This document shows, piece after piece, positions 1 through 30,638 of a DNA stretch of 30,638 nt. The translations under genes and the position numbers were made by a program. The notes under the pieces were generated by a model that was not told the DNA's origin, ran no database searches, and saw nothing but the letters and a program-made list of their open reading frames with translations. This DNA comes from Elusimicrobiota bacterium (lineage in GTDB: Bacteria > Elusimicrobiota > Elusimicrobia > Elusimicrobiales > UBA9959): contig JAINCQ010000010.1 of assembly GCA_036574205.1 (NCBI GenBank), positions 1 to 30,638 on the forward strand. The letters are read 5' to 3'. Within the stretch, counting starts at the first letter, position 1; every line of letters starts with the position of its first letter.

Positions 1-22
1 CCATTTTGAACCTCAACTTCAT
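1..22 (-). CDS. 5' end of a divergent gene running off the window (MKLRFKM...), product unknown
   Basis: Minus-strand ATG at 22-20 with AGGAGG (plus-strand cctcct, 31-36) 8 nt upstream; open to the window edge; only 7 codons visible. Confidence 0.55.
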
Positions 23-130
23 AATGCAACCCTCCTTTATTGAGGGTTACATTATATAAATTTCAGTTACATTTTAAATGAGTTGACATTTAGCCTTATG
101 GTTACATTTTACATGATTTGATTCGTAATC

Positions 131-160
131 TTGATTAATATCTTGTTTTTTTGTTATAAT
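131..160 (+). promoter_or_regulatory. sigma70-type promoter of the ribosomal protein cluster
   Basis: TTGATT (131-136), 18-nt spacer, extended -10 TG-T-TATAAT (152-160), about 108 nt upstream of the rplC start. Confidence 0.65.
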
Positions 161-268
161 TTATCTGTTGCCTAATCTTAACGTTTGTTTGTTCTTATTT
201 GTTGAAACAAATAAACATTTTAGAAATTTTAATGAGCGGTTTTTTTGCTTAAAAAAATGGAGTAATTT

Positions 269-1033
269 ATGGATGAGAATAAAAATAATCAGGTTGAAAA
301 CGTAACCCCCGTGGTTGAAAATGCTCCGGGAGAGTTTAAATATATAATTGCAAAAAAGTTAGGAATGACTCAAATTTTTACTCCCTCAGGAGAGTTGAAA
401 GGGGTGACAGTTCTTGAAGCTGGCCCATGCCAGGTAATATATACAAGGACAAAAGATAAAGATGGATATAACGCGGTATGTCTTGGTTTTGGTGAAGCAA
501 AGAAAGTAAATAAACCACTTGAAGGTATTTTTAAAAAGTATGGAGTCAAGCCGGCAGAGCATTTAAAAGAATTTAGGTTTGAAAAAAGCGATATGCTAAA
601 ATCAGGGCAGATAGTTTCAATAAGTCAGAGATTTAATGAAGGTGACTGGGTTGATGTGACTGGAATTACTATAGGCAAAGGATTTGCTGGCGCTATGAAA
701 CGACATAATTTTAGTGGCCAGCCTGCTTCTCACGGTGCATCAGACAGGGAAAGAGCACCAGGCTCTCTGGCTTCAAGAAGAGCTCTGGGAAGAGTTATGC
801 CGGGACAGAGAATGGCTGGACATTTGGGTTGTGAAAAAACGACTGTCCAGAAAATAAGAATAGTTAAGACCATACCTGAAAAAAATATTATAATGGTTAA
901 CGGTAGTGTTCCCGGAAAAGAAGGTTCAATAGTGTATATAAAACATACGACAAAAAAAGTTGTGCAACATAAACCAGTTAGTGTAGCGAAATCTACTCAG
1001 AAAGACACAAAAGCGCAAGCTAAGAAAAAATAG
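269..1033 (+). CDS. rplC: 50S ribosomal protein L3
   Basis: KKLGMTQIF, GYNAVCLGF, GKGFAGAMKRHNF, RAPGS and MAGHLG motifs; SD GGAG; N- and C-terminal extensions. Confidence 0.98.
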   Translation: MDENKNNQVENVTPVVENAPGEFKYIIAKKLGMTQIFTPSGELKGVTVLEAGPCQVIYTRTKDKDGYNAVCLGFGEAKKVNKPLEGIFKKYGVKPAEHLKEFRFEKSDMLKSGQIVSISQRFNEGDWVDVTGITIGKGFAGAMKRHNFSGQPASHGASDRERAPGSLASRRALGRVMPGQRMAGHLGCEKTTVQKIRIVKTIPEKNIIMVNGSVPGKEGSIVYIKHTTKKVVQHKPVSVAKSTQKDTKAQAKKK

Positions 1034-1050
1034 GTAAGGAGTCAGTATAT

Positions 1051-1677
1051 ATGGAAACCAAACTTTATGATATAGAAGGTAAAGAGAAAGGAAGTGTTAG
1101 TATACCGGATAATGTATTAGCGGACAAAATAGATAGGTATTTTTTGCATGAAATTGTGAAATATTACCTTGCAGGTAAAAGGGTTGGAACCGCTTCTACA
1201 AAAACAAGAGCTGAAGTAAGCGGTGGCGGGAAAAAACCATGGAGACAAAAACATACTGGAAGAGCAAGGCAGGGTTCTATAAGGTCTCCACTATGGAAAG
1301 GTGGAGGAGTGGTTTTTGGTCCAAAGCCAAGAGATTTTTCTATAGATATTCCGAAAAAGAAACTGGATATTGCGATAAAACAGGTTTTAAAAAATAGGAT
1401 TGAAGAAAATAAGTTTTATGTTTTTGAAAACTTATCCTTCCAATCTCCAAAGACAAAAAACTTTGAGAAAATAGTTGAAACATTAAATATAAAGGGCGAA
1501 AAAATACTTATTGTAATGGATGAGTGGAATGAGAATGCTATTAAATCAATAAGGAATTTTGATAGGGTAAAATATGTAAGGGCAATGGATCTAAATGCTT
1601 ATGATTTGATAACTTCTGATGTGGTAATTATTACCCAGAAAGCCATTGATATAATAAAGGCAAGGATGGAGGAATAA
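1051..1677 (+). CDS. rplD: 50S ribosomal protein L4
   Basis: TKTRAEVSGGGKKPWRQKHTGRARQGSIRSPLWKGGGVVFGPKPR; operon order. Confidence 0.98.
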   Translation: METKLYDIEGKEKGSVSIPDNVLADKIDRYFLHEIVKYYLAGKRVGTASTKTRAEVSGGGKKPWRQKHTGRARQGSIRSPLWKGGGVVFGPKPRDFSIDIPKKKLDIAIKQVLKNRIEENKFYVFENLSFQSPKTKNFEKIVETLNIKGEKILIVMDEWNENAIKSIRNFDRVKYVRAMDLNAYDLITSDVVIITQKAIDIIKARMEE

Positions 1678-1967
1678 TGAGTATAAATTCTTATAAGATA
1701 ATAATTGAGCCTGTTTTAACAGAAAAGAGCGTTAACTTAAAAGAACAGAATAAATATGTATTTAAAGTTTCTGATAATGCTAACAAAATAAGTGTAAAAA
1801 AAGCTGTAGAGGATCTTTTTAAGGTCAAGGTTGGAAATGTCAGGGTAGTAAATACTAAAGCTAAAAAAGCGCGAGTTGGAAGATATGAGGGATATAGAAG
1901 TGGATGGAAGAAAGCGATAGTAACCCTCAAAGAAGGCAAGATAGAATATACGGACGTTAAAAAATAA
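1677..1967 (+). CDS. rplW: 50S ribosomal protein L23
   Basis: PVLTEKS, YVFKV, WKKAIVTL; TAATG overlap with rplD. Confidence 0.97.
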   Translation: MSINSYKIIIEPVLTEKSVNLKEQNKYVFKVSDNANKISVKKAVEDLFKVKVGNVRVVNTKAKKARVGRYEGYRSGWKKAIVTLKEGKIEYTDVKK

Positions 1968-1976
1968 GGAGAGATT

Positions 1977-2816
1977 ATGCCAGTTAAGAAATACAATCCC
2001 TATACCCCATCAAGAAGATTTATTACAACTCAGGATTTTTCCGATATAACCGCGACAAAACCTGAAAAAAGCCTTGTAGTAGGACTTAAAAAAACCGGGG
2101 GGAGAAATAACACGGGAATGGTTATGGTAAGACATATAGGGGGTGGACATAAAAGAAAATATAGGATAATAGATTTTAAAAGAGATAAACATGGAGTTCC
2201 AGCGGTTGTAAGCTCTATAGAATATGATCCAAATAGAAACGCAAGAATTGCATTGTTGAAATATAAAGATGGAGAAAAAAGGTATATTATAGCTCCCGAG
2301 GGAATTAATGTGGGGGAAGAGGTTTTAAGCGGATTAAAAGATATTCCTGTAAAACCGGGGAATGCAATGCCTTTATATTTGATACCAGATGGAACCTTTG
2401 TTCATTGTATAGAAATGATTCCGGGGACTGGCGCTAAATTTTCCCGTTCTGCTGGAAGCGCTGCTCAGATTATGGGCAAAGAGGGAAAATATGTTATGGT
2501 TAAGATGCCAAGCGGTGAGATAAGAAAAATCTTAAAGGAATGTATGGCTACTGTGGGGAGAGTTGGCAATGCGGAGTATAATACTGTAACAATAGGTAAT
2601 GCTGGAAGAAAGAGACATATGGGGATAAAACCAACTGTCAGGGGTGGAGCAATGAATGCGGTTGATCACCCGCTTGGTGGAGGAAGGGGAAGATCCAAGG
2701 GTAATAATGTTCCAAGATCCCCTTGGAATCAGCCTTCAAAGGGATTTAAGACAAGAACCAAAAATAAAATATGGAACTGGATGATAGTTCAGGATAGAAG
2801 GAAAGGGAAAGTATAA
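1977..2816 (+). CDS. rplB: 50S ribosomal protein L2
   Basis: GGRNNTG, GGGHKRKYRIIDFKR, IEYDPNR, MNAVDHPLGGG. Confidence 0.99.
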   Translation: MPVKKYNPYTPSRRFITTQDFSDITATKPEKSLVVGLKKTGGRNNTGMVMVRHIGGGHKRKYRIIDFKRDKHGVPAVVSSIEYDPNRNARIALLKYKDGEKRYIIAPEGINVGEEVLSGLKDIPVKPGNAMPLYLIPDGTFVHCIEMIPGTGAKFSRSAGSAAQIMGKEGKYVMVKMPSGEIRKILKECMATVGRVGNAEYNTVTIGNAGRKRHMGIKPTVRGGAMNAVDHPLGGGRGRSKGNNVPRSPWNQPSKGFKTRTKNKIWNWMIVQDRRKGKV

Positions 2817-2825
2817 GGAGGAATG

Positions 2826-3110
2826 ATGGGAAGATCTTCAAAGAAAGGAGTTTATGTTGATCCCAAACTTCTTGCTAAAGTCAAAAAGGCCATTGAAAGC
2901 GGAGATAAGAAACCTATTAAGACATGGTCAAGGAGAACAACTATTATCCCTGATTTTGTGGGTCTAACTTTTATGGTACATAACGGTAAGAAATTTTTAC
3001 CGGTATATGTGAATGAAAGAATGATAGGGCATAAGTTGGGAGAATTTTCATTTACAAGAACCTTTAAAGGTCATGGCGCGGCGCATAAAGAATCTGCCGA
3101 GCTTACATAA
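2826..3110 (+). CDS. rpsS: 30S ribosomal protein S19
   Basis: [28 protein letters not shown]; second ATG (2826) chosen for spacing from GGAGG at 2817-2821. Confidence 0.97.
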
Positions 3111-3122
3111 CGAGGAGTATAT

Positions 3123-3473
3123 ATGGATGCTATTTGTAAATTGAAATATCAAAGGTATTCTCAAAATAAGGTAAGAAGAATAGCTAAGTTGATAAAAGGG
3201 AAAAATTTGTGGGAAGCGACTCACTTTTTAAATTCCCTTACCACCCCGACAAAAATGGTTGTTTTAAAAGCTGTTAAATCAGCTGGAGCAAATCTTAGTA
3301 ATAAACTTGCCAGAAAACTGGATTTAAAAGAGGTATGGGTAAAAGAAGTTGCTGTTGACGGTGGCCCGATGAAATATCTGAGAAGGTATAATGCGGGCCC
3401 AATGGGAAGAGGAATGCCTTATTACAGGAATATGTGTCATATTAAGATAGTTGTAAGTGATAACAAAAATTAA
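3123..3473 (+). CDS. rplV: 50S ribosomal protein L22
   Basis: SQNKVRRIAKLIKGK, KSAGAN, VDGGP...GRG...CHIKIVV; position between rpsS and rpsC. Confidence 0.93.
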   Translation: MDAICKLKYQRYSQNKVRRIAKLIKGKNLWEATHFLNSLTTPTKMVVLKAVKSAGANLSNKLARKLDLKEVWVKEVAVDGGPMKYLRRYNAGPMGRGMPYYRNMCHIKIVVSDNKN

Positions 3474-3482
3474 GGAGAAATT

Positions 3483-4238
3483 ATGGGTCAAAAAATACAT
3501 CCTAATTCGGTAAGGCTGGGATATATAAGAAATTGGCAATCAAGATGGGTTGCGGATTTCAAAGATATGCCTCAGCTTATAAGAGAGGATTATGATATAA
3601 GAGATATGGTTAAGGAAAAATTTAACCAGGCATCTGTAAGCTCAGTAATAATAGAAAGGCTTGGCAATTATCTTAAAATAACTATCAATACCGCAAGACC
3701 GGGAATAGTTATTGGAAGAAAAGGACAGGATATAGAGACGCTTAGAGCAGAACTTGAACGGATGACAAAGAAAAAAGTTTATATAAATGTGTTTGAGATA
3801 AAAGTTCCGGAGCTTGATGCTACCCTTGTTGCTCAATCTATAGCGTTTCAGCTTGAAAAAAGAGTATCTTATAAAAAAGCATGTAAGAAAGCGATGGATA
3901 AAACAATGGCAAGCGGCGCTTTGGGGATAAAGGTTATGGTTTCTGGAAGACTTGGCGGCGCTGAAATAGCAAGGCGTGAATGGTATAGAAAAGGAAGGGT
4001 TCCTCTTCAAACTTTTGCGGCAGATGTTGACTATGGATTTGTAGAGGCTAATACTATTATGGGTAAGATTGGAGTAAAGGTGTGGATTTTCAAAAAACTG
4101 TTTTTTGCCAAAACACCGCGCGAGCTTCAGGAAGAGCTTAAGAAATTGAGGCTTGAAGAAGAAAAGCAGAATATGGTTATGGGCGAAGGAGTTGAGAAAA
4201 AAGAGGAAATTCAAGGAGAGCAAAATGTTGATGCCTAA
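3483..4238 (+). CDS. rpsC: 30S ribosomal protein S3
   Basis: [44 protein letters not shown]. Confidence 0.98.
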
Positions 4239-4641
4239 AAGAGTAAAATACAGAAAAACTCAATCTGCTCCCAGAATAAAAGGTTATGCTAAGGGTAATA
4301 CCGACATTTATTGGGGAGAATACGCCATAAAGGCTCTTGAGCCTAAATGGATTACGGCAAGGCAGATAGAAGCATGCCGTGTCGCAATAGTTAGATATTT
4401 AAAAAAGAAAGGAAAGATGTGGATAAGGATTTTTCCAGACAAAGTGATTACCAAACATCCTGCTGAAACCAGGATGGGGAAAGGGAAAGGAGATCCAGAT
4501 CATTGGGTAGCTGTGGTAAAGCCTGGAAGAATAATGTTTGAAATAGAAGGGGTAGAGGATTCAGTTGCTCATGAGATATTTGACAGAGTCAAAGCAAAGC
4601 TTCCTATTAAAACTAAACTGATTAAAAGAGAGAATATTTAA
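4225..4641 (+). CDS. rplP: 50S ribosomal protein L16
   Basis: [26 protein letters not shown]; start moved to ATG 4225 behind AAGGAG, overlapping the rpsC tail by 14 nt. Confidence 0.97.
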
Positions 4642-4651
4642 AGAGGTTAAT

Positions 4652-4873
4652 ATGAAAAGAAAGGAAAAAGAGTCTATAAAAAATATGAGTGCTAAAGATC
4701 TTGAAGCTCTTTTAAGAGATCTTGAAAAAGAATTGTTTGAATTAAAATTCAATAAAAAAATAGCGCCTCTTGACAATCCTTTAAAAATAAGGGTCTTAAG
4801 AAGAAAGATAGCCTTTGTTAAGACTATATTAAGCGAGTTAAATAACAAAACGGTCAATATTGCGAGGGAGTAA
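4652..4873 (+). CDS. rpmC: 50S ribosomal protein L29
   Basis: LEKELFELKF, LDNPLKIRVLRRKIA; position between rplP and rpsQ. Confidence 0.93.
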   Translation: MKRKEKESIKNMSAKDLEALLRDLEKELFELKFNKKIAPLDNPLKIRVLRRKIAFVKTILSELNNKTVNIARE

Positions 4874-4876
4874 AAT

Positions 4877-5140
4877 ATGGAACAGAAAAGAAATAAAAGA
4901 TTTCTACTTACTGGCACAGTAGTTTCGGATAAAATGAATAAAACGAGAGTTGTAAGAGTGCTGAGAGTTTTTAAGCATCCTTTATATGAGAAAGTTATTA
5001 GGAGCTATAAAAAATATTATGCTCATGATGAGCTTGGAGAATCAAAGGTTGGAGATGTAGTTTCAATAATGAGCACAAGACCTATTTCTAAGTTGAAAAG
5101 GTGGAGAATTTATAAGGTTGTAAGTAAAAAAACAAATTAA
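4877..5140 (+). CDS. rpsQ: 30S ribosomal protein S17
   Basis: GTVVSDKMNKT, HPLYEK, AHDE, TRPISKLKRW. Confidence 0.97.
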   Translation: MEQKRNKRFLLTGTVVSDKMNKTRVVRVLRVFKHPLYEKVIRSYKKYYAHDELGESKVGDVVSIMSTRPISKLKRWRIYKVVSKKTN

Positions 5141-5155
5141 AAATTGGAGTTGATT

Positions 5156-5524
5156 ATGATACAGTTAAGAACAATGTTAAATGTGGCTGATAATTCTGGC
5201 GCAAAAAAGCTTATGTGCTTCAAGATAAGAGGTTCAAGCCATAGAAAGTTTGCTTCTATCGGCGATACTATTATGTGTTCTGTTAAAGAAGCGTTAGCTG
5301 ATAGCAGTATAAAAAAGGGAGACGTTGTTAGAGCTGTGGTCGTTAGAGTAAGGAAAGAGATAAGAAGACCAGATGGCTCTTATATACGCTTTGATGATAA
5401 CGCGGCTTGCGTTATAGATAATAACGGCGAGCCGAAAGGGACCAGGGTTTTCGGTCCTGTGGCAAGAGAACTTAGGGCAAAGAATTTTCTCAAGATAATT
5501 TCACTTGCCCCTGAGGTATTGTAA
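5156..5524 (+). CDS. rplN: 50S ribosomal protein L14
   Basis: [44 protein letters not shown]; start at ATG 5156. Confidence 0.98.
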
Positions 5525-5534
5525 AAGAGGCGTT

Positions 5535-5855
5535 ATGTTAGGAATAAAAAAGAAGGATAAAATAATAGTTCTTTCTGGAAGAGATAAAGGGAAAAAAGGC
5601 GAGGTGCTCAAGGTTATAAGGGATAAGGGGGTAATAAAACAGGTAATTGTTAGTGGGATAAACCTTGTTGTAAAACATAAAAAACCAACGAAAAACGATC
5701 CTGGCGGAATAATAAAAAAAGAAGCTCCCATCCATATATCAAAAGTTATGCTTGTTTGCCCAAGTTGTGATAAACCTACAAGGATAAAAGTTAACATAAC
5801 TGAAGGCAAAGCGAAGTTTAGAGTTTGTAAAAAATGCGGACAGACGATAGCCTAA
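5535..5855 (+). CDS. rplX: 50S ribosomal protein L24
   Basis: KOW motif IKKKDKIIVLSGRDKGKKG, GGIIKKEAPIHISKV, C-terminal CPSC...CKKC; start at ATG 5535. Confidence 0.96.
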   Translation: MLGIKKKDKIIVLSGRDKGKKGEVLKVIRDKGVIKQVIVSGINLVVKHKKPTKNDPGGIIKKEAPIHISKVMLVCPSCDKPTRIKVNITEGKAKFRVCKKCGQTIA

Positions 5856-5867
5856 GGAGGATTTGAT

Positions 5868-6437
5868 ATGAGCGGTAAAACTGATTACAAACCAAGGCTG
5901 ATGAAGCTATATGAGGAAAAGATTGTAAAATCCATGATGAATGATCTTTCTGCTAAATCTCCAATGGCTGTTCCAAAGCTTGAAAAGATAGTTATAAGCA
6001 TGGGGGTTAATGAAGCCAGAGAAGATATCAAACAGCTTGAGTTAGCAAAGGAGGAACTCGCTTTGATAACCGGACAGGCTCCTCAGATTAAAAGGGCAAA
6101 GAAATCTATTTCCAACTTTAAGCTGAGGCAGGGAATGCCGATAGCGCTTAAAGTTACATTAAGAGGGTGGAAGATGTATGAATTTTTAGATAGATTTATT
6201 TCTCTGGCAGCTCCTAAGATAAGAGATTTTGCAGGTTTTGATGTTAATAAATTTGATGGTCATGGATCATATAACGTAGGATTAAAAGATCATTTTATAT
6301 TTCCAGAGATAAATCAAGAAAAATCTCCAAAATCAAGAGGTTTAAATGTAACGATTGTTACTAATTCAAGAAAAGATGAGACGGCAAAAAAATTATTAGA
6401 TTATTTTGGATTTCCTTTTAAGGAAGCAAAAAAATAA
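5868..6437 (+). CDS. rplE: 50S ribosomal protein L5
   Basis: VPKLEKIVISMG, ITGQ, AKKSISNFKLRQG, KVTLRG, IFPEI. Confidence 0.98.
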   Translation: MSGKTDYKPRLMKLYEEKIVKSMMNDLSAKSPMAVPKLEKIVISMGVNEAREDIKQLELAKEELALITGQAPQIKRAKKSISNFKLRQGMPIALKVTLRGWKMYEFLDRFISLAAPKIRDFAGFDVNKFDGHGSYNVGLKDHFIFPEINQEKSPKSRGLNVTIVTNSRKDETAKKLLDYFGFPFKEAKK

Positions 6438-6447
6438 GGAGTGATAT

Positions 6448-6633
6448 ATGGCTACATATGCACAAATGGCGAAAGCCAGAAAGCAACCAAAGTTTTCGAC
6501 GAGATATAGGAACAGATGTCAGATATGCGGCAGGCCTAGAGGATATTATAGAGACTTCGGGCTTTGCAGGATATGTTTGAGAAAAATGGCTCATGAAGGG
6601 CTTATCCCTGGACTAAAAAAAGCGAGCTGGTAA
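6448..6633 (+). CDS. rpsN: 30S ribosomal protein S14, short zinc-binding (type Z) form
   Basis: 61 aa, [10 protein letters not shown]...[16 protein letters not shown]. Confidence 0.97.
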
Positions 6634-6644
6634 AAGGAGGAGTA

Positions 6645-7037
6645 ATGGATAGTTTGTCTAATATGCTTGTAGCGATACAAAATGCTTCTATGAGATTTAA
6701 GGAAAAGGTAGATGTTAATTATTCAAAGCTTATCGTCAGTGTCCTTGATGTCTTAAAACAAGAGGGTTTTATTTCTGGTTATAAAGTTATAAAAGATTCA
6801 CAGAACAAGCAGTTTATAAGAGTCAATCTGAAATATACTGCTAATAGAACCCCTGTGTTTGGAGGATTTCAGAGAGTTTCAAAATCTTCAAAACGAATTT
6901 ATAGAGGATATAATGAGTTTCCTAGAGTAAAAAAATCATTTGGAATCAATATAGTATCCACATCAAAAGGAGTAATGAGTTCTGTGGTGGCTAAGAAAGA
7001 GAAAATAGGCGGAGAAATCCTTTGCCAGGTATGGTGA
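6645..7037 (+). CDS. rpsH: 30S ribosomal protein S8
   Basis: VLKQEGFI, RVSK, IVSTSKGVM, GGEILCQVW. Confidence 0.97.
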   Translation: MDSLSNMLVAIQNASMRFKEKVDVNYSKLIVSVLDVLKQEGFISGYKVIKDSQNKQFIRVNLKYTANRTPVFGGFQRVSKSSKRIYRGYNEFPRVKKSFGINIVSTSKGVMSSVVAKKEKIGGEILCQVW

Positions 7038-7054
7038 TTTTAAAAGGAGATATT

Positions 7055-7618
7055 ATGAGCAAGATTGGTAATAAACCTGTAAAAATAGCAGATGGAGTGA
7101 AAGTTAATTTAAACGGAAAAGAACTTCATTTTGAGGGAAAAGCAGGCAAATTATCGTTGCCTGTTTATGATGGGCTTTCTGTTGATATAAAGGATGGATT
7201 AATATTTGTGAAGAAAGAAAAAAATGACGCAAATGCTCTTCATGGAACAATGAGAGCAAAAATACAAAACGCGGTTTTAGGTGTAAGCGAGGGATTTAAA
7301 AAGACTCTTGAAATATCTGGAGTCGGTTTTAGAGCGCAGAGTGATGGTAAGAAGATAACAATGCAATTGGGATTTTCTCACCCGGTTTCAGTTGATATCC
7401 CTTCAGGGATAAAAGTTGAAATAGCAGGCAAGGAACAGAATATAATTAATGTTTATGGAATAGATAAAGAGCTGGTTGGAAATTTTGCCGATAGAATCAA
7501 GAAATTGAAACTGCCTGAGCCTTATAAAGGAAGCGGGATAAAATATCAAAACGAAAGGATTTTAAGGAAAGCCGGTAAAGCGGCAGCAGGATCTGCCACA
7601 GGTGGAGCAAAGAAATAA
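7055..7618 (+). CDS. rplF: 50S ribosomal protein L6
   Basis: MSKIGNKPV, GVGFRA, LGFSHP, PEPYKGSGIKY; start at ATG 7055 behind AAGGAG. Confidence 0.97.
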   Translation: MSKIGNKPVKIADGVKVNLNGKELHFEGKAGKLSLPVYDGLSVDIKDGLIFVKKEKNDANALHGTMRAKIQNAVLGVSEGFKKTLEISGVGFRAQSDGKKITMQLGFSHPVSVDIPSGIKVEIAGKEQNIINVYGIDKELVGNFADRIKKLKLPEPYKGSGIKYQNERILRKAGKAAAGSATGGAKK

Positions 7619-7630
7619 TAGAGGTGGAAT

Positions 7631-8005
7631 ATGATAACTAAAAACCAGAGATATAATTTAAGGAAAGAAAGAACCAGAAAAAAACTTTTTAAAAATGGGA
7701 TAAACAAACCGAGGCTAAGCGTCAAAAAAAGTAATAGATATGTTTATGCTCAGGTTATTGATGATTTGAAAGGAATTACTCTGGCTTATGCGTCAACATT
7801 GGAGTCTGAACTTTTAAAGAAGATAAAGAGTTTAAATAAATCGGCAAAAAGTATTGATGCTTGTAAGATACTTGGCGAGGTCATAGCCAAAAGAGCTCTT
7901 GAAAAGGGTGTTAAAGAGATAGTTTTTGATAGGGGTGGAAGTATATTCCATGGAAGGATAAAAGCTGTGGCTGATGCTGCCAGAGATGTGGGTTTAAAAT
8001 TTTAA
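7631..8005 (+). CDS. rplR: 50S ribosomal protein L18
   Basis: PRLSV, YAQVIDD, VFDRGG, HGRIKAVADAARDVGLKF. Confidence 0.97.
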   Translation: MITKNQRYNLRKERTRKKLFKNGINKPRLSVKKSNRYVYAQVIDDLKGITLAYASTLESELLKKIKSLNKSAKSIDACKILGEVIAKRALEKGVKEIVFDRGGSIFHGRIKAVADAARDVGLKF

Positions 8006-8017
8006 AAGGAGAAAAAA

Positions 8018-8566
8018 ATGATAGTTAAAAATCAAAAAAAATTAAAAACTGAAAAAGAGATTGTAGAAATTACTGAAAAAGATGGAGAGTTTGTTGAGGT
8101 AAAAGACGAATCACAAGAAGAAAAATCTATAGTTATAGCGGTAAATAGAGTTTCTAAAGTTGTGAAGGGCGGAAAAAGGTTGTCTTTCAATGCTATTGTG
8201 GCAGTTGGAAATGGTAATGGAAAAGTTGGTGTTGGCGTTGGAAAAGCAAAAGAGGTACAGGATGCAATAGCAAAAGCCATAACTCTGGCTAAAAAGGATA
8301 TGATAACCTTTCCTTTAAAAGGTGGGACGATACCTCATGAAGTAGAGGCTAAATTTTGTTCAGGATATATCTGGATGAAACCAGCCATTGAAGGAACCGG
8401 GCTTATAGCTGGTGGAGCTGCAAGAAGTGTTCTTGAGGTTGCAGGTGTAAGAAATATATTGACTAAAAATTTAGGTTCCACAAATACATTTAATTCCGCA
8501 TATGCCACCATTGAAGCACTTAAAAAATTGAAGACTCCTGAGGAAGTAAAAGATCTAAGGAAATAG
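8018..8566 (+). CDS. rpsE: 30S ribosomal protein S5
   Basis: [33 protein letters not shown]; charged N-terminal extension. Confidence 0.97.
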
Positions 8567-8579
8567 AGGGAGGTTTTTT

Positions 8580-9059
8580 ATGATAAAGATAAATGATTTA
8601 AAACCCAAATATGGATCCACTCACAGCAAAAAAAGACTTGGGACCGGACAGGGTTCTGGCCATGGACAGACTTCAACAAGAGGACAAAAAGGGCAGAGTT
8701 CAAGGAGTGGTGATCCTAAAAGGGTTGGTTTTGAAGGTGGACAGATGCCGCTTTTAAGAAGATTGCCTAAGAGAGGTTTTAATAATAATTTTTTTAAAAC
8801 AAAATATGAATTTGTGAATGTTTCTACTCTTGATAAAAAATTTAATAATGGTGATGAGGTAAATCCCCAGATTATGTTTGAAAAAGGTATAATTAATAAT
8901 ATTTCAGCGGTAAAAATACTTGGGGATGGGGAAATCAAAAAAAATCTTAATGTATGGGCCCATTCTTTTTCTGCTTCTGCAAAAGAAAAAATAGAAAAAA
9001 ATGGAGGAAAAGCTAATATAATTGAACCTAAAAAACAGTTAAAAGATAACAACAAATAG
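8580..9059 (+). CDS. rplO: 50S ribosomal protein L15
   Basis: GSGHGQTSTRGQKGQ, GFEGGQMPLLRRLPKRGF, KILGDG, FSASAKEKIE. Confidence 0.98.
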   Translation: MIKINDLKPKYGSTHSKKRLGTGQGSGHGQTSTRGQKGQSSRSGDPKRVGFEGGQMPLLRRLPKRGFNNNFFKTKYEFVNVSTLDKKFNNGDEVNPQIMFEKGIINNISAVKILGDGEIKKNLNVWAHSFSASAKEKIEKNGGKANIIEPKKQLKDNNK

Positions 9060-9073
9060 GGGAAGAGGATTAT

Positions 9074-10408
9074 ATGCAAACTGAAAATATAGGCAATATA
9101 TTTAAGTCTAAAGATCTTGCCAACAAAGTTATATTTGTACTAATCGCCATTGCTGCTTATAGAGTTGGCGCCTCAATACCTATTCCCGGGGTTAATCCCA
9201 GCGCATTAAAGGCACTTTTTGAAGCAAACAAAGGTGGAATTTTAGGTTTTCTTGATATTTTTTCTGGAGGCGCTCTTGGGAGACTTTCAATTTTTTCTCT
9301 TGGGGTTATGCCATATATAAACGCATCTATTATAATGAGCCTTGTTCAGGGGTCGCATATATTTCCATATATAGAAAGATTATCAAAAGAGGGGGAGACT
9401 GGAAGAAGAAAAATAACACAAATAACAAGGCTTTTTACACTTTTGCTTGCAGGAGTTCAGTCTTTTGGTTTAAGTATGGCATTAAATCATATGCCTGTTC
9501 CTGGCGGAATGCCAATAGTATATAATCCAGATTTTTTCTTTTATCTTACAGCTATTTTATCAATGACAACTGGAACAATTCTAATTATGTGGATAGGGGA
9601 GCAGATAACTGAAAGAGGAATTGGAAACGGTATATCTCTTATAATATTTACGGGAATAGTGGATAGATTGCCAAAAGCGATAATGGATATGTTTAAACTT
9701 GTTCAACTTGAGGAAATTAGTCTACTTTCCGCCCTTTTGATACTTGGATTAGTAGTTGTTATAATGGCTTTTGTAGTATGGCTTGAAACTGCGCAAAGGA
9801 AGATTCCTGTTCAATATGCTCAAAGGATGGTTGGCAGGAAAATGTATGGTGGTGTTTCAACCTTTTTGCCACTTAAAGTAGATCAGTCTGGAGTTATAGC
9901 TGTAATATTTGCGGTTTCCTTTATGACACTTCCATATACTATAACCACATTTAACCCAAATTCGCAGATTGCCCAGAAGATTATGGCTTATATGAACCAT
10001 TCAAGTCTTCTCTATCAATTTATTTATATGGCTCTTATAATATTTTTCTGTTATTTTTATAATTCTGTTGCAATTAATCCAAAAGACCTTGCAGAGAATA
10101 TGAAAAAGTGGGGAGGATTTATCCCTGGCATAAGACCAGGGGAAGCTACCGCGAAATATATTGAAGATATTCTTAGCAGAATTACTCTTGGTGGAGCGCT
10201 TGCGGTTTCATTTATTGCTATACTTCCAGATTACCTTAAATCAAAGTTTGCTGTTCCTTTCTATTTTGGTGGCACTTCGCTTTTGATTGTAGTCGGAGTG
10301 GCTCTTGACACTATAGCCCAGCTTGAAGCGCATCTTTTAATGAGAAATTATGAGGGGTTATATAAGAATAAAAAAATACAGGGAAGATGGTTTAACGTTG
10401 GAAAATAG
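9074..10408 (+). CDS. secY: preprotein translocase subunit SecY
   Basis: SIFSLGVMPYINASII, GEQITERGIGNGISLIIF, GGFIPGIRPG, FGGTSLLIVVGV; multiple TM segments. Confidence 0.99.
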   Translation: MQTENIGNIFKSKDLANKVIFVLIAIAAYRVGASIPIPGVNPSALKALFEANKGGILGFLDIFSGGALGRLSIFSLGVMPYINASIIMSLVQGSHIFPYIERLSKEGETGRRKITQITRLFTLLLAGVQSFGLSMALNHMPVPGGMPIVYNPDFFFYLTAILSMTTGTILIMWIGEQITERGIGNGISLIIFTGIVDRLPKAIMDMFKLVQLEEISLLSALLILGLVVVIMAFVVWLETAQRKIPVQYAQRMVGRKMYGGVSTFLPLKVDQSGVIAVIFAVSFMTLPYTITTFNPNSQIAQKIMAYMNHSSLLYQFIYMALIIFFCYFYNSVAINPKDLAENMKKWGGFIPGIRPGEATAKYIEDILSRITLGGALAVSFIAILPDYLKSKFAVPFYFGGTSLLIVVGVALDTIAQLEAHLLMRNYEGLYKNKKIQGRWFNVGK

Positions 10409-10471
10409 TTCTATAACATTTCAAGGTATTTAATGTAGGCTGCCTAATAATTTTTATTGAGGGGGTTTTGA

Positions 10472-11107
10472 ATGAATATAATTTTTTTAGGATATCCAGG
10501 ATCTGGTAAGGGCACTCAAGCAAAACTTCTTGTTTCAAACAGGAAATTTACTCATTTATCGACAGGGGATTTATTTAGAGATGAGATATCAAAAAAAACT
10601 TTGCTTGGTGAAAAAGTTAAATCATACATAAACAGTGGCAAGCTTGTTCCCGATAATGTAGTGCTTGAAGTAATAGAAAATAAAATAAAAAATATATCAG
10701 ACAATATTCTTTTTGACGGTTTTCCAAGAACAGTAGAACAGGCAGATGGTCTTGAAAAATTAATGATGAGATTATCAAAGAATATAGATAAAGTTTTCTT
10801 TTTTGATATTGATGAAAAAAAAGTTATTTCAAGGATAGTTGCAAGAAGAAGCTGTCCTAAATGCGGAAGAATTTACAACCTTATAACAGACCCACCAAAA
10901 AACGATGAGAATTGTGATAATTGTGGTGTAAAACTTATTCAAAGAGAAGATGATAAAGAAGATGTTGTTTTAAAGAGGATAGAGGTTTATAAGGCTCTTA
11001 CTGCTCCTTTGATTTCTTATTATAAAGCTCAGGGAATCTTTGTAATTCTGGATGCTTCAAAAAGCGTTGATGAAATATACGAACAGATAGTAAAATATCT
11101 TAATTGA
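10472..11107 (+). CDS. adk: adenylate kinase with zinc lid
   Basis: P-loop GYPGSGKGTQA, HLSTGDLFR, DGFPRT, lid CPKC...CDNC, QREDD. Confidence 0.97.
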   Translation: MNIIFLGYPGSGKGTQAKLLVSNRKFTHLSTGDLFRDEISKKTLLGEKVKSYINSGKLVPDNVVLEVIENKIKNISDNILFDGFPRTVEQADGLEKLMMRLSKNIDKVFFFDIDEKKVISRIVARRSCPKCGRIYNLITDPPKNDENCDNCGVKLIQREDDKEDVVLKRIEVYKALTAPLISYYKAQGIFVILDASKSVDEIYEQIVKYLN

Positions 11108-11862
11108 TGATAGATATAAAAAATGAGAGTCAACTGAATCTTATAAGAAAGGCATCTCAGATTGTCGCCGAAACCCTTAAACTTGTTAAAGAAAACGCCA
11201 GAGCTGGGGTTTCAACTGCTTATCTTGATGAGATAGCTTATAAAAATATAACAAAAAACAAGGCTAAACCTGCTTTTTTGGGGTATCATGGATATCCGAA
11301 AACTGCATGCATATCTATAAATGAGGAAGTAATTCACGGAATACCTTCCGATAAAAAAATAATTAAAGAAGGGGATGTTGTAAGTGTTGATCTTGGGGCT
11401 GTTTATGAGGATTATTATGGGGATGCGGCTATCACATTTATTGTAGGAAAACCAAAAAAGAAGGAGCATATAAGATTGATAGAAGTATGTGAAAAAGCTC
11501 TTTATGAAGGGCTTAATGTTTTAAAAGATGGTGTAATGCTTGGAGATGTTTCATATGCTATTGGCTCATATGTTTTTAAGAACAAAATGGATGTTTTAAG
11601 GGATTTTACAGGTCACGGGATAGGAAGAAATCTTCATGAGGATCCTGTAATATTCAACTATGGTCTTAAAAATACAGGACATATTTTAAGAGAGGGAATG
11701 ACACTTGCAATAGAGCCTATGATTACGCTTGGCAGATCAGATGTAAAAATTAAGGAAGATGGATGGACTGTTGTTACGGTTGATGGATCGTATTCTGCTC
11801 ATTTTGAACATACTGTATGCGTTAAAAAAAATGGTTTTGAGATATTAAGTATGGTTCCTTAA
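11107..11862 (+). CDS. map: type I methionine aminopeptidase
   Basis: CISINEEVIHGIP, GHGIGRNLHEDP, AIEPM, SAHFEHT; TGATG coupling with adk puts the start at 11107. Confidence 0.97.
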   Translation: MIDIKNESQLNLIRKASQIVAETLKLVKENARAGVSTAYLDEIAYKNITKNKAKPAFLGYHGYPKTACISINEEVIHGIPSDKKIIKEGDVVSVDLGAVYEDYYGDAAITFIVGKPKKKEHIRLIEVCEKALYEGLNVLKDGVMLGDVSYAIGSYVFKNKMDVLRDFTGHGIGRNLHEDPVIFNYGLKNTGHILREGMTLAIEPMITLGRSDVKIKEDGWTVVTVDGSYSAHFEHTVCVKKNGFEILSMVP

Positions 11863-11881
11863 TTTTAAAAAAGACATATAT

Positions 11882-12802
11882 ATGATGAAAACAAAATATA
11901 AAAAAAATATATCACACAAAGTAGAGAGAGTTTTAAAAATTGTCAGTATGGCATATCGCGGGAGGCTTAAAAAAGCAGGGAATCTTGCAAAAGAGTTTGG
12001 TGTTTCAGTAAGAACAATACAAAGAGATTTTAATGATATAAGAAAAGAGATTAACAATTTTGACGAACTTATGCCTGAAAATTATACTGGCAAAAGTGAT
12101 ATTGCTATGGTAAAAAATATGTTTCTCAATTTTTCAAAAGCGTTTGGATCTGATATATATGAAGCTGCAAAATCTATTTTAGGATCAAAAAGTGAAAGAA
12201 CTCTTGAGATTATATCTCTTTTTCCAAAAATAAAAAGCGACAGCCCAAATTATAAAAAATATATAGCCAAAGTGAAAGAAGCGGTTGAATTAAGCAAGAA
12301 GATAAGACTCTGGTATTCCAAAAACGGTCAAAAAAAAGAATATGAACTGGATGTTTGTCCAGTTTCAGTGGTTTATTATGATGGGTTTCTTTATCTTTTA
12401 TGTTATTGTGGCTATGATCAGACAAATATAAGAACATATAGATTTGATAGAATTTTTAAGATGGAAGTTCTTGATGAAAGTTTTGTTTGTAGTTTTGATC
12501 GAAATTTTATATCAAATATTTCTAGTGTATGGGGTATAACTGGAGATAGTAATCTTATTAAAGTTAAGATCAGGGCTTATGATTGGGCAAAGGATTTTTT
12601 CCTTAATTTTGATGTTATGAGAGATCAGAAATCTATAGATAAGAAAGATTTTGTTGAGGTAAGTGGAAAGGTAGCAAATATAAACGAGATAGTGCCTTAT
12701 ATTCTCAAATTTATGCCAAAGGTTTGTATAGTCGAAAATGAAATTCTAAAAAAAGAGATAAACTCAAGAGTAAAGGAGTACATAGACAAATATGGGAAAT
12801 GA
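11882..12802 (+). CDS. WYL-domain transcriptional regulator (wHTH-WYL-WCX architecture)
   Basis: HTH LAKEFGVSVRTIQRDF; WYL core IRLWY...CPVSVVYYDGFLYLLCY...RTYRFDRI; C-terminal ILKFMPKVCIV resembling WCX. Confidence 0.85.
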   Translation: MMKTKYKKNISHKVERVLKIVSMAYRGRLKKAGNLAKEFGVSVRTIQRDFNDIRKEINNFDELMPENYTGKSDIAMVKNMFLNFSKAFGSDIYEAAKSILGSKSERTLEIISLFPKIKSDSPNYKKYIAKVKEAVELSKKIRLWYSKNGQKKEYELDVCPVSVVYYDGFLYLLCYCGYDQTNIRTYRFDRIFKMEVLDESFVCSFDRNFISNISSVWGITGDSNLIKVKIRAYDWAKDFFLNFDVMRDQKSIDKKDFVEVSGKVANINEIVPYILKFMPKVCIVENEILKKEINSRVKEYIDKYGK

Positions 12803-14249
12803 GTTTTTTAAGGAGTTTTTATCAATCCATGATAGATATAGATTTGAGATTAAAATTAATCTGGATGAAGATATATCAGGTGGAGTTCATAAAATAGAAT
12901 ATTATTTCTTTTTACCGGCATCTCTTAATATCTCCCATTACACATATGATAAAAATCAGTTTTATTCTTCGCTTCAAAGATATATAAGATACCAGAGTCC
13001 AGAGATGGGGGTTGAAGATACTTTTAAATCTTCCAATCAACTTTCGCCATATAATAAAACTATCAATTTACTTGATATGTTAAAGGATTCACCTACAAAT
13101 AAATTTCTGATAGAAACAGCAGTGGACGAAATTAAACTAATTGGCAGCATTATCAAAGCGGAGGTAAATAAGACTTATTCTTGTATTTCTGCTTTGGCGT
13201 CTCGAGATGATGTTATAAAAGCCTCAAATCACTTAATTTCAATCTCAGATATAATTTTGTCTGGAATGATGGAATTAAAAAAGAAAATTTCTTCATTTAA
13301 TTACGAAAGCAAAATTATAGATAGTTTTAGATATCTTGATGAGTATATAACTATGCTGGAGCTTGAAACTTTTATTAATATCATAAAATTATACAATAAT
13401 CAGCTTCCAGATGAAATCTCTGGAAAAATCCAGAAAAAAATAGAGGAACTGGATAATTATAGAAAGATAGAAAAATTTTTGTGTTTTTGCGAAGACAATG
13501 CTGATTTTTTTTTATATTACAGGGGTCTTCTTAAAAAATTTATATCAAGCTGCTTGTTCTTAAAATCAGAACCTACATTTAACCTTTACAATCATATTAT
13601 TTCGGGGGTGGCAAGCGCCACTGCTATGTTATTTGCCATAATAGTTATGATATATGCTCAGATAAAATATTCAGTTACAAGTCTGATATTTATAATAATA
13701 GCGGTTATAAGTTATGTTTTTAAGGATAGAATAAAAGAATTTGTCAAGATTATGTTTTCTAAAAAAGCCGTGAACTTTATATTTGATAGAAAAATAAAAA
13801 TAACCGAGCCAGTTCATGATATAAGAATAGGTTATATCAAAGAATCTTTTGCCATACTTTCCGCGTCAAGCGTAAATGAAGAAATAATAAATGTAAGAAA
13901 TAATGATAATGTGGATATAATAGATGAAGATGCCAAGATTGAGGTTGTGCTTAAATACAAGAAGGAGATAAAGTTAAATTACGATATCATAAAAAAATAC
14001 CATACAAGGCGTAAAAAACTTTTAACGATAATAAGATTTTCTATATCAGATTTTCTTAAACATACAGATGATGATGAGGTTGTTTACAATGTTCTTAAAG
14101 ATGGAAATATTAAATCCGTAAAAGCGAAAAGAACGTATCATATGAATGTTGTGGTAAAATATTTTTCAAAAAAACTTGATGCAGTATATGAAAGATATAG
14201 GATAATATTCAATAGAAGTGGTATAATAAAGGTAGAGAGGATGACGTAG
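12792..14249 (+). CDS. hypothetical membrane protein with two central TM helices
   Basis: 485-aa ORF with SD AAGGAG, overlapping the WYL gene by 11 nt; hydrophobic pair IISGVASATAMLFAIIVMIYA / VTSLIFIIIAVISYVF; no motif I recognise. Confidence 0.8.
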   Translation: MGNEFFKEFLSIHDRYRFEIKINLDEDISGGVHKIEYYFFLPASLNISHYTYDKNQFYSSLQRYIRYQSPEMGVEDTFKSSNQLSPYNKTINLLDMLKDSPTNKFLIETAVDEIKLIGSIIKAEVNKTYSCISALASRDDVIKASNHLISISDIILSGMMELKKKISSFNYESKIIDSFRYLDEYITMLELETFINIIKLYNNQLPDEISGKIQKKIEELDNYRKIEKFLCFCEDNADFFLYYRGLLKKFISSCLFLKSEPTFNLYNHIISGVASATAMLFAIIVMIYAQIKYSVTSLIFIIIAVISYVFKDRIKEFVKIMFSKKAVNFIFDRKIKITEPVHDIRIGYIKESFAILSASSVNEEIINVRNNDNVDIIDEDAKIEVVLKYKKEIKLNYDIIKKYHTRRKKLLTIIRFSISDFLKHTDDDEVVYNVLKDGNIKSVKAKRTYHMNVVVKYFSKKLDAVYERYRIIFNRSGIIKVERMT

Positions 14250-14251
14250 GT

Positions 14252-15355
14252 ATGGAAATAGAAGGAATAGGAATAATTGGAGCCAATAAACAAACAGCAA
14301 TTTTTGCTCATAAACTTGCGTTAAAAGGTTTTCAGGTCAGAATTTACGATAGTTTTAAAGATAGTCTTAATCTACTTATGTCCAGGCTTAAATGGTCGCT
14401 TGAGCGCCAAGGTAAGTTAGAAGCCCTATCAAATGTTGAAGCGATACAGGATTATTCCAAATTTAAAGGGGCTGATTTGATAATAGAAACTTTAAACAAA
14501 ACATTTGAGGAAAGATATCTCTATTTTTCCAAGATTCTTAAAGAAGTTGACAATAACTGCATAATAGCGATTAATTCATCTATACCTATTATAAGCAGTT
14601 TTGAGAAAATTCCATTTCTTCCAGCTGAAAGGGTTGTTGGGATAAATTTTTCTATGGTTTTCCCCTATTCCATAATAGAGATTGCAAAAACTCAGTATAC
14701 AGAACTATCTTTAATAGAAAGGATAGCCTCTTTTATAGATCGGCTTGGTTCAAAGTATGTAATAATAAGCGATAAACCAGGCGGAATATTGATGAGATTA
14801 AACAGGATATATATTAATTCAGCATTTACCACTCTTTTTAGAGGTAAGGGATTTCCGAATGAGATAGATTCAGCAATAAAGGAATTAACCGGATCAAGTT
14901 ATGGTCCATTTGAGTTTGTGGATATACTCGGGATAGATTATGATTATAATTCATCTTTGAGCATTTATGAAATGCTTGGTAAAAGAGAACTATATCCGCA
15001 TGAACTTGAACTCAAACTTTTACAATATGGACAATTGGGCAAAAAATCAAATCTTGGAATTTATATATATGAAGATGGAAATATAGTTGGAGAAAATCCT
15101 ATACTGCCAAACATAATTAAATATCTTGGGCTTAAGAAAGTTGATAACAAAGAAATTTTTTCGGATATAATGATCCCAATTCTTAATGAAGCTAAAGAGA
15201 TAGCAAAAGAAATAATGGTTGGAGAGCAGGATATAGAGAATGTTACTAAATTTAATTTTGGATGGAGTTCTGGAATATTTGGGATGCTAAAAAAATACCC
15301 TGATTTATTTGTTGTGAAGGAAAAATCAGAATTTGATAATTTAGATACTTTTTAA
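14252..15355 (+). CDS. 3-hydroxyacyl-CoA dehydrogenase family protein with degenerate active-site motifs
   Basis: GIIGA Rossmann start, GADLIIE, PAERVVG, DKPGGI..RL, EID, GPFEFVDILGID, GQLGKKSNLGIY match the 3HCDH N and C domains. Confidence 0.75.
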   Translation: MEIEGIGIIGANKQTAIFAHKLALKGFQVRIYDSFKDSLNLLMSRLKWSLERQGKLEALSNVEAIQDYSKFKGADLIIETLNKTFEERYLYFSKILKEVDNNCIIAINSSIPIISSFEKIPFLPAERVVGINFSMVFPYSIIEIAKTQYTELSLIERIASFIDRLGSKYVIISDKPGGILMRLNRIYINSAFTTLFRGKGFPNEIDSAIKELTGSSYGPFEFVDILGIDYDYNSSLSIYEMLGKRELYPHELELKLLQYGQLGKKSNLGIYIYEDGNIVGENPILPNIIKYLGLKKVDNKEIFSDIMIPILNEAKEIAKEIMVGEQDIENVTKFNFGWSSGIFGMLKKYPDLFVVKEKSEFDNLDTF

Positions 15356-15395
15356 AAAATATTTTCTAGACGTAAATGAATATTAAAATAAAAAA

Positions 15396-15423
15396 TTGAC
15401 AAAATTTAATTTTTTTATATAAT
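15396..15423 (+). promoter_or_regulatory. consensus sigma70 promoter for the arginine decarboxylase/agmatinase genes
   Basis: TTGACA (15396-15401), 16 nt, TATAAT (15418-15423); ATG follows after 7 nt. Confidence 0.8.
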
Positions 15424-15430
15424 TTAGTAT

Positions 15431-15976
15431 ATGACAATGATACCAAAAGAAGTTTTCCTGACCAAAGGTATAGGAAGACATAAAGAAAAACTTGCAAGTT
15501 TCGAAGAATCGCTTAGAGATGCTCAGATAGCGAGGTTTAATCTTGTTCATGTTTCAAGCATTCTTCCTCCCAACTGTAAACTGATATCCAGACAGAAGGG
15601 ACTTTCCAAACTAAAAAGCGGGCAGATTGTTCACTGCGTTATGAGTAGAAATTCTGTCAACGAAAATCATAGGCTGATAGCTGCATCTATCGGAATGGCA
15701 GTGCCAAAAGATAGAAATCATTACGGGTATATCTCAGAGCATCACTCTTTTGGCGAAACGGATGAACAAACCGGGGAATATGCTGAGGATCTTGCAGCTT
15801 TAATGCTTTCCACAATTCAGGGGATAGAGTTTGCTCAAGATACTACATGGGACCAGAAGGAAGAGATATGGAAGATGAGTGGAAAGATAGTCAGAACTAT
15901 GAATATAACGCAATCCGCCATAGGAGTTAGCGGGATGTGGACAACTGTCGTTGCTGCTGCTGTTTTTGTCTTTTAA
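15431..15976 (+). CDS. pdaD: pyruvoyl-dependent arginine decarboxylase
   Basis: SFEESLRDA, NLVHVSSILPP (Ser-Ser autocleavage site), GYISEH, WTTVVAAAVF; next to agmatinase. Confidence 0.9.
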   Translation: MTMIPKEVFLTKGIGRHKEKLASFEESLRDAQIARFNLVHVSSILPPNCKLISRQKGLSKLKSGQIVHCVMSRNSVNENHRLIAASIGMAVPKDRNHYGYISEHHSFGETDEQTGEYAEDLAALMLSTIQGIEFAQDTTWDQKEEIWKMSGKIVRTMNITQSAIGVSGMWTTVVAAAVFVF

Positions 15977-16012
15977 TTTTAAAAACCTAAATAAAATATA
16001 ACAAGTTATATT

Positions 16013-16903
16013 ATGGAAACTTGCTTTTTTCTCAAAAAAGGAAAGGATCAGTTTGTTTTTGATTCTAAAATAAAACCTGAGTCAGCTAAGTTTTTGATAA
16101 TTCCAGTTCCTTATGAACAGACAACTTCCTATGGAAAAGGAACAAAATATGGACCACAGGAAATAATAAAAGCATCTTCTCAGCTTGAGTTATGGGATGA
16201 GGAATTAAAAGAAGATGTTTATAAAGTTGGAATCTTTACTGCTGAAGCTTTAAAATTTACCAATAATGAAAAATTATTTTTTAAAAAGATCGGAGATTAT
16301 GTAAATAATCTTTTAAGGGTGTACAAAGGATTTCCAATATTTTTAGGTGGTGAGCATAGTATAACTCAGGGACTAATACCTCCTTTTGCTCAAAAATACG
16401 ATAACCTTTCAATTTTACATTTTGATGCTCATGCTGATTTAAGGTCTGAATATGAAGGAAGCGTTCACAGTCATGCCTGTGCTCTTTATCCAGCATCTTT
16501 AAGATTAAAGGTTGTTCAAATAGGGATAAGAAGTGTTGCAAGCGAAGAAAAACATTTAATAAATAAAGGCAATGTGAAAACTTTTTTGATGCATGAAAAT
16601 TTAGATATTAAAACGCTTAAAAGAAAAATAATAAATGATCTTGGTGAAAATGTTTATCTTACAATTGACGTAGATGGTTTTGATCCTTCAATTATGCCGG
16701 CTACCGGAACTCCTCAGCCAGGTGGCTTTATGTGGTATGATGCTCTTGAAATTTTTAAAGAGATTATTTTCAAAAAAAATGTTGTTGGATTTGATGTTGT
16801 TGAAGTCAGCCCTGTTAAAAATTCTATTATCACTGAATTTAACGCCGCAAAGTTAATATATCGTTTGATTGGATATATATCCAGAAAAAGAAAATATATT
16901 TGA
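16013..16903 (+). CDS. speB: agmatinase (ureohydrolase family)
   Basis: PYEQTTSYGKGTKYGP, GGEHSIT, HFDAHADL, DVDGFDP, TGTPQPGG. Confidence 0.92.
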   Translation: METCFFLKKGKDQFVFDSKIKPESAKFLIIPVPYEQTTSYGKGTKYGPQEIIKASSQLELWDEELKEDVYKVGIFTAEALKFTNNEKLFFKKIGDYVNNLLRVYKGFPIFLGGEHSITQGLIPPFAQKYDNLSILHFDAHADLRSEYEGSVHSHACALYPASLRLKVVQIGIRSVASEEKHLINKGNVKTFLMHENLDIKTLKRKIINDLGENVYLTIDVDGFDPSIMPATGTPQPGGFMWYDALEIFKEIIFKKNVVGFDVVEVSPVKNSIITEFNAAKLIYRLIGYISRKRKYI

Positions 16904-16939
16904 AAAGAATAATTAACAATAATTTTGTATTATATTTTT

Positions 16940-17587
16940 ATGAAAAAGCAAATTCTTTTATTTTTTATTTTTTTTATTCCTGTTTTCGCCTATCCACGGC
17001 CGCATACCAACAAAACAGATCAGATAATAGTTAAGTTAAAGAAGAAGATAAGTTTAAGCTTTTTTAACGAGAAGTTAAAAAAAATAGATGTTAGTCAGAG
17101 AAAAGGGCTTAAGATTCAAAGGGAGTTTGACACAGATAAATATATAATAAAACTAAATGGAAGGAAAAATTATTTAGAGATAGAAGAGATAATAAATGAA
17201 TTAAAAAAAGAATTTGAAATAGAATATGCCGAACCTGATAAAATAGCTTATCCTCTATTAATACCAAATGATTATGGCTTTCAATGGCATTATAAAAGCA
17301 CTTCTACTGAAATTGGCGCAATAAACTTGCCTCAGGCCTGGGATATTACAACAGGATCAACATCTACAATTGTCGCAGTCCTTGATACTGGAATACTTCC
17401 TCACGAAGATTTATCCAGTTCAAAGATTCTTGGTGGTTATGACATGATATCTAATTCTGATTGGGCAAGGGATGGTAATGGATATGATTCAAATCCACGT
17501 GATGAAGGTGACTGGCTTGACGCTAATGATCAAGATTGTGGCGATGGAGAATTTCATTGAAGCACATGGCATGGACTTCATGTAACT
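16940..17587 (+). pseudogene. truncated secreted S8 (subtilisin-like) serine protease
   Basis: Signal peptide MKKQILLFFIFFIPVFA, propeptide ending IEYAEPD, AWDITTG, catalytic Asp motif VAVLDTG; TGA at 17558-17560; in-frame STWHGLHVT His motif right after; no GTSMA Ser motif follows. Confidence 0.8.
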
Positions 17588-17867
17588 TCTATTGGAACTG
17601 AAATTAATCTTGGCAGCCTTATTTTGGGCTATGCCATTAGGTTCCCTGAGGTTTTTGGCAACAACATGCAACGATTTTCTATAACATATTTTTTTGGCTC
17701 CTTTAAAGAAAGTCACAAAAAGACTCCAACAAAAACTTTACCTAAGAATTATCGGATAGAAAAAAAAGATAAAAAGAAAACAAACGAATTGGATGGGATA
17801 ATCATATTTTAAGTCTCCTTAAAAAATGAAATTTGCTAAATATTTTTATCATTTTTGGACTTTTTTA

Positions 17868-17897
17868 TTGGTGGTGATATTTCAAAAATGATAAAAT
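17868..17897 (+). promoter_or_regulatory. putative extended -10 promoter
   Basis: TTGGTG (17868-17873), 18 nt, TAAAAT (17892-17897) preceded by TG (17889-17890); ATG after 6 nt. Confidence 0.55.
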
Positions 17898-17903
17898 AGA
17901 ATT

Positions 17904-18530
17904 ATGGAAATTGCTTATGAAGTTAAAAACGGACTTTATCTTAATATAACAAATAGATGTCCTAACTCCTGTACCTTTTGCATGAAATTTAAAGGTCATA
18001 TGAATTATATGAAATATAACTTAAAGCTTTTAAAAGAGCCTGATTATGATCCAATTAAAAAAGATATTGAAGATCATTTTTCCAGAAAAAAATATGATGA
18101 GATTGTTTTTTGCGGTTATGGAGAACCAACAATGAGGTTCGATTTGATTAAAGATGTTGCAAAATCTATAAGAGAGGGAAAATTTAATAATGTTCCTGTT
18201 AATATAAGGATAAGAATTAACACAAATGGGCTTGGCAATCTTATAAATAAGAGAGATATAACAACTGAGATGAAAGGTTTAATTGATGCTCTTCATATAA
18301 GTGTTAATACGGTTAATCCAAAGCAGTGGATTGAGATAATGAGACCATTAAAAGAATTTAAAGAAAATGGTTTTGCTGCGGTTATTGATTTTGTAAAAAG
18401 CGCTAAAGATAATGTTAATGAGGTTGTTGTTACCGCTGTGGATTTGAAAGAGGTTGATATACAGGCGGTTATGCGTTTTGCCAGATCACTGGGGGTTAAT
18501 TTTAGGTTAAGGCCTTTTATTGAATTATGA
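17904..18530 (+). CDS. radical SAM protein resembling the TatD-associated family
   Basis: LYLNITNRCPNSCTFC (CxxxCxxC), EIVFCGYGEPT, RINTNGLGNLIN. Confidence 0.85.
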   Translation: MEIAYEVKNGLYLNITNRCPNSCTFCMKFKGHMNYMKYNLKLLKEPDYDPIKKDIEDHFSRKKYDEIVFCGYGEPTMRFDLIKDVAKSIREGKFNNVPVNIRIRINTNGLGNLINKRDITTEMKGLIDALHISVNTVNPKQWIEIMRPLKEFKENGFAAVIDFVKSAKDNVNEVVVTAVDLKEVDIQAVMRFARSLGVNFRLRPFIEL

Positions 18531-19000
18531 GAGAATTTGAAAGGAAAGATTATTTGATAATAATAGTTGTTGTCCTATTCTTTTTTCTTGTAATTCCAGT
18601 GACTGTTTTTAAGAAAATTTTTTTAGAATATTTCTCATTTCTTGATAAATGGGCTGAAAAGCCGATGAGTTTTGTAAAAAAACAGGTGATTTCAAGAATA
18701 CCTCAGGGAAGAGGAGCAGGGCAGGGAGATTTAAAACTTCCTGATTTTAAATTTGTTAAGTTTGAGTTAGAAATATCAAATGCAAAAGAGATATCAATAA
18801 TTGCTGATTTTAATAAATGGAATTCTTCATACAGTTCTCTAAAGAAAGAAAAAGGCAATAAATGGAGTATTGAACTTCCGTTGATAAAAGGGAGATATAG
18901 ATATGTTTTTTTAGTTGATGGGAAAGAAACTCTTGATCCTTTAAATCCGAATGTTGAATTTTATGAGGGAAGGAAAGTATCTGTTGTGGAGGTTAAGTGA
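18527..19000 (+). CDS. membrane-anchored glycogen-binding (CBM48/AMPK-beta-like) domain protein
   Basis: N-terminal TM; IIADFNKWN, WSIELPL..GRYRYVFLVDG, DPLNP; ATGA overlap with the upstream gene. Confidence 0.8.
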   Translation: MREFERKDYLIIIVVVLFFFLVIPVTVFKKIFLEYFSFLDKWAEKPMSFVKKQVISRIPQGRGAGQGDLKLPDFKFVKFELEISNAKEISIIADFNKWNSSYSSLKKEKGNKWSIELPLIKGRYRYVFLVDGKETLDPLNPNVEFYEGRKVSVVEVK

Positions 19001-20451
19001 GTATTTTTCTTGCATTTTTACTTTTTATCTCTTTTAACGCAAATGCTAAGGAATATAAATCTATTTTATGGATTACTAATTCGACCTCCGATATTATGGA
19101 AATAGAGGCTTTTAAGGATGAAAAAAAACTTGATTTTAATTTTACTCTTTTGACATCTTTAAAAACTGATGTTACATCTTTTTATAATATTGAAGTTGTG
19201 GATAATTTATTTAATTTTTATCCGATTGATGCAGTTTTTTTCCCGACAGCTTATTCTTTTAAAGGAATTATAGGATATAACGATAATTCAGTTTTTTTCC
19301 CGGTATTGTTTGATTATTACCAAAATCTTTTAAATACTTCAAAAAAAACTGGATTGTTTATATCCAGTGGCAGGTTGAAAGAAACGGAAGCTTTGCTGGC
19401 AAGATCTTATAATTATGAGTGGCTTGCGGGAGGGATCTCAAGTCAATCAATTTCTGGCGTTGTGTGTGTTAGTAGTTTCCCTGTTGTCATTTTTGATATA
19501 ATTAGATCAACCGATGAGTTTTATTCGTCAAAAAACAATTTTATTCTGATCAACGATTATAAGGGTGGTTCGTCTGTTGGTTTATTGAAAACCATTTTTG
19601 AGGATAAGAATTTTGAGTTTATCTCTGTTAGAGATGGTATAAAAAAATCTGATTGTATGGTTGAATATAATAATGAGATGAATTTTAGTCCTATCATTGA
19701 TTATTCTGATTTTGAAGAAAAAGAAAATATGATGAATTATCTTAATTACCTGATTTTAATAACCAGAGATATTTCAAAATACCAAAAGTCGTTTACTCCG
19801 CAAATATTTGGAATGTATAAAGAGCTTTTTGAATATTTTAATCCAGATCTAATTGAAAAAGAAGATGCTGAGGAAAACATAAGAGATATTACCAACAATA
19901 TTTATATGAGTCTGGGAGTGGAGACCCCGTATTTTGTTTATTCAGATTTTTTAAAAATTCCAAATTTAAAAAATTATATAAAGGAAGTCGGAAAAGATTC
20001 AGTATCGTTTTTTTCTATTTCCACCCAGAGAATCAAATCTTTTTCTATTGAAAAATCAAGTGGAAATCTTGTTTTTATTATCGATTTATCGTCGAACGCA
20101 GCGGAGGGAGAATATCATATATATATAGACATAAATCAAAGGAGAAATGCCGGGTTGGAATCGGTTATTGGAAAAAATGAAAAATTAGATAGTAACTACG
20201 GTTGGGAGTATGCTCTTATAATCAAAGATAAAAAGGTTATTTCATATAAAGCAGCTTTAAAATCATATAACGTATTTAAAAAATATAACTTTAAACAGGA
20301 AGATGAAAAGATTTATTTTGAAGTAAATGAAAACGATTTTCCGGGCAATTTCTTGAAATGGAATTATTTTGTCTTAAATTATGACGGCGATGATCTTATT
20401 GGTGGGGTATTTGAGCGTAGCGGATTGATATTTCTTTATCCTGCTGATTGA
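18997..20451 (+). CDS. secreted hypothetical protein; C-terminus resembles a glucodextranase/amylopullulanase DOMON-like domain
   Basis: GTG start in GTGA overlap; signal peptide ending ANA; YHIYIDINQRRNAG...WEYALII. Domain call is by recall and tentative. Confidence 0.55.
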   Translation: MSIFLAFLLFISFNANAKEYKSILWITNSTSDIMEIEAFKDEKKLDFNFTLLTSLKTDVTSFYNIEVVDNLFNFYPIDAVFFPTAYSFKGIIGYNDNSVFFPVLFDYYQNLLNTSKKTGLFISSGRLKETEALLARSYNYEWLAGGISSQSISGVVCVSSFPVVIFDIIRSTDEFYSSKNNFILINDYKGGSSVGLLKTIFEDKNFEFISVRDGIKKSDCMVEYNNEMNFSPIIDYSDFEEKENMMNYLNYLILITRDISKYQKSFTPQIFGMYKELFEYFNPDLIEKEDAEENIRDITNNIYMSLGVETPYFVYSDFLKIPNLKNYIKEVGKDSVSFFSISTQRIKSFSIEKSSGNLVFIIDLSSNAAEGEYHIYIDINQRRNAGLESVIGKNEKLDSNYGWEYALIIKDKKVISYKAALKSYNVFKKYNFKQEDEKIYFEVNENDFPGNFLKWNYFVLNYDGDDLIGGVFERSGLIFLYPAD

Positions 20452-20452
20452 T

Positions 20453-20481
20453 TTGATTATTTGATGTTTTTTTGCTATTCT
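20453..20481 (+). promoter_or_regulatory. putative extended -10 promoter
   Basis: TTGATT (20453-20458), 17 nt, TATTCT (20476-20481) preceded by TG (20473-20474); ATG after 7 nt. Confidence 0.55.
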
Positions 20482-20488
20482 AATTCTT

Positions 20489-21709
20489 ATGATATATCTT
20501 CTTGTTTCAATAATATTTTTCCTTCTAATAATACTTTTTATAGTTCTAAATCGTTTATACCATTTAAAATTGATTTCTCTTAAATTGAAAAAACCTTCAG
20601 ATTCTAATTTTAAAAAGATATGGTCTAAATTTGATGAGCTTTTACTTGATATGATAACAATTCATAATTATGGGATAAATGGAGTTCCAAGCGGACAGGA
20701 GGGAGAATTTTATAAAATGGCTGTTGAAAAAGCATGTGATGTGGTTAACTCTGAACGGGGATCTATAATGATATATGATAAGGATGAAAATATTTTGCGC
20801 ATTACCGCTAGCTGTGGCATAAGCGATGAACTTGTAAAAACTGTTAAGCTTAAACCGGGTGAGGGAATAGCGGGAAGGGCTTTTGGAAAAGGTGAAATAA
20901 TCTTTGTGACCAATCCACAAAAAAACCCTGATTACGATAGATTTCTTGGATATGATGAACAAACAGAGCCGTTTGTCTCTATCCCACTAAAAATAAAAGG
21001 AAATCCTATAGGCGTTCTTAATATTCATCTACCAAAAGGCAAAAATAGTTTTTCAGACTGGGAACTTAAATTTCTTACTATACTTGCAGACGAAATATCG
21101 GTGATGGCAGAAAATATAAGTTTATATCAAAGCATAGAAAAATTTTATATACAACTTGTTGAGACCCTTGCAAGGATAATAGACGCAAAAGACGCTTATA
21201 CTTCTGATCATGCTACCAGAGCTAGAGAAAGAGCGTCAAAACTTGCTTTAAAATTAAACATTCCGCAAAGCATGATAAGGACTATAGAATATGCCGCTCT
21301 TCTTCATGATATGGGCAAGATAGGGATAGATGAAAAGATAATTACAAAACCTGGCAAACTTACAGATGAAGAGTATCGTCAAATGAAAAAGCACCCTGAA
21401 ATAGCATATCAGATACTTTCTCCCATTGAGTTTCTTTCTCCAGTCTCTAAGATAGTTTTATATCATCATGAATGGTATAATGGCATGGGATATCCAGATG
21501 GGCTTAAAGGTGAAGAAATTCCGCTTGGTTCCAGAATTGTCAGCGTTATAGATGCATGGGACGCAATGACTTCTGACAGACCATATAGAAAAGCACTTTC
21601 TAAAGAGACAGCCATTGCTGAACTAAAGAAAGGAGCTGGCATACAGTTTGATCCTAAGGTGGTTGAATCTTTTATCGAGCTTCTTGATGAAGAAGATTTA
21701 AGCAGGTAA
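20489..21709 (+). CDS. membrane-anchored GAF + HD-GYP cyclic dinucleotide phosphodiesterase
   Basis: N-terminal TM; GAF (GEGIAG, SIPLKIKGNPIGVLNI); DAKDAYTSDH, LLHDMGK, HHEWYNGMGYPDGL, DAWDAMTSDRPYR. Confidence 0.92.
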   Translation: MIYLLVSIIFFLLIILFIVLNRLYHLKLISLKLKKPSDSNFKKIWSKFDELLLDMITIHNYGINGVPSGQEGEFYKMAVEKACDVVNSERGSIMIYDKDENILRITASCGISDELVKTVKLKPGEGIAGRAFGKGEIIFVTNPQKNPDYDRFLGYDEQTEPFVSIPLKIKGNPIGVLNIHLPKGKNSFSDWELKFLTILADEISVMAENISLYQSIEKFYIQLVETLARIIDAKDAYTSDHATRARERASKLALKLNIPQSMIRTIEYAALLHDMGKIGIDEKIITKPGKLTDEEYRQMKKHPEIAYQILSPIEFLSPVSKIVLYHHEWYNGMGYPDGLKGEEIPLGSRIVSVIDAWDAMTSDRPYRKALSKETAIAELKKGAGIQFDPKVVESFIELLDEEDLSR

Positions 21710-21714
21710 AAACA

Positions 21715-22848
21715 GTGCTTTATATAATCTCAACGCCAATAGGAAATTTCAAAGACATAACATTTAGAGCTCTTGAGGCTATTAAAGATTGCGATTGTAT
21801 TTTTTGTGAGAATACATCTCAGACTTTAAAGCTTCTGACTCATTATGGAATCTCAAAACCTATATTTCATTATAATGACCATAATCTAAAATGCGTGGAA
21901 AAAATACGGAATTTTCTGGATAATGGTAAAAAAGTGGCTCTTATTTCTGACGGTGGTATGCCAAATATCTCCGATCCGGGTTTTATGGCGATAAGATATG
22001 CCAGAGAAAGAGGAATAAAAGTAGAAATATTTGGTGGTCCAACTGCTGTAATAAACGCTGTGGCTGGAAGTGGATTTGATGCAAGTAATTTTGTTTTTCT
22101 TGGTTTTTTACCAAGGTCTGACTCAAAGTTGCTTAGAAAACTTGAAAAAGCTTTTTTGCTTAACTGTCCGGTAATTGTCTATGAGTCTCCTAACAGGGTT
22201 GTCTCATTACTTAAATTTGTTATGGAAAAAATAGGTGATATAGAAGTTTGCGTAATGAGAGAAATGACAAAAATTTATGAGGAATGTTTTTGGGGTAATA
22301 TTTCAGAGGTTTTAAGAAAACTTAAAAGTAAAGATATTATTAAAGGAGAGATTACAATAGTTTTTAAAAAAGATTTAAAAGTCATAGAAACTAATGTAAA
22401 AAAAATTGGTTTTGTATGTACTGGAAATACTTGTAGGAGTGTTATGGCTCATTATTATGCTGAAGCTAAGGCAAAAGAAATGGGAATAAAAATATCTATA
22501 TCATCTGCTGGAATTATGGCGGCGGATAAAAATTATACTTGTGATATGACGATTAAAATACTTGAAAAGGAAGGTATAAAATTCTCACATTTTCCAAGAC
22601 AAATAGATAGGGATTTTATAGAATCAAATGATATGATATTTGTTATGACAAGAAAACATATGGAAGTATTGAATGCCCTGTTTCCTGAATATAGCTTCAA
22701 AATTTTTCTTTTGCTTCAGTATGCTGGTTTTGGTAATAGTGATATATATGATCCTTTTGGTAAACCTTATTATGAATATGAGCTTGTATTCAAGCAGATA
22801 AAGAAGTCTGTTGATTTTATACTGGAAAAAATGTTAAAAAAAACTTAA
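21715..22848 (+). CDS. rsmI: 16S rRNA C1402 2'-O-methyltransferase RsmI fused to a low-molecular-weight phosphatase domain
   Basis: LYIISTPIGN..DITFRA, LISDGGMPNISDPG, FLGFLP, YESPNR, REMTKIYEE, KGEITIV; then in frame FVCTGNTCRS, SSAG, DIYDPFG. Confidence 0.9.
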   Translation: MLYIISTPIGNFKDITFRALEAIKDCDCIFCENTSQTLKLLTHYGISKPIFHYNDHNLKCVEKIRNFLDNGKKVALISDGGMPNISDPGFMAIRYARERGIKVEIFGGPTAVINAVAGSGFDASNFVFLGFLPRSDSKLLRKLEKAFLLNCPVIVYESPNRVVSLLKFVMEKIGDIEVCVMREMTKIYEECFWGNISEVLRKLKSKDIIKGEITIVFKKDLKVIETNVKKIGFVCTGNTCRSVMAHYYAEAKAKEMGIKISISSAGIMAADKNYTCDMTIKILEKEGIKFSHFPRQIDRDFIESNDMIFVMTRKHMEVLNALFPEYSFKIFLLLQYAGFGNSDIYDPFGKPYYEYELVFKQIKKSVDFILEKMLKKT

Positions 22849-22912
22849 TAAAATTTATAAAATGTAAGTGTAGGAGTGTTTTGTTAAAAAGCAGATTTTA
22901 TGGAGGTATATT

Positions 22913-24157
22913 ATGTATGAAGAGGTAAAAAAAATTGATCCTGAAATTTATGGGGCTATAAGGGGTGAATTATCAAGACAGCAGGATAAACTTGAGCTGA
23001 TTGCCTCGGAAAATTATACATCAAAAGCAGTTCTTGAGGCTCTTGGTAGTGTATTGACTAATAAGTATGCTGAAGGATATCCGGGAAAAAGATATTATGG
23101 TGGGTGTGAGTGGGTTGATATAGCTGAGAATCTTGCTATTAAAAGAGCTAAAGAATTATTTAAAGCTGAACATGCGAATGTTCAACCTCATAGTGGAACT
23201 CAGGCGAATATAACAGCGTATCTTTCTTTAATAGGACCTGGAGATACTGTTATGGGATTAAATCTCTCTCACGGTGGGCATCTTTCTCATGGTCATCCTT
23301 TGAATTTTTCAGGAAGATATTTCAAGATAGTAAATATAAATGTAAATAGAGAAACAGAGTTAATAGATTACCAGGAGATGGAAAAGACCATTGAAAAAGA
23401 AAGACCAAAACTTATTATGGCTGGAGCGTCAAACTATTCAAGAGTATGGGATTGGAAAAGGATAAAGCAGATGGCAGATAACTGGAAATGCTATCTGGTT
23501 TGCGATATAGCTCATTATGCTGGGCTTATAGCGGCAGGGCTTTACCCTTCTCCTGTTGAGTATGCCGATATAGTTACCACAACAACACATAAAACATTAA
23601 GAGGACCAAGAGGTGGCTTGATAGTTTCCAAAAAAGTTTACGCTAAATCCATAGACAGAACTAATTTCCCGGGGAATCAAGGTGGCCCGCTTATGCATGT
23701 TATTGCTGCAAAAGCTGTGTGTTTTGGCGAGGCGCTTAAACCTGAGTTTGTTGAGTATCAAAAACAGGTAATCTCCAACGCAAAAAAATTAGCTAAGGAA
23801 CTTGAAAATAGGGGATACAGGATAGTATCAGGTGGTACTGATTCTCATTTATTTTCAGTTGACTTGCGATCCAAAAACATAACAGGCAAAGATGCGGAAA
23901 TAGCGCTTGACAAAGCTGGAATAACAGTAAATAAAAATACCATTCCATATGATCCACAACCACCGCTTGTTACAAGCGGAATAAGGGTTGGCACACCAGC
24001 TATAACCACCCGTGGAATGAAAGAAAAGGAGATGGAGGAAGTGGCAGAGTATATTAATGATGCCATACTTCATCACTTAGATGATTCATACCTTAAATCC
24101 CTGAGTGAAAAAGTTAAAAAGCTTACTCAAAGATTTCCTATTTATAGCGATTTTTAA
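22913..24157 (+). CDS. glyA: serine hydroxymethyltransferase
   Basis: [46 protein letters not shown] (PLP Lys), [14 protein letters not shown]. Confidence 0.99.
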
Positions 24158-24165
24158 TCTGGATA

Positions 24166-24174
24166 TGATAGAAT
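24166..24174 (+). promoter_or_regulatory. putative extended -10 element for the two-component pair
   Basis: TG-A-TAGAAT in the 24-nt gap after glyA; ATG after 7 nt; no SD. Confidence 0.5.
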
Positions 24175-24181
24175 AATATAT

Positions 24182-25336
24182 ATGCCGTCAAAAGTTCTTA
24201 TAGTAGACGATGACGCCCATCTAAGAGATACCTTACATGATTTACTTGAAATGGAGGGATATGAGGTTTTTGAAGCCTCAAATGGATCTGAAGCTATGAG
24301 CCTTGTGGCTTCCGATTTCTATCACATTATATTAATGGATTTTAACCTTACGGATAAAACCGGCATAGAGGTAATAAAAGATATAAGGAAGCTCAATAAA
24401 GACAGCCAGATATTAATGATGACAGCCCATGCCTCTCTTGATACCGCACTAAGAGCCATTCAAGAGTCAGTTTATGATTTTTTAGTAAAGCCGGTAGACT
24501 TTACTTATCTAAAAAATGCAATAAGACGAGCTGAGGATAAATTAAGGCTTGAACAGGAAAATAGAAGATTACTTAGTGTTTTAAAAGAGCAAAACAGAGA
24601 GCTTGATAGATTAAACAACATGAAATCCAAGTTTCTTTCAATGGCAAGCCATGATCTATCAAACGCTCTTATGACACTTCAAATAAGTTTTGAGATGCTT
24701 GCAACTTCAATAAAAGAACCGACAGAAGACCAGAAAAAAAAGATGAATTTTATAAATACAAGCATACAGCAGATAAACAGACTTGTTGGAGATCTTGTTG
24801 ACTGGGCATCAATAGAGCAGGGAAAATTCAGGCTTGAAAAAAATTATTTTGAGATGGATAAACTTGTAGATGAATTGGTAGTTGGACCAAAAGCAAGGGC
24901 GTCTCAGAAAAACATAGAGATATCAACTGAGATAATCAAAGAGGGGCTTAAAATAGTTTGCGCTGATAAAAGAAGGATAAGTCAGGTTGTGCTTAATTTG
25001 CTTGAAAATGCCATAAGACATACTTCAAGGGGTGGAAAGATAAAAGTTAGAGTTGAGAAAATGAAAGACGAAGATAGTGTTTGTGTAAGTGTTATAGACA
25101 ATGGTGAGGGAATTCCTTCAGATATCCTTGAAAAGCTTTTTCAAAGTTTTTACCAACCGCCTGGTTCAAAAGCTGGCCATGGAAGGCTTGGGCTTGGGCT
25201 ATCAATTTCAAAAGAAATAATTCAGGCGCATGGTGGGAGAATATGGGTTGAGTCTGAAGGGGTTGGTAAGGGCGCTTCTTTTAGATTTGTTCTTCCTTTT
25301 GCCAGAGAGGGAGAATCGGAAACAAAAAAGACATAA
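24182..25336 (+). CDS. cytoplasmic hybrid histidine kinase (REC-HisKA-HATPase_c)
   Basis: REC VLIVDDD, LMD, FLVKP; H-box MASHDL; N-box NLLENAIRH; DNGEGI; GLGLSISKEIIQAHGGRI; no TM. Confidence 0.92.
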   Translation: MPSKVLIVDDDAHLRDTLHDLLEMEGYEVFEASNGSEAMSLVASDFYHIILMDFNLTDKTGIEVIKDIRKLNKDSQILMMTAHASLDTALRAIQESVYDFLVKPVDFTYLKNAIRRAEDKLRLEQENRRLLSVLKEQNRELDRLNNMKSKFLSMASHDLSNALMTLQISFEMLATSIKEPTEDQKKKMNFINTSIQQINRLVGDLVDWASIEQGKFRLEKNYFEMDKLVDELVVGPKARASQKNIEISTEIIKEGLKIVCADKRRISQVVLNLLENAIRHTSRGGKIKVRVEKMKDEDSVCVSVIDNGEGIPSDILEKLFQSFYQPPGSKAGHGRLGLGLSISKEIIQAHGGRIWVESEGVGKGASFRFVLPFAREGESETKKT

Positions 25337-25355
25337 TTTTTGAACGGGAGGAATT

Positions 25356-26009
25356 ATGGCAAAAATAGTTACTGTTCTTCTTGCGGATGATCAAACATTG
25401 TTTAGAGAAGGGTTGAAAGATTTGCTTGAAGATGAAAAAGGCATAAAAGTAATTGGTGAGGCTAAAACAGGTCCTGAGGCTATTGATATGGTTAGAAGAT
25501 TTAAACCTGATGTAGTTTTAATGGATATAAAGATTCCAGAATTAGATGGAATATCTGCAACGAAGGTGATAAGGGAAAAATTTCCACAGACAAATGTTAT
25601 AATACTTTCAAGTTATGAGGATGAAGTTCATATAACCGAAGCGGTTGCGGCAGGAGCAAACGGTTATCTTTCAAAGATGCTTCCAGCCAGCGAGCTTGTT
25701 AATGCTTTAAAAACATTTACAAGCGAATCTGTTATGATTCCTCAACCTATAATGAATAAGCTTATAAGCGGCTTGAGACAGGGTGTTTCAAAAGATTCTC
25801 CCGAGGCTCTTACACCAACTGAGATGAAGGTTATGTCACTGCTTGGAAAAGGGAAATCCAATAAAGAAATAGCGGTTGAGTTAAAATGTAGCGTCAAAAC
25901 CGTAAAAAATCATTTAAACAGCATATTTAATAAATTGGGCGTTACCAATAGAACAGAAGCTGTTGTAAAAGCTATTGAAAAAGGTTTAATATCGCCTGAA
26001 AATCAGTAA
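25356..26009 (+). CDS. NarL/LuxR-family response regulator
   Basis: LLADDQ, PDVVLMDI, GYLSK; HTH LTPTE...GKSNKEIA...KTVKNHLNSIFNKLGV.NRTEAV. Confidence 0.95.
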   Translation: MAKIVTVLLADDQTLFREGLKDLLEDEKGIKVIGEAKTGPEAIDMVRRFKPDVVLMDIKIPELDGISATKVIREKFPQTNVIILSSYEDEVHITEAVAAGANGYLSKMLPASELVNALKTFTSESVMIPQPIMNKLISGLRQGVSKDSPEALTPTEMKVMSLLGKGKSNKEIAVELKCSVKTVKNHLNSIFNKLGVTNRTEAVVKAIEKGLISPENQ

Positions 26010-26061
26010 TATTTACTCTAAATTATCTTTTTTTGTTAATAAATATTTAAAAAAATAGATA

Positions 26062-26092
26062 TTGAAAAATTACCTATTTAATGCTATATAAT
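26062..26092 (+). promoter_or_regulatory. putative promoter of the pilin-like/FtsH unit
   Basis: TTGAAA (26062-26067); TATAAT (26087-26092), or overlapping TG-C-TATATA at 17-nt spacing; ATG 26099 lies 6 nt after TATAAT. Confidence 0.55.
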
Positions 26093-26098
26093 AAGTAT

Positions 26099-26293
26099 AT
26101 GAGTAAAATATTTCAGAGAAAATTTCTATGTTTTAGAAGAAATGCTCAGGCTACGGTAGAATATCTTATGCTTTTAGCTATGATAGCTGGTGGAGCAATA
26201 ATGTTTTTCATCCTTTTTTACAGGAAAATAATAGGTATTTTTTTTACTATTGTAGGTCTTATTCTTGGAGCTGGAACGCCAAAACAGGGTTGA
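26099..26293 (+). CDS. Flp/class III signal peptide pilin-like protein
   Basis: 64 aa from ATG 26099; RRNA|QATVEY with Glu+5/Tyr+6, then a long hydrophobic helix. Confidence 0.7.
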   Translation: MSKIFQRKFLCFRRNAQATVEYLMLLAMIAGGAIMFFILFYRKIIGIFFTIVGLILGAGTPKQG

Positions 26294-26295
26294 TT

Positions 26296-27417
26296 ATGAA
26301 AAGAAAAGCTCAACTTTTATTACCATCTATTCTTGTAATACCATCCCTTCTTACTTTTATTTATCTTCTTTATGAAACGACCAAAATTTCAAGAGAGAAA
26401 ATAAGAACTCAGTTTGCGCTTGATTCCGCCGCTTTCATACAGATGCAGGACTATACAAACTTTTTAAATAGAACTGCTTATGTAAACGGAGCTTTCCCAT
26501 ACAGGATATTCAAGCAGGAATGGGATTGCAAGACCCAGCAAGATTTTCTTCAGCGCACGGACGACAATGGAAATGCATGTCCTTATACAATGTTCTGGGA
26601 GGCTGGCGCATTCCCTTCCTGGGTAGGTGATGTTGTTGGGACAGATCCAAGTGGCTCTGTTTTTGATAATTCTGATAAATGGGAGATAAAATTTAATGAT
26701 CAGCCGACAGAACTTGTAGAAAATCCAAGGCAGGCGCAGTTAAACTCCGTAACTCCTAATTTTGGGGATGAACTGATATTTATAAACACAAAGCAGGCTC
26801 AGAGAATATATATTTTCTGGGACCCTTCTCTTAATTACTATAAATTTTATGCTCAGGTTTATCTTACTCTTGGTACGATTGAAGAATCTCAATTTGCAGT
26901 GTTTCAAAGGTTGACAGAAAAGATGAATTTTTTCAGAAAATCGTTTTATCTTAATGCTGCTACACAAAAATGTCTTGATAATCCAGAATTTTGCGGACAG
27001 GATGCTCTTGATGGTTCAGGTTTAAGGAAATGGAATAGAAACAGTGATATAAAGATACATTACATAAAAAGAATGAGATGGTGGGCAAAATATTATGTTG
27101 GGGGGCTTCCGCCCTATGAAATAGCAAAGACCGATCCACCAGTTGAATTTCCAGAACCTGGACTTTTTCAATTAACCACAGCCGACCCAAATTTATTGAA
27201 GCAGGTAGGATGGGGATATCAACTTTATCATCCTGTAGATCCAGGTAAAAATTATTTTAACATAGATTTTAAATCAAAAGGTTGGAAAGAATGTTTAGAT
27301 CAAGCCTCACCCTGTGTTCATGCGATGATTACATCACAGTGTCCAGATCTTCTCCATTCAAATAATTGCGTATGGCCAAATCCAACCCCAAAATATCAGA
27401 CAAGGTTATATCCATAA
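26296..27417 (+). CDS. TadG-like minor pilin with a Cys/aromatic-rich extracellular domain
   Basis: MKRKA|QLLLP, TM helix, then RTQFALDSAAF resembling the Tad LQxAxDAAAL motif; 8 Cys. Confidence 0.6.
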   Translation: MKRKAQLLLPSILVIPSLLTFIYLLYETTKISREKIRTQFALDSAAFIQMQDYTNFLNRTAYVNGAFPYRIFKQEWDCKTQQDFLQRTDDNGNACPYTMFWEAGAFPSWVGDVVGTDPSGSVFDNSDKWEIKFNDQPTELVENPRQAQLNSVTPNFGDELIFINTKQAQRIYIFWDPSLNYYKFYAQVYLTLGTIEESQFAVFQRLTEKMNFFRKSFYLNAATQKCLDNPEFCGQDALDGSGLRKWNRNSDIKIHYIKRMRWWAKYYVGGLPPYEIAKTDPPVEFPEPGLFQLTTADPNLLKQVGWGYQLYHPVDPGKNYFNIDFKSKGWKECLDQASPCVHAMITSQCPDLLHSNNCVWPNPTPKYQTRLYP

Positions 27418-27419
27418 GT

Positions 27420-27983
27420 ATGAATAAAGTAATGATAAATTTAAAAAAAAGAGCGGCGCAAGCAATGACAGAGGTTGTTTTATTATTTCCAGTTTTTATA
27501 ATAGTTCTTTATTTTACTGCAAAAATTTTAGCGCTTCTTGTTCTTGTTCAGAAGATGGAGATTTCAGCCTATTATGCAGCCAGAAGATGGCAATTAGAAT
27601 CTCATTTATATACTGGTTATGCAAGTGGCTGGGATGAAACATTTTTAAAGCGGGATATAAAAGATAAGGTTGCTGAATATATAGGATTTAATTCAAGCAG
27701 TGTAAAAAAATTTCTTAATCTTAAAGACAATGGGCTTGAATTTGAAATTTTAAGGACTCAAGTGTGGAATGTGGTAACTATAAGGGTTTATACCAATCCG
27801 GCAGGTATAAAGCTTCTTTGTAAATATCCAAAACAGGCTGTTTGTGTGGATAAATTTAAAAATCAATATTGCGAATCAGGTTATGATTATATATGCACAA
27901 GCGGGAAAGCGCTTGAAGTCATAAAATATGTTCCAAATAGAGATAGGCCAATAGCGTTTGTACTTCCGGGCTTGCAGTCTTAA
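27420..27983 (+). CDS. TadE-like minor pilin
   Basis: KKRAA|QAMTEVVLLFPVF (Glu+5, Pro) and SAYYAAR resembling TadE AAREGAR; 4 C-terminal Cys; start at 27420 or 27432. Confidence 0.7.
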   Translation: MNKVMINLKKRAAQAMTEVVLLFPVFIIVLYFTAKILALLVLVQKMEISAYYAARRWQLESHLYTGYASGWDETFLKRDIKDKVAEYIGFNSSSVKKFLNLKDNGLEFEILRTQVWNVVTIRVYTNPAGIKLLCKYPKQAVCVDKFKNQYCESGYDYICTSGKALEVIKYVPNRDRPIAFVLPGLQS

Positions 27984-27987
27984 AAAT

Positions 27988-29610
27988 ATGTTGTGGTATA
28001 AAATAAAGCTTTTTTTTAAAAAAAACTGGCTTATAATTTCTATATTATTTTTGGTGATAATTTCTTTTGTAATACCTGTTATATATCTTTCAAAACTTGA
28101 ATCTAATACAAGAAGATACATAATGGGAATAAACATTGCATCAATGCCGTGGGCAGTGCTGCAGACAATTATTTTTGTCGGTTTTTTGTATCTGCTTCAT
28201 TATGGTGGAGGTTTTTCAAGATTTAAAAAAGCTAAAATGAAGTCAGAGAAGGTTAATGTAAGGTTTGGGGATATAATAGGACTTGAACAGGCAAAGCGGG
28301 AAGCATGGGAAGTGGTTCAACTTATAAAAGACAGAAAACGTGTTAAAAGAATTGGTGGAAAAATAATCAAAGGGGTTTTATTAATAGGACCTCCTGGATG
28401 CGGGAAAACAATGCTTGCCAAAGCAATAGCTACAGAATCTGAGGTTCCGCTTCTTTCAGTTGCAGGTTCAGAGTTTGTAGAAGTTTTTGTCGGTGTTGGT
28501 GCTTCAAGAGTCAGAAAATTATTTTCAGAGGCAAGATATACCGCTCATGCTTATGGTGCATGTATAATATTCATAGATGAACTTGAAGTTATTGGTAGAA
28601 GAAGAATTCTTTATGACGCTTTTGGCGGAGGTTCTGAGACAAATTCAACCCAGAATCAGCTTTTGGTTGAAATGGATGGACTTAATGACGATGACGCAAA
28701 TGTTATAGTTTTTGGCGCAACAAATGCAATTGAAGAAATTTTAGACGAAGCGCTTTTAAGACCGGGAAGATTTGACAGGAAAATATTTATTGGAAAACCA
28801 AATTTAATGGAAAGGGAGCAATTATTTGCCTACTATTTAAGTAAGGTTAAATACGATCCTGCTATAGATATCCCAAGACTTGCAAGAAAAGCTGTTTACA
28901 AAACTCCTGCTGAAATAGAAAATATAGTCAAAGAAGCGGCTCTAATAGCTGCGAGAAACAACAGAGAGATGGTTGTATACAGCGATATAACTCAGGCTAT
29001 AGAGAGAATAGAATTGGGATTTGCCCACAAGCTTGTAATGACTCCAAAAGAAAGGGAGATGACAGCCTATCATGAAGCGGGGCATCTTGTTGTATTATAT
29101 CTCAGTCATCCAACAAGAGATGTTTTTAAGGTATCAATACTCAACCGTGGCGGAGTTTTAGGGGTGGTTCATTCAATACCCAAAGAAGAACTATTTACAC
29201 AGGATAAAAACGCGCTTTTGGCTAATATCAGGGTTTCGCTTGCTGGATATGTAGCAGAGCTTATAAAATACAACAGCACAAGCGATGGGGTATCTTCGGA
29301 TTTTGCTAAAGCAACAGGTATTGCTCATAATATGGTCTGGAGATTAGGAATGGGAATAAATGGATATATAGGAGATTTCAGTATAATTCCAGAGAAAGAG
29401 CTTTCTACTCTAATGGCGTCAAAACTTAATGATGAGACTGCTGAAATAATAAAAAGAGAAAAAACTTCAGCTGAAAAAATATTAAAAGAAAACTGGAATA
29501 TAGTTGAAGAATTTGTGGCTCTTCTACTTGAAAAAGACGAACTTGAATATGACGAAATAGTGGAGGTTTTCAAAAAGCATGGGATTGAAAAAACTCCACT
29601 GATTACCTAA
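27988..29610 (+). CDS. FtsH-family ATP-dependent zinc metalloprotease paralogue lacking the periplasmic domain
   Basis: Two TM helices with a short loop; Walker A GPPGCGKT, pore FVEVFVG, Walker B IIFIDE, LLRPGRFDR, HEAGH, GVSSD; start moved to ATG 27988. Confidence 0.92.
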   Translation: MLWYKIKLFFKKNWLIISILFLVIISFVIPVIYLSKLESNTRRYIMGINIASMPWAVLQTIIFVGFLYLLHYGGGFSRFKKAKMKSEKVNVRFGDIIGLEQAKREAWEVVQLIKDRKRVKRIGGKIIKGVLLIGPPGCGKTMLAKAIATESEVPLLSVAGSEFVEVFVGVGASRVRKLFSEARYTAHAYGACIIFIDELEVIGRRRILYDAFGGGSETNSTQNQLLVEMDGLNDDDANVIVFGATNAIEEILDEALLRPGRFDRKIFIGKPNLMEREQLFAYYLSKVKYDPAIDIPRLARKAVYKTPAEIENIVKEAALIAARNNREMVVYSDITQAIERIELGFAHKLVMTPKEREMTAYHEAGHLVVLYLSHPTRDVFKVSILNRGGVLGVVHSIPKEELFTQDKNALLANIRVSLAGYVAELIKYNSTSDGVSSDFAKATGIAHNMVWRLGMGINGYIGDFSIIPEKELSTLMASKLNDETAEIIKREKTSAEKILKENWNIVEEFVALLLEKDELEYDEIVEVFKKHGIEKTPLIT

Positions 29611-29829
29611 AATTTGATTTAGCATAGTGTTTTTTTATCTTAAATAAGATTTTAACTTGATTTATCAACCCAATTTACCAATAATAGAATAAATTGATAT
29701 AACGAAAAATTATAAAACATTAAAAATTTAATAAACTATATATATAGTGTTTGTAAATTTACTTTAATAATGGTTCACTAATTTTTTAATAAGAAAATTT
29801 TCTTATTATTGTAGCTCTTGCTTTGCTTA

Positions 29830-30185
29830 TTGAAAGACATATTAGAACTGGATAAACATTAAGTTTAATGGAGGGATGGCTGCGCTCGACTTGTCGTGGG
29901 TTAAATGCGGAGGGAGAGTTTGGCGCGGAGTCGCCAACGCGGGTACCGCGAAGCAAGAAAGTTTTGAAGACTAAATTTTTATTGAAAGACAGATTAGAAC
30001 TGGATAAACATTAAGTTTAATGGAGGGATGGCTGTGCTCGACTTAGCGTGGGTTGAAAGCTTGGGAGAGTTTGGCGCGGAGTCGCCAACGCGGGTACCGC
30101 GAAGCAAGAAAGTTTTGAAGACTAAATTTTTGTTGAAAGACAGATTAGAACTGGATAAACATTAAGTTTAATGGAGGGATGGCTG
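29830..30185 (+). repeat. tandem repeat, period 152/151 bp: three copies of a 53-bp tRNA leader + tRNA 5' end, separated by two related cassettes
   Basis: TTGAAAGACA(T/G)ATTAGAACTGGATAAACATTAAGTTTAATGGAGGGATGGCTG at 29830-29882, 29982-30034 and 30133-30185. Confidence 0.95.
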
Positions 30186-30259
30186 AGCGGTCTAAAGCGC
30201 CGGTCTCGAAAACCGGTAGACGCCTTCGCGTCTCGTGGGTTCGAATCCCACTCCCTCCG
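30173..30259 (+). tRNA. tRNA-Ser(CGA), CCA not encoded
   Basis: Acceptor GGAGGGA/TCCCTCC with discriminator G; anticodon stem CCGGT/ACCGG, loop CTCGAAA (CGA at 30207-30209); long variable arm AGACGC..GCGTCT; T arm GTGGG-TTCGAAT-CCCAC. Confidence 0.97.
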
Positions 30260-30437
30260 TGCTTTACTAAGAAATGCGTTAAGCATTTCGCGGGGATTCG
30301 AAAGCCCGCAGCAAAACCTGGGCATACAGTTTTGCGAGGGGCGGCCCGCGAAAAATTTTGCGGTGAGCAAAATTTATTTGTGGGAGAATCCCACTCCCTC
30401 CGTGCTTTACTAAGAAATGCGTTAAGCATTTCGCGGG
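30243..30437 (+). repeat. 52-bp exact direct repeat of the tRNA 3' end plus trailer hairpin
   Basis: GAATCCCACTCCCTCCGTGCTTTACTAAGAAATGCGTTAAGCATTTCGCGGG at 30243-30294 and 30386-30437 (offset 143). Confidence 0.95.
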
Positions 30438-30439
30438 TG

Positions 30440-30638
30440 AGGACTGCCTTTAGAGCGAAACCTAAACGGTTTCGCGTGCAGTCCGCAAGGCCGGAGTTCG
30501 CCTTGGGCATTCAGGCGAACGAGGCGGGGTCGCGCAAGCCGTCAAGGCTATGCGTGACAGGACTGCCTTTAGAGCGAAACCTAAACGGTTTCGCGTGCAG
30601 TCCGCAAGGCCGGAGTTCGCCTTGGGCATTCAGGCGAA
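30440..30638. repeat. GC-rich 119-bp-period multi-hairpin tandem repeat (REP/BIME-like), cut by the window end
   Basis: 30440-30519 is identical to 30559-30638; stems GGACTGC/GCAGTCC, GCGAAACC/GGTTTCGC, GTTCGCCT/AGGCGAAC, GTCGCGCA/TGCGTGAC. Confidence 0.92.

Follow-up and report, generated by a model that had tools for sequence, protein, structure and literature searches.

A tRNA-Ser gene of an Elusimicrobiota bacterium flanked by non-coding modules that carry copies of its own ends

Organization of the tRNA-Ser locus

The window, that is, the whole stretch of DNA that was analysed (30,638 nt), is an entire contig of an Elusimicrobiota bacterium and contains a tRNA-Ser(CGA) gene with repeats of its own ends on both sides (Table 1). 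The gene was placed at 30172–30260 by ARAGORN and at 30173–30259 by the tRNA model of Rfam (62.1 bits). On the 5′ side, a 53-nt unit is present three times in register (29827–29908, 29979–30060 and 30130–30211 in the repeat search), with spacings of 152 and 151 nt and BLAST identities of 53/53 and 52/53. On the 3′ side, a 52-nt unit is present twice (30243–30294 and 30386–30437), and its copies are 100% identical. An earlier sequence-only reading of this DNA had described a 53-bp 5′ boundary occurring three times with cassettes of 99 and 98 bp in between, a 52-bp 3′ boundary occurring twice around a 91-bp cassette, and an intact tRNA. The repeat search and BLAST bear out this layout, and ARAGORN and Rfam agree that the tRNA is intact.

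The end of the contig falls inside another repeat, an 87-nt element that is present twice, 119 nt apart (30433–30638). In the complete arrays on contigs C7, C3 and C25, the C-S modules lie inside the left arm of the unit and are followed by the B core and ‘e’; their fold has a z-score of −2.68 relative to shuffled sequences. Upstream of the array, three promoter-like sites, which are consensus matches only, were located at 29657–29685, 29662–29690 and 29720–29748. None lies inside the duplicated 40-nt leader, and a promoter duplication in this leader was rejected for that reason. The same scan gave no terminator-like site in the array region.

Table 1 Features of the tRNA-Ser(CGA) array and its surroundings
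Feature	Position	Strand	Basis or remark
AT-rich stretch upstream of the array, to which all sigma-70-like promoter matches of the region are confined	29657–29748	+	Consensus matches only
5′ unit, copy 1: 40-nt leader and copy of tRNA positions 1–13	29830–29882	+	52/53 identical to copies 2 and 3
5′ cassette A1, 99 nt	29883–29981	+	BLAST
5′ unit, copy 2	29982–30034	+	53/53 identical to copy 3
5′ cassette A2, 98 nt	30035–30132	+	Compared with A1: first ~29 nt different, last 69 nt identical
Third copy of the 40-nt leader, preceding the intact tRNA gene	30133–30172	+	Repeat search
tRNA-Ser(CGA), intact, without encoded CCA	30173–30259	+	ARAGORN, Rfam
Linker and T hairpin (stem AAAUGC/GCAUUU), start of module unit 1	30260–30292	+	Covariation, helix 1
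Left arm, 5′ strand of closing helix P1, complementary to tRNA positions 57–63	30293–30299	+	Helix 2
B core: junction GAAAG, helix P2 with hairpin H1, long helix P3/H2 with GGUGA loop	30300–30385	+	nhmmer match 30300–30384, alignment fold
‘e’, exact copy (17/17) of tRNA positions 57–73	30386–30402	+	Repeat search
Second T hairpin, start of module unit 2	30403–30437	+	35/35 identical to 30260–30294
C-S modules (1.7 copies at a 119-nt period), truncated by the contig end	30438–30638	+	Repeat search

Among public sequencing runs, the stretch was found in a single DNA run (a hot-spring metagenome, Logan contigs), with no RNA runs listed. Unitigs of the DNA run match 29853–29940, 30005–30092, 30064–30173 and 30156–30272 with no differences, so both variants of the 5′ cassette and the junctions between cassette, leader and tRNA exist in the reads; as independent evidence this counts for little, because the run may be the source sample of the window itself. 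The unitigs cover junctions, and the tandem copy number rests on the assembly. Two alternative joints (30008>30232 and 30337>30432, one contig each, at 90% likeness) most likely belong to paralogous loci and were left out.

The 5′ cassette

Outside its own position, cassette A1 has BLAST matches to A2 and to a single further copy, which lies ahead of tRNA-Ser(TGA) on contig C37. Residues 30063–30131 of A2 are identical to 29912–29980 of A1 (69/69), and the differing first ~29 nt mark the two as distinct copies. By sequence search, the cassette was found only at tRNA-Ser genes of two genomes of the genus; it recurs, together with the cognate 12–13-nt tRNA start, at further tRNA-Ser genes of this genome and of another species. 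The single-sequence fold of A1 is no better than that of shuffled sequences (z-score of −0.51). We regard the 5′ cassette as an element separate from the 3′ module, beginning with a copy of tRNA-Ser positions 1–13. A recent tandem duplication of a 151–152-nt unit, made up of the cassette and the 40-nt leader, accounts for the 53-nt 5′ repeat.

Copies of the 3′ module within the genome

An nhmmer search of the 1.85-Mb genome detected 32 copies of the B core, 28 of them behind a same-strand tRNA gene at a distance of 28–424 nt, four at contig edges and none elsewhere. A downstream core is thereby present at 21 of the 43 tRNA genes. Of the 28 cores, 15 are followed by an exact 17-nt copy of positions 57–73 of the local tRNA, and one more by a copy with a single mismatch. 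These counts rest on 17-nt windows picked by a T-loop regular expression that is off by one base in some distant loci. Non-cognate tRNAs mostly differ from the unit copies at four or more positions, except for near-identical isoacceptors. For the remaining 12 cores, most of which stand in the final unit of their array, the end that follows is decayed or foreign (3–11 mismatches). The core behind tRNA-Leu(CAA) on contig C1, for instance, carries the end of tRNA-Leu(GAG); many copies may therefore be inert, and at least one has moved between loci. Copies beside other tRNAs, each with a duplication of the end of that tRNA, had been named as support by the sequence-only reading; for the 3′ cassette this check gave a positive result.

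CCA is encoded in one of the 43 tRNA genes of the genome. In an alignment of 28 units from five genomes, the cores cluster by genome and not by tRNA, which fits transposition as well as gene conversion. The genome also possesses separate D-type hairpin repeats, which have a REP-like look and occur away from tRNAs.

Distribution across the phylum

The covariance model of the module matches 41 of the 80 genomes of the family, in nine of 13 genera, and 53 of 151 genomes in a sample of the phylum, with matches in 39 of 45 in a second family. Among 54 distant units, which are best-scoring matches and not a random sample, 47 lie no more than 450 nt downstream of a same-strand tRNA, and 28 of these 47 copy the 17 nt of that tRNA with at most one mismatch. 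The tRNA most frequently found upstream of the module in relatives is tRNA-Ser, and cognate copies of the tRNA end are also present at other tRNAs. The acceptor strands of tRNA-Arg(TCG) differ between L083 and L084 (AGGGGGC and AGAGGGC, respectively), and each unit copy there agrees with its own tRNA at the differing position. The unit copy tracks this change in the acceptor stem between two related species, which points to co-evolution with the neighbouring tRNA.

Occupancy varies within the genus. Two genomes of the same genus carry tRNA-Ser(CGA) without a unit, the kind of empty-site allele that had been proposed as a check on the sequence-only reading. Conversely, tRNA-Met, tRNA-Val(TAC), tRNA-Val(CAC) and tRNA-Arg(GCG) have a unit in same-genus relatives and none here. 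The tRNA-Met units lie at the same position in two species.

Searching Rfam at E ≤ 1 with window positions 29600–30638 and the loci of L084, L088, L089, L091 and L092 returned only tRNAs and sub-threshold chance matches. No report was found in the open literature on Elusimicrobia combined with tRNA-like or RNA-motif topics (subscription journals being outside the scope of this search), nor in the open literature on tRNA-flanking modules outside E. coli.

Fold of the module

For the alignment of 28 units from five genomes, RNAalifold gave 39 base pairs, of which 25 show compensatory changes. On a structure-blind MAFFT alignment, 96.8% of the cells are paired, compared with 83.4% in shuffled alignments, and double changes occur in 25 pairs, compared with 14.5 ± 1.6 in shuffles (none of 500 reaching 25) and 5–8 in slid controls, the cells counted being those of related sequences and not independent events. 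Helix 1, the T hairpin, has changes on both sides in five of its seven pairs. In helix 2, the closing helix P1, 98.5% of the cells are paired, and in four of the seven pairs both bases vary along with the tRNA; the sequence of the left arm is tRNA-specific at every locus. The unit of the window itself takes the consensus structure with a z-score of −4.56, and none of 200 shuffled sequences folds as well. For the 3′ cassette, fold and covariation are thus in accord with the earlier description of a small, non-coding, structured element.

Within this fold, positions 57–63 of ‘e’ make up the 3′ strand of P1, and positions 64–73 form an unpaired, acceptor-like tail. The 10-nt free tail comprises the acceptor 3′ strand and the discriminator, and includes CCA where the tRNA gene encodes it. 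Pairing of the arm with the initial 7 nt of ‘e’ closes the core, which makes the tRNA-end duplication a built-in part of the predicted RNA. In the predicted structure, the tRNA-end copy is accordingly the 3′ strand of the closing helix together with an acceptor-like tail, and not a target-site duplication.

Some units also contain a copy of the 5′ acceptor strand. This was seen in single loci, namely L091 (behind tRNA-Tyr, with an 8-bp stem), L089, L088 and the tRNA-Met units, and is absent from the unit of the window and from most units of the genome. Exact copies of at least 6 nt are present in eight of the 47 distant units, compared with 7% of non-cognate control pairs. The 5′-strand copy was rejected as a general feature on account of this weak enrichment, and the tRNA-Ser cases are confounded by a conserved GGAGC beside the T hairpin.

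Origin of the repeats

The sequence-only reading had interpreted the repeats as long duplications generated by insertion at tRNA termini, with the inserted elements mobilised in trans. Formulated for the 3′ module, a non-autonomous element would insert at the T-loop or 3′ end of a tRNA gene and duplicate the tRNA end on insertion. The family is dispersed and multi-copy with a perfect target association, its occupancy varies between species of one genus, and cores from one genome resemble each other more closely than they resemble those beside the same tRNA in other genomes. The unit on contig C1 that carries the end of another tRNA, the nesting of C-S modules at one fixed point inside the left arm, and three RAYT-like Y1 open reading frames in the genome (PF01797) also speak for mobility. 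However, the element has no terminal inverted repeats of its own, the sole inverted repeat around the core being tRNA-specific. The duplicated segment and the complementary arm would both need rewriting at each new tRNA. The left edge of the duplication always lies in the T-loop at position 57 and the right edge ranges from the discriminator to about 40 nt beyond, unlike the duplications left by staggered cuts; together with the covarying helix, these edges speak against a target-site duplication. In some lineages the units also copy the tRNA 5′ strand and the T-stem strand, which insertion cannot supply, and the same units at the same tRNA-Met position in two species fit vertical descent.

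No mobilising enzyme could be tied to the module in the genome, which is 95% complete: it gave no match to reverse transcriptase (PF00078) or TnpB (PF07282), its two tyrosine recombinases (PF00589; C32:17511–18038 and C19:136674–137189) lie beside none of the arrays, and the three RAYT-like frames are at most candidates for such an enzyme. Taken together, we regard a mobile element as an unlikely explanation of the 3′ module. Retro-mobility as the main route was rejected on the grounds that the reverse transcriptase domain is absent and that, with the exception of L092, copies are without CCA where the gene is without CCA. A small ribozyme or a TnpB guide was likewise rejected for the core, with no ribozyme or omega-RNA match in Rfam and no TnpB; such a guide, being identical to the intact tRNA gene, would moreover be self-targeting. 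A T-loop intron was rejected as well, because the 3′ end of the core is not tRNA-specific and a general bulge-helix-bulge is therefore impossible.

A functionless origin at a single locus, by plain replication slippage or by unequal crossing-over, has very little probability, as has an artefact of assembly. The 5′ side does look like a simple tandem repeat (two units and the start of a third at a 151–152-nt period, 93–100% alike), its cassettes fold no better than shuffles, and the contig terminates in repeats. Against this, the unitigs span distinct junctions without differences, and the 5′ cassette accompanies cognate tRNA starts at other tRNA-Ser genes here and in the second species; for the 3′ side, the multi-locus, phylum-wide presence of the cassette has already refuted this reading.

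Least probable of all, and largely refuted, are scars of integration, in which an integrase would have crossed over in the T-loop to leave the tRNA end as an att duplication and the cassette as the remnant of a lost element: the 3′ portion of a tRNA gene, starting at the T-loop, is a classical att identity block, and in several loci the tRNA-end copy is followed by a copy of the tRNA’s own trailer, but a scar would not stay so conserved as the ~85-nt core with its covarying helices at 21 tRNA genes here and across the phylum, and no integrase or other element gene accompanies any array examined, the repeats enclosing 91 nt of conserved non-coding core.

Comparison with known systems

To our knowledge, RtT (RF00391) has been known for decades as a curiosity of a single enterobacterial locus and has no accepted function. 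Like the 3′ module, RtT consists of tandem units that immediately follow a tRNA gene in the same orientation. The E. coli units are 178 nt long, with three after tyrV and one between tyrT and tyrV. Each ends in a copy of the tRNA-Tyr 3′ end (19/20 nt including CCA) that starts, as in the module, from the T-loop. In the Rfam consensus structure, a multi-helix core is closed by a helix between this copy and an arm located upstream (GGGGAAGGAU), and the acceptor strand remains as a 3′ tail, again as in the module. The sequence-only reading knew of no case with matching-length duplications at both ends, which is too strong for the 3′ side: its own example, E. coli tyrT, matches.

The two systems differ in several respects. 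The closing helix lies at about positions 59–67 in E. coli and at 57–63 here; the RtT copies of the one E. coli record are all in the tyrT–tyrV tRNA-Tyr locus, whereas the module stands behind 21 of 43 tRNA genes and is found phylum-wide; and additional module types (T hairpin, C-S and D) and a 5′ counterpart at tRNA-Ser are present here. RF00391, which scores 133–138 bits on the E. coli positive control, gave no match at E ≤ 1 (gathering score of 45 bits) on window positions 29600–30638 or the loci of L084, L088, L089, L091 and L092, and the best match of the module’s covariance model on the E. coli locus has an E-value of 1.4. The 3′ module thus shares the architecture of RtT and has no detectable homology to it. 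According to a 2024 preprint, rtT RNA is involved in processing of the tyrT transcript and probably modulates the stringent response, its mode of action being unknown.

Units of some lineages may also resemble the tRNA-like domains of tmRNA, the bacterial Y-RNA-like YrlA and viral RNA ends, in that the 5′ acceptor-strand copy gives a predicted acceptor-like stem on the closing helix, with a 3′ ACCA. In contrast to these domains, the module mimics whichever tRNA adjoins it, and its T-loop is replaced by the core. The tRNA, tmRNA and YrlA models of Rfam gave no match over the units; YrlA gave a single row, scoring 23 bits and below threshold, at L092 1305–1405, which covers the two tRNA-Pro genes upstream of the unit. 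With REP/BIME, BOX and MITE repeats the modules share short length, high GC content, hairpin formation, intergenic position, mosaic combinations and a tendency to break assemblies. Unlike those repeats, they are restricted to tRNA flanks in one orientation, contain tRNA-specific segments and have a covarying multi-helix fold.

A probable array of RNA modules around the tRNA gene

Our preferred explanation, which we consider reasonably probable, is that the locus represents one tRNA gene in an array of non-coding RNA modules, with RtT-like 3′ units built partly from the tRNA end. Each 3′ unit comprises, in order, a linker, the T hairpin, an arm against tRNA positions 57–63, a ~85-nt core of two helical domains and an exact copy of positions 57–73. 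The absence of terminator-like sites in the array and the start of the units exactly after the discriminator suggest that the units are co-transcribed with the tRNA, from which they would probably be excised at A/U-rich linkers and tRNA-type 3′ ends. Unequal recombination, with the tRNA ends and T hairpins as the repeats, may expand and contract the arrays, and the cores within one genome may be homogenised by gene conversion. Our best guess is that the module is a trailer RNA of tRNA operons, with the tRNA-end mimic serving as a processing or recognition handle.

A further proposal, which we put forward tentatively and hold to be rather doubtful, is that these modules and E. coli RtT constitute a widespread unrecognised class of ‘tRNA top-half chimeras’ that borrow the acceptor and T-arm strands of the adjacent tRNA gene. 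Such RNAs might present a cognate-specific mimic of the tRNA end to the tRNA machinery (RNase P or Z, the CCA enzyme or a synthetase) or to the 5′ strand of the cognate tRNA, with the core domain carrying the function. At tRNA-Ser, positions 1–13 in the upstream cassette and the tail (64–73) of the downstream unit are complementary; a free 5′ piece of the cassette could form a two-piece acceptor stem with this tail.

With the same design present in a distant phylum, and no detectable similarity in sequence or profile, RtT-like repeats become a comparative problem. In one hot-spring lineage, the module has multiplied behind half of all tRNA genes. The result is a set of dozens of natural variants whose tRNA-derived strands vary with the tRNA and whose core is constant. 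This shows which parts matter and supplies constructs with which processing, binding partners and the influence on tRNA supply can be tested. The covariance model also lets annotators recognise the GC-rich ‘junk’ that breaks assemblies at tRNA genes of this phylum.

The tRNA-Ser(CGA) locus

The draft genome comprises 1.85 Mb in 43 contigs with 31.4% G+C, and the window is contig C43 (30,638 bp) in its entirety. A repeat search bore out the sequence-only reading that its sole tRNA gene, tRNA-Ser(CGA), is bracketed by duplications of its own ends. The 5′ unit (40-nt leader and tRNA positions 1-13) is present, as assembled, in three copies with spacings of 152 and 151 nt, and the 3′ unit (tRNA positions 57-73 and a 35-nt trailer) in two copies with 100% identity. 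Beyond the 3′ unit, two copies of an 87-nt element, 119 nt apart, reach the contig end. The G+C content of the repeat region is 41-57%, versus about 17-30% immediately upstream.

Public DNA containing this stretch was found in one run, a hot-spring metagenome kept as contigs, whose unitigs match four intervals with 0 differences. Both 5′ cassette variants and their junctions therefore exist in reads, from a run that may be the window's own source sample. No terminator-like sites were found in 29600-30638, and the promoter-like sites of this interval lie only upstream of the first 5′ cassette, so that a single transcript would run over the 5′ cassettes, the tRNA and the 3′ units. Both strands have open frames of 80-153 codons that overlap the GC-rich repeats; given the RNA-type conservation there, they are most likely not genes.

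Coordinates of features in the window (C43) and on other contigs of its genome
Feature	Contig	Position	Remark
Promoter-like sites	C43	29657-29748	
Unitig match 1	C43	29853-29940	0 differences
Unitig match 2	C43	30005-30092	0 differences
Unitig match 3	C43	30064-30173	0 differences
Unitig match 4	C43	30156-30272	0 differences
Open frames	C43	30122-30637	both strands
tRNA-Ser(CGA)	C43	30173-30259	
3′ unit, copy 1	C43	30243-30294	
3′ unit, copy 2	C43	30386-30437	
C-S module region	C43	30438-30638	period 119 nt
tRNA-Gly(CCC)	C31	34792-34862	minus strand
RAYT-like ORF 1	C7	33381-34088	PF01797
RAYT-like ORF 2	C7	37015-37686	PF01797; one in-frame TGA
RAYT-like ORF 3	C36	32420-32905	PF01797

A family of units downstream of tRNA genes

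BLAST against the genome identified the 91-nt 3′ cassette and the 87-nt element as dispersed repeats, many of them at contig ends. The expectation that cassette copies would stand beside other tRNAs and carry the ends of those tRNAs was confirmed by a profile search of the whole draft genome. Of 32 copies of the cassette core, 28 sit 28-424 nt downstream of a same-strand tRNA, involving 21 of the 43 tRNA genes, four sit at contig edges, with the tRNA side missing from the assembly, and none was found elsewhere. An exact 17-nt copy of positions 57-73 of the upstream tRNA follows 15 of the 28 cores, behind Ser-CGA, Ser-TGA, Ser-GCT, Leu-GAG (two cores), His, Arg-TCT, Glu-CTC, Glu-TTC, Asp (two cores), Gly-TCC, Gly-CCC, Tyr and Val-GAC. 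One further core has a copy with one mismatch, and 12 have 3-11 mismatches and are mostly array-terminal units; among these, the core behind tRNA-Leu(CAA) bears the tRNA-Leu(GAG) end with one mismatch. Two of the four edge cores are followed by exact ends of tRNA-Glu(CTC) and tRNA-Asn. CCA is encoded by one of the 43 tRNA genes, tRNA-Arg(GCG), which is without a unit; its CCA-less counterparts in two relatives have units.

Predicted fold of the unit

Each unit comprises a T hairpin, a short tRNA-specific arm, a constant core of ~85 nt and the tRNA-end copy. The arm directly precedes the core (which starts GAAAG) in every unit, and joins two pieces, the final 3-4 nt of the tRNA's T-stem 5′ strand and 4 nt that can pair with positions 57-60 (arm/loop ATTC/GAAT, ACTC/GAGT, AATC/GATT and ATTT/AAAT). 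RNAalifold, applied to 28 units (12 of them in this genome, 16 at loci in four relatives), yields one consensus fold: the T hairpin; a closing helix P1, formed by the arm and copy positions 57-63; a GAAAG junction; helix P2 with hairpin H1; a long helix P3/H2 with a GGUGA loop; and positions 64-73 as a free tail.

Compensatory changes occur in 25 of the 39 consensus pairs. In covariation counts made on a structure-blind alignment, 96.8% of cells are paired (shuffled, 83.4%; slid controls, 31-51%), and the 25 pairs with double changes compare with 14.5 +/- 1.6 after shuffling (25 reached in 0/500) and 5-8 in slid controls. Folded singly, the window's own unit also adopts the consensus structure (-57.9 kcal/mol, z -4.56). 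On the basis of this fold and its covariation, the duplicated tRNA end is predicted to be a closing-helix strand and the tail of an RNA, rather than a by-product of insertion. The left edge of the copy is always position 57; the right edge varies from the discriminator only (tRNA-Tyr) to the entire next T hairpin (window locus), which fits tandem units with a copy closing each.

Comparison with E. coli RtT

The E. coli tyrT repeats, named in the sequence-only reading as a parallel, are close in design, as judged from the K-12 locus. This locus contains four RtT units of about 178 nt, each with an upstream arm, GGGGAAGGAU, complementary to the tRNA-end copy, and each ending in 19 nt of the tRNA-Tyr 3′ end that begin within the T-loop. 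The Rfam RtT consensus pairs the arm with the tRNA-end copy around a multi-helix core and has CCACCACCA as its tail; the Elusimicrobiota units are thus modelled with the same architecture. No family in Rfam 15 matches the units. With no match of RF00391 to the units, nor of the unit covariance model to the E. coli locus (best E 1.4), we file the units as probably working like RtT yet not as members of the RtT family. A 2024 preprint assigns rtT RNA a part in processing of the tyrT transcript and a probable one in modulating the stringent response; according to a 2012 paper, rttR is one of the repeat units.

Array architecture

Complete arrays on C7, C3 and C25 begin with the tRNA, a unit, and a second unit with one or two C-S modules inserted in its arm, ahead of its core and copy; D-type hairpin repeats often end them. 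The C-S insertion point is constant: the GGG of the arm lies on one side and the arm's last four bases on the other. The 119-nt C-S module of the window recurs on C7, C3, C25, C10 and C34, and it is only the contig end that cuts the window array off within its C-S part. In its 3′ half, C-S is similar to the unit core, and C-S has the appearance of a nested derivative of this family. Downstream of tRNA-Gly(CCC) on C31, a normal unit is preceded by two tandem 56-nt units of a different type, each comprising the reverse complement of tRNA positions 27-36 (anticodon arm), 24 nt, and a copy of positions 52-73.

5′ cassettes

In this genome, the only matches of the two 5′ cassettes (A1, 99 nt; A2, 98 nt) are to each other and to a single copy on C37, upstream of tRNA-Ser(TGA); C8 has a pair of diverged cassettes upstream of its tRNA-Ser(GCT). 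In a second species of the genus, tRNA-Ser(CGA) and tRNA-Ser(TGA) each have a single cassette on their upstream side. The first 12-13 nt of every 5′ cassette repeat the 5′ end of the tRNA it belongs to (0-1 mismatch), and between species one cassette hairpin is swapped for a different hairpin in the same place. The window's 5′ cassettes fold no better than shuffles (z -0.5 and -0.6), and a set of five sequences is too small for covariation. No duplication of the leader is seen in the other species, so the simplest reading of the 53-nt triple is that a 151-152-nt unit (cassette, leader, positions 1-13) was recently duplicated in tandem. At tRNA-Ser(GCT) of two same-genus relatives (L139 and L141), tandem units downstream of the tRNA hold, in inverted orientation, a hairpin like the 5′ cassette core (CTCGACTT...GGGAGAG).

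Distribution among relatives

In the named genome collection, a 24-nt core pattern occurs at five loci, each in a MAG record that carries the label Elusimicrobia, Elusimicrobiales or Elusimicrobium. The covariance model built from the 28 aligned units matches 41 of 80 genomes of the same family (9 of 13 genera) and, at E <= 1e-4, 53 of 151 phylum-sample genomes, comprising a second family (39 of 45) and single genomes of six further families among others. Two AT-rich genomes of this genus have about 30 copies each; carriers outside the genus and its nearest kin have mostly one to few among the matches listed, some up to ~10.

Among 54 distant units chosen from the best matches, 47 have a same-strand tRNA <=450 nt upstream (tRNA-Ser in 25), and their 17-nt copies show 0 mismatches in 21, one in seven and more in 19. 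At second-family loci read base by base (L089-L093), the unit usually follows the tRNA's terminator hairpin. The acceptor stem of tRNA-Arg(TCG) differs between two congeneric species, and at the changed position the unit copy tracks its own tRNA; relatives' copies include CCA where the tRNA gene encodes it. Occupancy varies within the genus: tRNA-Ser(CGA) is without a unit in two relatives, and tRNA-Met, Val(TAC), Val(CAC), Arg(GCG) and Pro(GGG) have units in relatives and none in this genome.

Some units also copy the tRNA's 5′ acceptor strand, and their predicted fold stacks an acceptor-like stem, ending in ACCA, on P1 (the L091 unit behind tRNA-Tyr; tRNA-Met units of two species). This copy is only weakly enriched, being exact over >=6 nt in 8 of 47 units versus 7% of non-cognate control pairs. 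In GC-rich relatives (L085 and L006), the unit behind tRNA-Ala(GGC) has GGACGTG in its 5′-strand copy versus GGGCGTG in the tRNA, which would turn G3:U70 into A3:U70 in the mimic; the 3′ copy has a decayed tail at these loci. At L092, tRNA-Pro(CGG), CCA follows the unit's copy and is absent after the tRNA gene, with a fragment ...CCGCCGCCCCGACCA downstream; either the gene lost its CCA after copying, or the copy came from mature tRNA. L089 and L092, different tRNA loci in two genomes, share a ~100-nt conserved stretch (...CGGTCGGATACCTCCGCGCTA.CGCGCG...) after the unit, enclosed in a long terminator-like inverted repeat.

Movement and candidate enzymes

Enzyme searches of the 95%-complete genome found no TnpB-type domain and no reverse transcriptase; both of its tyrosine recombinases are encoded at a distance from all arrays. 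Three RAYT-like Y1 (HUH) transposase ORFs were detected (28-38 bits). A REP-like hairpin (CCTTCCCCCTTGATGGGGGAAGG) recurs about 25 times in the genome, alongside a second hairpin type; REP-like D hairpins end many tRNA arrays and are also present far from tRNAs. We suspect that the RAYT-like ORFs belong with these D hairpins.

The sequence-only reading had proposed mobile elements that target tRNA termini. Small structured elements bound to tRNA termini are upheld, but long target duplications made by transposition do not fit the anatomy of the units. Movement between tRNA genes has clearly happened at some rate. The units are best described as an RtT-like family of predicted structured RNA modules that is spread over the phylum, bound to tRNA genes and hugely multiplied in the window's lineage; the repeats of the window are real, and are the visible tip of this larger phenomenon.
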